From contig OY969699.1 of NCBI GenBank assembly GCA_963702025.1, forward strand, positions 1,152,001-1,216,000: a DNA stretch of 64,000 bases, given 5' to 3'. Source of the DNA: an uncultured bacterium (GTDB lineage Bacteria; Babelota; Babeliae; Babelales; Vermiphilaceae). Each line of letters begins with the position of its first letter. Position 1 is the first letter of the stretch. Below are positions 1-64,000 of this stretch, piece by piece. The notes under the pieces are model-generated. The model was not told where the DNA came from. It was given only the letters and a program-made list of their open reading frames with translations, and made no database searches. The translations under genes were made by a program, and so were the position numbers.

Positions 1-484
1 TTTTTTGTTCTACCTTAGTAACTGGCCTGCCAGGCGTCTTGTACGGCATAGCTCGAAGAGCGACGACGCAAGCCCTTTATGGGCGAAGAACTTAATTTAC
101 AATGCAACGTAGTCCGTCTATGCTTTCGCTTCGTTAATATCAATTACTAAAGCAGATTGTGCTTCCCAGCCGTCGCTCTTCGAGCTATGGCGGGCACGCT
201 GCCGGACAGTCTTCGCATGTTTCTTTAAATCTTTTTTGTTCTACCTTAGTAACTGGCCTGCCAGGCGTCTTGTACGGCATAGCTCGAAGAGCGACGACGC
301 AAGCCCTTTATGGGCGAAGAACTTAATTTACAATGCAACGTAGTCCGTCTACGCTTTCGCTTCGTTAATATCAATTACTAAAGCAGATTGTGCTTCGCCG
401 GACAGTCTTCGCATGTTTCTTTAAATCTTTTTTGTTCTACCTCAGTAACTGGCCTGCCAGGCGAAGCCCTTTATGGGCGAAGAC
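1..484. repeat. Tandem array of palindrome-rich units downstream of tRNA-Arg (units start at 1, 232 and 428; continues off the left edge)
   Basis: TTTTTTGTTCTACCTYAGTAACTGGCCTGCCAGGCG recurs at 1, 232 and 428. Periods are 231 and 196 bp; the difference is a 35-nt insert at 166-200. Confidence 0.95.
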
Positions 485-561
485 TGGTGCGCCCGGAAGG
501 AGTCGAACCCTCAACCTGCGGATCCGAAGTCCGACGCTCTATCCAATTGAGCTACGGGCGC
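485..561 (-). tRNA. tRNA-Arg (anticodon UCG)
   Basis: Reverse complement GCGCCCGTAGCTCAATTGGATAGAGCGTCGGAC-TTCGGA-TCCGCAGGTTGAGGGTTCGACTCCTTCCGGGCGCACCA: cloverleaf, anticodon loop CT-TCG-GA, encoded CCA. Confidence 0.95.
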
Positions 562-618
562 ATATTACATATCAATAATTTTAGCCTAATTAACGGATTT
601 TTTCCAGTAGAATCTCAG

Positions 619-942
619 TTATTTACTCGAAGCGGGGTTTTCAGGATGCGGCAGCTTTCGTAATTGATGCATATAGATGGCAAAATTATGCCAGGAATGG
701 GACTCATTTTTTGTCACTAAACAGGTGAGCACTTTTTCCGTCGGCATTTCAACCACCTTAGCATATATCCATTTTTCTAAAAAATGTGCGGCAACAATCT
801 CATCCTGCACAAGCTGATGAGATTGCGTAACGGCGCGCGCAGCCCTAAGATCATCTTGATGTACCGCCATCCCAAGAATACGCTCTTGCGCAGTAAGAAA
901 ATTTGTACAGAATACTGTCAACCAAATCAATACCTTTTTCAT
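619..942 (-). CDS. Hypothetical protein with signal peptide
   Basis: 107-aa ORF with an MKKVLIWL signal-like N-terminus; start overlaps the tlyA stop. Confidence 0.6.
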   Translation of the reverse strand: MKKVLIWLTVFCTNFLTAQERILGMAVHQDDLRAARAVTQSHQLVQDEIVAAHFLEKWIYAKVVEMPTEKVLTCLVTKNESHSWHNFAIYMHQLRKLPHPENPASSK

Positions 943-1679
943 GAAGATTTCCCTCGAATAAAATAGGCTAAAAACTCTTTATTTCCGGTTGCCCCTTCAA
1001 TAGGCGATTCAATTATTCCTTGGCAGGTATAACCATGTTGCACAATGCCTGCGCTAACCCGCTCTATAACTTCTTGATGAATTTTTGCATCTTTTATAAT
1101 TCCACCCTTGCCAACCTCTTCCTTACGCGCCTCAAATTGCGGCTTGATGAGCACAACCAATTTTCCCTCAGGTTTAAGCACCGCATCAACCGCGTCCATA
1201 ACTTTCAAGACGGAAATGAAAGAAAGATCGAGCGTAACCAAATCAACTAACTCCCCAAGATCGCGCACTTCACGCAAATTAGTGCGCTCATGAATAATAA
1301 CCCGCTTATCGGTGCGAATTTTTTCATGCACTTGACCATAGCCAACATCAACACCATATATTTTTTGTGCACCCAATTGCAACAAACAATCAGTAAATCC
1401 GCCGGTTGAAAGGCCCGCATCCATCACGGTCAATCCGGCTACGTCGATCTTAAAATGTTCCAGCGATTTTTCTAATTTGAATCCGGCACGGCTGACATAT
1501 TTTGGTTCTTGAATGTCATAAGAAAGTGACGCATCGGGTGATATCATAGTGCCCGGTTTGGTGACAATCTGATCATCAACCTGCACCTTGCCCTGCATGA
1601 TCCAACTTTGAATCTGCACTTTGCTATACTGAGGTAACTGCTCATGAAGAGCTTGATCTAATCTTTTTTTTGTTGCCAT
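939..1679 (-). CDS. tlyA: TlyA family rRNA 2'-O-methyltransferase (S4 + FtsJ-like domains)
   Basis: KRLD N-terminal S4 domain; motifs YVSRAGFKL, DAGLSTGGFTDCLLQ, VDVGYGQ, DLSFIS, LIKPQFEA, GNKEFL. Confidence 0.95.
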   Translation of the reverse strand: MATKKRLDQALHEQLPQYSKVQIQSWIMQGKVQVDDQIVTKPGTMISPDASLSYDIQEPKYVSRAGFKLEKSLEHFKIDVAGLTVMDAGLSTGGFTDCLLQLGAQKIYGVDVGYGQVHEKIRTDKRVIIHERTNLREVRDLGELVDLVTLDLSFISVLKVMDAVDAVLKPEGKLVVLIKPQFEARKEEVGKGGIIKDAKIHQEVIERVSAGIVQHGYTCQGIIESPIEGATGNKEFLAYFIRGKSS

Positions 1680-2419
1680 ACGTTTCTTCTATATTTTTCC
1701 AACGCCACTTTGCCATTGATGACCGCTTTTTCAAAATCGGTTTGTGGACCGTCGGGTAATTTTTTAATGTAGCTTTGTGCGTTACTCAGTAATTTTTTAT
1801 CGTCTAGGAGTGCAGAGACGAGCTCTTCCATTGATGACGTGAGAACCGGGCAGGATACCCACAGAACCACATCAACAGTATGCTCATTGGCCCAATCGAT
1901 AATCTTTTTTACAGTATTATCAGGAATTTGTTGTAAAGTATTATTTTCAGTTTTTATAACCCACCCAAGAGCAATGGGAACGATTCGCTCAGAATTTAAA
2001 AGAGGTTCTGAGCCCGATCTTTTTTTCACATAAAAAATAGATTGCTCACTATATTTTTTCTCTTTCTCACTAAATGCTGAGCCTTCCCGAGCGGCAAGAT
2101 TTTGCGCAGCCTGAGAAAGCACATCAAAGCAAGAAATTGCAATCCAGCAGCGTTTATTAATACCACTTTTAACATTTATTACCGCAGAAATTCTATCTTT
2201 CTTTGGCATTAATGAATAACTGATGGGAAATTGAATATCGGTGGGTAAAAAAGTTGATGAGCACAGCTGTGCGTGGGTAACCGAATGGGCTCGCATGTTT
2301 ACCAGGCTCCCGTAGGATAACACAGCAATTCTTTTTGCCTCACATTGGCAATGAAAAAGTAACAGCAAAAAAAATGTCGTACTAAAAAAGAATCGTGAAA
2401 AATAAGTTGTCGTATTCAT
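1658..2419 (-). CDS. Secreted hypothetical protein, possible gamma-glutamylcyclotransferase-like fold
   Basis: Start taken at MNTTTY. Hydrophobic leader, then IAVLSYGSLV and NLAAREG, resembling GGCT/ChaC motifs. Confidence 0.5.
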   Translation of the reverse strand: MNTTTYFSRFFFSTTFFLLLLFHCQCEAKRIAVLSYGSLVNMRAHSVTHAQLCSSTFLPTDIQFPISYSLMPKKDRISAVINVKSGINKRCWIAISCFDVLSQAAQNLAAREGSAFSEKEKKYSEQSIFYVKKRSGSEPLLNSERIVPIALGWVIKTENNTLQQIPDNTVKKIIDWANEHTVDVVLWVSCPVLTSSMEELVSALLDDKKLLSNAQSYIKKLPDGPQTDFEKAVINGKVALEKYRRNVWQQKKD

Positions 2420-2518
2420 ATAATCTTCCCTTGCCCGCAGTGTATTACAAGCACCTTTTAAAATGAAGAATCTTGGTGTTTTGATGCACCAAGATTCTTC
2501 ACACACTTACTTTTTGAT

Positions 2519-4210
2519 TTACGACAACGGAATTGGCATCGAGCCGGCACTCATCTGTTTGCGCTCTAGATACGCAGAAATCAGTGACCGCGATGTTTCA
2601 CTCAACGCATAATGATAATCGTGTGATAATATCTGCTCTTCTTCTAATACTCTATCCCACGGAAGCACCACAAAGAGGTTATCAGAAACACGCATTAAGT
2701 TATCTGATGCTTTAATAGTTAAAAACTTATCATTAAATGCAGTGCGCAAAGCGCTGCGCAGCTCGTCCAGTGTGGTAACTTTTATACCATTTATCTCATT
2801 GATGGTTGATCCGGGAGTTAATGTTCTCATGCGATACAACTGTGAATCAGCAAAAATATGTGTGATTAAGAGTACTGATTCACTTTGGTTTTTCATCTCG
2901 GCAAATTTTACTAAGCCTGGCACCATCTTCTCCATGATATGGATGTGATTGAGACTCAATTGCATAACCACCATGCCGGCAAAGACCTCATAATCTATCT
3001 TTTCATAGCCCGGATATATTTTTCGCACGGGTGGTAATTCCATTAAATCAAACGCAATGTTAAATTCTTTGCGTTCACCTTTGCGATACACTATCACACG
3101 CACTGTTTCGCCGACCGGAATACGGCTGATATAATCAACAATCGATATTTTATCCTCACTCCATGGCACATTCATATCGCCATAGACGTCAACTTTATGG
3201 CCGTTAATGTCATACAGCATATCCCCTTGTTGCACACCGGCTTTGGCCATAGTGCTTCCTTTGACCACTTCAACAATATAACAGCCGCCCGGTTGCGGAT
3301 TGCCCAGATATTCAGTCAATGATTCAGAAGCATTATTATATAAAATTCCCAAGAACGGTTTGCGCAGCAACTTCGTTTTATGCAAATCAGGCAAAACAAT
3401 TTTTAAATCATTAACCGGGATTGCATATCCAACATTTTGAGCTTCAGTGACACCTGCAGAATTGATGCCAACCACTTCACCTGATTCATTTAACAACGGA
3501 CCGCCGGAACTGCCCGGGTTTATTGCGGCACTTATTTGCAGCATATGTTGCTCACGGCCACTAATAACACCTGTAGTACTTTTAAGCGATTGCTGACCCA
3601 GCGGATATCCGAGTGCCAAAACATCATCCGAGCGACGCACCATATCAGAATCACCCAGTGGTAAAAATGGAACACTTCCTAAAGCCGATCGGATCACTTC
3701 CAATCCATCCGGCTTTACTTTGCATAATGCAAGGTCACGGTCTGGGGTCATACCCACCACTTCGATATCAATAATTCTACGACCAAGTGAAGGAATTTGG
3801 ATCCACAGCGTACGCGATTGGTTAATCACATGAGCATTGGTTACCAAATATCCTTCTTCATTAATAAAAAAACCGCTGCCGCAGACTGAATATTGTTGTG
3901 GCGTGCGATACGGCTGCAGCAGGTCAAATTCTGCAATCTGCGCAAAAACTTGCACTACCGTATCTTTAACTTGATCCTGAATAGGTCGCCATAAAACACT
4001 TTTTGAAACAACCTTTTCAACCACTTGGGTTGGAATATCAATCTGTTTTGCCAGTTCAAAGTTGGCTGTTTGAATTTGTGAAAGAGTATCTGAAACTTGT
4101 CGCTGTTCTTTGTAGAGCAAAAAGCAGCCGAATCCTAAGGCAAATACTATGAGAATAAGCGCAATCAATGCGAAATCTTGAATTCTTTTATCGTTAAAAA
4201 TACTGATCAT
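2519..4210 (-). CDS. Membrane-anchored HtrA/Deg-type trypsin-like serine protease with PDZ domains
   Basis: N-terminal TM helix; catalytic triad motifs TNAHV, DLAL and INPGSSGGP; PDZ-like C-terminal regions. Confidence 0.92.
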   Translation of the reverse strand: MISIFNDKRIQDFALIALILIVFALGFGCFLLYKEQRQVSDTLSQIQTANFELAKQIDIPTQVVEKVVSKSVLWRPIQDQVKDTVVQVFAQIAEFDLLQPYRTPQQYSVCGSGFFINEEGYLVTNAHVINQSRTLWIQIPSLGRRIIDIEVVGMTPDRDLALCKVKPDGLEVIRSALGSVPFLPLGDSDMVRRSDDVLALGYPLGQQSLKSTTGVISGREQHMLQISAAINPGSSGGPLLNESGEVVGINSAGVTEAQNVGYAIPVNDLKIVLPDLHKTKLLRKPFLGILYNNASESLTEYLGNPQPGGCYIVEVVKGSTMAKAGVQQGDMLYDINGHKVDVYGDMNVPWSEDKISIVDYISRIPVGETVRVIVYRKGERKEFNIAFDLMELPPVRKIYPGYEKIDYEVFAGMVVMQLSLNHIHIMEKMVPGLVKFAEMKNQSESVLLITHIFADSQLYRMRTLTPGSTINEINGIKVTTLDELRSALRTAFNDKFLTIKASDNLMRVSDNLFVVLPWDRVLEEEQILSHDYHYALSETSRSLISAYLERKQMSAGSMPIPLS

Positions 4211-4234
4211 CGGCGTCCTTTAGATTTATAAATC

Positions 4235-4951
4235 TTAATGAGAAACTATGTATGTAGTTTGAGGGGTTGTTGCTTGAATAAGCGCTGCTTGCGCGGCAAC
4301 CATTTGCGCATGCTGCATCTCAATCATAGTCTGTGCATTACATTCATTGATAAAACCGGCATCTTCCTTAAGTACTTTCAGCGCACCCCGAATAACTGCT
4401 TGAAAGCCCTGGATAATGAGCATGTAATCGTTTGATGACTCTTTTAAATCAGTACGATAAGAATCGGCAACAATAGCAAACGAGGCATAATATGAATCAA
4501 GTAGATCATATTGCCGATTCAAAAATCTAAATCCCTCATAGAGCGGAAACTTTGCTTTAAAGTAGGCATCTTTTATGAGTGGTACAATATCTTGTTCAGA
4601 CGTCTCTAATAAATCAACAATCAACTGATAAGAAGCAACTACATAAAGGCCATCTCGAGCATAATTATAATGGGCTTCCGGAACATAATTAGCGCGAAAG
4701 TAACCCATAATTAACGTGCCAATTCCTCCGGCAATGCCATAAGCAAGTGCATGCTCCTGCAGTTTTGGTATTTCACCACTAAAAAGGTATCCCAATCCTG
4801 CATATGAGCCTACGGTTATCAAACCACCCTTAAGTGCCGAAAAGAGTATCGCCTCCTTGGATTTGGCAGATAATGTGACATATTCGTTTCCACATTGAAT
4901 AGTTGAGCCCACAACAAAACACCCGGCAATGAATAACATAGTTTTCTTCAT
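4235..4951 (-). CDS. Hypothetical membrane/secreted protein
   Basis: Start at MKKTMLF after an AGGA RBS; signal peptide plus two hydrophobic segments. Confidence 0.7.
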   Translation of the reverse strand: MKKTMLFIAGCFVVGSTIQCGNEYVTLSAKSKEAILFSALKGGLITVGSYAGLGYLFSGEIPKLQEHALAYGIAGGIGTLIMGYFRANYVPEAHYNYARDGLYVVASYQLIVDLLETSEQDIVPLIKDAYFKAKFPLYEGFRFLNRQYDLLDSYYASFAIVADSYRTDLKESSNDYMLIIQGFQAVIRGALKVLKEDAGFINECNAQTMIEMQHAQMVAAQAALIQATTPQTTYIVSH

Positions 4952-5106
4952 TCGATTCCTTATAAGCAAAAAAATTACTTGATTGATCAATGTATACCAT
5001 GATTCGCGCACAAGTACAATGGCAAGCCCCTTTGCATCGATTTGCAAAAAAGCTATAAAAAAATTACCCTATTCCTACACTATCATTTAGGCTATTGGGA
5101 GTTTTC

Positions 5107-6417
5107 ATGAATTCATCAAGTCCGGCAACCTTAGAAAAACTAGTTGCCCTTTGTAAGCGTCGCGGTTTTGTTTATCAATCTGCTGAAATATATGGCGGAC
5201 TTAACGGGGTTTATGATTTTGGCCACCTTGGCACGCTCATGAAACAAAATATTCGCAAAGCATGGCTTGAATCATTGTATAAAACAAATGACAACATTTT
5301 GCTCTTCGAAGGAGCAATCCTGGGATCCCAAGAAACCTGGAAAGCATCCGGACACGTTGACAATTTTAGTGACCCTATGGTTGATTGCCTTAATTGCAAA
5401 CATCGCTATAGAATTGATGAGATTAACCTTGAAAAAGCATGTCCTCATTGTGGCATAAAAAAATGGACCGAACCACGCCAATTCAACATGATGTTTCAAA
5501 CGCAACTTGGTGCAGCAGCGGATCAATCTTCCATTGCCTATTTGAGGCCCGAAACAGCACAATCGATTTTCATAAACTTCAAGAATGTGCTTTCCACCAA
5601 TCGTATAAAAATTCCCTTTGGGATCGCGCAGATCGGTAAAGCATTTCGTAATGAAATTACACCCAAACAATTTTTGTTCCGCATGAGGGAATTTGAACAA
5701 ATGGAACTGGAATGGTTTTGCAAACCAGAAGAAGCGGATCATTTCTTTAATATCTGGGTAAAAGCACGTGAAGCGTTCTATCCCTACGTGGGGATCAACA
5801 AAGATAAAATTCGTTTGCGAGCACATGCCAAAGATGAGCTCTCTCACTATTCTAAGGGAACCACCGACGTTGAATATGATTTTCCTTTTGGCTGGAAAGA
5901 ACTTGAAGGAATCGCCAATCGCGGTGACTTTGATCTTCGCCAGCACAGCAGCCATTCAGGCAAAGATTTGGCCGTCTATGATGAGGAAACAAAGCAATCC
6001 TATATTCCTTGGGTGGTTGAATGTTCCGTGGGAGTCGACCGTCTCTTTTTAACACTACTCTTTGATGCCTACGCGGAAGATACGGTAGAAGGCGAAGAGC
6101 GCATTTTCCTTCGTTTGCATCCACGCATAGCGCCGATTAAAGCTGCTTTTTTACCGCTGACTAAAAAACAAGTTGACCCGATGAAAGAAATTTTTAATGG
6201 CATTCGCGCAAAAGGATATCAGATACAATTTGATGAATCGGCTTCCATCGGTAAGCGCTATCGCCGCCAGGATGAGATTGGTACCCCTCTTTGTTTCACC
6301 TACGATTTTGAGAGTGAAACGGATCATTGCGTTACGGTCCGCAATCGTGATACAACCAAACAGGAACGTATTCCTATTTCTCAAATAGAATCCTATATCA
6401 TTGCTCTATTACAATAA
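5107..6417 (+). CDS. glyQS: Glycine--tRNA ligase, homodimeric (alpha2) type
   Basis: Motifs LCKRRGF, YLRPETAQ, GKAFRNEITP, FRMREFEQMELE, ELEGIANR, IGKRYRRQDEIGTP; ATG at 5107 after GGAG. Confidence 0.97.
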   Translation: MNSSSPATLEKLVALCKRRGFVYQSAEIYGGLNGVYDFGHLGTLMKQNIRKAWLESLYKTNDNILLFEGAILGSQETWKASGHVDNFSDPMVDCLNCKHRYRIDEINLEKACPHCGIKKWTEPRQFNMMFQTQLGAAADQSSIAYLRPETAQSIFINFKNVLSTNRIKIPFGIAQIGKAFRNEITPKQFLFRMREFEQMELEWFCKPEEADHFFNIWVKAREAFYPYVGINKDKIRLRAHAKDELSHYSKGTTDVEYDFPFGWKELEGIANRGDFDLRQHSSHSGKDLAVYDEETKQSYIPWVVECSVGVDRLFLTLLFDAYAEDTVEGEERIFLRLHPRIAPIKAAFLPLTKKQVDPMKEIFNGIRAKGYQIQFDESASIGKRYRRQDEIGTPLCFTYDFESETDHCVTVRNRDTTKQERIPISQIESYIIALLQ

Positions 6418-6434
6418 AACAGAGGATCTGTTAT

Positions 6435-7775
6435 ATGAGTAATTCTCGCTTAGCACATTTTTCTGCGGGGCGCGTTATTCTTTTTGCTCTTTTTTGTACC
6501 ATTATGCTGGGAACACTTTTACTGGCACTCCCCATTTCTCGCCTAGCGCCTATGGCATTTATTGATCTGTTGTTTACCGCTACTTCGGTCACCTGCGTTA
6601 CGGGTATCTTTACCGTGCCCCTTGATCAGTTTACTTTTTTTGGCCACTGCGTTTTGTTATTTTTGATGCAAATTGGCGGTCTTGGCATTATCACTTTAAC
6701 ACTCTTTTTGTTATCTTCGTTTATGCATTTAGGGCTTGCCAGCCAGTTGATGGCGGGCAAATTATTAGAACTAGAATCATGGAAAAATATTCGCGAGTTG
6801 CTCGAATTTATTATTCTGTTGACCGTTAGCATTGAACTGTTAGGGGCTGCCAGCTTTTTTCTCGTGTTCAGCCATGAATACTCTACCGGGCACGCATTGT
6901 TTTTATCACTGTTTCATGCCGTCTCCTTTTTTTGCAATGCGGGCATAACGCTCTTTCAGAGTGGCATCTCCGTTTATGCAAACAATTATCAAGTTATCGG
7001 AACAGCTGCATTATTGATGCTCATTGGCGGACTCGGGTTTGTTACGATCTATGAATTGATCATGCGCGTATTTGGGGAAAAAAAACATCTTCATTTCTCT
7101 TTGCAAAGTAAAATTGTATTATACGGTGCCGTGATCGGCATCAGCGTTACCGCCCTTTTAATCTGGTTGTTGGAACGGCACCATGCATTTGCCTCCATGA
7201 GCATTTTTGGCAGCGTTATCAATAGTATTTTTCATGCAATATCATTCCGCAGCACCGGATTGCTCAGTGTATCGGTAGGCAGCCTCCATTTGGCCACTCT
7301 TTTTCTTGTTTTAATAGTTTCTTTTATTGGTTCGGCCCCCGGCTCAACCGGTAGCGGTGTACGCACCACGGCGATGGCAATTTATTTAAGTGTTGTCCGT
7401 GCTGCAATTGAAGGACAAACAACCATCAATATCGGCAGCCGACGAATCGCAAAAGATCAAGTGAATAAGGCAATTGCAATTATTTCATTGAGCATTTTTT
7501 GGATAGCGTTAACAACTTTTTCTTTGCTGATAATCGAGCCGCGATGGCAATTTATCGATGTTCTTTTTGAAACGGTCTGCGCATTCACCAATCTTGGGTT
7601 GACAACCGGAATCACTCCGCATCTTTCTTCGCTGGGTAAATTTTTAATAATGTTGAGTATGATTATTGGTAGAATTGGTTCTTTGACCCTTATTTTGGCA
7701 CTGCGTAAAATTGCTCTTCGCGCAGAAAACAAGGCTGACATTGTGTATCCTGAAGAACGAGTTATGTTGAGTTAA
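6435..7775 (+). CDS. ktrB: Ktr/Trk potassium uptake membrane subunit
   Basis: Four pore-loop repeats (TATSVTCVTG, FCNAG, FRSTG, FTNLGLTTG), GSTGSG and C-terminal YPEERV. Confidence 0.92.
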   Translation: MSNSRLAHFSAGRVILFALFCTIMLGTLLLALPISRLAPMAFIDLLFTATSVTCVTGIFTVPLDQFTFFGHCVLLFLMQIGGLGIITLTLFLLSSFMHLGLASQLMAGKLLELESWKNIRELLEFIILLTVSIELLGAASFFLVFSHEYSTGHALFLSLFHAVSFFCNAGITLFQSGISVYANNYQVIGTAALLMLIGGLGFVTIYELIMRVFGEKKHLHFSLQSKIVLYGAVIGISVTALLIWLLERHHAFASMSIFGSVINSIFHAISFRSTGLLSVSVGSLHLATLFLVLIVSFIGSAPGSTGSGVRTTAMAIYLSVVRAAIEGQTTINIGSRRIAKDQVNKAIAIISLSIFWIALTTFSLLIIEPRWQFIDVLFETVCAFTNLGLTTGITPHLSSLGKFLIMLSMIIGRIGSLTLILALRKIALRAENKADIVYPEERVMLS

Positions 7776-7784
7776 GGAATTTAT

Positions 7785-8429
7785 ATGAAATTTGGTGTGA
7801 TCGGTCTTGGTAGATTTGGTCATGATGTTGCCACATTACTTGCAGAAAATGGCATGGAAGTATTAGCGGTCGATGACAATGAATCAATCATTACCTCGAT
7901 TCGAGATAATGTAACCCAGGCAATCTGTTTACGAATTACCGATGAGGCATCCTTGCGCAGCATTGGCATGGATGAAATGGACACGGTAATTGTTGCCATG
8001 GGAGAAAATATAGCGCAATCAATTCTCATTACTGCATTGCTCAAAAAACGGCTGCATGTAAAAAAAGTAATTACTCGCGCAGTTAATGATATCCATAAAG
8101 AGATTCTCACCTTGGTAGGCGCCGATCAAGTAATATTGCCAGAAAAAGAGGTAGGGATTCATCTGGCTGATCGCTTGAGTTCCCCTTTTATTGACCTGTT
8201 GCGCATCACCAAAGATTTTTCTGTAAGCCAGCTGTTGGCCCCCAAAAAAATGGTGGGCAAAAAAGTGTCTGATTTAGATTTATATGAGAATTATCAAATC
8301 TACTGCATTGGGATCAAAGATGAGGGTGAGGAGATTCATTCAATCGATCCTGATCACGTTATTACCGCAACCGATTGGCTGGTATTTTCTGGTAGCAAAA
8401 AGAATTTAGAGAAAATTACGAAATTATAG
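7785..8429 (+). CDS. ktrA: Ktr/Trk potassium uptake RCK subunit
   Basis: VIGLGRFG Rossmann motif, GADQVILPEKE, TrkA-C domain; follows ktrB. Confidence 0.92.
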   Translation: MKFGVIGLGRFGHDVATLLAENGMEVLAVDDNESIITSIRDNVTQAICLRITDEASLRSIGMDEMDTVIVAMGENIAQSILITALLKKRLHVKKVITRAVNDIHKEILTLVGADQVILPEKEVGIHLADRLSSPFIDLLRITKDFSVSQLLAPKKMVGKKVSDLDLYENYQIYCIGIKDEGEEIHSIDPDHVITATDWLVFSGSKKNLEKITKL

Positions 8430-8465
8430 GCCTGATCTATTCATCTACCCACAATTGCCTTTAAA

Positions 8466-8498
8466 AAAGACGAGAGGCTAGAGAAATTATCTCTAGCC
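8466..8498. terminator. Probable terminator hairpin between convergent ktrA and rplU
   Basis: GGCTAGAGA-aatta-TCTCTAGCC stem (8476-8498) with an A-tract to the left. Confidence 0.6.
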
Positions 8499-8528
8499 CC
8501 GAATATTTTGTATAACCGTTGGTGTGTT

Positions 8529-8879
8529 TCAGATCGATTCAAAACGAATAACGGTCAAATGTGCCCGACTATTCTTTTGAACGCTTACCTTTTTACGGCG
8601 TTTGAAGCGAAGGGAGACCTTTTTTGGTCCTTTCATTTGCTTTACAATCACCGCAGTAACTGAACCATTAAGATATGGCTTGCCAATCTCAAAATTATTG
8701 TCACCTGATTTGCGCAAGAGAACTTCTTTAAATTCTACTTTTGCGCCCGGTTCACCCTCGATACGATCGATAGCCAAAGTTTTGCCTTCAACTGCTTGAT
8801 ATTGTTTCATACCACGCTGAAATATCGCGTATTTATCGAATGTGTGAATGTTATTATTTTCGTTATTGCTCTGTGCCAT
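8529..8879 (-). CDS. rplU: 50S ribosomal protein L21
   Basis: YAIFQRGMKQYQAVEG, VEFKEVLL, IGKPYL, FKRRKK; start taken at MAQSNN. Confidence 0.92.
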   Translation of the reverse strand: MAQSNNENNNIHTFDKYAIFQRGMKQYQAVEGKTLAIDRIEGEPGAKVEFKEVLLRKSGDNNFEIGKPYLNGSVTAVIVKQMKGPKKVSLRFKRRKKVSVQKNSRAHLTVIRFESI

Positions 8880-9095
8880 CTTCAAGAATCCTATTGATGA
8901 TGAATCATAATTTTCGTCATTTATAAAGCATTTTAACAAATATTCTCGGGAAGGTCTACTGCAAATTACATAAGAAATAAAGTTCTTATATTGTCCAATT
9001 ATTTCTATTAGGAAATTTATTTTTGAGATTTGCAAATTCCTTTTACTATGATATGTTAAAAATATAATCTTTTCTATCCTGGAGGTCTTCTTAAA

Positions 9096-9341
9096 ATGAA
9101 AAAATTATCAACTATCTTACTTACTGTACTTTTAACAGGTTCAGCGTTTACGAGAACGCAGGGCAGCCCACGAGTGGTCAACCTTAGCACCTTACGCGCT
9201 TTAGCAGTTGCTGGGGCAACGAGCCTTGGTTGTTTCGCTGCAAAAAAACTGTTGCGCGAAGGGCATCCTATCGTGGCAAAAGGTGTAGCCCTTGCATGCT
9301 TTTTATTAGCGGCACAAACCGTTTCAGATATTGTTCAATAA
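9096..9341 (+). CDS. Small hypothetical membrane protein
   Basis: GGAGG RBS, MKK signal peptide, two hydrophobic segments. Confidence 0.7.
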   Translation: MKKLSTILLTVLLTGSAFTRTQGSPRVVNLSTLRALAVAGATSLGCFAAKKLLREGHPIVAKGVALACFLLAAQTVSDIVQ

Positions 9342-9369
9342 TAGATTAATCGTATTAATGGTGGTTATC

Positions 9370-10173
9370 GTGTTCAATAAAATTCTTTTTATTTCAACAC
9401 TCTGCGCGTTGAGCAATCTCACCGCAACGGTCTATTTTCCCCAGGGCATGACAGCCGCGCACGTGCAAAAATCTCATGATGTTCAACTATTCTTGGATAT
9501 TCACCACGTATTGGCCAAAGAAGATAGTGGCGCACGTTTAGGAGCTATCGTGGGCAATATTTTTGACATCGCCTGGACAAAAATGACCGGCGATAAAGTC
9601 TGGAAAGAGATTAACAAATTACCAAAAGATCAAGATATTTCCGGCGAAGCACGCTATCTGATAGCGCTCAAACATGGCAACCATGATTTGGCAGAATGCA
9701 TTCGTGATGCGGCAAATGCTTATACACCACGCAAAGGCATGGAACAATTAGTTCGTGAGATTAAGGCTGCCGGCATCACGCAACGGCTCGCCTCAAATAT
9801 TGGTCCACGCTTTTTGGCAAACCTTGACGCAAAATTTAAAAAGAAACACCAATGCATGATTTTTGACATTATCAAACCGGGCAAAATTGTTGATTACAGC
9901 AAATATGGCAATCTATCATTGCCTACAAATATAAATCCGCTGCATCTGAGCCCTGTGACTAAATCGAATCCGGCATTCTATGACCTGTTAAAATCAACCT
10001 ACGCCAAAAACAAAAATTCAGTATTCATCTTAGTTGATGATAATCTGGATAACATTAAAAAAGCGCAGAGCAAAGGAATAATCGGAATTCATTTTGATTT
10101 TTCAAAGAAAAAATGCGTAGAAAAATTACGGGCGGAATTGATGGCGCTCGGTATTTTTAATTACAAAAAATGA
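9370..10173 (+). CDS. Secreted HAD-like hydrolase paralog 1
   Basis: Probable GTG start; signal peptide; FLDIHHVL (motif I), ASN (motif II), VDDNLDN (motif IV), GIIGIHF. Confidence 0.7.
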   Translation: MFNKILFISTLCALSNLTATVYFPQGMTAAHVQKSHDVQLFLDIHHVLAKEDSGARLGAIVGNIFDIAWTKMTGDKVWKEINKLPKDQDISGEARYLIALKHGNHDLAECIRDAANAYTPRKGMEQLVREIKAAGITQRLASNIGPRFLANLDAKFKKKHQCMIFDIIKPGKIVDYSKYGNLSLPTNINPLHLSPVTKSNPAFYDLLKSTYAKNKNSVFILVDDNLDNIKKAQSKGIIGIHFDFSKKKCVEKLRAELMALGIFNYKK

Positions 10174-10235
10174 AGAGGTGGGTTTATTTGAAACATTTTT
10201 AAAGAAATCAAACATATATAGAGGAGTATATTCAT

Positions 10236-11084
10236 ATGTTGAGATCGCAATCACTTTTATTTTCATTCCTAGTTAGTTGTTTGCCAGCAGGATCAGCACT
10301 GGCCAATCAGACTATTTTCTTTCCGGAAAATATGAAACCTGAGCACGTGCAAGCAGCGCCAAAAGAATTGGCATACAACGTATATAACACATTATATGTC
10401 CGCGAACATGGCAAAGCACTGCTCTACAGCCTTGCCTGCGCGAGACATCCCTTAATCACTGCATCATTACTTGGCCGTCTTGGTTACGGTTATACCACTG
10501 GAACCCAAAACTCAATTCGCACTGCACTCGATGGCATGAAGGATTTACCAAAATTCACTGCCGCAGAAGGATATTTACAATGGTTTAAATCATGCGGCGA
10601 ATTCGGCCTAGCAAAAATTGCACAAGAAGTTGCCGTTGCCTGCAAACCAGTTCCTGGCATGAGCACTCTAACTTCTGAAATTGCTAAAGAAGGTATCGCG
10701 CAACGAATCGCTACTAATAATAGCCTTCGTATTCAACAAGCAATTGAACAACGCCTGCAAGATCGGTATAGCGATGTAACGTTTGCTCCGATAACCATCG
10801 GCAAAACGGTCGATTATTCTGCACACGGCCCTGAAAAAGATGTTGCTACTAACCCAAAGCTGGTAACAACGTTCCGTAAGCCAAAAAAAGGATATTTTGA
10901 TGCTTACAATCAAGCACACAATCCTGATAACAGCAAAATCATCATCTATATTTCCGAATCGCCTGAAATTATTAACAAAGCGGTAAAGAATGGTTGGGTG
11001 GGCATTTATTTTGATGCAAGCAAACCTGAATGTTCAATTGAACAGCTTCGAGCTGATTTAGTAAAACTTGGTGTTTTGAAATAA
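10236..11084 (+). CDS. Secreted HAD-like paralog 2, catalytic motifs degenerate
   Basis: Colinear with its neighbours (FFPENM, KPVPGM, GIAQRIATN, GKTVDYS, GWVGIYFD), but motif I reads YNVYNTL and motif IV reads ISESPE. Confidence 0.7.
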   Translation: MLRSQSLLFSFLVSCLPAGSALANQTIFFPENMKPEHVQAAPKELAYNVYNTLYVREHGKALLYSLACARHPLITASLLGRLGYGYTTGTQNSIRTALDGMKDLPKFTAAEGYLQWFKSCGEFGLAKIAQEVAVACKPVPGMSTLTSEIAKEGIAQRIATNNSLRIQQAIEQRLQDRYSDVTFAPITIGKTVDYSAHGPEKDVATNPKLVTTFRKPKKGYFDAYNQAHNPDNSKIIIYISESPEIINKAVKNGWVGIYFDASKPECSIEQLRADLVKLGVLK

Positions 11085-11147
11085 TACCAGTTGTTAAATA
11101 GTAATCCCGGCTCTTTTTTAAGGGCCGGGTATTTAAGAGGAAAAATA

Positions 11148-12020
11148 ATGTTTAAAAAATCATTACTCTTAATTACCATCTTAACTCTGACTCTTACGAA
11201 TCTTTCTGCAGTTGTCTATTATCCCAAAGATATGGATGCACAAGAAGTGAGAACAGCACAAAAAGATATTGCATGGGATATTCATAACGTCTTGGCACAA
11301 AAAGAATCAAGCAGACTGGGCAAAACATTTGCTGAAGTAAAAAAATATGCATGCACATTCACCCATGCGCCATTGTCAGTGTTAACCAATGCCAGTTCAT
11401 ATTTCTGGGCAACAATGTGGGGCACCCAAAATGCGGTCACCAGTGCCATGACTGATATGAAAAATCTGCCAAAATCGGTGGATTCATCCGGCGAAGCATA
11501 CTCAACTATTTGCCGCAAACACCAATTATTTGGCCTCGCCGCATTCATTGAGCAGGTCTCAAATGCGTATAAACCGCGCCCAGGCATGACAGAATTAGTA
11601 AAACAGTTACATGAAAAAGGCATCACGCAACGCCTTGCATCAAACATTGGACCACGATTGTTGACATTGCTGGATCATAAACTCACGCAAGAATATAATT
11701 GCGATATGTTCAAGTATATTCAAATGGGTAAGATTGTTGATTATAGCAAATACGGCAACCCTGAAAGCACGCCCCTTCTTGATGCTAGCTATATGGCAAC
11801 TACCGGTAAACCAGAGCTCGAATTCTATACTCAATTTAATGAGACTTACCCATTACCACAAGGCACATACCGAATTTTTATTGATGATAAAATGGAAAAT
11901 ATCAACGCAGCACTGAGCGCAGGATGGGTTGGCATTCACTTTGATATCACCAATAAAAATGTTGATCCTGTTGCAGAATTAATAAAAGATTTAGCAACAG
12001 TTGGTATAATACTGCGATAA
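11148..12020 (+). CDS. Secreted HAD-like hydrolase paralog 3
   Basis: GAGG RBS; WDIHNVL, ASN, GKP (motif III Lys), FIDDKMEN, GWVGIHFD. Confidence 0.72.
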   Translation: MFKKSLLLITILTLTLTNLSAVVYYPKDMDAQEVRTAQKDIAWDIHNVLAQKESSRLGKTFAEVKKYACTFTHAPLSVLTNASSYFWATMWGTQNAVTSAMTDMKNLPKSVDSSGEAYSTICRKHQLFGLAAFIEQVSNAYKPRPGMTELVKQLHEKGITQRLASNIGPRLLTLLDHKLTQEYNCDMFKYIQMGKIVDYSKYGNPESTPLLDASYMATTGKPELEFYTQFNETYPLPQGTYRIFIDDKMENINAALSAGWVGIHFDITNKNVDPVAELIKDLATVGIILR

Positions 12021-12038
12021 TACAAAACCTTTTCCAAG

Positions 12039-12068
12039 TACCCGGCCCTCAAAGGCCGGGTATTCTTT
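12039..12068. terminator. Terminator hairpin between convergent genes
   Basis: TACCCGGCC-ctcaaa-GGCCGGGTA followed by a T-rich tract; a related CCCGGC/GCCGGG hairpin lies at about 11104-11132. Confidence 0.7.
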
Positions 12069-13261
12069 TACCTAATCGATTCATAGCCGCCAAGCATACC
12101 ATTTTTAGAAAGAACGATCTGCCACAATTGAATGCCCCGTGCTCTAAATAATGCGGCACAAGATAATAAATAATATTTCCACATGCGGTAGAATCGATCA
12201 CCATATTTTTTTTGCAACTCTGGCCAATGCTTTTCAAAATTAGCATCCCACGCCATTAAAGTTTTATCGTAATCAGCCCCAAAATTGTGCCAATCTTCCA
12301 TTACAAATAATCCTTCGATTGCAGTCCCTATTTGAGCGATAGAAGGAAGCATACCATTGGTGAAAATATATTTATTGATCCATTCATCGCCGGTGGTGTA
12401 AGAATAATTGCCCCCGATGGTATGCAAGAGCAGCAATCCATCATCTTTTAATGCGTGATGGCAAACCTGCATAAATGTTTGATAATTTTTATACCCAACA
12501 TGCTCAAACATGCCAACACTCACAATGCGATCAAATGTTTCATGTAAGTCGCGATAATCTTGTAACCGAATTTCTACCGGATAACCGGCGGCAATTTTTT
12601 GCGCATATGCTGCTTGTTCTTTTGAAACGGTAACGCCGACAACGTTCACCCCATAATTTTGCGCCGCATAAAGCGCCAACCCGCCCCAACCGCAGCCAAT
12701 ATCAAGCAATTTCATGCCCGGTTTTAATTGTAATTTTTTGCAAATCAATGCCAATTTATCTATTTGCGCCTGCTCGAGAGTTTGTGCTTTTTTCCAATAA
12801 CCGCATGAATAGACCATACGCGAATCGAGCATTGCTTTAAAAAGATCATCACCTAAATCATAATGTTGCTCACCAACTGCAAATGCACGGGATTTTGATT
12901 GCATATTGATCAACTTGGATTTGAGTACCGAAAGTATCGTATTCAAATTCTTGGGCGCTTTGTTAACCAGATCTGCACGAAACAGTTTGAAAAAAAATTG
13001 ATCCAATGCCGGGCTATCCCACCATGCGTCCATGTATGCTTCACCGAGCCCCAGCGATCCTTGACCCATTACCCGCGGGTATAAATCGGGGTTATGCACG
13101 GCAATATCCCACGAGCGGTCACCGTTGATAGTGATATCAGCTTTTGCCAAAAGATCCTTTGCCACCAGTGCCGGATCCGAGTGCATGATTTTTTGAATCC
13201 CAAAAAAAAGAAGAATAAAAAAAGCTAACAAACCAAGTAAAAGAACCAGTTTTCGTCTCAT
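12068..13261 (-). CDS. cfa: Cyclopropane-fatty-acyl-phospholipid synthase
   Basis: GSLGLGEAYM, HYDLG, YSCGYW, LLDIGCGWGG, SVGMFEHVG, RMWKYYL. Confidence 0.95.
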   Translation of the reverse strand: MRRKLVLLLGLLAFFILLFFGIQKIMHSDPALVAKDLLAKADITINGDRSWDIAVHNPDLYPRVMGQGSLGLGEAYMDAWWDSPALDQFFFKLFRADLVNKAPKNLNTILSVLKSKLINMQSKSRAFAVGEQHYDLGDDLFKAMLDSRMVYSCGYWKKAQTLEQAQIDKLALICKKLQLKPGMKLLDIGCGWGGLALYAAQNYGVNVVGVTVSKEQAAYAQKIAAGYPVEIRLQDYRDLHETFDRIVSVGMFEHVGYKNYQTFMQVCHHALKDDGLLLLHTIGGNYSYTTGDEWINKYIFTNGMLPSIAQIGTAIEGLFVMEDWHNFGADYDKTLMAWDANFEKHWPELQKKYGDRFYRMWKYYLLSCAALFRARGIQLWQIVLSKNGMLGGYESIR

Positions 13262-13398
13262 TTGTTTTGCCCCCAAAGAGAACGCGATATATATACTCAG
13301 TATTGAAAAGAAAGAGCCGGAAAGTAAATAGAATTGCTCTTTTTATGATATTCCGTATAATTACACGTAGTTATTTCAATTCTATTTACGGAGACACC

Positions 13399-13821
13399 AT
13401 GACATTAATAAAAAACAAACTCCACACAATGCTTATTTCAGCATTCCTGACCACATCTCTTACCGGACAAAAAATGTATGCCAATGACCCTCGTGTAATA
13501 GGTACCGTAGCTATAGGCATTGTGATTGCTTCAGGTGGCGTTTATGAATTGCTTAAAGAGAAAAGTAGACCATTTAAAGGCTTGGTATTACTTGGCTTAG
13601 GCACCACAATTGCCGTTAATAGCAATGCTATTTGCAGAGGAGAAATTTCTAAAAACCTTCTTACTGGCGGATCAAATATCATCGATCGTATTTCCATTCG
13701 TTGTGGGGGACAACCACTTGGTATCGGTGCCTATGCCGCCGAAGGATGGAGTGAGTTTTCAGGTGGAGTACGTCAAGGATTCAATCAAGCTTTGACTGCA
13801 ATTAAAAGAAAATTAAGTTAA
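13399..13821 (+). CDS. Hypothetical membrane protein
   Basis: GGAG RBS before MTLIKNK; hydrophobic segments. Confidence 0.65.
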   Translation: MTLIKNKLHTMLISAFLTTSLTGQKMYANDPRVIGTVAIGIVIASGGVYELLKEKSRPFKGLVLLGLGTTIAVNSNAICRGEISKNLLTGGSNIIDRISIRCGGQPLGIGAYAAEGWSEFSGGVRQGFNQALTAIKRKLS

Positions 13822-13853
13822 TAAATACATTCTTTTTAACAACTGGATTTTTT

Positions 13854-14231
13854 ATGAAAAAGCAATCACTCTCATTATTTATTGTTCTGATATCAAGCGG
13901 CGTACAGATTACCGCAGCTGATCATCACCATAAACCGCATCATGAAGAAATAAATATTAATATCAATGGCACTGAACAATGCCCGGCACAAGAAAGAAAT
14001 GTTTGGGCTAAAATTGGAGCAATGGGCGTTCAAATTGCTGAAAAACGGTCGGGCTACATTTCATTTGCAACGGGTCTTGGCTACCTTTATCTCGCTCGTG
14101 ACAACTTTAATAATGACAAAAAAGCACTGATTACTATTGCAAAAGGTTTAGGAATCTGGTTTTTTGTTGGTGCGGGACTCAATACTGGAATGAAAGCAAT
14201 TATGTCCCAATGGAATATCCCTAAACTCTAG
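13854..14231 (+). CDS. Hypothetical membrane protein with His-rich segment
   Basis: Signal peptide, DHHHKPHHE, two hydrophobic segments. Confidence 0.65.
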   Translation: MKKQSLSLFIVLISSGVQITAADHHHKPHHEEINININGTEQCPAQERNVWAKIGAMGVQIAEKRSGYISFATGLGYLYLARDNFNNDKKALITIAKGLGIWFFVGAGLNTGMKAIMSQWNIPKL

Positions 14232-14255
14232 AGCTCAACCCGAAAAAACCTCTTC

Positions 14256-14283
14256 TTGACATAATTTCTAGCCCTGATAGAAT
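14256..14283 (+). promoter_or_regulatory. Sigma70-type promoter
   Basis: TTGACA-16 bp-TAGAAT with an extended TG, upstream of the ORF at 14328. Confidence 0.6.
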
Positions 14284-14327
14284 TAATTACAGATAGAAAA
14301 TATTAAAAAGAGAAAAATGGAGGTTAT

Positions 14328-15239
14328 ATGAAATTTAATAGTTATTCAAAGCAGATTTTAGGGTTATTTTTAGCATTGGGAGCTTTAAGCTGTTTAGCTC
14401 TTTATAATGCAGTATCATTCAAAAATGAGCCAAAATTGGCCATTTTTGACCCTAAAGCTGAGGCCAGTCCCAAACAGACAGTCCAAGAGATTGCTGCTTC
14501 GGGTTCAGATGTGGCTCAAACCTTACAAAAACAGCTTACGCAAGAGCAAAATGCTAATCGCAAGGCCCTTCAAGAGGCCTTTCCTTTACCTGACAATCAA
14601 TGGCGAGATTTAGCCCTGGAATTCGCCGATTTTATGGCCAAAGATGATCTTTTTAGCAGCAAACCTGCTAAAAGTAAGCCTGAAGAAGGTAAGCATAAAC
14701 TTGTTACCAAAATAGAAGAATTATTAATCAGTTATGGCATGAATCCTGAGCGAGTGGTGATTAATTGTAGCCAAGAGCCAACCAGCTTTATCTGCACTAA
14801 TCAAAGCGTTAACGGTGATTTGAAAATTGTACACTATTTTGAAGTCAACCTCTCTAAATTAGAGAAATTCCCTGCTGCCATTCAAGAAACCTTAATTCGC
14901 CATGAACTCATGCATCTCTTTAATTATGACTCACTTGATCTGGCATTGATCCAAGCATTGTTTACTAAAAATAATATTTTGCCCGAAAACTATTGCAATC
15001 ACCCAGCATATGCAGCATTTAACAGACATCAGGAATACCGCGCAGATTTAATGGCCGCCGGCAATGATATTGGGCGCGCACAGACGTTTATGAAAGATTT
15101 TCAGCGCTATATAGATGCATTCCCGGAAGATCAAGAAAATCCAACTCATGTTACTCATCCAACCGAAAAACAACGCCATGCAGTAATGTCACAATTGGCA
15201 AGTTATTTATCGATTGAAAAAGAGATTGCTTCAGCTTAA
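14328..15239 (+). CDS. Exported zinc metalloprotease, M48-like
   Basis: N-terminal TM/signal; HELMH (HExxH), QEYRAD (third ligand) and THP motif. Confidence 0.8.
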   Translation: MKFNSYSKQILGLFLALGALSCLALYNAVSFKNEPKLAIFDPKAEASPKQTVQEIAASGSDVAQTLQKQLTQEQNANRKALQEAFPLPDNQWRDLALEFADFMAKDDLFSSKPAKSKPEEGKHKLVTKIEELLISYGMNPERVVINCSQEPTSFICTNQSVNGDLKIVHYFEVNLSKLEKFPAAIQETLIRHELMHLFNYDSLDLALIQALFTKNNILPENYCNHPAYAAFNRHQEYRADLMAAGNDIGRAQTFMKDFQRYIDAFPEDQENPTHVTHPTEKQRHAVMSQLASYLSIEKEIASA

Positions 15240-17786
15240 TTCTTTAATCTTCCACAAGAGATCAAAAGCCGCTTTGGGCGATAGGTTATCATAATCTATC
15301 CGCTGCAAGGCGGCTAATTTGTTTTTGTGCAAAAGTAGCTCTTGTTCAAGAGCTATAAGATTTTCATCCGCGCGAACTGCGCCCTGCACCACATGAGCAT
15401 GTGATTGCAAATCGGCGAGCAATTGCTGCGCGCGGCTAATCACTGCCGGCGGTAATTGAGCGAGTTTGGCAACTTCAACGCCAAAACTTCCTTGCGCAAT
15501 GCCCGGCATAATCTTATGTAAAAATTGAATGCCGTGTGCTGTTTTAGTGCTAGCCGCATGATAATTGGCAATGCCGGACAGCGTTGCAGCCAGCTGCGTT
15601 AATTCTTGATAATGGGTTGCAAATAAGCAACGAGCTTTAATTGCCGCGTGAATATATTCAATTACTGCTTGGGCAATAGCCAAACCATCATAGGTACTTG
15701 TTCCTCTGCCCACTTCATCCAAAATCACCAAGCTATTTGCCGTTGCTTGTGTACAAATTGCCGCGGTTTCTTCCATCTCGACCAAAAAGGTACTTTTGCC
15801 TTGCGCCAAATTATCGCCTGCGCCAATGCGCGTAAAAATTCTATCAAGAATCGGTAGATTCGCGTGGCGCGCGGGCACAAAGCAGCCAATTTGGGCCATA
15901 ATATGCATTAATGCCACTTGCCGCAAATAGGTTGATTTTCCCCCCATATTGGGTCCGGTTATGATCCATGTGGCATGCGCATCATCGAGCAACGTATCAT
16001 TCGGGATAAATGCATGCCCCACCACTCTTTCAACAATCGGGTGGCGACCCTCTTGAATGGTAATTGCGCGCTCTTGATTAAAAATAGGCTTAACATAATT
16101 ATGCCCATACGCAATGCGGGAGAATCCAAACAATGCATCAAGGTTGGCAAGCGCGTGGGCAAGTTTACGCAAGGCGCCCGTTTGCGCATGAACCTCTTTT
16201 TTTATATTTTCAAAGATGGCTTTCTCGGCAAGTGCCGTCTGGCTATGCGCACGCATAATTTCTTGTTGCAATTCTTGCAGTTCCGGTGTCATATACCGTT
16301 CACGGCCCACGAGTGTTTGCTGACGCCGGTAGCGTTGCGGAATTGCATCAGCATGTGTTTTGGTAACTTCAATATAATAGCCGCTAATATTGTTGTATCG
16401 AATCTTTAATGAATTAATACCAGTTAATTTTTGCTCATGTGCCTCCAGCGCCATAATTTTTTGGGTACCCGTAAGACTCAATTCACGCAAATAATCTAAT
16501 TCTTGATCAAAGCCGGCTTTAATGATCCATTCTTTTGTTTGATCATCATTGAGCGATGCATTGAGCAATTGATAAAGCGTCTCAAAACCGGTGAGAGTCT
16601 GGGCCATGGCGCGCAAGAGCACTGCATCAGGCAAAGAAATAATAACGGTAAAAATTTTTGGCAAAAGTTCAAGAATATTCTTAAGATGCACATAATCATA
16701 CGTTGGCGCGCGGCCAAGCGCAATGCGCCCGACTATCCGCTCAGCATCTCCCAGTTGGCTGAGTAATTGTTCCAATTGCTGTATGGCAACGGTATTGTTT
16801 GAAAAATGCTCAACAATCTGCTGGCGCTGTTCAATGGCGGATTTTTTGATTAAGGGGCGCAACAGCCATTTTTTAATCATGCGTGAACCCATCGGAGTCA
16901 ACGCACCATCAACTGTTTCAAACAATGTATGTTTTCGACTGCCATCATTATTGTGAACAAGTTCTAAATTCTTTTGTGTTGCCGCGTCTAAGATTAAAAA
17001 ATCATCAGGCTCATACCAATGAAGTGTTTTAAATTGCTCTACAGCCGTTTGTTGCGTTTGGCGTAAATAGTTATAAAAATGTGCAACGGCTAATCGCAGT
17101 GATTCTTGAGAATCGATTTGTTTGGCCGACTGAGTGAGTTGCGCGTTCATCCAGGCATCAAAATCTGGATTTTCCGGACCTTCAACCACTGTAGTGGTGT
17201 AGCCAAGCTTTTTAAAATAGGATTCGTATGATTTTATTTTTTTATCGCTGGGGAGAATAATCTCATCGGGGAAAAAGCGAATGAGCTCTGATTCTAGTGC
17301 TTTTGGCGAATCGGCAGGAACCGTAGTTGCAAATAATTGCGCAGTCAAAAGTTCAGCAAATAATAATCCCCACTGCTCAGCACCGGGAAAAAAAGAAAAG
17401 AGATACGATGCATTTTTTTCATCGAGCAATCTTGAATCAGTTAAGGTGCCGGGCGTGAAAACTTGAGTTACCCCGCGCTCCACCACTTTGCCCGGTTTTG
17501 CCTCTTCAAGCTGATCGGCAAGCGCCACCTTAAATCCACCTTTGATCAACTTGGCCAAATAATGATCAAGAGCATGCACCGGAACACCGCACAGCGGAAT
17601 CGGCTCACCATTTACTTTGCCCCGTTTGGTGAGGGCAATACCAAGGAAGGCCGAAGCTTTGACCGCATCATCAAAAAATAGTTCATAAAAATCGCCGACT
17701 TGAAAAAATAACAGCGCATGCGGATACTGCTGCTTGATCGCATAGTATTGCTTCATTAACGGTGTTACATCGGCAGGAATTTGCAC
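15231..17786 (-). CDS. mutS: DNA mismatch repair protein MutS
   Basis: TPLMKQY, GDFYELF, TGPNMGGKSTYLRQ, STFLVEM, DEVGRGTST, FATHY. Confidence 0.98.
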   Translation of the reverse strand: MQIPADVTPLMKQYYAIKQQYPHALLFFQVGDFYELFFDDAVKASAFLGIALTKRGKVNGEPIPLCGVPVHALDHYLAKLIKGGFKVALADQLEEAKPGKVVERGVTQVFTPGTLTDSRLLDEKNASYLFSFFPGAEQWGLLFAELLTAQLFATTVPADSPKALESELIRFFPDEIILPSDKKIKSYESYFKKLGYTTTVVEGPENPDFDAWMNAQLTQSAKQIDSQESLRLAVAHFYNYLRQTQQTAVEQFKTLHWYEPDDFLILDAATQKNLELVHNNDGSRKHTLFETVDGALTPMGSRMIKKWLLRPLIKKSAIEQRQQIVEHFSNNTVAIQQLEQLLSQLGDAERIVGRIALGRAPTYDYVHLKNILELLPKIFTVIISLPDAVLLRAMAQTLTGFETLYQLLNASLNDDQTKEWIIKAGFDQELDYLRELSLTGTQKIMALEAHEQKLTGINSLKIRYNNISGYYIEVTKTHADAIPQRYRRQQTLVGRERYMTPELQELQQEIMRAHSQTALAEKAIFENIKKEVHAQTGALRKLAHALANLDALFGFSRIAYGHNYVKPIFNQERAITIQEGRHPIVERVVGHAFIPNDTLLDDAHATWIITGPNMGGKSTYLRQVALMHIMAQIGCFVPARHANLPILDRIFTRIGAGDNLAQGKSTFLVEMEETAAICTQATANSLVILDEVGRGTSTYDGLAIAQAVIEYIHAAIKARCLFATHYQELTQLAATLSGIANYHAASTKTAHGIQFLHKIMPGIAQGSFGVEVAKLAQLPPAVISRAQQLLADLQSHAHVVQGAVRADENLIALEQELLLHKNKLAALQRIDYDNLSPKAAFDLLWKIKELS

Positions 17787-17789
17787 TGT

Positions 17790-18734
17790 TTACTCAACTA
17801 CTAACACTTCTTTTTCAAAAAAGTGACACTCTTTGATTAGCGCGCTCAGATCAGACCTAAAATCATCAATCAGCGCAATTGCCTCTTTTTTCTTTTCTTC
17901 ATCGCGCATCAACTCATTAAATTTCGTAAAGAAACTGTTGGCAGCGTTAAAAAGATATCGCGGTTTGCTCTCCATGTTATTTGCTAATAACAGCTCTTGA
18001 TCCAATTGCTGATTATAATATGAAAGAAACGCGATAAATTCTTCAACATTACGCGCCAACGAAAGTAAAGATGGCTCAAGAGATGCATTATGATATTCTT
18101 CACTATATTCCAGCGGAAGATTTTTTATCGTCAACACAAGTACACTGCGACGCAATACTTCTAGATGATCAAGTATTGAATGGCGCGAGAAGAACCAGAT
18201 AAATGATGGAGTTGCCTCAACGTAATTTTTTATCTGGAGCGCCTTGGTTGAACCAACAGCAAGCACCGTTAAATAACCCATGTATTTAACACCATTCCAA
18301 AGCCAGGCAAGTCTGGTTGTTGGGGGATTGATGGAAAACATACTGCGAAGTTGTCCCATTTCTTGTTTGAGAAGAGCCACTTGATAAGCCATATCCGAAG
18401 GGTGTAAGTTATCAGGCATATCAATTTTTTTTGGCAGTATAAAATCAAGGAGACCAAATTGGTACAATCCAATGCCGATTAATGCAGCATTAATTGCAAA
18501 AGAACCATAGGATAATTTGTTCCGCAGCGCAAAATTTTTCTCATATTCTTGTATTAACGAAGTGATGCGTTCTTCGCTTAGTTGCATAACACCATTAGCA
18601 TCTTGCGTAATAGGCACGGGTAATGATACTTCTTGAGGGAACACAATGAGTTGCTTAGCAAGCGCAGGGCCTGAAATTGGTAAAGCGCCGAATGGCAATA
18701 GAGAGAATGAAAGTAAAAATATACTATTTTTCAT
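17790..18734 (-). CDS. Hypothetical membrane protein
   Basis: About 314-aa ORF with a signal peptide and two TM-like segments, directly upstream of mutS. Confidence 0.7.
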   Translation of the reverse strand: MKNSIFLLSFSLLPFGALPISGPALAKQLIVFPQEVSLPVPITQDANGVMQLSEERITSLIQEYEKNFALRNKLSYGSFAINAALIGIGLYQFGLLDFILPKKIDMPDNLHPSDMAYQVALLKQEMGQLRSMFSINPPTTRLAWLWNGVKYMGYLTVLAVGSTKALQIKNYVEATPSFIWFFSRHSILDHLEVLRRSVLVLTIKNLPLEYSEEYHNASLEPSLLSLARNVEEFIAFLSYYNQQLDQELLLANNMESKPRYLFNAANSFFTKFNELMRDEEKKKEAIALIDDFRSDLSALIKECHFFEKEVLVVE

Positions 18735-18810
18735 GGTAAACACGTTTGTAAATTAAGAGGGTTAATTCGATCTGGATATAGTTCTATGTTACACAATCCG
18801 TGAAAAAACT

Positions 18811-21375
18811 CTAGTCCACCAGCCCTTTAAGGTATCTTCCGGTATGGCTTGCTTTGCAACGAGCAACATCTGCCGGAGTTCCTTGCGCAATAATAGTGCC
18901 CCCTTCATTGCCCGCTTCGGGTCCTAAATCAATTAAATGATCAACTGTTTTAAGAACATCAAGATTGTGCTCAATCACAATCATTGAGTTGCCCTTTTGC
19001 ACCAACTTGTTGAGTACCGCCAGTAGTTTTTCTATATCATGATTATGTAATCCGGTGGTCGGCTCGTCAAGAATATACATCGTTTTATTGCCCCGTTTTG
19101 CCAGCTCATCAACGAGCTTAATACGTTGCGCCTCACCACCTGATAGCGTAATTGCCGGTTGACCAAGCTTAAGATAATCAAGCCCTACTTCGCAAAGCAG
19201 ATTAAGCCGTTTGGCAATCGTAGCATGTGCCGCAAAGAACTGCGCCGCTTCTAATGCAGTCATTTCCAACACATCAGAAATATTTTTATTTTTATAGGCA
19301 ATTTCCAATGTCTGCGCATTATAGCGTTTGCCATGACATGTTTTACAAACCATAGTCACTTCGGGCAAGAAGTGCATAGTCACTTTAATAATACCGTCAC
19401 CATTACATTCAAAGCAGCGCCCTTCGGGCATATTAAAGCTAAATCGCCCCACTTTATAACCGCGGGCATTACTTTCAGGTAAACCCGCAAAGAGTTTACG
19501 AATATCATCAAACACACCCAAATAGGTTGCCGGATTAGAACGCGGGGTGCGCCCAATAGGTGTTTGATCAATTACGACTAAGTGATCGAGCTGTTCAACT
19601 CCTTTTAAATCTTCATCAACTGAGCCAATTTTATGCTTAGCATTTAATGCTCGCTCCAAGGCAGGAACCAGCTCTTGCATTATTAACGTACTTTTACCCG
19701 ACCCGGAAACTCCTGAAATGCCACACACCACACCCAGCGGAAATTTTACCGTGAGATCTTTTAAATTATTTTTTTGCGCGTGCGCCAAGGTAAGATAGCC
19801 GGTTGGCTTACGTAGCGCCTCTATTCTTTGTATAGAACGTTTGCCACATAAATAGGCGCCCGTTAATGATTTAGAATTTTTGGTAATAGTAGCCGGCGTT
19901 CCCACGGCGGTAACCGTTCCGCCATGTATTCCTGCTGCGGGCCCCATATCGATGATATAGTCTGATTGCTTCATGGTATCAATATCGTGCTCAACCACCA
20001 CAACCGTGTTTCCTTGATCCTTTAATTTTTGTAATGTCGCAATTAACCGATCATTATCACGCTGGTGCAAGCCAATGCTCGGCTCATCAAGAATATATAA
20101 TACGCCCGAAAGCGCAGAACCAATTTGGGTCGCCAAACGAATACGCTGGCCTTCTCCGCCAGATAAGGTGCGCGCTGAACGATTTAAAGAAAGATATGAT
20201 AATCCAACATCACGTAAAAAGGTAAGCCGCGCAACAATCTCTTTGATCAAACTTGCGCCAATTTCCCGTTCACTTTCGGTTAATTTTACCATGTTGAAAA
20301 AGGCAAGCAATTCGCTCACCGATTTATTACCCAGGTCAAAAATATTTGCATCGCCAATTGTAACGGCAAGGGCCAATTTATTTAGTCTTTTACCATAACA
20401 AGAAGAACAGGTTTGCTCTTTTGCATATTTATTGCCAAAAAAATCGGGATAATTAGATTTCCAGGCTTCTGGATCATGAGCATTCCACGGCCATTCATGG
20501 ATAATGCCAAGGCCGCTACATTTTTCACAGGCCCCAATAGGCGAGTTAAATGAGAACAATCGCGGCTCTAATTCAGGAATTGATATGGCACAAGTGGTAC
20601 ACATGCGATTTGATGAATAAAGATATTCCCGATCACCAACAATTACTTTACAGGTTCCTTGAGCCAATTTATCAGCAGTTTCTAATGCCTCAGTCAAACG
20701 CGCTTTTTCTTCTGCTTTTACCTCAATCGCATCAATTAATAAATCAATTGAATGTTTGTAAGTTTTTCCCAGCTTTAATTGTTTAATTTCATCTTCGGAT
20801 TTGAATCGATAAATCTTACCATCGATAGCAAAGCGATAAAATCCTTTTTTAAAGAGTACACTCAGCTCATTAATAAATTCACCCTTTTTTGCTATAGCTA
20901 TAGGCGCCGCAATGGTAATCAGATCCTCCTTAAAATTGGCAATCACCATCTGTCCTATTTTTTCAGGTGATTCGGCACTAATGGGCATATGGCAATCCGG
21001 ACAGTGTACGCGGCCAATACGGGCAAATAACACCCTTAAATAATCCGAAATTTCAGTGATAGTACCTACTGTAGACCGAGGATTTGCCCCTACTGTCTTT
21101 TGCTCAATAGCAATCGAAGGGCACAGGCCATCTATGCGATCAAAATCAGGCTTTTTGGCAATTCCTAGAAATTGGCGGGCATACGAGGATAAAGATTCCA
21201 TATAACGCCTTTTACCCTCAGTAAAAAGAATATCGAGCGCTAAAGAACTCTTTCCCGAACCAGAAGGTCCGGTTATAACCGTCAATTTCCCCTTAGGGAT
21301 AGCTACGTCAACATTCTTTAAGTTATGTTCACGAGCCCCATAAACCTTTATCCAATCGTTTTTTTGGTCAGCCAT
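18811..21375 (-). CDS. uvrA: Excinuclease ABC subunit A (short form)
   Basis: GAREHNLKN, two Walker A motifs (GSGKS), two LSGGE signatures, zinc-finger CxxC pairs; GGAGG RBS before MADQK. Confidence 0.97.
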   Translation of the reverse strand: MADQKNDWIKVYGAREHNLKNVDVAIPKGKLTVITGPSGSGKSSLALDILFTEGKRRYMESLSSYARQFLGIAKKPDFDRIDGLCPSIAIEQKTVGANPRSTVGTITEISDYLRVLFARIGRVHCPDCHMPISAESPEKIGQMVIANFKEDLITIAAPIAIAKKGEFINELSVLFKKGFYRFAIDGKIYRFKSEDEIKQLKLGKTYKHSIDLLIDAIEVKAEEKARLTEALETADKLAQGTCKVIVGDREYLYSSNRMCTTCAISIPELEPRLFSFNSPIGACEKCSGLGIIHEWPWNAHDPEAWKSNYPDFFGNKYAKEQTCSSCYGKRLNKLALAVTIGDANIFDLGNKSVSELLAFFNMVKLTESEREIGASLIKEIVARLTFLRDVGLSYLSLNRSARTLSGGEGQRIRLATQIGSALSGVLYILDEPSIGLHQRDNDRLIATLQKLKDQGNTVVVVEHDIDTMKQSDYIIDMGPAAGIHGGTVTAVGTPATITKNSKSLTGAYLCGKRSIQRIEALRKPTGYLTLAHAQKNNLKDLTVKFPLGVVCGISGVSGSGKSTLIMQELVPALERALNAKHKIGSVDEDLKGVEQLDHLVVIDQTPIGRTPRSNPATYLGVFDDIRKLFAGLPESNARGYKVGRFSFNMPEGRCFECNGDGIIKVTMHFLPEVTMVCKTCHGKRYNAQTLEIAYKNKNISDVLEMTALEAAQFFAAHATIAKRLNLLCEVGLDYLKLGQPAITLSGGEAQRIKLVDELAKRGNKTMYILDEPTTGLHNHDIEKLLAVLNKLVQKGNSMIVIEHNLDVLKTVDHLIDLGPEAGNEGGTIIAQGTPADVARCKASHTGRYLKGLVD

Positions 21376-21571
21376 ATCATTACCTCCATGAATAGTTACA
21401 AATAGCAATTTTTGCCTATTTTTCCAAATTTGTCAATGTTTCATAGTAGCACATTTTAAAGAAAAGTAAAAGGGGTACTGATAGGCGATTTCCAGGATGC
21501 CTCTCCTTAATTCTTCATTTATATTGATTTCCTATCTGAAATTATTGTATTATAAAATAAAAGGAGAAAAA

Positions 21572-21916
21572 ATGAAGAAATTATTATTAACCTTATCTCT
21601 GGCAGCTTTAATGCCAGCACTTGTTCAAGCAGCACCTATTGCTCATAGCACATCAGCTGTTTCGTACAAAGAAACGTATAAATCTAAACTTGCCGTTTCT
21701 TTTGGAGAAGAGCCTTTTAGCTATATTCTCGTTGGCAAAGCAAGTGGTGGCTTTGTTAATCTTAACCCTCAAACTGGAGAATATACCTTTGTATTTGACC
21801 CTAATTCTACCCTGGGTCGCTTTTCTTTTAAGGCAACTGATGCTGAAGGCAAAACTAGCAATGATGCAATAGTTGAAATAAAACGAAAACCTGGCACTGA
21901 ACAGCAAAGAGGTTAA
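21572..21916 (+). CDS. Small secreted single-domain protein, Ig/cadherin-like
   Basis: AGGAG RBS; signal peptide; pattern P..Y.LVG...G...LN..TG.YTF and F.F.ATD..G. Confidence 0.7.
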   Translation: MKKLLLTLSLAALMPALVQAAPIAHSTSAVSYKETYKSKLAVSFGEEPFSYILVGKASGGFVNLNPQTGEYTFVFDPNSTLGRFSFKATDAEGKTSNDAIVEIKRKPGTEQQRG

Positions 21917-21954
21917 TTGTAGCTAAAAAATGTTAAAATTTGCAAAGGAGAAAC

Positions 21955-22329
21955 ATGAAGAAATTATTTTTAACAGGTTTTGCAATTGCCTCATTAATTG
22001 CATTAAATTTACAAGCACAGCCAGTTGCGCAAAATCATATGGTTTTTACAGGTTTTCAAGTATATCATGGTGGTCTTTCTAATTCAGTACAAGGTGGAAT
22101 TGCCCCGCTAACTTATACACTAGTTGGCAATCCACTAGGTGGAACTTTAGCTCTTAATGCCAATACTGGCGATTTTACTTTTACCTTTAATCCGGCTCTA
22201 AATCCACTAACATTTGCTGATGGGATTATGTTTGGAGAATTTCACTATCGCGTAACTGATGCCAACGGAATGGAAGACTTTGCGGCTGTATATTTGAATT
22301 ATGATCCATCTATACAAGTAAAAGGATAA
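21955..22329 (+). CDS. Small secreted Ig/cadherin-like paralog
   Basis: AGGAG RBS; signal peptide; PLTYTLVG..GG.LALNANTGDFTF and FHYRVTDANG align with the upstream gene. Confidence 0.7.
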   Translation: MKKLFLTGFAIASLIALNLQAQPVAQNHMVFTGFQVYHGGLSNSVQGGIAPLTYTLVGNPLGGTLALNANTGDFTFTFNPALNPLTFADGIMFGEFHYRVTDANGMEDFAAVYLNYDPSIQVKG

Positions 22330-22784
22330 GTAAATTTATTGCTCGAACAGCTGGATAATACATACGCGCGGATTTTCCATTTCTGATTGCTCAAATCCAT
22401 CGGCACCTAAAATAGCTATTTTTAGACCTTCTAATTTTTTCATAGATTTACCTTTTTAAGAAAAGTAAATCATGGGGCAAAGTATGGCAATATTTTTATT
22501 ACCAATTATTTATTTGACTATTTGAATAAAATATGCTTTACTAGATTTAAATAACCATTTTAAAGAGAAAAACATGGAAAATAATTTAACAAATTTCTGT
22601 ATCGAAGAGGCTCTCATTGAGAGCTTTATTTTCATGTCCAGTTTCTCCTCATCCCATTTCCCATTTTCAATTCTCAAGAAGCGCCCCTAGCAGGGCAATC
22701 AATTTCGTATGCAGAAGCAGACTTCTGCACAATCAATTATAATTTTGTTTTTTATTATTATTTTTTTAATTTTTTGGAATTATT

Positions 22785-23223
22785 ATGGAATTTTTTAATT
22801 ATCGAAATTTATTTTTATTATTTTGTATAGCCATTTCAGTTCATGCGATGGAAACCAATCACAACCGGCGTATAGCAACAAATGTTGCTGCGCCAGTGTG
22901 TGTCCCTCAAGAGTTCCCCAAGCGTTTTTAATATAAACCCCAATTGGCACTTAATGCCTGCCGACATCTTTAACCTTATTGCATCAACCCTAGTTATTAA
23001 CAGATGGAACCGAAACGGCCTGGAAGATCTAATCAATCTCTCTCTTGTTTGTCGACGATTTCGTAATCTTACTGTTAATTCGCCTCAATTTATAAATTTA
23101 CGCGAGATGGTGCATGCCCAAGAAAGAGCGGACGCCCAAGCACGAAGAGCCGCTGAAAGACAACAAGATGCTGAGCGCGAAATGGATAGGTTATATTCCG
23201 TAGGAAGACGAGGACGTTATTAA
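22785..23223 (+). pseudogene. Frameshifted secreted F-box-like protein
   Basis: ATG at 22785 encodes a signal peptide (…CIAISVHA-ME…) and stops at 22931. The +1 frame carries WHLMPADIFNLI…LINLSLVCRRFRNL through to 23223. Confidence 0.65.
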
Positions 23224-23234
23224 AATCGATACTT

Positions 23235-23267
23235 GGGCGAATCGATTGCTGTTGGTTCGCCCTTTTT
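23235..23267 (+). terminator. Rho-independent terminator
   Basis: GGGCGAATCGA…TTGGTTCGCCC followed by TTTTT. Confidence 0.7.
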
Positions 23268-23287
23268 AACGAAACTAATAGTAATCT

Positions 23288-23316
23288 TTTGCAATTTAGC
23301 TTAAAAATCGTATAAT
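23288..23316 (+). promoter_or_regulatory. Probable tRNA-His promoter
   Basis: TTGCAA (23289) followed 16 bp later by TATAAT (23311). Confidence 0.55.
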
Positions 23317-23337
23317 TATCTCATCCTTAAATTATAT

Positions 23338-23414
23338 GGTGGAAGTAGCTCAGTTGGTAGAGCATCGGGTTGTGGTTCCGAGGGTCATGGGTTCGATCCC
23401 CATCTTTCACCCCA
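23338..23414 (+). tRNA. tRNA-His (GUG)
   Basis: GGTGGAAGTAGCTCAGTTGGTAGAGCATCGGGTT-GTG-GTTCCGAGGGTCATGGGTTCGATCCCCATCTTTCACCCCA; encoded G-1 opposite C73; CCA. Confidence 0.96.
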
Positions 23415-23690
23415 TACTACGCCTATGTGGGCCTTCCTATTTCGCCAAGGCTTCGTCGGACGAGTCCGGTTCGCTTGCACTTCGAAGCTCGAAGAGCAAA
23501 GTAGTGGCAAGCTACGCCTGGCTATCGCCAGTTAAGGAAAATTATATTTTTCCGCTCATCCTGAGGAGCAGCTGAAAGCTGCGTCTCGAAGGACGTATGG
23601 CACGGCCAGTTAAGGTAAAATTTATTAAAAAGCGGAGTTTATCCTGAGCGAGCTTTGCGAGTCGAAGGGCCTGGCTATCGCCAGTTAAGA
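23415..23690. repeat. Composite palindromic repeat cluster at the tRNA-His 3' end
   Basis: Three units end in TGGC-N4/5-GCCAGTTAAG (GCCAGTTAAG at 23527, 23605 and 23680). Contains TGAG…TCGAA palindromes at 23552-23593 and 23637-23669. Confidence 0.85.
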
Positions 23691-23725
23691 TATAAATTTA
23701 TTAGCTTATAAATAGGTCTCATGAC

Positions 23726-23959
23726 ATGAAATTTGAATTTTGTCCTGAATTAATTCTGGGTACCGCCCTCCTTTTATGGGGCTTATCGATTATTATTAAA
23801 GTGGTTACAGGCATTGATTTACCAGTATTTAAAACCTTACTGGCCATTTTCTTGATCTATATTGGTTTAAATATACTTTTTGGTCCACGCTGGAAAAGCT
23901 ATTGCAAGCGTACCATTTACACTTACACGATCAATGAAGATGAACATGAAGAAAAATAA
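23726..23959 (+). CDS. Small membrane protein
   Basis: 77 aa, two TM helices (LiaF-TM-like pattern), AGGT RBS. Confidence 0.7.
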   Translation: MKFEFCPELILGTALLLWGLSIIIKVVTGIDLPVFKTLLAIFLIYIGLNILFGPRWKSYCKRTIYTYTINEDEHEEK

Positions 23960-24034
23960 TCAAATTCTGCTTGCAACAACTGCAAAAAAACTATACATTT
24001 ACTAACGTTCTTTCTTTTATTCGAAAAATCTAAT

Positions 24035-24110
24035 CGGGGCATGGCGCAATTGGTAGCGCACTCGCTTTGGGAGCGAGGGGTTGTCAGTTCGAGTCTGGCT
24101 GCCCCGACCA
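24035..24110 (+). tRNA. tRNA-Pro (UGG)
   Basis: CGGGGCATGGCGCAATTGGTAGCGCACTCGCTT-TGG-GAGCGAGGGGTTGTCAGTTCGAGTCTGGCTGCCCCGACCA; upstream TTGCAA-17-TACATT (23971-23999). Confidence 0.96.
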
Positions 24111-24280
24111 GAATCCTTCGTAGTTCAGTGTATGCGAAGTTGGACCACTTTCCCTAGTTCATTGTTTTTTTTCAGCACATTTACAAGAATAATTTGACTA
24201 TCCTCCTGCTTCAGTTTAACCTCAAATTACCGTAAATACCGTTACCATTTTTTATACTCAAATAAGCAAACAGGAGTAGT

Positions 24281-25180
24281 ATGTCTTGTAAAAAGGTTAT
24301 TTCTTTTTTGGCCCTTTTTCTTATTCACCAAGCCGGCGGGGTAACACTCGATTCAACCGCATATCAACATGATGCAAAAAAATGGAAAAATAAATATTTA
24401 GTCAACGGTTCTGGCTTAACCTCCTCTGATTTGCAGTACATTGCTAATTTATTTTACTTTTCATTATTACGTTCGGTTGCAACGCTTGCCGCGCAAGAAG
24501 CTGCCGTGCCAGCGCTCGATACCATGTGGCGCGGCTGGCAGAATATCGCACAAACCCGTATGAATCCTTCACATTCTTTGCCGTATCCGTTAAATTACCA
24601 CGAACAACAACAAACGTATGATTTTTTTATTCAAGCACAACAGATACATCGCTCGGGTGGCCTCACCTATGCACATGCATCCCAAGTAGTGGTGAAAGAA
24701 AATGTAGTATCTGCTGATGCGCTATCTGCAGTACAAGAAGTACGCCAGAACGCGCGAACCGTTATCATGGAAGCATTTTTAGATATCAAAAAAATATTGG
24801 GCGCCGCTTATAATTTTGCGTCAGAACATCTGCGCGAAGAATCGCTCTATAAGGATGATGAAAATCTTCGTTGGGACCTAGTTGATACAATCATCTCGTA
24901 TATTCCTAAGCTTGCATCTCAATCATTTATTGAAGCGGAAAAAATACAAACTCAAGCAAGCGAAAAAAGTTGGGAAATTATCCAGAACATAATTGAGGTA
25001 AACACTCAAATTTGGAATGCCGTTGAAACTGCCCGTGCATCATATTATCTAGCCTACTATCGTGAAATCATTCAATTTATGTATGAGCAAGCTATTGATA
25101 CAAACTACTTGCTAGTCGCATTTAATGAAAATGGCATAACCCCAACGCAAGAACGTGATGAATTATTGCCGCTTGTTTAA
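24281..25180 (+). CDS. Hypothetical secreted alpha-helical protein
   Basis: AGGAG RBS, signal peptide, 299 aa. Confidence 0.75.
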   Translation: MSCKKVISFLALFLIHQAGGVTLDSTAYQHDAKKWKNKYLVNGSGLTSSDLQYIANLFYFSLLRSVATLAAQEAAVPALDTMWRGWQNIAQTRMNPSHSLPYPLNYHEQQQTYDFFIQAQQIHRSGGLTYAHASQVVVKENVVSADALSAVQEVRQNARTVIMEAFLDIKKILGAAYNFASEHLREESLYKDDENLRWDLVDTIISYIPKLASQSFIEAEKIQTQASEKSWEIIQNIIEVNTQIWNAVETARASYYLAYYREIIQFMYEQAIDTNYLLVAFNENGITPTQERDELLPLV

Positions 25181-25223
25181 TGAAAATAATATGTGTATTT
25201 ACTTTACATAAAAGGAGTCCTTT

Positions 25224-26126
25224 ATGAACAAAAATAGTTTATTGTTACTCGCCTTAAGTGCCGGTAACCTGTCATCAGTATTTGCTGATAATGAAAAAAA
25301 ATCGATTAGCGGTGAAGATATTATACAACATGCAAACGTTTGGGTATCAGACCATGCCCTTTCCCTAAAGCACGATGATCTTTGTATCCTTGCCAACCTT
25401 TTATATGTTAATTGTGAATTTCTGGATCTTGAAAGCAGATTACGGTCAATGATTTACACAAGCCAAAATCAATTAGCAGCAATTCTGGTTTGCAAACCGG
25501 AAGATTTTTCAAAAATTATTGAATTAAATGCCTCGGCATTAAAGGGAATATGGGAAGCGCTTCTTCCACAACGTGAAAATGCCAGATCCGTCGGAGTTCA
25601 AATTGACAATTACTTAAAAAGTGAATGCTCTTCGGAATTAAAAACGATTATTGACGGGCTGGAAAAATATACACAAGCGATTGTATCGCAGCTAATTCGC
25701 CAAGACCAACAAAAAATTGAGAACAAAGTGCAAGAATGCAATGCTACTCTAAAAGGACAAGCAGAAAAAACAAAAGAGTATATAGGCATTTTGGATGCAG
25801 TGCTCGAACACAAAAATCCATATTTGCAAGAAGGGCAAGATGCTGCAATAACTGATTTTAACGTTATTTCTTCCGTCGCCGATTCTCTTTTTGCCTCCTG
25901 TAAATTAATGAACGATGCCACAACGGTAATGAAATACATGTCATTGGATGTGATGCACATTAATAGGTTCGTATTCCAAATTTTTTATAAAACGTTATAC
26001 GAAAGATTAAAGAAAGAGAACATGCTACCAATGCCTCTTATGTTCAATGCCCAAAAAGGTAAACTATGCATGGAAGAATGCAACGTTAATTTACCGGCAC
26101 TTGTCGAAACACCAAAAAAATCGTAA
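25224..26126 (+). CDS. Hypothetical secreted alpha-helical protein (probable distant paralog of upstream gene)
   Basis: AGGAG RBS, signal peptide, 300 aa; shares DL..(I/L)ANL.Y and a C-terminal FN…LP(A)LV. Confidence 0.75.
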   Translation: MNKNSLLLLALSAGNLSSVFADNEKKSISGEDIIQHANVWVSDHALSLKHDDLCILANLLYVNCEFLDLESRLRSMIYTSQNQLAAILVCKPEDFSKIIELNASALKGIWEALLPQRENARSVGVQIDNYLKSECSSELKTIIDGLEKYTQAIVSQLIRQDQQKIENKVQECNATLKGQAEKTKEYIGILDAVLEHKNPYLQEGQDAAITDFNVISSVADSLFASCKLMNDATTVMKYMSLDVMHINRFVFQIFYKTLYERLKKENMLPMPLMFNAQKGKLCMEECNVNLPALVETPKKS

Positions 26127-26136
26127 ATAAATAACT

Positions 26137-27243
26137 ATGTTACAGATCGATCGTCGATATTTTCGTTATTTTGACTGGATAAACTTCTTTCTTATTATCG
26201 GCATGTCGGCGATCGGTCTTTTTTTTATTTTCAGCGCTACCTATAAGCCTGAGCAACCCTCTTCAATATTTTTTAAAAAACAATTATTTGGCATCATATC
26301 AGGAATAGTAATTTATCTTCTTTGTTCCGCAACCGATTTTCGCTCATTACTGCGCTGGGGCTATTTTGCCTATTTTGTTATACTTTTTCTTTTAGCTTTT
26401 ACCATTATAAAAGGCAGTATTGGCATGGGGGGCCAACGTTGGTTGGATCTTGGCTTTTTTCGCTTCCAACCATCTGAACTGGCAAAACTATTTTTTCCTG
26501 CGTATGCAACCTATTATTTTTATACCGAAAAAGATTCTCTCTCTTTCACATTTATGCAATTTCTTCCCGTATTATCCGTTTTGGGCATTAGTTTTCTGTT
26601 GATACTCAAACAACCCGATTTAGGTACCGGTTTGGTCCTGTTATTTGCTGGCCTAATCATGGTCTGGTTAGCAGGTATTAATAAACGATTTTTTATCTAT
26701 GGCGGCCTCATAGTACTTATTACGGCACCCGTCTCCTGGCATCTATTGCGACCATATCAAAAACAAAGAGTTTTAGTGTTTTTAGGACAAGGCGACAGCA
26801 AAAAGGAACGGTATCAGATTGAACAATCGCAAATTGCTATAGGATCGGGAGGCTTACAAGGCAAAGGACTCTTGAAGGGCACTCAAAACAAATTACAGTT
26901 TCTGCCAGAAAGCCGCACCGATTTTATTTTTTCAGTAATTGCCGAAGAAACAGGATTTATTGGCGCGGTTATCATTCTGCTAATATTTGCAATTCTTTTT
27001 TTTCAGTCATTGTGGATAGCAGTTTCAATTAAATCCCCCTTTGTTCAGTTACTGGCAATAGGTCTTGTTTTACCAATAATTATTTCTACCCTCATTAACA
27101 TTGCCATGGTAACTGGATTAATGCCCATTGTGGGAATACCGTTACCCTTTATGAGTTACGGCCTGAGCAATTTATGGGTTAATTTTGCAAGCATGGGGTG
27201 GTTCAACGCAATTGCAATACGAAGATTTTACTGGGGAGAATAA
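26137..27243 (+). CDS. rodA: Rod shape-determining SEDS protein RodA
   Basis: GGQRWLDLG, FQPSELAK, KQPDLGT, YQKQRV, IGSGGLQGKG, LPESRTDFIF, GIPLPFMSYG. Confidence 0.93.
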   Translation: MLQIDRRYFRYFDWINFFLIIGMSAIGLFFIFSATYKPEQPSSIFFKKQLFGIISGIVIYLLCSATDFRSLLRWGYFAYFVILFLLAFTIIKGSIGMGGQRWLDLGFFRFQPSELAKLFFPAYATYYFYTEKDSLSFTFMQFLPVLSVLGISFLLILKQPDLGTGLVLLFAGLIMVWLAGINKRFFIYGGLIVLITAPVSWHLLRPYQKQRVLVFLGQGDSKKERYQIEQSQIAIGSGGLQGKGLLKGTQNKLQFLPESRTDFIFSVIAEETGFIGAVIILLIFAILFFQSLWIAVSIKSPFVQLLAIGLVLPIIISTLINIAMVTGLMPIVGIPLPFMSYGLSNLWVNFASMGWFNAIAIRRFYWGE

Positions 27244-27256
27244 TCAACTTCGCTGG

Positions 27257-27571
27257 CTATTCCGCTTTATGTTTTGCTAACTTTTCAAGAGCAGCGTCCG
27301 CCCATACCATCACTGTTGCCGGCATATACAAAATTGTGTCCACAACAACATTGCCACATAATTGGCAACAGCTTTCATCATTAGTATCATTAGAGTTATT
27401 TTTTTCATTTTTATCATTAAGAGCATCGTGCAGATCCGAGTATGTACGCGTTTTTTTGACCAATTGATTTGGACCGGTAGAAGTAGTTATTGTAACTATA
27501 TTTTTTTCCATTGCTGGCAAATTTAGGGAGAATAATGTTATGCTGCATGTCAAAAGAATCGTATATTTCAT
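27257..27571 (-). CDS. Small hypothetical secreted protein
   Basis: MKYTILL…LNLPA-ME signal-type N-terminus after an AGGA RBS. Confidence 0.6.
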   Translation of the reverse strand: MKYTILLTCSITLFSLNLPAMEKNIVTITTSTGPNQLVKKTRTYSDLHDALNDKNEKNNSNDTNDESCCQLCGNVVVDTILYMPATVMVWADAALEKLAKHKAE

Positions 27572-27648
27572 GATGATCCTGCGATGAAAATTAAAGAGAA
27601 TGTTAAACATATTTAGCAATTGTACGTATTTATAAAAGTAAGTCAAAC

Positions 27649-28674
27649 ATGGAAAAAAAAGAATTAGTAGATGTGAGTATAATCACACTCCAAGAAACAC
27701 CCGAGGAGCGATCGAATGATTTTTGCCCAAAAACATTCGATGACTATTTAGGGCAACAAGAATTAAAAGAAAAACTTGCCGTATTTACCCAAGCGGCCAA
27801 AATGCGCCAAGAGCCGCTTGACCATCTACTGCTCTTTGGTCCTCCCGGAGTGGGTAAAACAACGTTATCGGGAATCATGGCACAGGTAATGGGGGTTGGC
27901 ATAAAAATTTGCAGTGGACCCATGATGGAACGGACGGGCGATTTGGTGGCAATACTTTCAAGCCTCGAGCCACGTGATATTCTTTTTATTGATGAAATTC
28001 ATCGTATGCCAGCAAACGTTGAAGAAGTGCTTTACAACGCAATGGAGCATTTTAGAGTTGATGTTATTATCGGTCAAGGCGCCGGCGCAAAATCGATAAA
28101 TTTACCCATCAATCCTTTCACACTTGTTGGTGCCACCACTAAAAGTGGTATGATTTCAGCACCCTTGCGGAGCCGCTTTGGTATTATAGAACGCATCGAT
28201 TTTTATTCCGATGATGATTTACAAGAAATTGTATTACAGGCTGCTCAATTTTTAAAAATTTCTATACCAAAAGAATCTGCGCGAATAATAGGCATGTGCG
28301 CACGGGGCACGCCACGTATTGCAAAAAAAATATTGCGCCGCGTTAGAGATTTTGCGCAGGTACAGGGGATCTCAAATATTAGCACCACTTTGGTAACCCA
28401 AGCGCTTAATTTTTTGGGCATCGAAGAAGAAGGCCTTACTAAAATTGATATACTGCTTCTGCAAAAAATTATTGAAAACTTCAACGGTGGCCCAGTTGGC
28501 TTAGAAACACTCGCTGCGCTTATTGGTGAAGATACTGAAACAATTGAGATGGTTTATGAGCCCTTTTTATTGCGCAAAGGATATCTTGAAAAAACAGCAC
28601 GTGGCCGGCAGATTCCGCATAAAAAATTGCCCCATTTGAAACAAAAATTCTTGGGGCAGCACACGTTGCTCTAA
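27649..28674 (+). CDS. ruvB: Holliday junction branch migration helicase RuvB
   Basis: GPPGVGKTT, FIDEIHR, FTLVGATT, LRSRFG, RGTPRIA, GGPVGLET, EPFL. Confidence 0.97.
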   Translation: MEKKELVDVSIITLQETPEERSNDFCPKTFDDYLGQQELKEKLAVFTQAAKMRQEPLDHLLLFGPPGVGKTTLSGIMAQVMGVGIKICSGPMMERTGDLVAILSSLEPRDILFIDEIHRMPANVEEVLYNAMEHFRVDVIIGQGAGAKSINLPINPFTLVGATTKSGMISAPLRSRFGIIERIDFYSDDDLQEIVLQAAQFLKISIPKESARIIGMCARGTPRIAKKILRRVRDFAQVQGISNISTTLVTQALNFLGIEEEGLTKIDILLLQKIIENFNGGPVGLETLAALIGEDTETIEMVYEPFLLRKGYLEKTARGRQIPHKKLPHLKQKFLGQHTLL

Positions 28675-28756
28675 TCTCTTGGCTATATCGACATATTTTT
28701 AAAAAAATATACCCTTAAGATAAATGATAAAATTTACCGGCTAGGAGCATAAAATT

Positions 28757-29470
28757 ATGTCAGGACATTCCCACTGGGCCACGATAAAAAGAAAAAAAGA
28801 AAAAGAAGATTCAAAGCGTGGGCAGGCCTTCACTAAAATAATTAAAGAAATTACCGTTTCGGCAAAAACTGGCGGTGGCGATCCTAACGGCAATCCAAAG
28901 CTCCGCTTACTGATTGATAAAGCACGTGATATCAATATGCCTCTTGAAAACATCCAGCGGGCCATTAAACGAGGCACGGGCGAATTGCCTGGCGTTAGCT
29001 ACGAACCAATGACCTATGAGGGATATGGCCCCTATGGCATTGCAGTAGTAGTTGATACTCTATCGGATAATAAAAACCGCATTGTTTCTGAACTTCGCCA
29101 TGTATTTACCGGGAAGGGCGGAAATTTAGGTGAATCAGGATCAGTTGCTTGGATGTTTGAAAAGATGGGCGTCATCGATGTGAGTGGCACAATCAGCGAA
29201 GATGCAGTTCTTGAAAAACTTATTGACTTTGATGTCAAAGATGTAAAACACGATGGTACATTCTTTACCATTTATTGTGATCCAAAAGCACTCGTGTCCA
29301 TAAAAAAAGTATTGACCGATGAAGGGCTTAAAGTAGAAAAAGCCGAGGTAGACTGGGTACCAAAAAATACGATGTCACTTCCCGATGATCAAGCACAGAA
29401 AGCCTATGAATTTTTAGAAAGCCTTCAAAATCTTGACGATGTTCAAAATGTTTATACAAATCTGGCATAA
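28757..29470 (+). CDS. yebC: YebC/PmpR family protein
   Basis: MSGHSHWATIKRKK, YEGYGP, DNKNR, DDVQNVYTN. Confidence 0.96.
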   Translation: MSGHSHWATIKRKKEKEDSKRGQAFTKIIKEITVSAKTGGGDPNGNPKLRLLIDKARDINMPLENIQRAIKRGTGELPGVSYEPMTYEGYGPYGIAVVVDTLSDNKNRIVSELRHVFTGKGGNLGESGSVAWMFEKMGVIDVSGTISEDAVLEKLIDFDVKDVKHDGTFFTIYCDPKALVSIKKVLTDEGLKVEKAEVDWVPKNTMSLPDDQAQKAYEFLESLQNLDDVQNVYTNLA

Positions 29471-29482
29471 AGGAGTAGAAAG

Positions 29483-30373
29483 ATGATGCGGAGTATGACA
29501 GGATTTGCCACCAAATCTCTTATTATAACGGCGCAGGAAACCAAAATCCCTATTACTCTCAGTCTCAAATCGCTCAATGCTCGTTATTTTGATACCAATT
29601 GCAGGCTACCCTATCCACTCACCAATCTTGAAACTGAGTTTATTAAACTTTTTAAAACAAAATTGTATCGGGGAACAATTAATTTTACGATACACATTTC
29701 GAATCCTAATGCATTCAAGGGGGCAATCGAACCTTCTATTACCACCATAAAAAGTTATTTGCGAGCCTTAGATACCATAAAAAAAACATGCACCATTGAG
29801 GGAACTCTTTCCATAGCCAATGTGCTGTTATTGCCCAACATTTTTATCACCGAAGAACAAGACGTTGATGCCACTTCAAAAAAATTAATATTTGAGGCCA
29901 CCGAACAACTGGTGAATGAGCTCATTGCCACGCAGCTACAAGAAGGTCAGGCATTGCAAAAAGATTTTACCCACCGCGTCGATCTCATTAGCCAAGAAAT
30001 TAAAGCAATTGAAGTTGCTTTTGAACAATTAATGAAAGTCCAAAAAGAAAAAACACAAACAGCAATTGCCGAATTAGAAAATGATTCGTCAAAATTTGCT
30101 CAAATGCAAAAAGATCTCTTGTATGCAATTCTTGATAAAATGGATGTACAAGAAGAAATTGTACGATTTAAAAATCACGTTAGCACCCTCCAATTGACTT
30201 TAGAATCAAAAGAGGTCGAAAAGGGGAAACGGATCGATTTTATTTTGCAAGAACTATCCCGGGAAATTAATACAATTACGGCAAAGTGTGCTGACGGCAT
30301 CATGAGCTCACATGCGATAAATATTAAGGTTGAGCTTGAAAAAATGCGAGAGCAAGCCCAAAATATAGTTTAA
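29483..30373 (+). CDS. yicC: YicC/YloC family endoribonuclease
   Basis: MRSMTGF, KSLNARY, DVQEEIVRF, GKRIDFILQELSREINTI, EKMREQAQNIV. Confidence 0.93.
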   Translation: MMRSMTGFATKSLIITAQETKIPITLSLKSLNARYFDTNCRLPYPLTNLETEFIKLFKTKLYRGTINFTIHISNPNAFKGAIEPSITTIKSYLRALDTIKKTCTIEGTLSIANVLLLPNIFITEEQDVDATSKKLIFEATEQLVNELIATQLQEGQALQKDFTHRVDLISQEIKAIEVAFEQLMKVQKEKTQTAIAELENDSSKFAQMQKDLLYAILDKMDVQEEIVRFKNHVSTLQLTLESKEVEKGKRIDFILQELSREINTITAKCADGIMSSHAINIKVELEKMREQAQNIV

Positions 30374-30446
30374 AGCATAAAAATCATCTTTAAAAATTTA
30401 TTTAAAGAATTTCAAAACGAAGCGTAAAAAGGCCATTGTATACGCT

Positions 30447-31265
30447 TCATTTATGACATGGCTTTGCAGGGCAGGGGACCAGCACCCCGTAAAACAAAGA
30501 TCCAAATTCTGATGTATCTCCCGGAATACCGCTATTAATAATTGTTGCTGTTGCGGTGATTGCGCTATTTACCGGCACAGCACCGATCGATACGGTATTG
30601 GAAGCATTGCCATTGGCATCGGTTGTCACAGAAATTTGCTTTACCAACAATCTGCCCTCTGGATCATTGGCACTATTGCTAAAAAATTGCAGAGTAAATG
30701 TTGAGCTTGGCACGCTGTTTAATGACCATGCAACATTGAGTCCGGAGGAAGTTACCGTGTATGAACTCAGCACCGGATAGTTTTGAAAATCATTCGGGCC
30801 AACTGATGGACTCGTGGCATGGTTTCGTGTAGGGCCATCATTGCCAAGATCTATACCAATCAATGTATTGTTATAGATGCTATTGCTCAAGATACTATTG
30901 CCCACGCTTTGGTCAAGCGCGCTATCACCAACCACAATGCCCTTTTGATTATAGGCAATCAAATTACCTGCGATGAGTGTAGTTCCGCCGATAATATTAT
31001 TATTGGACGTGACTAAAATATAAACACCATACTCTCCATTACCCAAATCAAGTCTTCCGAGCAAATCAGTACCTATAACGTTTCCCGAAACAGTGTTATT
31101 GTCCGAGTTGTTAATAATTTCTATACCATTACCGGCATTGCCTGAAATTACATTTGCCAAAAGAGGATTCAAGGCGACTCTGTGCTTAGGTGATCCGTCA
31201 GCAAAAACATTAAACCCACTCAAAATGGCAATAATACCTATCGCCAGACTCATTATTCTTTTCAT
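30447..31265 (-). CDS. Secreted parallel beta-helix protein with C-terminal beta-sandwich
   Basis: Signal peptide; NVISGN/GNVIGTD repeats; GIDLGNDG…GPNDFQNYPVL…TLQFFSN…EG…TATAT…GDTSEFG module. Confidence 0.8.
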   Translation of the reverse strand: MKRIMSLAIGIIAILSGFNVFADGSPKHRVALNPLLANVISGNAGNGIEIINNSDNNTVSGNVIGTDLLGRLDLGNGEYGVYILVTSNNNIIGGTTLIAGNLIAYNQKGIVVGDSALDQSVGNSILSNSIYNNTLIGIDLGNDGPTRNHATSPSVGPNDFQNYPVLSSYTVTSSGLNVAWSLNSVPSSTFTLQFFSNSANDPEGRLLVKQISVTTDANGNASNTVSIGAVPVNSAITATATIINSGIPGDTSEFGSLFYGVLVPCPAKPCHK

Positions 31266-31284
31266 TAATATCTCCCTTTCTTAT

Positions 31285-31309
31285 AGGGGTTGTTACAATA
31301 ACAACCCCT
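31285..31309. terminator. Intergenic hairpin (terminator or mRNA-stabilising element)
   Basis: AGGGGTTGTTA-caa-TAACAACCCCT perfect stem. Confidence 0.5.
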
Positions 31310-31324
31310 GATAACTTGTATATC

Positions 31325-32056
31325 TTACCCTTCAATGCGACCGGTAGCTCCGGTAAAGGTAGTAACGGGAGTGCAATTTGCTTGAAGGTAGGCGCTGATG
31401 CAATTTGTTTTTGGTAAGCTGATTGGGCCCAAAGGTGTACAGCTGCTTATGATTGAACCGGCTTCACTGCCGGCAAACGGGAACGGCTCAACCAATACTC
31501 CAACCGGATACGGCAATCCCAAAATTGCTCCATTGGTTTGGCCATTAAAACGTAATTCTTGCAGTATTCTTGCATAGGTGCCGTTCTGGACCAATGTCGT
31601 AACCGCAAGTTCAAGATTTAATGCTAAATCACAACATCCCAGAGCTACTTCCCATCCGTTAACACGAGCAAGGGAATAAAAACCGGTGACATCTGTCACA
31701 ACGCCATTAAATGCCAACGGCGGAGTAGTTGATAATGTTGCTGCAGAAAAAGCAAATACATCAATCAATCCAGCAATCAAAGCTGTTCTAGCTAGCCCTT
31801 CATTGCCATATCCAATAAAATTCACCGTATCATAGCCAAGCAGTTTTGCAGCCGCTTCAATCAAAAGCGGGTCAAAACCGATAGCAGTATTTGGGCTCGA
31901 CGGATCCCAACTGCTCCACGGTAATTCGTCCGGAATAATACCAACGTTCAATACGCCTGCCCCTGAAGTGCCGCATGGTAAAGCAGCGTTTATGAACATC
32001 GGAGATCCAAAGCTTAATAAAGCAAGAATCGTCATTATTTTTTTATAAGTATTCAC
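31325..32056 (-). CDS. Secreted Cys-containing protein with truncated family-3 solute-binding domain
   Basis: Probable GTG start; LNVGI…PWS…IGFDPLLIEAAAKLLG…ALIAGLIDV and LVQNGTYARIL match the lobe-1 segments of SBP_bac_3. Confidence 0.65.
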   Translation of the reverse strand: MNTYKKIMTILALLSFGSPMFINAALPCGTSGAGVLNVGIIPDELPWSSWDPSSPNTAIGFDPLLIEAAAKLLGYDTVNFIGYGNEGLARTALIAGLIDVFAFSAATLSTTPPLAFNGVVTDVTGFYSLARVNGWEVALGCCDLALNLELAVTTLVQNGTYARILQELRFNGQTNGAILGLPYPVGVLVEPFPFAGSEAGSIISSCTPLGPISLPKTNCISAYLQANCTPVTTFTGATGRIEG

Positions 32057-32080
32057 TTTTTTTCCTTTCTTTATTAACAA

Positions 32081-33556
32081 TTAGAATCCAACTGCCCATT
32101 TACCAAAGACGGCCCAGCTTGATAGTGCATTACATTTGTCATGGTTGACCACAAACTCATATGAGGCACCAAAGCCAGCCATCCAATCAAAGCAATCGCA
32201 TGCGCAACCGGTCCAAGAAAAAGCGCCATAGACTTTATTGGTAATTAATTTGCCGGCAAGTCCTGAATAAATATCCAGATCTGCCGGTGAAATAGGTACA
32301 AATGCAGCATCCGCAGTGCCGGAACTGGTCATTGTTGCGTTGGAAGCAGTAAATTGACTTAATCCACAACCATTCAAATTATAAATGCCAACGGTTGTTG
32401 GTAAGGGAACACAGTTATCATTTGACAATTCTAAACGCTCTTTTTGTCGCCAGAAGAGGTTATAACCAATTTCAAAGTCCCAATCACAACGCTCGTAGTT
32501 CAAGCCAAGCCACCACTGAATGGTACTGCGGGGCTGTATTTTAACTCTTGACGTGGTAATATTTGCCGCAGGAAATGGAAGACCAGACGCCGCAGAATCA
32601 ACCACTAAAATATATCTGCTGAACTTACCGTTTGGTAATAAATCAAAGGTGCGGCATTCTTTATGGGTAAACACATAACGGTAATAAATATCGGTCATCA
32701 ACGTGAGGTTCGAATCATCGCCACAGCCACAAAAATTGATGTTATAATCAGCTAAAAATCCAACACCGAATGATGCATGCTTGCTACCAACTAATGGCTC
32801 AAAAATATATTCGGCAGTTGGCGAACGGCCGGCAGGAATTGTGCCAGCGAGATATACGCCAACAAGGTTATCGCCACACCATTGGTAATTGTAACCGAGA
32901 CGTAAGAAAATATCTTCAAATCCTGTACGGCGTTTGCCATCATAACAGTTATTGCAATAGAATCTGCTATACTTTAATTGCTCACTACTTAATGCTTGGC
33001 CAACCGTTGCTATTCCCGGGCAAATGGTGCTTGTATTACCTATTTCACAGCAATTTAAACGATGATGCGCATTTGTTACGCCAAAGGTCATATCACCCCA
33101 TAAACCACACCACCAATCATCAAGGTTGGCATAGGCATAGCCCAAATAAGTAAACTGTTTACGAGTTGGATTTATAGTAAATTGCGAAGAAAAAGGAGTT
33201 GCTGGTGCTTGATTGCCCAATCCTAATTCAAGCGAGTTTACAATACCTACACCACCGCCTTGAGCAACTTGTATTGAATTGTTACCATTACCTAATAAGA
33301 AAGCTGATGCAAATCGATCGGAATTCTTTCTGCTTTGTTGATAGAGAGTAAAAGCATTAAAATAAAATTTTTTATCAGGATATTTGTGATATTTATTATA
33401 AAATGTCAGCAAATCGATCCATGCCAAATCAGTGGAAGCACCCCGCGGAACAAATACATGCGATCCACATTCAACTGAAGAAACACTTACGGCATAACTG
33501 AGCGTTCCAAGCGCCAGCATACACAGAGTGAGTATTATATTTTTTTTGCTATTCAT
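32081..33556 (-). CDS. Probable outer-membrane beta-barrel protein, Cys-rich
   Basis: Signal peptide, amphipathic aromatic-rich strands, C-terminal WAVFGKWAVGF with a terminal Phe (BAM-signal-like). Confidence 0.7.
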   Translation of the reverse strand: MNSKKNIILTLCMLALGTLSYAVSVSSVECGSHVFVPRGASTDLAWIDLLTFYNKYHKYPDKKFYFNAFTLYQQSRKNSDRFASAFLLGNGNNSIQVAQGGGVGIVNSLELGLGNQAPATPFSSQFTINPTRKQFTYLGYAYANLDDWWCGLWGDMTFGVTNAHHRLNCCEIGNTSTICPGIATVGQALSSEQLKYSRFYCNNCYDGKRRTGFEDIFLRLGYNYQWCGDNLVGVYLAGTIPAGRSPTAEYIFEPLVGSKHASFGVGFLADYNINFCGCGDDSNLTLMTDIYYRYVFTHKECRTFDLLPNGKFSRYILVVDSAASGLPFPAANITTSRVKIQPRSTIQWWLGLNYERCDWDFEIGYNLFWRQKERLELSNDNCVPLPTTVGIYNLNGCGLSQFTASNATMTSSGTADAAFVPISPADLDIYSGLAGKLITNKVYGAFSWTGCACDCFDWMAGFGASYEFVVNHDKCNALSSWAVFGKWAVGF

Positions 33557-33818
33557 TTTTTCTTATCCTTTTTTATTAGAACTACTCAAAAAAATTACGG
33601 AATAAAAGATGCTCCTCTAAAAATAATGGTAACAAAATAAGACCTTATTGATTTTCTACAACATATGAATAGAGAAATCAAATAGTTTTAATTTTTTTCA
33701 CGCTTTACTCAAATAAAAAAAATCAAGTTGTCAGTACTCCAATCTTGCGTTGTCAAATTATATTTTATACCTTCCTTGTATGCACTAATTTAACAACTTT
33801 ATTTAAGGAGAGTGATTT

Positions 33819-35276
33819 ATGCATATCATAAATCCAATGAGGCATGCATTATCAATTGCATTGCTCATTTCACTCGTTGCAAGCAATGCGCATGCAACCG
33901 TATTTACCGTAAACACAACCTCAGATTCTGTAGCTAATCCGGGTTCTTTACGGTATGCAATTACTAACCTTGCCGCGGGCGCAAACACCATTCAATTTGA
34001 TATCTCTACTTCCGATCCGGGATATAATCCAACAATGCAAACATGGACCATTCAACCGGCAACTGATTTGCCAAACATAGTTCAACAAGTAACCATTAGT
34101 GGTTACACCTTCGCCGGCGCGGTTTATAATACCGCAACACCAAACACCCTTGCGCAAGGCGATAATGCAGTCTTGCAAATTATCATAAATGGCAGCAATT
34201 ATACAGTTGGCGATGGAGCTATCACGGGTAACGGTCTTCATTTTGCTGCCGGATCTGATGGATCTTTAGTAAGCGGGTTAGTAATTAATGAGTGGGTGGA
34301 TAACGGCATTTTGATTGATGGAACTGATGGCACTATTAATGGCATACAAATTAATGGCAACTTCATAGGTACTAATGCCGCCGGCACAGCAGTTGATGCC
34401 AATAGATGCGGAATCGCAATCTCAGGGACAACAAATGCAATAACTAATACGATAATAGGAACAGAAGCGCTCGCCGACCGTAATATAATTGCCGGAAGCT
34501 TCCAATATTTTAATCCCGATAGCTATGGCGTGCGTGGTGCGTGCATAAGCACGATATCCTCTTCCGGAACAACCATTCAAAATAATTATATTGGCACCGA
34601 TATCAACGGCCAGATCGCTCTGGGCAATTCAACCGCTGGTATCATTTTTAATGGGGAAACAGGCAGCCTTATTGGCGGTACTACTTCCCAATCAAATCTT
34701 ATATCAGGACATGCAATTTATGGTGTAAATCTTTCCGGGAACTTTCTCTTTAACTCGTTTGTGGGTGTCACCGGTTCAACTTTTTGTGCAGTTCAGGAAA
34801 ATAAAATTGGCACAAATATTCAGGGAAATACCGGTCTTGGCAATTCTAATGCGGGTGTTGAGGTTGAATCATTTTCAACTAATAATACGATAATAAATAA
34901 TCTTATTTCAGGAAATGGTGCAGGTATTCATCTTGGCCAAGCATCTATGCCGGGTAATAATTTTAATATGGTACAAGGAAATTCAATAGGTACTGATTTT
35001 TCAGGAACTAACATCATTGCAAATACCCGTTTTGGCATTGAGGTGAATGACAGTGAAAACACAGTCGGTGGCGCAGTCTTAGGTCAAGGCAATGCTATCT
35101 CTGGCAATGTTCAAGGCGGCATTTTGATCTACGCAACTTCTGATACAACAGTAAATGGCAATCTCATTGGAACTGATAAAACCGGAACAAAAAAGTTAGG
35201 CAATAACGGTCCTGGTATTCAAATAGGACTCAATGGGGGCCTTGGTGGCAGCAGTGCCAATACCATTGGATCTTAA
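33819..35276 (+). CDS. Secreted parallel beta-helix repeat protein
   Basis: AAGGAG RBS; signal peptide; FTVNTTSD…GSLRYAI N-terminal motif; repeated GN(F/Y)IGT(N/D) and NLISGN. Confidence 0.85.
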   Translation: MHIINPMRHALSIALLISLVASNAHATVFTVNTTSDSVANPGSLRYAITNLAAGANTIQFDISTSDPGYNPTMQTWTIQPATDLPNIVQQVTISGYTFAGAVYNTATPNTLAQGDNAVLQIIINGSNYTVGDGAITGNGLHFAAGSDGSLVSGLVINEWVDNGILIDGTDGTINGIQINGNFIGTNAAGTAVDANRCGIAISGTTNAITNTIIGTEALADRNIIAGSFQYFNPDSYGVRGACISTISSSGTTIQNNYIGTDINGQIALGNSTAGIIFNGETGSLIGGTTSQSNLISGHAIYGVNLSGNFLFNSFVGVTGSTFCAVQENKIGTNIQGNTGLGNSNAGVEVESFSTNNTIINNLISGNGAGIHLGQASMPGNNFNMVQGNSIGTDFSGTNIIANTRFGIEVNDSENTVGGAVLGQGNAISGNVQGGILIYATSDTTVNGNLIGTDKTGTKKLGNNGPGIQIGLNGGLGGSSANTIGS

Positions 35277-35305
35277 AAGATAATTACCACTTTGAGGAGA
35301 TTTTT

Positions 35306-36946
35306 ATGAAACATTTTGTAAAATATTTAATATTGGGCTTATGCTCTCCCTTTATATTTCACTCAACAACACATGCTAATAAATCCAGTCATTTAAGTAA
35401 AAGGATTCACCCTTCTAAAATAGAAACCTATACAACTGCAGAGCTAAACAATCTGAGCAAGACATCACCGTCAGTAACGCGAACTACAGCCCCCGTGCAA
35501 AATGTAGAGCTCCAATTTACTGCCGCAACGGTAGAGAATTCTAAAACTCTCTACAGACCTCAACCAAACTGCAACGGATGGGTTGGCCCCGAGCAATATA
35601 TTTTAATGTCTAATAATCAAATACGCAGTTTTAACAAATTAACCGGTCAACCGGATGGGGTTCTTGATATTGATCCGAGTAGCTTTTTTCAAATTGCTAT
35701 TGCTGATGCACGCATCGATTTCGATCGTTTTGGTCAGCGTTGGTTCTTTGCAGGTATTGATACAGATTATACGACTGGTAGCTCCCCCAACCTTCATTTA
35801 GCATTCAGCGATAGCGCTATCATTACACCAAATACAAAATGGACTATTCTTGTTATTCCAAATGCCCAAATCGCACCCTTTCTGATCCCTTTAGGAAGCG
35901 GAAGCATTGATTATGACCAACTTGCCATTGATCAAAACGCCGTGTACGTAACGGTCCAAACTTTTGACGGACCTGAAGCTAATTTTTATGGCGCATCCGC
36001 AATAGTATTTCAAAAGAGTTCCTTAACGTCAAATAATCCCGTTATCACCGTTTTCACCCAATTAAATCCGGATGCCACGCCAAGTGATGATTTTGAAACG
36101 TACACGCCACCAGCAGATAATTTTGACCGAAATCCCACCTACGGTTATATTTTAGGGCCAAATCTGACTGCCTCTGCGCCAAACTATAATCTTGCAACGC
36201 AGATGTTTTTCTATCGAGTAATCAATCCTGGCAGCTCATCACCATCAATAACTCCCGCAATACCGGTTAATCTTCCGCCATCTGCATATATTACCGCAAC
36301 TGATAGATCCGATTCAACGGGAGCTCCGCACAAAGGTAATCTGTTTGGGCCTGGTTACTATTTACAAACGCTTGATAATGCGCCTGCAGCGGCACACATT
36401 CGCAACCATCAATTATTTACCTGCACTGATATTCTTGTTGATGATACGGGCACGCCAAATTTATTAGGCGATAGAATCGGCGTTGTATGGTATCAGTTTG
36501 ATTTAACCGGCGGTGGTGTAGAAACTGAATCAACAGTTCCTATTCTGGTGCAGTCGGGCGTTTTATATGATCCTACCGTCACCGCTACACCACTCTTTTA
36601 TTTTAATTCTTCCATTATGACTAATAAAAATGGTGATTTGGTTATTATAGCTAATACTTCCGGAGTAAATGAGTATGTAAATATCGTCTATGCAGGTAGA
36701 AAAGCAACCGATCAAGCAGGGCAATTACGCACTCCGGTGACCATAACTAATAATATATTCCCCTATAATTTTGGCTTAGAACAATTTTTCATCAATGGAT
36801 TTACTTTCTCCGTTCAACGGTGGGGAGATTTATCATCATTAGCACCTGATCCGGTTAATGATCTTGATATGTGGCTCACCAACCAACTGCCAATTATACC
36901 AAATGGCTATGGCATTACCGTTGCACAATTAACACCGGCAAGCTAA
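35306..36946 (+). CDS. Secreted beta-rich hypothetical protein
   Basis: GAGGAG RBS; signal peptide; VGP.QY, DARI.FDR..QRWF, DYDQLAID and RWGD motifs, beta-propeller-like. Confidence 0.8.
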   Translation: MKHFVKYLILGLCSPFIFHSTTHANKSSHLSKRIHPSKIETYTTAELNNLSKTSPSVTRTTAPVQNVELQFTAATVENSKTLYRPQPNCNGWVGPEQYILMSNNQIRSFNKLTGQPDGVLDIDPSSFFQIAIADARIDFDRFGQRWFFAGIDTDYTTGSSPNLHLAFSDSAIITPNTKWTILVIPNAQIAPFLIPLGSGSIDYDQLAIDQNAVYVTVQTFDGPEANFYGASAIVFQKSSLTSNNPVITVFTQLNPDATPSDDFETYTPPADNFDRNPTYGYILGPNLTASAPNYNLATQMFFYRVINPGSSSPSITPAIPVNLPPSAYITATDRSDSTGAPHKGNLFGPGYYLQTLDNAPAAAHIRNHQLFTCTDILVDDTGTPNLLGDRIGVVWYQFDLTGGGVETESTVPILVQSGVLYDPTVTATPLFYFNSSIMTNKNGDLVIIANTSGVNEYVNIVYAGRKATDQAGQLRTPVTITNNIFPYNFGLEQFFINGFTFSVQRWGDLSSLAPDPVNDLDMWLTNQLPIIPNGYGITVAQLTPAS

Positions 36947-36988
36947 ATATCTGTTTTTTAAACTTAACGTAGATTATTTTGTGTTTTT

Positions 36989-37026
36989 AGTGGCCTCTTA
37001 TAAGAAAATAAGAGGTCACTTTTTTT
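36989..37026 (+). terminator. Rho-independent terminator
   Basis: AGTGGCCTCTTAT…ATAAGAGGTCACT followed by a T-run. Confidence 0.8.
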
Positions 37027-37194
37027 AAAATCATCTATGATTTATTAAAAGCAGGTGTAAACTTAATTTAATTGAATTTTACCTTTACCATAAAACCTCC
37101 GGCAATACTCTTTTCGCTGATGTTCTTTACGTGTAATTTATGCTGAGCTCTTCTAAAAGAGAAGCAACGCCGGATGTATAGTAGAAAAAAGCTT

Positions 37195-40100
37195 ATGTCC
37201 CAACACTTTACCCATCTTCATTTACATACCGATTTCTCCCTGCTTGACGGCGCAATATCCGTTGAGAAACTGGTGGAATTTGGCCAAAAAAATAAGCTCA
37301 AGGCTTTAGCCATTACCGATCATGGCAATATTTTTGGCGCCGTAAAATTTTTTCAAAAATGCAAAAAGGCGGGAATTAAACCGATTCTGGGCATGGAAGC
37401 CTATATGACTGAAGATGCCACGGTAAGAAATGCTGAAAAAAAATATTATCATCTGATCATCCTGGTGCAAAATGAAATCGGTTATAAAAATTTATTAAAA
37501 TTAATTTCTTATTCTTTTCAAGAAGGCTTTTACTTTAAACCACGCATCGATTATAAGATCCTTGCAAAACACCATGAAGGATTGATCGTTACCAGTGCCT
37601 GCCTTGGTGGTCATATTCCTTCTTTATTAATGACCGGACAGAATGAAGAAGCGGAACGGTTAATGGATTGGTTTTTAGGTATCTTTGGGCCGGAACGATT
37701 TTTTTTGGAAGTCCAGCCGGAGGACCAGAAAGAACAAGCCATTTTAAATAATAAAATATTCGAATATGCTACCAAAAAAAATATTAATGTAGTTGCGGCA
37801 GGAGATTGCCATTATGCTACCAAAGAAGATCACGAAGCGCATGAAGTAATGCTTTCTATTCAGACCCATGATAAAATGGCCAACCCGGATCGCTATTCAT
37901 TTGGTGATTGCCGGGTTTATATGCGCACGCAAGATGAGATGCTGGAACTATTTAAAGATCACCCGGAAGCAGTATGGAATTCTGGTAAAATAGCAGATAG
38001 CTGCACCTTCGATTTTCAAACAGGAAAACTCTTTTTCCCGCGCTTTGAAATTCCGGCAGACCACACACAAGAAAGTTTTTTTGAATACTTATGCAAACGT
38101 GGTTTTGAAAATCTGATACGCCAAGAGCGCTTTGATCTGAGCAAACAAGAGCTCTATCAAGATCGGCTAAACCTTGAGATTGCTCTTATTATAAAAATGG
38201 GCTTTATCGGCTATTTTTTGGTGGTCAGCGATTTTATTCAGTGGGCGCGCCGCAATGGCATACCCGTTGGCCCCGGGCGCGGTTCGGCAGCCGGATCATT
38301 AGTGGCATGGGCTCTTGAAATTACCAATATTGATCCAATTAAATACAATCTTCTTTTTGAGCGTTTCTTAAATCCCGAACGTATCAGCATGCCTGATATC
38401 GATATCGATTTTTGTATCGAGGGCAGAGATAAAGTAATTAATTATGTTCGTGATAAATATGGCCATGACAAAGTATGCCAAATCATCACCTTTGGTACCA
38501 TGATGGCAAAGGGCGTGATCAAAGATGTTGCCCGCGTCCTTGGCTTCTCTTTTGAAGATTCAAATGCGATCACCAATCTCATTCCCGAACAACTCAAAAT
38601 AACGCTGGCCGACTCTTTGGAACAAGAGCCGCGACTCAAAGAATTAATTCAAACAAACCCCAAGGCGCAAAAATTATTTGATCTGGCTCTCCGGCTTGAG
38701 GGGTTAACGCGTCACGCTTCAAAACATGCGGCCGGCATTGTTATTTCACCCGAACCGATCGATGACGTATTGCCAATCTATGTGCCACCAAAAACAACCG
38801 AGTTGGTCACCCAATACGCCATGACTGAATTGGAGAGCCTCGGTTTTTTAAAGATCGATTTATTAGGACTTAAAAACTTAACACTTATTGATAAAGTAGT
38901 GGCACTCATACAAAAAAATTATGCTATTGCTATCGATATAGATAAATTGCCGCTCGATGATACCACAACGTTCACTCTTATCGGGCAAGGGAAAACTTCT
39001 GGCGTGTTTCAGCTGGAATCTGACGGATTAAAAGATGTCTTGCGCAAGTTGCAACCGGATAAATTTGAAGATATTATCGCCGTCAATGCACTCTATCGCC
39101 CTGGTCCGCTCGGTTCAGGAATGGTAGACGATTACATTGAACGCCGACACGGACGGCAGAAAATAAGCTATTTATTCCCGGAACTTGAACCAATACTTCA
39201 AGAAACCTACGGTGTTATCGTCTACCAAGAACAGGTTATGAAAATTGCATCGGCAATTGCCGGATTTTCATTGGGAGAATCGGATATTTTGCGCCGAGCC
39301 ATGGGTAAGAAAAAAGCAGAAGAAATGGCAAAACAACAAGAGATCTTTGTTGAGCGTGCCACAAAAAATAATTTCGACGCCAAAAAAGCCCGTGAGCTTT
39401 TTGATTTAATGGCCTATTTTGCCGGTTATGGATTTAATAAATCGCATTCGGCCGCCTATGCATTAATCGCCTACCAAACAGCCTATCTTAAGGCACATTA
39501 TCCGGCTGAGTTTATGGCATGTCTTATTTCCCTCGAGGCAGCAAACGCAGAAAATATGTCCTTCTATTTGCAAGAAGCACGCGACATGGAGTTGGATATC
39601 CTACCTCCGGATATAAATCAATCAGCGATCGAATTTACCCCCTTTGAGCGAAAAAAAATATTGTTCGGTCTGCAAGGAATTAAGAATGTCGGTTTGGCTG
39701 CCCTTGAAAATATTATTACCGAACGAACTACCAAAGGCCCGTTCACCTCTCTGCTTGAATTCTGCAATCGCATCGATCTGCGAACATCAAATAAACGGGT
39801 TATCGAACATTTAATTTGCAGCGGCGCATTTGATACCATTCCAGGCACCCGATCCCAAAAAGTAGCCGATCTTGAAAAAATCATGGATCTTGCCGCCGAG
39901 CAGAAAAAAATAGCTGCTACCGGGCAAATGGGCCTTTTTGGTATGGCAGTGGAAAATACCGATGGTCCACAATCCACTCATGAATTTATCTACCAACAAA
40001 TAGCCGAATGGTCAGATAAAGAAAAATTGGAAAAAGAGAAAGAGGTCATAGGATTTTATCTGAGTTCTCATCCGCTGCAATCATACAAAAAACTTCTTGG

Positions 40101-40653
40101 CTACCTGGGAATTTGTCCGTTTGATCAACTGCTTAAAAATAATCAGAATCAAAATCCTGAACATGAGCCGATCGTAATCGGTGCGGGACTTATAAAAAGC
40201 AAGCGCGAAATAATCACCAAAAAAGGTGATCGTATGGCATTTGTTGCACTGGAAGATATGGTGGGATCGGCTGAAATAATTTTATTCCCCAGCGTATTTA
40301 AAAAAGTAGAATCATGGTTGGGGCACCATCAAACATTCATTGTTAAGGGCGCCCTCGATAGCGCATCCCCAATTAAGTGTAAAATTAAAGCAAATGAGTG
40401 CATCCCTCTCGATCTTTTCTTTCAAGAATGGCCCTCGGTCCAAAAGATTGTATGCGCACTCAATGGCCCAATAGAACAAACAACACTGGAGACTCTTTCA
40501 AACAGCCTGCAAAAAGGAACAACCTCTCTCGAATTTTTATTTGTCGAAAATGGAAAAAAACTACGCTTGGCAACGCGTCAAAAGGTGATGGTTAATCAAA
40601 ATCTTTTTGATCTGTTGCACACACTCAATATTACGCCGCAGTGTATGTTGTAA
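37195..40653 (+). CDS. dnaE: DNA polymerase III alpha subunit
   Basis: PHP domain (HLHLHTDFSLLDG, TDHGN), GPGRGSAAGS, PDIDIDF, YGFNKSHSAAY, OB fold; no intein seen. Confidence 0.98.
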   Translation: MSQHFTHLHLHTDFSLLDGAISVEKLVEFGQKNKLKALAITDHGNIFGAVKFFQKCKKAGIKPILGMEAYMTEDATVRNAEKKYYHLIILVQNEIGYKNLLKLISYSFQEGFYFKPRIDYKILAKHHEGLIVTSACLGGHIPSLLMTGQNEEAERLMDWFLGIFGPERFFLEVQPEDQKEQAILNNKIFEYATKKNINVVAAGDCHYATKEDHEAHEVMLSIQTHDKMANPDRYSFGDCRVYMRTQDEMLELFKDHPEAVWNSGKIADSCTFDFQTGKLFFPRFEIPADHTQESFFEYLCKRGFENLIRQERFDLSKQELYQDRLNLEIALIIKMGFIGYFLVVSDFIQWARRNGIPVGPGRGSAAGSLVAWALEITNIDPIKYNLLFERFLNPERISMPDIDIDFCIEGRDKVINYVRDKYGHDKVCQIITFGTMMAKGVIKDVARVLGFSFEDSNAITNLIPEQLKITLADSLEQEPRLKELIQTNPKAQKLFDLALRLEGLTRHASKHAAGIVISPEPIDDVLPIYVPPKTTELVTQYAMTELESLGFLKIDLLGLKNLTLIDKVVALIQKNYAIAIDIDKLPLDDTTTFTLIGQGKTSGVFQLESDGLKDVLRKLQPDKFEDIIAVNALYRPGPLGSGMVDDYIERRHGRQKISYLFPELEPILQETYGVIVYQEQVMKIASAIAGFSLGESDILRRAMGKKKAEEMAKQQEIFVERATKNNFDAKKARELFDLMAYFAGYGFNKSHSAAYALIAYQTAYLKAHYPAEFMACLISLEAANAENMSFYLQEARDMELDILPPDINQSAIEFTPFERKKILFGLQGIKNVGLAALENIITERTTKGPFTSLLEFCNRIDLRTSNKRVIEHLICSGAFDTIPGTRSQKVADLEKIMDLAAEQKKIAATGQMGLFGMAVENTDGPQSTHEFIYQQIAEWSDKEKLEKEKEVIGFYLSSHPLQSYKKLLGYLGICPFDQLLKNNQNQNPEHEPIVIGAGLIKSKREIITKKGDRMAFVALEDMVGSAEIILFPSVFKKVESWLGHHQTFIVKGALDSASPIKCKIKANECIPLDLFFQEWPSVQKIVCALNGPIEQTTLETLSNSLQKGTTSLEFLFVENGKKLRLATRQKVMVNQNLFDLLHTLNITPQCML

Positions 40654-41304
40654 TTATGTCTTTTTTAAATAATTGAGCGCTCGCGCATACCACTCACCAC
40701 TCATTTGTTCGAGCGTTGTTAAAAAAAGCGCTTGCATTCTTTGATCATTATGTTCAAGCAAATAATCGAGCGCCACAAATAATATCGTTTCAACTTCCGG
40801 CGATTGCAACTGCAAGAGGCCGACAACGATTGCCGTATAGAGCGGCGCCACGGCGTGCACATCGGCACAGCCTTTTAACTCCTGCGCCACGGCAAATGCG
40901 CGCAGAACCATTTTTTTCTCAAGCAAATTATAGGCAAGTTTACTTAATTTACTTTGAAGACTGTGTGTACTTTTACTGCTTTTATAAATTTCCAGCAAAC
41001 GGGTTAAGTGCTTATCATCATGCGGAAGTAAAAAAATCAATTCCTCGTAAAGCGCACACGCCTCTTTATAGCGGTGTGTATGGTGATATACATGAGCAGC
41101 TTGCGCATATTTTTCAGGTGCTCGGCCATCTTGAAATGCATCCAATAAATCGCCCTCTAATTGGTAGGCGTACGCCTGATCTTCAAGCGAATGGCTTAAT
41201 AAGCGATATACTCCGAACGCTTTTTCTTTTTCACCTTTTGCAATGCATTCAGCCAATTTGAACCATGCTATGGTATATTTATCATTTGGTACATGCCTCA
41301 TCAT
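40654..41304 (-). CDS. Hypothetical helical-repeat (TPR-like) protein
   Basis: 216 aa, AAGGA RBS, TPR-like helical pattern. Confidence 0.65.
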   Translation of the reverse strand: MMRHVPNDKYTIAWFKLAECIAKGEKEKAFGVYRLLSHSLEDQAYAYQLEGDLLDAFQDGRAPEKYAQAAHVYHHTHRYKEACALYEELIFLLPHDDKHLTRLLEIYKSSKSTHSLQSKLSKLAYNLLEKKMVLRAFAVAQELKGCADVHAVAPLYTAIVVGLLQLQSPEVETILFVALDYLLEHNDQRMQALFLTTLEQMSGEWYARALNYLKKT

Positions 41305-41413
41305 CTCTATCCTTTATCTTCTCAATGAGCTTTTTTGGTATTCAACCATGCTCAGCTGATAAAATCAATCGATGAGAGTAAATTTCTACTAATGAACTAT
41401 TGGAGAAGGTAAA

Positions 41414-41659
41414 TTATTTATTAAGATTTGACAGACGGTTGCCCCACGCTGCCACATGACTCAACTCATTTTTATCAATCTGGGTTACATCCACTTCGAT
41501 CTCATTTGTAGCCGCATTTCGCTTGGTTGGGAAATCGCAACTTTTAACGCGGGTAAAAACAGGATGTGGCTTTACTTTATTCGGCTTAACAATGACCATA
41601 GCTTGATTTGTAAAAACTGAGAAAATTACGATAATCCCCAAGAGAAAAACACTTTTCAT
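41414..41659 (-). CDS. Small secreted hypothetical protein
   Basis: GGAGG RBS; MKSVFLL…NQA-M signal peptide. Confidence 0.65.
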   Translation of the reverse strand: MKSVFLLGIIVIFSVFTNQAMVIVKPNKVKPHPVFTRVKSCDFPTKRNAATNEIEVDVTQIDKNELSHVAAWGNRLSNLNK

Positions 41660-41801
41660 ACTACCCCTCCCAAAACTGATAAATACTATCGTAAGATTAC
41701 GACAAACAATTACCACGATACAAGAATTAAAAAAAAATTGTATAGTTTCATGTTTTATGAAAGCATCTGTGTTTCAGGAGAAAGGAAAAGGATAAAAGAC
41801 G

Positions 41802-41843
41802 TCCTTCGATACGAAAACTGCGTTTTCTACTCAGGATGAGCGG
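41802..41843 (-). repeat. REP-like TGAG/TCGAA palindrome
   Basis: Reverse complement CCGCTCATCCTGAGTA-GAAAAC-GCA-GTTTTC-GTATCGAAGGA. Confidence 0.85.
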
Positions 41844-41927
41844 AAGAGACAATTGAGTGAGCCAGAGCCCAGCCTACGCTTAGTGCTATTATTATTTATT
41901 TATATCTTTAAGCCAATCCTTTGAAAA

Positions 41928-41981
41928 ACTGGCCGCGCCAGGCGTAGCTTGCCGAGCCGGAAGGCCCGGATAAGCGTAGAC
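41928..41981 (-). repeat. tRNA-3'-associated palindrome (CTACGC…GCTACGCCTGGC…GCCAGTT)
   Basis: Directly follows the tRNA-Phe CCA; colinear with the sequence after tRNA-His and similar to that after tRNA-Arg. Confidence 0.8.
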
Positions 41982-42056
41982 TGGTGCCGGGGGTCGGAAT
42001 TGAACCAACGACGCCAAGCTCTTCAGGCTTGCGCTCTACCACTGAGCTACCCCGGC
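41982..42056 (-). tRNA. tRNA-Phe (GAA)
   Basis: Reverse complement GCCGGGGTAGCTCAGTGGTAGAGCGCAAGCCT-GAA-GAGCTTGGCGTCGTTGGTTCAATTCCGACCCCCGGCACCA. Confidence 0.96.
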
Positions 42057-42082
42057 AAATTAGGAAAGATTTGAATATCAGT

Positions 42083-42110
42083 AGAATACTTATTTAGCAG
42101 GGATTGTCAA
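42083..42110 (-). promoter_or_regulatory. tRNA-Phe promoter
   Basis: TTGACA-16 bp-TATTCT on the minus strand. Confidence 0.6.
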
Positions 42111-42207
42111 TACTTTTTGACCCCCTTAAGATGCATCAATTATTGCTAACGCGCCAAAGTATGATACACTGGCCAGGGACAGACTATGGTAATATAAGGT
42201 TATTCTT

Positions 42208-43242
42208 ATGCATGATATCAAAACCAAAATTACTCATTTACAAGCAGAACTGAAGGCCAAACTAGAACAGGCAACCTCTGCTGATCAGCTGGAAAAAATT
42301 CGCATCGACTATGTAGGTAGGCATGGCCACATTGCAACGCTCATGCCCCTTCTTAAAGATCTCCCGGAAGAAGAAAAAAAAGTAGTTGGCCCCTTACTTA
42401 ATGAGTTAAAAAAATGGGCAGAGCAGGAATACGAAATACACAAAAATAAATGGGAAGAAAGCCAAAGACTGCAAGAACTCAATAAACAAAAGTACTTTGA
42501 TGTAACCGCCTATACCTATAAAGAATTTACCGGCAATCTGCACATTCTCACCAAAGTGGTAGAAGATCTAGAAGATATCTTCATCACCATGGGATACGAA
42601 ATCGCCCGCGGCCCAGAAGTGGTAACCGATTATTACAATTTCCAGGCGCTCAATATTCCTGCCAATCACCCTGCCCGCGAACTGCAAGACACCTTTTGGC
42701 TCACCGATCCTAATTATTTACTGCGAACACACACTTCAACGGTACAAATCGAACAGATGGAAAAAAAATCTTTGCCACTTGCCATTTTTGCACCCGGCCG
42801 CGTGTATCGCAATGAGGCCACCGATGCTACTCATGATTTTATGTTCATGCAAGGTGAAGGACTTTTTATCGATAAAAATATCTCATTGGCAAATCTTTTG
42901 GCAAGTGCAAAAGCTTTTTTACGGGCATTCTTTGAAAAAAATGATTTAGAAATTCGTGCTCGTCCGGGATATTTTCCGTTTGTTGAACCCGGTGTTGAAA
43001 TTGATGCATCCTGCCCTTTTTGCAAAACAGGATGCTCCGTATGCAAATATACAACCTGGATCGAACTCATGGGAAGCGGCATGGTGCACCCGAATGTTCT
43101 GCGAATGTCTGGTATTGATCCTGAAATATACAGCGGTTTTGCTTGGGGGTTTGGTATTGAACGGTTAACCATGGTTAAATACGGCATTACCGATGTTCGG
43201 TTGTTCAGAAGCGGTAAAATCGATTTCTTAAAGCAGTTTTAA
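42208..43242 (+). CDS. pheS: Phenylalanine--tRNA ligase alpha subunit
   Basis: NFQALNIPANHPAR, LLRTHTS, PGRVYR, YFPFVEPG, GFAWGFGIERL; CxxC-xx-GCxxC insert. Confidence 0.98.
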   Translation: MHDIKTKITHLQAELKAKLEQATSADQLEKIRIDYVGRHGHIATLMPLLKDLPEEEKKVVGPLLNELKKWAEQEYEIHKNKWEESQRLQELNKQKYFDVTAYTYKEFTGNLHILTKVVEDLEDIFITMGYEIARGPEVVTDYYNFQALNIPANHPARELQDTFWLTDPNYLLRTHTSTVQIEQMEKKSLPLAIFAPGRVYRNEATDATHDFMFMQGEGLFIDKNISLANLLASAKAFLRAFFEKNDLEIRARPGYFPFVEPGVEIDASCPFCKTGCSVCKYTTWIELMGSGMVHPNVLRMSGIDPEIYSGFAWGFGIERLTMVKYGITDVRLFRSGKIDFLKQF

Positions 43243-43243
43243 T

Positions 43244-44089
43244 ATGAAAATAACAAAGGTAATTATCCCGGCGGCAGGATGGGGAACACGATTTTTGCCT
43301 TTCACCAAAGCAGTGCCCAAAGAGATGGTACCGCTGTTGAATAAACCGGCGATTCAGTACATTGTGCAAGAAGCGGTTGATTCTGGGATAAATAACTGCA
43401 TTGTGATAACGTCTGCCCATAAACAGGCGCTTATTAATTACTTTAGTCCGCAACCAGCACTTGAGGGTTTTTTACAAGAAAAAAATAAACTTTCATTACT
43501 TACTGGGTTACAAAATCTGTGCAATTCAGTAACCATGGGCTATATCATACAAGAAACAGCGCTCGGTTTAGGTCACGCGGTTGGCCTTGCCAAAAATAAG
43601 ATCACTGATGATTATTGTGCCGTTATGCTGCCCGATGACATTATGGTGAGTACCCCCCCGGCACTCGCGCAACTGATAACAATTGCGCAAACCTACAAAG
43701 CAAGCGTTATTGCCGTGCAAGAAGTGCCTGATAATGCCGTTTCTTCCTATGGCATTGTTGCGATAAAAAAGCAGATTGAGCCCGGGATTTTTGAGGTTAG
43801 TAGCGTTGTTGAAAAACCCACGGTGGCAAATGCGCCGTCACGGCTTGCTATTATTGGCAGATACATACTTTCTCAAAAAATATTTAAAGCACTAGATGAA
43901 CTTAAACCGGCAGCAAACGGTGAAATACAGTTAACCGATGCAATCGCTTCATTAATCGCCAGCGGTGAAAAAGTCCTTGCCTACACGGTACAGGGAACTC
44001 GGTACGATGTAGGAACTCCTCACGGCTGGCTCACTGCCAATAGGGACATGGCACGTCACAATCCAGCATTTTCAGATATTTTCGAATAA
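43244..44089 (+). CDS. galU: UTP--glucose-1-phosphate uridylyltransferase
   Basis: IPAAGWGTRFLPFTKAVPKEM, LGLGHAV, VVEKP, GEIQLTDAI. Confidence 0.93.
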   Translation: MKITKVIIPAAGWGTRFLPFTKAVPKEMVPLLNKPAIQYIVQEAVDSGINNCIVITSAHKQALINYFSPQPALEGFLQEKNKLSLLTGLQNLCNSVTMGYIIQETALGLGHAVGLAKNKITDDYCAVMLPDDIMVSTPPALAQLITIAQTYKASVIAVQEVPDNAVSSYGIVAIKKQIEPGIFEVSSVVEKPTVANAPSRLAIIGRYILSQKIFKALDELKPAANGEIQLTDAIASLIASGEKVLAYTVQGTRYDVGTPHGWLTANRDMARHNPAFSDIFE

Positions 44090-44094
44090 AAACA

Positions 44095-44133
44095 CCCTAC
44101 GATACGCGTTAAACCGCTACTCAGGGCAAACGG
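44095..44133 (-). repeat. REP-like TGAG/TCGAA palindrome (diverged)
   Basis: Reverse complement CCGTTTGCCCTGAGTA-GCG-GTTTAA-CGC-GTATCGTAGGG, 5 bp after the galU stop. Confidence 0.75.
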
Positions 44134-44201
44134 ATCTCATAATTATTGCAATTTGAATATTTTTCATGATACTCTCTACAGTGAACATAGGGGAGCGGAT
44201 C

Positions 44202-44417
44202 ATGAAAATAGTAAATTTTGGTTTAATAATTAGTTTAATAATTTCAGTTGTATCATACGGTTGTCCAACATGCGTGGGGAAAATAAAGGCCGAAAGTTTA
44301 GCTTTTTTTTCTAACGATTTTTATCAACCAAACCAACCAATACCGCGCGAAAACAAAGAACAAGTTGGCCATAAAGAACTCAAAAAAATATTCACCAAGA
44401 AGGAGGTTCGCCAATGA
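44202..44417 (+). CDS. Small secreted protein with CPTC motif
   Basis: GGGGAG RBS; signal peptide followed directly by CPTC. Confidence 0.6.
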   Translation: MKIVNFGLIISLIISVVSYGCPTCVGKIKAESLAFFSNDFYQPNQPIPRENKEQVGHKELKKIFTKKEVRQ

Positions 44418-44668
44418 AGTTGCAACTCTTTTTGTTATTATTGATTTCGTTTGATATCTATGCTTCTTTCGGTTGCATGGATTGCAGTTGGCATATGCAA
44501 CAGAGATACGACAACAAAGAATACCATGTTGTTACTCGTGCAATGGGCAAACATGAAACATGTTGCCCCTGCCCGTGCAGAAAACTCAGTTTAAGCCGCG
44601 GCGAATGCCAAGACTGCCACCATTACCATTATGTGCAACCATGGGTAATAATTAGATATAAAAAGTAA
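44414..44668 (+). CDS. Small secreted Cys/His-rich protein
   Basis: AAGGAGG RBS, ATGA overlap; CMDC, CCPCPC, CQDCHH. Confidence 0.7.
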   Translation: MKLQLFLLLLISFDIYASFGCMDCSWHMQQRYDNKEYHVVTRAMGKHETCCPCPCRKLSLSRGECQDCHHYHYVQPWVIIRYKK

Positions 44669-44671
44669 CTA

Positions 44672-47050
44672 TTATTTCTTATACCGCATTAAAAATGGCA
44701 CTATCGCATCAGGATTTAATGAAACTGATTCAATGCCCAGTTCAATAAGAAAATCGGCAAGCTCCGGATAGTCCGATGGTGCTTGACCACAAATCCCGCT
44801 ATATTTCCCAGCTCTTTTTGCGCCGGCAATAGCCAGCTCAAACATTTTTTTCATCGCCGGATCCCGTTCATCAAAAACCCCGGCAAGCAAGGGAGAGTCG
44901 CGATCCACGCCCAAAGTTAATTGTGTAAGATCATTAGAGCCGATTGAGATACCGTCAAAATCCTGTAAAAATTCATCAATCAGCATAACATTTGAGGGAA
45001 CTTCACACATCATGATAATGGATAAATCATGCTGTTTTTGTATCAAATTATTTGTAGCCATCTCTTCAATAACTTTCTTTCCCTCAGCAAGTGTGCGCAC
45101 AAATGGGATCATAACTTTTATATTGGTAAGCCCCATAATTTCACGGGCTTTTTTAAGCGCCGAACATTCCAAGGCAAATGCGTGTTTATAACGATCCGCA
45201 CAATATCTGATCGCGCCACGAAACCCAATCATCGGATTTTCTTCATGCGGCTCAAAGTATTGCCCACCCAGTAAATTACTGTATTCGTTGGTTTTAAAAT
45301 CGGAGGTGCGGACAATTACCGGACGCGGGAAAAATGCTGCGGCAATCGTAGCAATTCCTTGGGCAAGTGTATCAATATAAAATTCTTTTTTATCCGCATA
45401 GCCGGCCGTAATTTCATTAATCTGCCGTACCATTTTTTTATCGGTAACAATCTCGGGGTATAATAAGGCGAGCGGATGTATTTTTATCGTATTGGTAATA
45501 ATAAACTCAATCCGCGCAAGCCCGATCCCATCAACTGGTAAAAAAGATAATGCAAAGGCACGTTCCGGGTCAGCCAAATTCATTAAAAGTTGCACCGGCG
45601 GTTTTGGTAATACATCCAGAAGAATCTCTTTTTTTTCATAGGCGACAGCGCCTTCATACACATAGCCGGTAATTCCTTGGGAACAATCGATGGTAATGGT
45701 TTGGCCATTGTGTAATATCGACATTGCATCATGAACCCCCACAAGGGCCGGGATTCCCAATTCTCTGCTCACAATTGCCGCATGACAAGTTCTGCCTCCC
45801 ATTTGGGTGATAATCCCCGCAGCCTTTTTGAGAAGCGGTACCCAATCAGGATCGGTCATGCGCGTTACAATAATGTCCCCTTTTTCAACTTTATCAGCCT
45901 CCCTTATACTCTCAAGATGGCACACTTTGCCGCTCACAATCTGTTGGCCAATACTCTGACCGTGTGCCAGCACTTTAATTTTGGAAGTATCAGTAAATGT
46001 ATAATTAGTATATGAAAGCCCTTTTTCTTGGGCATGCACCGTTTCGGGCCGCGCTTGCACAATATACAGCATATTATCAATGCCATCCTTTGCCCACTCA
46101 ACATCCATAGGGCACCAGGATCCTTTTTGATCGGTATACAATTTCTCAATGGCGCACACCGATTTTGTCAGTTCCAGAATTTCATCATCAGTTAAGCAAA
46201 ATTGCTCTTGCTGCGCCGCCGGCACCGCGGTTTGCATAGTGCCTTTTGGTTTATAGACAATTTTAATCTGCTTACTGCCACGTTTTTTAGAAATAATTGG
46301 CTTGAGGTCATCACGCAAGGTCGGCTTAAATACGATATATTCATCAGGTACCACAAGCCCTTGCACAATTGCTTGGCCAAGCCCATATGAAGCATTGATA
46401 ACAACCACATCTTTAAAGCCGCTTTCGGTATCCAAAGAAAAGGCAACACCCGAAGAAGCTTTATCGGATCGCACCATTTTTTGTACCGCAATAGAAAGAG
46501 CAATCTTTTTATAATCAAAACCTTTGTCATTGCGATACACCATCGCGCGATCGGTAAAAAGAGAGGCAAAACATTTTTTGCATGCATCAATAAGTTCATC
46601 CTTGCCACTAATATTTAGGTATGATTCCTGCTGACCGGCAAACGAAGCAGACGGAAGATCTTCGGCAGTTGCTGACGAACGCACGGCAACATGAATATTT
46701 TTTTGTTGATACTCTTTTGCCAATCCGTGATAGGCAGCATATATTTCTTCGGCAAGATCGGCAGGCATCGGGGCAATATGAAATAGATTGCGTATTAAAT
46801 GGCCCACTTTGTGGATCTTATCAAGATCGGCAAAATCATGAATATCATCCATCATTTTTTCTATATGCGGCATGAGCCCATTCGCATTAACAAAATGCCA
46901 GTATGCATCGGCGGTAATCGCAAAACCGTTGGGCACTTTAACTCCGTGAGAACTGAGCCGTGAATACATATAGCCAAGCGATGCGGTTTTGCCGCCAACC
47001 AAGCCAACATCGCTAATCGTAATTTCAGAAAATTGCTTAATAAATTTCAT
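44672..47050 (-). CDS. ppsA: Phosphoenolpyruvate synthase
   Basis: VGGK, AVRSSATAEDL, SFAGQQ, QARPETVH, GGRTCHAAIVSRE, GSNDLTQL; start at MKFIKQF. Confidence 0.97.
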   Translation of the reverse strand: MKFIKQFSEITISDVGLVGGKTASLGYMYSRLSSHGVKVPNGFAITADAYWHFVNANGLMPHIEKMMDDIHDFADLDKIHKVGHLIRNLFHIAPMPADLAEEIYAAYHGLAKEYQQKNIHVAVRSSATAEDLPSASFAGQQESYLNISGKDELIDACKKCFASLFTDRAMVYRNDKGFDYKKIALSIAVQKMVRSDKASSGVAFSLDTESGFKDVVVINASYGLGQAIVQGLVVPDEYIVFKPTLRDDLKPIISKKRGSKQIKIVYKPKGTMQTAVPAAQQEQFCLTDDEILELTKSVCAIEKLYTDQKGSWCPMDVEWAKDGIDNMLYIVQARPETVHAQEKGLSYTNYTFTDTSKIKVLAHGQSIGQQIVSGKVCHLESIREADKVEKGDIIVTRMTDPDWVPLLKKAAGIITQMGGRTCHAAIVSRELGIPALVGVHDAMSILHNGQTITIDCSQGITGYVYEGAVAYEKKEILLDVLPKPPVQLLMNLADPERAFALSFLPVDGIGLARIEFIITNTIKIHPLALLYPEIVTDKKMVRQINEITAGYADKKEFYIDTLAQGIATIAAAFFPRPVIVRTSDFKTNEYSNLLGGQYFEPHEENPMIGFRGAIRYCADRYKHAFALECSALKKAREIMGLTNIKVMIPFVRTLAEGKKVIEEMATNNLIQKQHDLSIIMMCEVPSNVMLIDEFLQDFDGISIGSNDLTQLTLGVDRDSPLLAGVFDERDPAMKKMFELAIAGAKRAGKYSGICGQAPSDYPELADFLIELGIESVSLNPDAIVPFLMRYKK

Positions 47051-47237
47051 GGTAACCAAACAGAGTAAATGGGGTGTTAAATAACTCTCAGGATACAAAT
47101 GAAAAAAATGATAGACAACTCTTTTTAAAAAAGGCCGTATTTTAGCAATCTTTTGTTGACACTCAATAGGGCATCTTGTATCATAAATGCACGGTTTTAA
47201 CGCGCATTTCTTCATCGCATATAAGGAGATTATATAT

Positions 47238-47777
47238 ATGCAACTCATGGCTCGTCATAAATGTATCATTGCTTCTTTAGTCTTTGGTCTTATTACGCCC
47301 TTAGCGAGAGCAGAGGATCCCAAACCTAAATTCGACGAAATACATTTTACCCCAATGGGTTACCTTGTTGCGGGAATTCTGGGCAGTGCTTTATATCTCT
47401 ACACCCAATTAAATTACAAAAAAACTGAACCAAAGCGCGTCTACCCAAAAGATGATTCATGGCTTGAACTGTTCAAATATATTCATGATGAACTATTAGT
47501 TGGGCAACGATATTTGCCTGACCGAGCAGCAGCATGTCATCAAGATCCGGAAAACCCAGAACGCATGATCAACGAATATACCAAAGTTGAAGCACGCGGA
47601 CTTGCTGGTCAAACGCAATATTATATGGAAAAAGTTGTCTGGCCTACTGTTGTTCTTATGGTTGCTATTAATGCATTTAAACAAGCAATTGGTGCAAACA
47701 CTGATGCGTTCATTAAATTTGTAAATGACCCTAAGAAACTTGTTGAGATTGTGCCACCCGCAGCAAAAGCATCATAA
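47238..47777 (+). CDS. Hypothetical membrane protein
   Basis: AAGGAG RBS; signal peptide plus two TM segments. Confidence 0.7.
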   Translation: MQLMARHKCIIASLVFGLITPLARAEDPKPKFDEIHFTPMGYLVAGILGSALYLYTQLNYKKTEPKRVYPKDDSWLELFKYIHDELLVGQRYLPDRAAACHQDPENPERMINEYTKVEARGLAGQTQYYMEKVVWPTVVLMVAINAFKQAIGANTDAFIKFVNDPKKLVEIVPPAAKAS

Positions 47778-47800
47778 CTCTTAATTACGGAGAATATTCT

Positions 47801-48406
47801 ATGTTACTATCATTAAAACGAACTGTTCTGGTTATCGTAGCAAGCGGATTTTCTTTGATCTGCCACGCGCAAGAACCGGCCAAAAAAGAAGAAACAACCT
47901 TATCTAAAATTACAGATCAAGTATTTACAACAATAAAATCAGAAGGCCCTGCACTAGCAGTTTTGGGTCTATTGTTTTATCTCGGGACTTGCGCAAATCT
48001 TCCTACAACAAGAGACAAAAACGATAATATCATTTCTAGCATGCCTACAAGCTTCATGGAAAAGCTATGCCATGAACTGGGCAAGGCAATTATAACTCCG
48101 TGGGCCTGGGGTGAAAAGAATAAACTTATTATCCCGCCAGCACTTGCGGGTTGGGCGTTAGTACGTTTTGGACCGGATAAAGCAATTAACAAATTTCATG
48201 ATTTTATGAGATTCCTCAACATGAAATATGGCATTCTCAATCCCGCAATTAATATTCCGGCAGAAACGCCAGCGCCAACTACTCCGGCTTGGGCAAAAGA
48301 CATCTTAGCACAACAATCAGAAATTAAACGTGAGCTCGCTGAAATGCAAAAACGTATGAATGGCACTAATATCCCAGAAAATGCAGTTGAAATAAAAGCT
48401 GCATAA
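47801..48406 (+). CDS. Hypothetical membrane protein with C-terminal coiled coil
   Basis: GGAG RBS; signal peptide, two hydrophobic segments, Pro-rich linker. Confidence 0.7.
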   Translation: MLLSLKRTVLVIVASGFSLICHAQEPAKKEETTLSKITDQVFTTIKSEGPALAVLGLLFYLGTCANLPTTRDKNDNIISSMPTSFMEKLCHELGKAIITPWAWGEKNKLIIPPALAGWALVRFGPDKAINKFHDFMRFLNMKYGILNPAINIPAETPAPTTPAWAKDILAQQSEIKRELAEMQKRMNGTNIPENAVEIKAA

Positions 48407-48420
48407 TTCAAAGTAAAACC

Positions 48421-48453
48421 GAAAAAGAGCCGAGTAATTCTCGGCTCTTTTTC
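48421..48453. terminator. Rho-independent terminator (bidirectional shape)
   Basis: GAAAAAGAGCCGAG-taatt-CTCGGCTCTTTTTC. Confidence 0.85.
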
Positions 48454-48492
48454 TTAGTATCAAAATAATCCACGTACAAAAGGTGATTCGTT

Positions 48493-49728
48493 ATGAAAAA
48501 TAAAATAATCCTCCTCACACTCGGCATAATTTTTCCCTTTAGCATTAGTGCTATTAATTGGACCCCCTTTGCAAATTTTGTTAATCAAATTGAAAAACGT
48601 GACCTGGCAATCGGTGCTGTGACCCTGACGGTTGGTGGTCTAAGCGGGGTTCTTATCAACAATAAGTATAATGCCAATGCACTTGCACTTGAAAATTTAA
48701 AAATCAAACAAAATAAAGAAAAACAAATAGAACTCCGCAAAAAACAAGAAGAAGAAAAAGCTGAACGGATCAAGCAAGAAGAACAAGACAGAAAAAATAA
48801 AATTGAACAACAAAAAAAGGATGCGCACAGTTTGCTTGATCATATAAAAAATCATTATAACCAGCAGTTTTCTCTTCTAGCATCAGAAAGGCTTGATCAT
48901 GATAAGCAAGCTTTTATTAATAGCATAAGAAGTATGTATAACAGTCGGCCATTTTTAACGTTTTATCAGTCTCTTGAAACGGATATATTACAGTTAAAAG
49001 CCGCGGAAAATATCATACCAGAAAAAGAAACGGTACGAATCGAGCTTGCTGAGAAACTCGAAAAAATAAAAAATAACTACAATCTTATGCTTGCTGACCA
49101 TCAGGAAATTGAGCAACAGAAAAACGATCAATTAAAAAGGCTCGCTGAAGAACATCAACGCAAAAAACAAAAAGAAGATCTTGAGCTTGAGAAAATACGT
49201 AATGACGAACGTTTTAAAAAAAATAAAGAAGAGATGGAGCTTGAAAAATTACGAATCGAGCAACGGCATGCGCGAGAAAAAGCGCAATTAGAGCTTGAAA
49301 AGCTTCATGCAGAAATTGCGTATTACAAAACATCTAAGCAGGATATAACCAAAGAACTCGAGGCAATTAAACACGAACTAAAAAACCGTGACAAAATGCA
49401 ACCGTCATGGGCAGCAGAATTTACGCGACTCATAAAAGATGAGATTACGACATTAAAAAAACGTATGGACACGGTGGAAAATTCAATCGTTGGCAATATT
49501 GCGAGTTTCAAAAAAGATGTTGCTGATGTTAAAAAAGATGTTAGAGATTTCAAGCAAATCCTTGAAAAAAATCAGCCACAGTCATATATATTGCCACCGC
49601 CCTATAATCCAGCGGCACAGCAACCATACAATTCACCAGTTCCGTCACATCAACCACCACCAAGTTTTGGGTATGGTGAAACACAAACTAACCCGGACAT
49701 GGTAGCCATTCCGGTGCCAAGAAGCTAG
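48493..49728 (+). CDS. Exported coiled-coil protein with Pro-rich tail
   Basis: Signal peptide, TM, long K/E/Q coiled coil with repeated LELEK, tail LPPPYNP…QPPPSF. Confidence 0.8.
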   Translation: MKNKIILLTLGIIFPFSISAINWTPFANFVNQIEKRDLAIGAVTLTVGGLSGVLINNKYNANALALENLKIKQNKEKQIELRKKQEEEKAERIKQEEQDRKNKIEQQKKDAHSLLDHIKNHYNQQFSLLASERLDHDKQAFINSIRSMYNSRPFLTFYQSLETDILQLKAAENIIPEKETVRIELAEKLEKIKNNYNLMLADHQEIEQQKNDQLKRLAEEHQRKKQKEDLELEKIRNDERFKKNKEEMELEKLRIEQRHAREKAQLELEKLHAEIAYYKTSKQDITKELEAIKHELKNRDKMQPSWAAEFTRLIKDEITTLKKRMDTVENSIVGNIASFKKDVADVKKDVRDFKQILEKNQPQSYILPPPYNPAAQQPYNSPVPSHQPPPSFGYGETQTNPDMVAIPVPRS

Positions 49729-49774
49729 TGTAGTAATTAAGGCTTAAGATAAAAACTAGAGACACAATTGAAAA

Positions 49775-49828
49775 AGGCCGCTCGTGGTGAGTAGGCTCTG
49801 CAAGAGCCGTATCGAATCCATGCGGCCT
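49775..49828 (+). repeat. Left palindrome flanking the GIY-YIG gene
   Basis: AGGCCGC-TCGTGGTGAGTA-GGCTCT-GCA-AGAGCC-GTATCGAATCCAT-GCGGCCT. Confidence 0.9.
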
Positions 49829-49844
49829 AAAAATTTAAGATATT

Positions 49845-50132
49845 ATGAATTGCTTTTATGTATATATTTTAAGATGCAATGATAGCTCTTATTATGTCGG
49901 ACATACTGATAATATTGAAAAAAGAATTGCAGAGCATGTCTCAGGTTCTTATCCCGGTTATACACAAACGCGTTTACCTATAGAGCTTGTTTATATGCAA
50001 GAGTTTGCAAGCCGTGATGAAGCCCTCAACGCAGAACATCAAATAAAGAAATGGAATCGAAAGAAAAAGGAAGCACTTATTGACAATGATTGGAACTCTT
50101 TAAAATTGTTAGCGAAAAAGAAATTCTATTGA
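49845..50132 (+). CDS. Stand-alone GIY-YIG nuclease (UPF0213/YhbQ-like)
   Basis: FYVYIL…YYVGHT…R…H…YT…P.ELVY…A…E.QIK.W.R.KKEAL; the catalytic Tyr, Arg and Glu positions are present. Confidence 0.93.
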   Translation: MNCFYVYILRCNDSSYYVGHTDNIEKRIAEHVSGSYPGYTQTRLPIELVYMQEFASRDEALNAEHQIKKWNRKKKEALIDNDWNSLKLLAKKKFY

Positions 50133-50144
50133 TGAATGTTTATT

Positions 50145-50198
50145 AAACCCGCATGGTTCGATATGATTGCTTCGCAATCACTCACCACGAGCGGGTTT
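50145..50198 (-). repeat. Right palindrome flanking the GIY-YIG gene (inverted relative to left copy)
   Basis: Reverse complement AAACCCGC-TCGTGGTGAG-TGATTGC-GAA-GCAATCA-TATCGAACCAT-GCGGGTTT. Confidence 0.9.
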
Positions 50199-50240
50199 TA
50201 TGATTAACTTTTACAATTCTTACCTTGAAGATAATCTTAT

Positions 50241-51920
50241 CTACTTTCTATTTGCTTGCCGTGCAATACAGGCAACAATAAATCCCTCAAAAAGCGGGCT
50301 TGGGTTTCCAAGCCTGCTTTTAAATTCAGGATGTGCTTGGGTGGCAATAAAAAATGGATGGTCCGCAATTTCTAAAAATTCCATTAAGCGTGTGCCATCA
50401 TGCCGTTCATGATAACCGGAAAATGTAATGCCTTTTTGTTCCAGCACATCAACATACACCGGATTCACTTCATAGCGATGACGGTGCCGTTCATTCACGA
50501 CATATTTTTCCTCGTAATACTCTACTTTATTAGCTTTTGCGTAGAGTTGCGCCACTTTACTTTCTTTTTTTACGGTGGCCGCATACCCGCCAAGCCGCAT
50601 CGAGCCACCGATAGAATGCTCGGCAAGCATCTGTTTTTGGGTAGGTAAAATGTCGATAATAGGAAATTCAGTAGCATCATTCACTTCTGTGGTATGTGCC
50701 GTTTTTAAATTGCAACTAGTGCGCGCAAATTCAACGGCAGCCAGCTGCATGCCATAACAAAGTCCCAGATAAGGAATATTATTGTGCCGAACATAGCCGA
50801 TTGTAGAAATCTTTCCTTCCACGCCAGCACTGCCAAAGCCACCGGGAATAATTACCCCATCAAAAAGAGCAAGTATCTTGAGCTGCTCAAGATTCGTTGT
50901 TTCAAACATCTGCGCATTGATCCAATTAATTTCAATGCCAATATTATGCTGCGCCCCGGCATGTACCAATGCCTGATAAATGCTCACATAACTATCAGTG
51001 AGACTAAAATCACCAATGTCCAAATATTTACCCACAATAGCAATTTTGACTTTATAGGATGGATTTTTGATTGCGTTAACCAATCCGTTCCACCTTTGCC
51101 AATCCGGCACTCTTTTAGATGGTAAATGGAAATGGCGCAACACTTTTTGCCCGAGTTGCTCACGTTCCAGGTAGAGGGGCATTTCGTACACCGTATCGAT
51201 ATCAGGCGCAGAGATAATTTGATCTGCATGCACATAAGAACATTGTTCTATCTTTTTCTTGCGAATTTCATCAAGCGGCTGCTTTGCACGGCAAATGATA
51301 AAATCAGGCAAAATTCCTTCTTGCCCCAGAAGCCGTACGGCTTGTTGCGTCGGTTTTGTCTTCATCTCTTGCATATGATCAGGAATCGGCAAGTAGGTGA
51401 CCAACACATAGGCGATACTGTCAGCGCCAAGTTCCCGCTCTAAACCTTTGATTGCAAATAAAAATGGCACGTTTTCATAATCACCGACGGTGCCCCCCAA
51501 TTCTATAATGGCAATCTCATAGCCTGCTGATGCATCTAGGATGCGGCGTTTAACTTCATCCAAAATATGGGGCATAAATTGTACCGTTTGGCCCAAATAT
51601 TCGCCACGTCGTTCACGATCAATAACCGTCTTATAAATTTGGCCGGTGGTTATGTTATTTTTCTTGGGGATATCTTCATCTAAAAATCGTTCATAGGTAC
51701 CCAAATCTTGGTCAATTTCGCCGCCATCTTCTGTTACCCAGACTTCGCCATGTTCCGTGGGCCTCAAAGTCCCTGCGTCGTAATTGATATACGGATCAAT
51801 CTTAATTAAGGTGGTTTTATACCCATGTTCTTTTAAAATCTTGCCCAAGGATGCCGTGGTTACGCCTTTGCCAACCCCGGAAATAACTCCTCCTGCAACA
51901 ACAATAAATTTTGTATTCAT
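50241..51920 (-). CDS. pyrG: CTP synthase
   Basis: GGVISGVGKG, KIDPYIN, HGEV, KTKPTQ, GLCYGMQ, RHRHRYE, QAHPEF. Confidence 0.98.
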   Translation of the reverse strand: MNTKFIVVAGGVISGVGKGVTTASLGKILKEHGYKTTLIKIDPYINYDAGTLRPTEHGEVWVTEDGGEIDQDLGTYERFLDEDIPKKNNITTGQIYKTVIDRERRGEYLGQTVQFMPHILDEVKRRILDASAGYEIAIIELGGTVGDYENVPFLFAIKGLERELGADSIAYVLVTYLPIPDHMQEMKTKPTQQAVRLLGQEGILPDFIICRAKQPLDEIRKKKIEQCSYVHADQIISAPDIDTVYEMPLYLEREQLGQKVLRHFHLPSKRVPDWQRWNGLVNAIKNPSYKVKIAIVGKYLDIGDFSLTDSYVSIYQALVHAGAQHNIGIEINWINAQMFETTNLEQLKILALFDGVIIPGGFGSAGVEGKISTIGYVRHNNIPYLGLCYGMQLAAVEFARTSCNLKTAHTTEVNDATEFPIIDILPTQKQMLAEHSIGGSMRLGGYAATVKKESKVAQLYAKANKVEYYEEKYVVNERHRHRYEVNPVYVDVLEQKGITFSGYHERHDGTRLMEFLEIADHPFFIATQAHPEFKSRLGNPSPLFEGFIVACIARQANRK

Positions 51921-52005
51921 ATGATTTCCAAATCAAACTCAAAAAAACCAACTCGGTAATTGTAGCAAACTACGCACGACTTATCTAACAAGAAATATAC
52001 GGTAA

Positions 52006-53256
52006 TTACAACAACAATCCAACAACCATGGCAGAAAGTAGATTAGCAAGTGAACTTCCTAGTACCGCATACAATCCCAACTGGGTAATCGTGTGTTGTT
52101 TATCCGGCGCTAATGCACCAATCATGCCAATTTGTATGCCGATACAAGAAAAGTTGGAAAAACCACAAAGGGCATACACCAAAATAGTAAAAGTACGCGG
52201 ACTCACCGCCGCTTTGGCAAGCTCACTAAAGGCAACCAACTCATTGACCGACACTTTAATGCCCAGCAATTTACTCGCTTGCCATAATTCAGCGCCGGTA
52301 AACCCCAGTAAATAAGCAAACGGAGCAAAGAGATACGAAAGGATCAGTGCAATGCTTAGCTGAGGAAGTTGTAGCGAAAACCATTGATTCAAATGATGAC
52401 TGATGGACCCCAATAAATAATCCCCCAATGCCAATAATGCCAAGAAGGAGATTAACATCGCCGCAACACCGAGGGCAAGTTGTAATCCATCCATAGTTCC
52501 TTTAGCTATAGCATCAAAACTATTTGATCTCTTTTTTTCGAATTTAATAGCTAAATTATGTTCCACTGATGATTTTTGCGTTTCGGGAATCAATATTTTA
52601 GCAATAAATATCGATGCAGGAATACTCATCACACTCGCCGTTAACAAATGTCCACCGGGCATACCGATCAATGTATAAATCACGAAGACCGAAATACTGA
52701 TCGCTGCCATGCCGCTGCACATCAGCACAAAAAGTTCTGAACGCGTCATCAAATGAATATAATTACTCATAAAAAGAGCCGCTTCCGTTTGCCCTAAAAT
52801 ACTATTGGCAATTGCTGTCATCGTCTCAATGCCCGATGCGCCAATCAAAGGTCTAATAATGGCGTTTAAGCCAATTACCAAACGTTGGATAATGCCCCAA
52901 TGGAATAAAAGCCCCGTGAGTGCGCCGACAAAAATTATTACGGGCAACACTTTAACTGCAAAAATGAAACCCCACGGTAGCGTATGATCGCCAAGTTTAC
53001 CAAACATAAATTCAATACCTTTGTCGGCAAACACATATAACATGCCGGCAGCATCCGCTATTTTACCAACAACAACTTGCCCCCAAGAGGTTCGTAACAT
53101 GGCAAAAGCAAAGACAAAATGAAGCGCCAGCGCACTCAGAATTAATCGCAGATTGATTGCGCGCCGATTTTTTGAGAAAGCATATGCGATGAGCGCAATT
53201 ACTAGAATGCCGACAATATTTAAATAACGATTATATTCGATGAAATAAGAAAGCAT
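52006..53256 (-). CDS. nupC: CNT/NupC family nucleoside transporter
   Basis: FAVKVLPVIIF, LGQTEA, VMSIPAS, NELVAF, YALCGFSNFS.IGIQIG; start at MLSYF. Confidence 0.92.
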   Translation of the reverse strand: MLSYFIEYNRYLNIVGILVIALIAYAFSKNRRAINLRLILSALALHFVFAFAMLRTSWGQVVVGKIADAAGMLYVFADKGIEFMFGKLGDHTLPWGFIFAVKVLPVIIFVGALTGLLFHWGIIQRLVIGLNAIIRPLIGASGIETMTAIANSILGQTEAALFMSNYIHLMTRSELFVLMCSGMAAISISVFVIYTLIGMPGGHLLTASVMSIPASIFIAKILIPETQKSSVEHNLAIKFEKKRSNSFDAIAKGTMDGLQLALGVAAMLISFLALLALGDYLLGSISHHLNQWFSLQLPQLSIALILSYLFAPFAYLLGFTGAELWQASKLLGIKVSVNELVAFSELAKAAVSPRTFTILVYALCGFSNFSCIGIQIGMIGALAPDKQHTITQLGLYAVLGSSLANLLSAMVVGLLL

Positions 53257-53502
53257 GAAAATCCTTATGTTGTTACTTCTTTGTAACCAATAATTGCAAA
53301 ACATTTATCTAAAATATCTTTTGCATACCTATCCCTTATTAATTAAAACAACTAGGCAAAAGTATAACGGAAAAATAAGAAAAAAAAGTAAATTTATTTA
53401 TTTTATGAGCAAAACCCTTTTTTTTGGTTTTGATAGTTGAATAAACAATAAAAAAGGCCCGTATCGCTACGGACCTTCATAATTAAAGAAGCAGATTATA
53501 TA

Positions 53503-54291
53503 TTAGCCTTTTGGAACCGGCTGTTGAAGTGCGTCAGAACCGCTTATTTTTGCGCGTTTTAGCATTTCTGCTTTATTATTTTTAAATGTTCGTTGATCAG
53601 CATCTGCTTGGATATATTCTCTTGCAGCCCCATCACTAAATACTGCTTGATAAATCTGATTACCTGGCTTGTTAGGATCTGGAGACGTACGTATTTCAAA
53701 GCCAATTACATTTGCCGGAAGAATTGTTTCTCTTCCCAAAAAGTTTTTTATTTTCTTAGCACCAACGCTCGCTAATACGGCACCTTCATGGAGTGGTACT
53801 AAATTATCATGTAACGTTACAATAACGTAATAGACGTCTCCGGTTCTCCATTCAGCAAATCTCCCACTGTTTCCACGAGGAACATCTGGGTGGAATGCAT
53901 TGGTTTCACCACGGTGTAAACGACCAAGAAGATCTTGTATTTGGGTTCCGAACACTTGGTTAGCCAATTTTAACGTTTCTGCAGTCAAATTAAGTCCGCC
54001 AGCAAATGCCATTGAAAATCCTACTGTTGGACCTGCAAGGATTACTCCTAGCGGCATACTTACACCCTTAGCTTTATCAAGAACGTCCACAATGGTATCT
54101 GGAACATGTAATGTAAGTGCGTATGCTTTATGCTGTTTCATCGCATCAGCGGCGCTATTTGCTTTATAGGCATAAATATCAACTGCTGGGAGCACACTAC
54201 CACTTCCATGGACAATCGCATACGCTTGCATTAAAGACCCGGTACATAAAAGCAGGGCCACGCTCATTATTTTTACAAAAGATGGCTTCAT
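53503..54291 (-). CDS. Secreted hypothetical protein, tandem copy A
   Basis: AAGGA RBS, signal peptide, 262 aa. Confidence 0.8.
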   Translation of the reverse strand: MKPSFVKIMSVALLLCTGSLMQAYAIVHGSGSVLPAVDIYAYKANSAADAMKQHKAYALTLHVPDTIVDVLDKAKGVSMPLGVILAGPTVGFSMAFAGGLNLTAETLKLANQVFGTQIQDLLGRLHRGETNAFHPDVPRGNSGRFAEWRTGDVYYVIVTLHDNLVPLHEGAVLASVGAKKIKNFLGRETILPANVIGFEIRTSPDPNKPGNQIYQAVFSDGAAREYIQADADQRTFKNNKAEMLKRAKISGSDALQQPVPKG

Positions 54292-54377
54292 TTTTTCCTT
54301 TTTTGATTTAAAAATACTACTCGAGAAAAAGGCCCGTATTGCTACGAGCCTTCATAATTAAAGAAGCAGATTATATA

Positions 54378-55166
54378 TTAGCCTTTTGGAACTGGTTGTT
54401 CAAGTGCGTCAGAACCGCTTATTTTTGCGCGTTTTAGCATTTCTGCTTTATTATTTTTAAATGTTCGTTGATCAGCATCTGCTTGGATATATTCTCTTGC
54501 AGCCCCATCACTAAATACTGCTTGATAAATCTGATTACCTGGCTTGTTAGGATCTGGAGACGTACGTATTTCAAAGCCAATTACATTTGCCGGAAGAATT
54601 GTTTCTCTTCCCAAAAAGTTTTTTATTTTCTTAGCACCAACGCTTGCCAATACGGCACCTTCATGGAGTGGTACTAAATTATCATGTAACGTTACAATAA
54701 CGTAATAGACGTCTCCGGTTCTCCATTCAGCAAATCTCCCACTGTTTCCACGAGGAACATCTGGGTGGAATGCATTGGTTTCACCACGGTGTAAACGACC
54801 GAGAAGGCCTTGTATTTGGGTTCCAAACATTTTATTCGCTTCTATTAAGACCTTTGCGGTGATATCGAATCCTTGAGCAACGGCAACTGAAAATCCTTCA
54901 GTTGGACCGGCAAGAGCTGCCCCTATTGGCGCACTTACACCCTTTGCTACCTCTAACACGTCTGCGACTGCACCTGGAACACTTAATGTAAGTGCATAAG
55001 CTTTATGCTGCCTGATTGCATCCTTGGCATCTTTAGCTTTGTAGGCATAAATATCAACTGCAGGAAGCGCACTCCCGCTTCCATGAACAATAGCATACCC
55101 ATGTAATAATGGTCCGGCAAACAAGAGCAATCCAACGCTCCATGTTTTTAGAAATAATAACTTCAT
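54378..55166 (-). CDS. Secreted hypothetical protein, tandem copy B
   Basis: AAGGAG RBS, signal peptide, 262 aa; C-terminal half nearly identical to copy A. Confidence 0.8.
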   Translation of the reverse strand: MKLLFLKTWSVGLLLFAGPLLHGYAIVHGSGSALPAVDIYAYKAKDAKDAIRQHKAYALTLSVPGAVADVLEVAKGVSAPIGAALAGPTEGFSVAVAQGFDITAKVLIEANKMFGTQIQGLLGRLHRGETNAFHPDVPRGNSGRFAEWRTGDVYYVIVTLHDNLVPLHEGAVLASVGAKKIKNFLGRETILPANVIGFEIRTSPDPNKPGNQIYQAVFSDGAAREYIQADADQRTFKNNKAEMLKRAKISGSDALEQPVPKG

Positions 55167-55251
55167 CGCAACTCCTTTTTAGAAAAATAGTATTACATTT
55201 GGCTCTATAAAAGACCTAGCATAGAGAAGCGTTTATTTGCAATATTTGAAT

Positions 55252-56481
55252 CTGAAGTTCGGACATAAATAGAAGAGACTCCTGTTCTGGTGTATTTTTA
55301 AAAAAAACAAAGAAACACCAAAAACAGGAGAATCATGATTGCCAAAAAAGATATCATAAAAATGATTAATTCGCTAAAAGTATTTAACATTCATGTTGCC
55401 GACTTCATCGGATCGATGATTTGGGGGTTCCAACAAGCAAAAAAGCTTAGAATTTCCAGCATTTCTGCTGCATCACCCGGCAAGTATGAATCTAACTATA
55501 AAAACATCACAAGATCTCTAAATAAATTAGAAGTTTCTCAGCTTTCAGAAGCTCTTTTGTCATTTCAGGACCAAGCGAGTGATATCCTATTGCTCGATTT
55601 TACTGAGATGACTCGAAAAAATGCTAAACGCACTGCTTATATTGGATATTTAAAAGATGGAGAAACACTTGGCTACAGCATATTGGCACTGAGTGTACCA
55701 TTCAAAGGAAGATCTAAAATAATATTTGCTGATGTAATATCTTCTTCAATCATTGCTGAGAGCGCAACTGGAAAGTGGAAGCTTATTCAAGAAGCTTTAC
55801 GCCCATTAATTCCTTTGCTTCAGAGTAAGATAATTGTCATTGATCGTGAACTTTGCAATGAGGAGATGATCAAGTTCTTTCATAAACATCAAATTCATTA
55901 TTCAATACGCTTAAAAATAAGTGCTGGAAAAAACCAAATTATTATTACTGACAAAAAAGGCAGCAGGATTAACATTTCTATTACTCGCGGCTCAAAGAAA
56001 AATTGGAAAGGGGTTTATTATAAAGGGAAAATCAAAGTAAATATTGCTGCTGAATGGCAAAGCAATATGCCTGAGCCAATGTATATAATTACAGATTGTC
56101 AGCCAAGTGAAGGTTTAAAATACTATAAAAAACGCATGAAAATAGAGGAAAGTTTCAAAGATATAAAAGATAAATTGGGCTTTACAAAAATCATGAATAA
56201 AACTTTAGGCAATCTCCTTAAAATGCTCCTCATTGGATTAATTGCCTACAATCTATTGATTTTGATAGGCGAAATGCTGCGATTACAAGTGCTCACGAAG
56301 CGCGAAAGGCTTAAGTTCAGCGGTTTGCATTTATTGCTTAATATGATTTATTCATATTCTCGATCCAAACTTCGGAAAGCACTACGTCAAGTTGAATTCC
56401 ATCTGCTTGAAAATAATTCAGATGATGTTGTTTGGTTAAGAGCCTTTAGGAATTGTTAAAATGAAATTGTCCGAACTTAAG
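55252..56481 (+). mobile_element. IS4-family insertion sequence (1230 bp)
   Basis: TIRs CTGAAGTTCGGACA (55252-55265) and TGTCCGAACTTAAG (56468-56481), 13/14 match; TTGAAT direct repeat on both sides (55246-55251, 56482-56487). Confidence 0.9.
55335..56459 (+). CDS. IS4-family DDE transposase
   Basis: LLDFTE, IVIDRE, YKKRMKIEESFKDIK (YREK signature); AGGAG RBS. Confidence 0.9.
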   Translation: MIAKKDIIKMINSLKVFNIHVADFIGSMIWGFQQAKKLRISSISAASPGKYESNYKNITRSLNKLEVSQLSEALLSFQDQASDILLLDFTEMTRKNAKRTAYIGYLKDGETLGYSILALSVPFKGRSKIIFADVISSSIIAESATGKWKLIQEALRPLIPLLQSKIIVIDRELCNEEMIKFFHKHQIHYSIRLKISAGKNQIIITDKKGSRINISITRGSKKNWKGVYYKGKIKVNIAAEWQSNMPEPMYIITDCQPSEGLKYYKKRMKIEESFKDIKDKLGFTKIMNKTLGNLLKMLLIGLIAYNLLILIGEMLRLQVLTKRERLKFSGLHLLLNMIYSYSRSKLRKALRQVEFHLLENNSDDVVWLRAFRNC

Positions 56482-56510
56482 TTGAATTTAAAAAGATGTT
56501 GAAAGAAATT

Positions 56511-57587
56511 TTAACGTTGAGAAATAAGGGCAGGATTTTTTTTGCGATCTTCACGCTCTTTGTTCATAAGCGCATCGATAATTTCATCCATTTCACCCTC
56601 CACGACCATATCAAGCTTTTTGAGGGTCACATCCACTTGGTGATCGGTCACGCGATTTTGCGGGAAATTGTAGGTACGCACTTTTTCAGCACGCTCCCCG
56701 GTGCCCACTTGTTCTTTACGTTGTTTGCGCATTTCGGCTTCAGATTTTTCCATCTGCGCCGCAAGTAAACGGGATTGCAAAAGCTTCATGGCTTTCGCTT
56801 TATTTTTATGCTGAGAACGCTCTTCTTGGCAGGCGACTACCACGCCGGTCGGAATATGCGTTACACGAACCGCAGAATCGGTGGTATTAACGTGTTGGCC
56901 ACCCGCACCGCTTGAACGATAGACATCAATGCGCAAATCTGCCGGATTAATGGTAACATCAACTTCTTCCGCTTCAGGCAAAACGGCAACCGTTACGGTT
57001 GATGTATGCACGCGGCCTTGCGTTTCGGTCGTTGGCACACGCTGCACGCGATGAACGCCGGATTCATATTTAAGGTGCCCATACACCCCTTTGCCTTGAA
57101 TGTGCAAAATTATTTCTCTATAGCCGCCAAGATCGGTAGTACTGACACTTTCCACGCTCACGCGCCAGTGATTTTTTTGCGCATAGGCAGTGTACATTTT
57201 TTGTAAATCTGCAACAAAGAGCGCAGCTTCTTGACCACCCGCGCCCGCACGAATTTCTAAGTATACTGAACGATCATTGCGCTCGTCGGGGGGAAACAAG
57301 ATATCATCCAATTCTTTTTGTTTAAGAGTAAGCTTGAGCTGAATTTCGAGCAATTCATCAGCAAACATTTGTGCAAGCTCAGCATCGGCCGTTTGGGCAG
57401 CATCTTTTTTTGCTTGCTCAATGCCCTGCTCAAGCGCAACAATTTGACGATGTTTTTCTAAAAGAAGAGTAAGGTTGGAAAATTCCCTTTGCAATTGCTG
57501 ACGCTTATTAACCTCCAAAGAAGGATTGGAAAGCTCGCCAGAAAGCTCATCGTATCTTTTTTGTAATGAATCCCAGGCTATTGCCAT
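56511..57587 (-). CDS. prfA: Peptide chain release factor 1
   Basis: [14 protein letters not shown], PxT motif (RVPTTE), [21 protein letters not shown]. Confidence 0.98.
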
Positions 57588-57676
57588 TTCGCGAATCCTT
57601 AGGCAGCCTTAGCGCCTTTTTTAGTTAATAATAGAGAAATTATCGCTCAAAAATGGGCTATTGTAAAGATTTCCCC
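57579..57676 (-). repeat. Duplicated rpmE 3' end/prfA start junction plus duplicated promoter
   Basis: 57579-57622 resembles 58502-58542, and 57630-57676 resembles 58766-58813. Both promoter copies read TTTACA-17-(G/C)ATAAT on the minus strand. Confidence 0.8.
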
Positions 57677-57936
57677 TTCAGATAATACCTTCCGTTTTAT
57701 CGATACGAAAAACATACCTGTTTTCATATTTTGGCAATCCCAAACTACTTTTTTCAATCCTTTATCAAACTATTGCTTTCTCAATTGAAGCTAATTATAA
57801 TTACAATTAGTAATACTTTTTGCAAAGAATGTTTCTTTTTTTAGGATGCTATTTAAAGAACTATTTAACAAATATAAAAAAGAAAAAAATGAAAAAACAT
57901 CAGAATAATTTAATTAAAACCATAGGGGACCTAAAA

Positions 57937-58485
57937 ATGAAGCGATTATTATTACCTTTTATCTTATTCATATCTCATTCGAGTTATAGCGTTAATGAAA
58001 TGCCAGAAGCAAGGGATGCATTGTTTGCTGCAGCGGAGCAAGGAGTGATTCAAATGGTCATAACTCTTATTGACAAACAGCATATTGATCCAAATATAAA
58101 AACCGGATTTGGCGAAACACCTCTTATGAGGGCCGCAGATAAAGGGCATACCAACGTAATTCTTTTTCTTATAGAAAAAGGAGCTAGCCTTAACTTACAA
58201 ACCGCATCAGGGATTACTGCATTAATGATGGCAGTGGGTGAAGGCCACAAAGATGCTGCAATAATTCTCATGAAAGCCGGAGCTAATCCCAACATTCAAG
58301 CAAAAGATGGCTCAACAGCGCTAATGCGTGCCGCCCAAGAGAATAATATCGAACTGGCTAAGTTGCTCTTAGATAACAATGCCAACGCATCATTAAAAGA
58401 TACAAATTACAAAAATGCACTAGATTATGCAAAGGAGACCGGCAATAAAAAACTTATACAATTATTAGAAAACCGTAAGGAATAG
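57937..58485 (+). CDS. Secreted ankyrin-repeat protein
   Basis: GGGGA RBS before MKRLLL signal peptide; repeats GETPLMRAA, GITALMMAV, GSTALMRAA, ALDYA. Confidence 0.93.
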   Translation: MKRLLLPFILFISHSSYSVNEMPEARDALFAAAEQGVIQMVITLIDKQHIDPNIKTGFGETPLMRAADKGHTNVILFLIEKGASLNLQTASGITALMMAVGEGHKDAAIILMKAGANPNIQAKDGSTALMRAAQENNIELAKLLLDNNANASLKDTNYKNALDYAKETGNKKLIQLLENRKE

Positions 58486-58521
58486 TGAACTGAATTCATA
58501 TTATTGCCATTTCGCGAATTC

Positions 58522-58731
58522 TTAGGCTTTAGCACCCTTTTTATAACGCTTTTGGAATTTTTCTATACGACCCGCAGAGTCAAGAAACTTTTGCGCGCCA
58601 GTATAAAATGGGTGACAATTTGAACAAATGGTTACATGAAGCTCAGGCGACGTTGAGCTGGTCACAAAAGCATTGCCACAGGCACAACGAGCAGTAATAT
58701 CATGTAATTCAGGATGTTTATTTTGTTTCAT
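58522..58731 (-). CDS. rpmE: 50S ribosomal protein L31 (Zn-binding type)
   Basis: [32 protein letters not shown]. Confidence 0.97.
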
Positions 58732-58853
58732 AGTTTTTCCTCTCAAAATAGTATTTTCTTCAGATAATATAGGAAATTATGCCCTAAAATTGAGTATTTG
58801 TAAAGACTTTCTCGATTATTTTATTTTCTTTTAGAAATAAAATAACGCTATAC

Positions 58854-59693
58854 CTAAGCTACTTTAGGTTCGTTATAGGAAATAAAATTAATTTCATCAG
58901 TAAAAGAAGAATCCGGATAGCGGGTACGAATAAGGGAAAGCATTTTTTGCTCAGCCTCAAAAATAGTGCCCACTTCATCGATCAACCCTAGTTCAACTGC
59001 TTCAGCGGACAAAAACTCTTTTCCTTCTGCCCAGAGTTTATAGGTATCTTTTGGAAGATTTCTGTCGTTCGCAACGAGGCTAATAAATTGTTCATACTGT
59101 TTATTAAGCATGCTTTTTATATAGTCCTTATCAGCTTCGCAAAGCGCTCGATAGGGATTATGCAGAGCCTTAAATTCACCGGCAAACAGCACTTCAACAT
59201 CCATTTGTGCTTTCACATCACCAGTGGTTTTTGGCTCTTTATATTTAACAATTTCATGATAAACACCTATATTGCCGATAGATGACATGCTATGAGCAAT
59301 AATATAATCTGTTGGGCTGGCAAGAATGTAACCACCCGAAAGCGCAGATCCGACAATAACACTAACAATAGGCTTAAGCTGGCCAACTTTTTTGATTGAA
59401 TCATGGAGGGTAGAAAATAGGGAAGATGAACCGCCATAACTATCAATAATAAGAACTATACCCTGAATGCCCTCATCTTTGGCAGCGTCGATAAGATTAT
59501 GCATTAATTTTTTTAGATCAGGCGACTCAACTATATAGATCATGGCAACATTGGCCTTGAAGACGCGATTTTCTTCCAAGCTGGGAGCTACTTGCTCGGG
59601 CTTTTTGCCAAAGAAATGGCGCAAATAATTCATGCCAAACACAGGTTGCCCAATACAAGAAAAGAGTATACAGAAAAGTAGAATTTTTTTCAT
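58854..59693 (-). CDS. sppA: S49 family signal peptide peptidase (SppA-like)
   Basis: IDSYGGS, ALSGGYILAS, IGNIGV, AGEFK, AVELGLIDEVG. Confidence 0.88.
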   Translation of the reverse strand: MKKILLFCILFSCIGQPVFGMNYLRHFFGKKPEQVAPSLEENRVFKANVAMIYIVESPDLKKLMHNLIDAAKDEGIQGIVLIIDSYGGSSSLFSTLHDSIKKVGQLKPIVSVIVGSALSGGYILASPTDYIIAHSMSSIGNIGVYHEIVKYKEPKTTGDVKAQMDVEVLFAGEFKALHNPYRALCEADKDYIKSMLNKQYEQFISLVANDRNLPKDTYKLWAEGKEFLSAEAVELGLIDEVGTIFEAEQKMLSLIRTRYPDSSFTDEINFISYNEPKVA

Positions 59694-59768
59694 AGAGAAT
59701 TCCTCCAAAATGAGCAATAAACCAGATATAGATAGAATATCGCATTGACCAAAAACTGCAATAGACCA

Positions 59769-60509
59769 CTACTTTTTTAATGCATTCGCATATTCTTCAA
59801 AAAGGGTTCCATAGGGTTTCCAGAAAACTTCGCCATCCTGCATATTTTTCTTAATTGCAGAATCAATAGTTTCATAGGCCTTTATTGCCGATTCCCTGTC
59901 ACCCGTCTGCTTAATGGCCATTTCACTAATTTTAGTATTGTAGCGCTCGCCCAAGTAGTGTGTCACCGCTCCTTGAATGCTTTTCATAAAAGCTAGATTA
60001 AATGCAAGAGTGATAACGTAGGCCAACAATGCTCTTTTCCACCATTTTTCACGCACTAAGCGAGTTTTGCCGAATGCAAAATAGAGAAGAACAGCAAGTA
60101 GGATTGACAGTAGAGAATAAATATACGGAATCGCTTTTATTGGAAAAGTAGTTAATCCCTCTTTCAAAAAAAGAATGCTCCGCATGAGTAAAAACTTTTG
60201 CTGCCCTTCGGGTAATGAAGGGAACCACTCATGATTAATGATTATAAAAGGGTTGGTTGTCTGCGGATTAATGCCATGGGCAATAAACTTATTCCAAGGA
60301 TTTACTTGAATTCCCGGTTTTTTAGGCACAGCCACTTCAAATGGCGCTTGGTAATCAAGCTCTTTTGCGACCTCTTCACTCTGAGCAACGAGCTGTTCGG
60401 GCGCCTGTTGCGCATAAATGTTTTCTATGAATTCAACGTTTTTTGCTTGTACGCAAAAAGAGGCAATGAGAGTAAGTGCTAAAAAAATATTTTTTTTGTT
60501 ATACAACAT
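59769..60509 (-). CDS. M48-like membrane protein lacking HExxH
   Basis: AAGGA RBS; WFPSLPEGQQKFLLMRSILFLKEG aligns with the neighbour's FFEDLTLQEQRFIIGHELTHIKEH; two TM segments follow. Confidence 0.65.
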   Translation of the reverse strand: MLYNKKNIFLALTLIASFCVQAKNVEFIENIYAQQAPEQLVAQSEEVAKELDYQAPFEVAVPKKPGIQVNPWNKFIAHGINPQTTNPFIIINHEWFPSLPEGQQKFLLMRSILFLKEGLTTFPIKAIPYIYSLLSILLAVLLYFAFGKTRLVREKWWKRALLAYVITLAFNLAFMKSIQGAVTHYLGERYNTKISEMAIKQTGDRESAIKAYETIDSAIKKNMQDGEVFWKPYGTLFEEYANALKK

Positions 60510-61353
60510 GGTGATCCTTTTGTTGTGCTTGTAACTGAAGACAATAATTTTTTCGTTCAACGCAAGAAGGATGATCGGCAAACAATCCATAATATGAATT
60601 ATGTGATGGCATTTGATAATCAGACTGCCAGCGTTTTATGAGGGCGATAAATCCATCATGGCAATTGAGTGTAGTGAGCGCGCTATAATCTGCCACACGC
60701 TCATAATCCCGAAGATATTGTTTTTGAACAAGAGTTGCCCCTAACTCTGTTATGGCAAAAACCATGAATGTGATAACCGCGTAGATTGCAATTCTCTGTT
60801 TCTTTTCTGCAAACTTTCTCTTTATTCGCGGCGTTATATACCATCTGAAAAGAACCCAAAGAAAAATAAGCACTATTAATTGAACCATCATAATCCATAA
60901 ATTCAGATACTGCGTATGATGCTCTTTAATGTGCGTTAACTCGTGCCCAATAATGAAGCGCTGTTCTTGAAGGGTTAAATCTTCAAAAAAGCCTTCACTC
61001 ATAAAAAGAAGCGGCTGAGTGCCGGTAGGAATACAATTGAAAATAAGGGGAAAACAGGCAAAGGCATTGCAATACCCGAGCGTTAGCATAGCCGGTTGGC
61101 TCATTTTGCGAACCAAGAAATTTTCTTGAATGTTCATTTCCGCTGCAACGCTTCTGATAAATTCTTCTTGTTGAGCACTCACGGGCACCTCACCCAGAAT
61201 TTCCTGGGTAGTTCTGAGGGCATATGAATTGAGCTGATCAGCAATAAATGAGCGCTGATAGAAAAGAATACCGGCAACCAAAAATAGGCTCAAAATGAGA
61301 TACTTTGAGAAATGCTGAACGGTATACAATTTGATTGATGGCGTTGGGATCAT
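60499..61353 (-). CDS. M48 family membrane zinc metalloprotease
   Basis: NAFA, HELTH, ERVAD, DHP…ER; start at MIPTPS after AGGAG. Confidence 0.88.
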   Translation of the reverse strand: MIPTPSIKLYTVQHFSKYLILSLFLVAGILFYQRSFIADQLNSYALRTTQEILGEVPVSAQQEEFIRSVAAEMNIQENFLVRKMSQPAMLTLGYCNAFACFPLIFNCIPTGTQPLLFMSEGFFEDLTLQEQRFIIGHELTHIKEHHTQYLNLWIMMVQLIVLIFLWVLFRWYITPRIKRKFAEKKQRIAIYAVITFMVFAITELGATLVQKQYLRDYERVADYSALTTLNCHDGFIALIKRWQSDYQMPSHNSYYGLFADHPSCVERKNYCLQLQAQQKDHHVV

Positions 61354-61560
61354 TGCAATGAACTCCTGTGCATTTGTAATAGAAGCTATAGATAGTATAT
61401 CTGATAGCAAGAAATTTTCTATATTAAGATTAGCACTGATAATCCAAGAAAAGAATCCAAAAATAAGAATATACTTAACTTTTTTTATTTTTCTGTAAAA
61501 ATAGAAATTATCATAATTAATTTTTTTTAAAATAATCACAAAATCAATAGGTAGATCAGC

Positions 61561-62109
61561 ATGGAACCGCAACAAATTCTTAATGGCTTCAAGCAACTCT
61601 CAGCACAAATTAATGCGCTCAAAAAACCGGAACCTCAACCACACCGTTCATCTGATCTTAAAGATCTTTTTGCCGCGCTGGCCAAAGCACAAGCAGAAAT
61701 GCAAACTGCGGAGCTTTCGGCAGAAAATCCCTATTTTAAAAACCGTTATGCGGATTTGGCAGCAATCGTAAAAGCATCTCGGCCGGCACTCACCAATAAT
61801 GGACTTTCTATTGTGCAACAACTACTCACCGATGCCGAGGGGAATAACACCTTGCATACACTCTTAGGACATAATTCAGGCCAATGGATAGAGAGCCGCA
61901 TACGCATTGTGCCGCCCAAAAATGATGTGCAATCGATGGGCAGTTATATTACCTATTTGCGACGCTATTCAATCGCCGCACTGTGCGGCATTGTTGCCAG
62001 TGATGAAGATGATGATGGCCAACTTGCCATGCCACAGGATCGGGAACAATTTGCCAAGGCAGCGATTAATCGTTCGAATGTAGCCAAAGATAATAAGTCC
62101 AACAGCTAG
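61561..62109 (+). CDS. ERF family single-strand annealing protein
   Basis: LFAALAKAQAEM, NPYFKNRYADL, GLSIVQ, HNSGQWIES, QSMGSYITYLRRYS, DEDDDG. Confidence 0.9.
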   Translation: MEPQQILNGFKQLSAQINALKKPEPQPHRSSDLKDLFAALAKAQAEMQTAELSAENPYFKNRYADLAAIVKASRPALTNNGLSIVQQLLTDAEGNNTLHTLLGHNSGQWIESRIRIVPPKNDVQSMGSYITYLRRYSIAALCGIVASDEDDDGQLAMPQDREQFAKAAINRSNVAKDNKSNS

Positions 62110-62118
62110 ACATTAAGA

Positions 62119-62195
62119 TCCTTCGACGAGCTCAGGACGAACGGTTAGGGAGTCCGTTCGTGGTGAGTGATGCCGAAGGCATCGTATCGAACCAT
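62119..62195. repeat. Inverted doublet of REP-like palindromes (REPIN-like)
   Basis: TCCTTCGACGAGCTCAGGACGAACGG (62119-62144, minus), a 9-bp spacer, then CCGTTCGTGGTGAGT-GATGCC-GAA-GGCATC-GTATCGAACCAT (62154-62195). Confidence 0.88.
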
Positions 62196-62233
62196 CTTAC
62201 AAGGCAAGCTTCGATGAATCAACCCTGCAAGGA

Positions 62234-63847
62234 TCAAAAGTCTGCATAAGAGACATTTTTTGCACGCAAATGAGCAAGATTTCCGGTAAGCCGCGCAAGA
62301 AAATCTTCATATTTTTTTTGTTCCGGCTTACACCATGCAGTCTCTGCAAGAGCCATTAATCGGGGGCATACCATATATTCAACCTGTTCAGATGTCGGCA
62401 TATATTCGGTCCAAACATTAGCCTGCACGCCCATAATATTTTTTGCTTCTTGCGCCGTCAATGCGGCAGGAATCGGTTCATAGTCATATACCAATTGCAA
62501 CGGTAAGTAACCACCAATCGCAAGCGGCTCGAGCGATGATTTACTTTGATAATAATCAAAATAAAGTGATTCGTTTGGCGTCATTATTACTTGATGATTC
62601 ATTTGAGCCGCATGAATGCCTCCTTCAATTCCCCGCCAAGACATTACCACAGCATTGGGAGCAACTCCGCCTTCTAATATTTCGTCCCACCCGATAATGG
62701 TTCGCCCATTTTTATTAAGATATTTTTCTATACGCCTAATAAAATAACTTTGTAGTTCATCTTCATCTACTAATCTTTCAGATGCTATACGCGTTTGGCA
62801 TTTTGCGCATGATGCCCACCGGGTCTTTGGCGCTTCATCGCCACCAATATGGATATATTTGCTCGGGAAAAGCGCCATTACTTCATCAAGAACATTTTCT
62901 AAAAAGATAAACACCTGATCATTGCCCGCACAATAAATATCCTCAAAAACGCCCCATTTAGTACCCGTTACATGTCTTGCATCACGGCAAGCAAACTCAG
63001 GAAACGCTGCCAACACTGCTGCCGAATGGCCCGGCATTTCAATTTCCGGTATTATGGTCACCTGCCGCTGGGCAGCATAGGCAACAATTTCTTTTATTTC
63101 TTCCTGAGTATAGTAACCGCCATAGGCTATGCCATCATACTTATGCGGACGTTCGTATAAATGTCCATGCAATGTTTGCTCACGATAAGCAGCCACCTGC
63201 TGCAGCTGAGGATATTTTTTTATTTCAATGCGCCATCCTTGATCGTCAGTTAAGTGCCAATGAAAAGTATTTAATTTATATGATGACAAAAGATCAATAT
63301 ATTTTTTTATAAATTCAACACTAAACATATGGCGCGCCACATCAAGATGTAATCCCCGATACGCAAATCGAGGTTCATCGTAGATTGTTACGCAGGGCAC
63401 AGAAATTGCGCCACTCTTAATTATCAAACCCCGTTCAGCTACCGGAGGCAACAGTTGCCGCAACGTTTGAAATGCCCAAAAAGCACCGATTGCACTACCT
63501 GCTTTAATATGAATTTTTTCGGGGGTAATGGAAAGTTCATATGCTTCAGGGTGTTTTATTGAGTCATCAATAACAATCTGAATAGATGCCATTTCTAAGC
63601 GGGAAGCTAAACAAATTTCACCAGTCGCCAGTGCCAAAAAGTCTGCAATAAAAAAAACCACTTTTTTAGTATCTTCTGTCCAGGGGCTAATCCAAATACT
63701 GGTTTTACTGGTGATTGAAAAAGTCCCGGAAGCAGGTAACAGGGTAACTGGCTTGGGAATAAGAGGATAGCGCTTTGCAAGATCATCTGCCTGCGCACAT
63801 ACTATTATCAATACACATAAACCTATCATCGACAAACTATTTTTCAT
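62234..63847 (-). CDS. Beta-N-acetylhexosaminidase (GH20), secreted
   Basis: DEPRFAYRGLHLDVARH, HWHLTDDQGWR, PEIEMPGH, catalytic HIGGDE, WTEY; signal peptide. Confidence 0.95.
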   Translation of the reverse strand: MKNSLSMIGLCVLIIVCAQADDLAKRYPLIPKPVTLLPASGTFSITSKTSIWISPWTEDTKKVVFFIADFLALATGEICLASRLEMASIQIVIDDSIKHPEAYELSITPEKIHIKAGSAIGAFWAFQTLRQLLPPVAERGLIIKSGAISVPCVTIYDEPRFAYRGLHLDVARHMFSVEFIKKYIDLLSSYKLNTFHWHLTDDQGWRIEIKKYPQLQQVAAYREQTLHGHLYERPHKYDGIAYGGYYTQEEIKEIVAYAAQRQVTIIPEIEMPGHSAAVLAAFPEFACRDARHVTGTKWGVFEDIYCAGNDQVFIFLENVLDEVMALFPSKYIHIGGDEAPKTRWASCAKCQTRIASERLVDEDELQSYFIRRIEKYLNKNGRTIIGWDEILEGGVAPNAVVMSWRGIEGGIHAAQMNHQVIMTPNESLYFDYYQSKSSLEPLAIGGYLPLQLVYDYEPIPAALTAQEAKNIMGVQANVWTEYMPTSEQVEYMVCPRLMALAETAWCKPEQKKYEDFLARLTGNLAHLRAKNVSYADF

Positions 63848-64000
63848 ATTTTTACCATTCTTTTGACGATTATCATTAAAACAACATGCAGAACAGAATA
63901 TCACAAAAATAATTTTACGTGAAAACTTTACATCCCTGGCAAAATCATCCTGACATGCTACACTTGAACGGTAATATTAAGCCCATTTAAAGAAAATATG

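Follow-up and report, generated by a model that had tools for sequence, protein, structure and literature searches.

The pairing of a clade of small GIY-YIG nucleases with one class of oriented hairpin repeat is general and well supported, and, judged from sequence, the enzyme and its hairpin likely constitute a second Ssn-like system that forms a separate group across phyla. The locus from which the analysis started lies in the window, by which we mean the whole stretch of 64,000 nucleotides that was analysed, in a genome of 1.6 Mb with 39% GC that is 95% complete. The preliminary description of this DNA had proposed a candidate RAYT-like system run by a GIY-YIG enzyme. The pairing itself is real, but the general idea was already contained in Chenal et al. 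2025 (PMC11893778), where NTS-ssnA-NTS is likened to IS200/REP systems and the comparison with RAYT/REP is drawn. In the same paper the Ssn family is defined as the cd10448 clade with many predicted enzyme-hairpin pairs. SsnA binds the NTS hairpin as single-stranded DNA only and cuts a few bases upstream of it; it lowers transformation and, in vivo, the integration of NTS-bearing DNA, mobilisation not being shown for SsnA there (PMC11893778).

The 95-aa ORF described earlier as a GIY-YIG protein with its catalytic positions proved to be exactly that. It is matched by the Pfam model PF01541 at an E value of 1.8e-20 and contains Y7, Y17, G19, R27, H31 and E64, all of which are invariant in 27/27 aligned homologues. 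The AlphaFold model, with a mean pLDDT of 92, has the three-strand, helix-flanked fold of GIY-YIG domains. Its closest structures are the UPF0213 (YazA/YhbQ) proteins 1zg2 and 1ywl, followed by SLX1, and UPF0213 proteins are also the best sequence matches (E 3.6e-17). A size of ~95-100 aa together with the catalytic Tyr, Tyr and Glu, a feature of Ssn (cd10448), is present as well. In NCBIfam, no model scored over the cut-off for any of 9 small GIY-YIG proteins. Hairpins still flank two defective genes at G000:C1 164689-165114 and 1332218-1332500, a copy cut short at its 5' end (91% identical) and a paralogue with a frameshift.

The two inverted hairpins around the gene and the gaps of 16 bp (left) and 12 bp (right) that separate them from the ORF, as read from the sequence, were confirmed. 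DNA folding gave z values of −4.4 for the left and −4.7 for the right hairpin, and 0/200 shuffles folded as well. The left hairpin carries a single bulged T after the TCGAA core and for this reason misses the strict repeat pattern given below. The unit, put at about 424 bp in the preliminary description, turned out to be longer: conserved arms and eroded ends of IS982 type extend it to about 49740-50237, which fills nearly all of the space between two convergent stop codons. That no obvious target duplication is present holds for the window copy, where 4/6 positions match, but not for its gene-less siblings, which do carry duplications. Rfam gave no match at E 1 within 49600-50400. Elsewhere in the window a 374-aa DDE transposase (PF01609, E 2.7e-12) is encoded at 55335-56459, and at 53503-55166 two tandem 262-aa genes share a 98%-identical stretch of 300 nt; one of them was scanned and had no Pfam match.

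Table 1. Features at the nuclease locus and further repeat copies in the window
Feature	Position	Strand	Remarks
Repeat copy, ATCC/GGAC stem variant	23556..23590	+	loose pattern
Repeat copy, headless variant	23639..23666	+	loose pattern
Repeat copy	41805..41839	-	loose pattern
Degenerate repeat copy	44081..44129	-	loose pattern
Left neighbour, 411-aa ORF	48493..49728	+	no Pfam match
Candidate left half of eroded 6-bp target duplication	49734..49739	.	4/6 identical to 50238-50243
Left arm	49740..49777	+	eroded IS982-type terminal repeat (49740-49755) and arm common to gene-less MITE copies
Left hairpin repeat	49775..49828	+	head CCGCTC at 49778-49783 away from gene; tail towards gene
GIY-YIG nuclease gene, 95 aa, single-domain	49845..50132	+	ORF, Pfam, alignment, tree, predicted structure
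Right hairpin repeat	50145..50198	-	inverted; head away from gene
Right arm	50195..50237	-	shared arm and eroded IS982-type terminal repeat (50217-50237)
Candidate right half of eroded 6-bp target duplication	50238..50243	.	overlaps pyrG stop codon
Right neighbour, presumably a pyrG-like CTP synthase gene (named from the sequence)	50241..51920	-	outside the element
Head-to-head repeat dimer without gene	62122..62191	.	62122-62140 minus, 62158-62191 plus

The hairpin belongs to an abundant repeat family. The strict pattern CRYSSTGAG-N2-30-TCGAASS occurs 148 times in the genome, its backward reading 0 times, and the following statistics rest on 146 non-overlapping copies. The SS/SS stem positions are complementary in 143/146 copies (shuffled mean 59, maximum 80), and the inner hairpin folds in 102/108 long loops (shuffled mean 33). 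One of two heads, CCGCTC (56/146) or CCGTTC (54/146), is present in 110 copies, and the TGAG/TCGAA core would pair as T-A, two G-A mismatches and G-C. Pairs are head-to-head in 19 cases and head-out in 21, and 66 copies are unpaired. Three nuclease paralogue types are found in the genome, each accompanied by a different repeat variant; the variants lie scattered over 27, 21 and 9 places, with 0 in the controls. Within the window, where the same palindrome had been reported at six other positions, the loose pattern indeed gave six more places; these are members of the family, however, and the stem variant is the same only at 62154. Headless copies preceded by GGAG were observed at 17 places in the genome (G000), including 23633-23668 of the window, some of them nested in the loop of another copy. 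That the nested copies arose by insertion into hairpin loops is at most a possibility, as only 4/17 have a flanking stem of at least 4 bp in a simple count. In other genomes the TGAG-TCGAA repeat is also abundant: a Dehalococcoidia genome has 424 copies, one of Sphingomonadales 124 and one alphaproteobacterium 208. A RAYT was rejected as mobiliser of the repeats, none being found in the 95%-complete genome (0 PF01797 matches).

Homologues of the nuclease were collected from relatives, GTDB, metagenomes and viral loci. At a cut-off of at least 80 bits against a profile of 27 sequences, 118 distinct proteins were obtained, of which 109 remained after 9 with short flanks had been dropped; selection was by likeness, and copies from the window's own genome are among them. 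An inward-facing hairpin within ~160-190 nt (looser pattern) was found on at least one side in 91/109 and on both sides in 67/109, leaving 18/109 without one by pattern. Control windows 700 nt away contained a hairpin in 3/167 cases, which bears out the enrichment of the inverted hairpin in homologue flanks anticipated in the preliminary description. Since the looser pattern was set after some of the results had been seen, the counts for the strict pattern are given beside it: 82/109 for at least one side and 56/109 for both. The pairing spans Babelota, Alphaproteobacteria and Chloroflexota and holds at 50-60% protein identity. An evenly drawn sample of 151 Alphaproteobacteria yielded 16 loci, 15 of them new to the set, and of these 12/15 had an inward hairpin, 9 on both sides. 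Among 150 database representatives chosen without DNA context, 140 have extensions, and in 57/140 the repeat is read through as peptide (shuffled mean 0.7). None of the 8 YazA/YhbQ loci and none of the 8 Ssn-type loci carry the hairpin of the clade. Viral spread was considered and set aside, with 1 relative among 46 candidate stretches in IMG/VR.

In many Sphingomonadales-type loci the nuclease is fused in frame to a SpoU/TrmJ methyltransferase through the translated downstream hairpin (L046:1383-2696, L076:1495-2541 and 14 further loci). At one locus each it is fused to a PP-loop TilS-like protein (L055) or a TadA-like deaminase (L098), and by family name the SpoU/TrmJ, TilS-like and TadA-like partners are all tRNA-modifying enzymes. 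A third pairing concerns SLX1-like small GIY-YIG genes, which have a different hairpin, upstream only, at 8/12 loci, some of them just after tRNA genes (G000:C1 1567658, 1019370 and 1568458; L028-L035); copies of this third hairpin lie in the window near 200-470.

The cassettes occupy sites in a patchy manner, and the same sites are otherwise empty. Of 30 loci from Babelota-type genomes, 24 do not share both flanks with any other and three pairs share both. The empty sites next to pyrG that had been suggested as a check were found, the cassette being absent there in 8/9 relatives. Direct convergence of pyrG on a gene whose proline-rich tail resembles that of the window's 411-aa neighbour was noted for three congeners (two from tblastn matches, the third from reading the sequence by eye). 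In one congener the region near pyrG contains two paired hairpins together with a remnant of 22 residues, and also a second nuclease gene that runs the opposite way; this is either a separate insertion or an inversion. The nrdR-trmJ junction was compared in 30 genomes of one alphaproteobacterial family, including the centre genome, chosen for its nuclease: the nuclease is present in 3/30 (one of them the centre genome), a lone hairpin in 1/30 and neither in 26/30. Independent origin of the three trmJ cassettes was not retained; they lie dispersed in the TrmJ tree, in which none of the branches is starred. At the same junction, two further loci (L237, L252) carry classic CGTC-type hairpin pairs in genomes from which the clade's repeat is absent. 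Because CGTC-type pairs occupy this very junction, it is suggested to be a hot spot common to CGTC-type and TGAG-TCGAA hairpins.

Part of the gene-less copies can be traced to another kind of element. In head-out pairs of the window's variant, ~40 nt of shared arm extend beyond each head and end in a 20-nt inverted repeat, which has 25 matches in the genome compared to 3 in the control, 21/25 of them beside a hairpin. With 1-2 mismatches, the 20-nt ends agree with those of ~995-bp elements in three relatives (L163-165, L173) that encode a PF13612 protein, which we take to be the IS982 transposase family. The size, AC ends and direct repeats of the ~995-bp elements fit the IS982 family as described by Fayad et al. 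2020 (PMC7335449). Likeness to IS982 and derived MITEs as treated there thus comprises the ends starting from AC, the ~1-kb full elements with matching ends in three relatives and duplications of 6-7 bp. Unlike IS982 insertion sequences, the ends found here enclose a hairpin pair or a hairpin-nuclease cassette and no transposase, and occur only in the window's lineage.

In 7/8 complete gene-less pairs a 6-7 bp duplication is present at 83% or better, compared to 10/56 crossed pairs. Gene-less spacers align inside the window's cassette above all shuffles in 10/14 cases, one of them marginally; the gene-less pairs are therefore deletion derivatives of a nuclease-bearing element. Their IS982-type ends and target duplications, in turn, indicate that a DDE transposase moved the paired gene-less copies, for which the GIY-YIG enzyme is not needed. 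The window copy has kept the arms, while its IS982-type ends are eroded and 4/6 positions of a 6-bp duplication remain. No intact IS982 was found in the genome, and an active one was rejected, as only one sub-threshold PF13612 match without matching ends was present. This route covers at most ~28/148 copies. It is not a feature of the clade, for 0/124 loci have such an end within ~260 nt at 3 mismatches, and spread of IS982 type is thus local to the window's lineage. An empty and a filled version of the repeat dimer are possibly represented by a 70-bp IS982-type MITE that lacks hairpins (L187, G004:C60) and by another that contains them and resembles it in the right arm (L189, G007:C2), although automatic alignment did not resolve the pair.

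The number of repeats was compared with the presence of the gene. Among Alphaproteobacteria, the centre genome and the unpublished G081 being left out, at least 10 repeats are found in 12/13 genomes with the gene (median 32) and in 21/136 without it (median 2). In 40 relatives the median was 26 in the 14 genomes with and 1 in the 26 genomes without the gene, and 5/5 relatives with at least 100 copies have it, four of these five belonging to one genus. When the relatives were split at 10 copies, the difference was not significant (p 0.09), and p values overstate here because kin are not independent. Of the gene-bearing relatives, 5/14 have 6 copies or fewer but more than zero, or none by the strict pattern, in part because their repeats are variants. 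The correlation expected in the preliminary description therefore stands insofar as repeat-rich genomes are enriched for the gene, but in 21/33 alphaproteobacterial genomes that have 10 repeats or more, and in 7/15 such relatives, the gene has neither an intact nor a strong match, with the reservation that genomes in both sets may be incomplete. In the repeat-rich Alphaproteobacteria, absence of the gene could reflect loss, incomplete assembly or another mobiliser. The earlier proposal that the nuclease drives the spread of the repeats could not be upheld as stated, given that the paired gene-less copies are explained by IS982-type ends and that many repeat-rich genomes lack the gene.

The reading that we consider somewhat probable is that the nuclease binds and cuts its own hairpin in single-stranded DNA, as SsnA does, and that the cassette is a selfish unit moving through host repair started by the nick. 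Recognition of the flanking hairpin in single-stranded DNA would follow from analogy with SsnA and from the oriented pairing throughout the clade. By the same analogy the cut would be expected a few bases 5' of the hairpin head and, as both heads point outward, two cuts would thus fall just outside the cassette, on opposite strands. GIY-YIG nucleases act hydrolytically, without a covalent intermediate and without the tyrosine-linked strand transfer of RAYT type, and joining must therefore come from host recombination. Repair of the nicked single strands by the host would then seed new repeat copies; this is the weakest step of the scheme, and we put it forward only tentatively, as less probable than the binding and cutting that precede it. 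In the window's lineage a second route is documented: IS982-type ends came to enclose the cassette, and derivatives of it with internal deletions were spread as MITEs by a DDE transposase.

Alternatively, the nuclease may recognise the hairpin and yet serve the host, by trimming incoming or replication-exposed single-stranded DNA, the copies being made by other enzymes. We regard this as rather unlikely, though it is the most serious of the alternatives: the lowered integration of NTS-bearing DNA by SsnA, for which mobilisation was not shown (PMC11893778), agrees with it, and so do the many repeat-rich genomes without the gene and the IS982-type ends that account for paired copies in the window's genome. 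However, a selfish unit better accounts for the several paralogues found in each small genome, the frequency of broken copies and the sites that are not shared, and the gene is itself bracketed by its predicted target.

How the clade relates to known small GIY-YIG nucleases bears on the remaining alternatives. As an anchor for Ssn in tblastn comparisons we used the N. gonorrhoeae orthologue, which is flanked by SRM, as a stand-in for N. meningitidis SsnA. The 95-aa protein is 31% identical to it at E 4e-6, above the cut-off of the Ssn paper for membership, namely E below 1e-10 over 75% of Neisseria SsnA. In pairwise comparison it scores 77-83 bits with YazA and 39 with the SsnA orthologue. A 42-row tree resolved four groups with support of 94/95 for the clade, 100/99 for Ssn, 95/94 for YazA/YhbQ and 95/83 for SLX1-like proteins; a 74-row tree was computed in its quick version. 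The clade lies outside the YazA/YhbQ group, and its placement as sister to that group is supported at only 85/64. A firm position of the clade with YazA/YhbQ is not supported, and AU tests do not separate the topologies. Unlike those of the clade, YazA/YhbQ genes lie in tight operons without hairpins.

It is improbable, though the UPF0213 matches, the higher YazA scores and the position of the window copy inside IS982-type arms would agree with it, that the enzyme is a YazA/YhbQ-like structure-specific repair nuclease caught between repeats and carried by IS982-type or other recombinases without recognising any sequence. IS982-type ends are missing at all 124 clade loci within the limits given above, and the pairing persists across phyla at 50-60% identity with variants that track protein subtypes, a persistence not expected of a neutral passenger.

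The Ssn group contains the gonococcal orthologue and excludes all 18 clade rows. Against this orthologue, all 8/8 Ssn-type proteins score 85-119 bits, whereas the clade has a median of 43 and a maximum of 54; 6/124 clade loci and 11/150 database homologues pass E 1e-10. The published SRM pattern has no match at the window locus at 0-3 mismatches; the whole genome has 2 matches, both away from the 146 repeats. At homologue loci it was found in 0/109 cases exactly and in 6/109 at one mismatch, which is weak evidence, because the exact pattern finds only 3/8 Ssn-type loci. The SRM and TGAG-TCGAA hairpin classes do not cross over between the nuclease groups. That the clade is plainly a divergent Ssn member with a divergent SRM, and nothing beyond Chenal et al. 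2025, is the least probable of the alternatives, for while the shared size and layout, the few sequences passing the cut-off, the low yield of the exact SRM pattern and AU tests in which uniting the clade with Ssn was not rejected (p 0.70 and 0.51) and gave a tree of slightly higher score speak for it, the closed Ssn group, the gap in scores and the two hairpin classes argue against it.

In its features, the clade thus appears to work like Ssn/NTS in layout, differs in the Ssn membership features that were compared and is no RAYT. Like Ssn (SsnA, Neisseria meningitidis NMB0047; cd10448), it has a ~95-aa single-domain GIY-YIG protein with conserved Tyr, Tyr and Glu, an oriented hairpin repeated in the genome on both sides, and a gene enriched in repeat-rich genomes. 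Its hairpin departs from SRM in the head (CCGYTC), the covarying stem of 4 bp and the TGAG/TCGAA core, and the loop frequently contains a second hairpin. In the supplements of PMC11893778, no mention of cd10456, UPF0213, YhbQ or CTGAG was found. The literature covered, which took in few subscription journals and no figures, yielded no description of the clade or its hairpin; GIY-YIG together with 'repetitive extragenic palindromic' was likewise not found, nor were five 15-nt repeat cores, and SsnA occurred together with GIY-YIG in a single paper.

A comparison with REP systems places the repeat further. REPtrons consist of HUH Y1 transposases with GTAG REPs. Unlike RAYT/REPtron proteins, the protein studied here is a GIY-YIG nuclease and not an HUH Y1 tyrosine transposase, and the genome contains no Y1_Tnp. 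The likeness to REPtrons and RAYT-REPIN systems, which are described in Di Nocera et al. 2013 (PMC3733652), consists in an enzyme gene between inverted REPs, gene-less singles and dimers, and paralogue-specific variants. The same paper states that CGTC REPs are without a dedicated transposase, and GIY is not mentioned in the passages and four supplements searched (PMC3733652). With CGTC-tagged REPs, as presented there, the clade repeat shares an unpaired tag at one end, a stem often starting from AT, a 4-5 nt loop in short copies and head-to-head dimers (PMC3733652), and alphaproteobacterial copies often start with the CCTC tag variant. It differs by its mismatched core and CCGYTC head from the CGTC/TGTC/CCTC tag, 8-9 bp stem and CCA-type tail described for them. 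In Caulobacter, three small COG2827 genes are on record, and no link to repeats is made in the passages concerned (PMC1839093).

Taken as a whole it is possible, albeit doubtful, that the pairing of small GIY-YIG proteins with hairpins arose at least twice and probably thrice (Ssn/SRM, this clade and the SLX1-like genes), and that the clade would drive, as its dedicated enzyme, a REP class that spans phyla and reaches hundreds of copies per genome: a mobile element without a transposase that acts through nick and host repair and can be fused in frame to tRNA-modifying genes. Cassettes can hitch-hike in IS982-type ends, which is a warning against crediting every gene-less pair to the nuclease. 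A second clade with a hairpin outside the SRM pattern offers a new candidate specificity for single-stranded DNA tools, and puts directly to the test whether association with hairpins is the ancestral state of small GIY-YIG proteins. Finally, an abundant REP class of the kind that was said in 2013 to lack a dedicated transposase gains a candidate enzyme in the clade.
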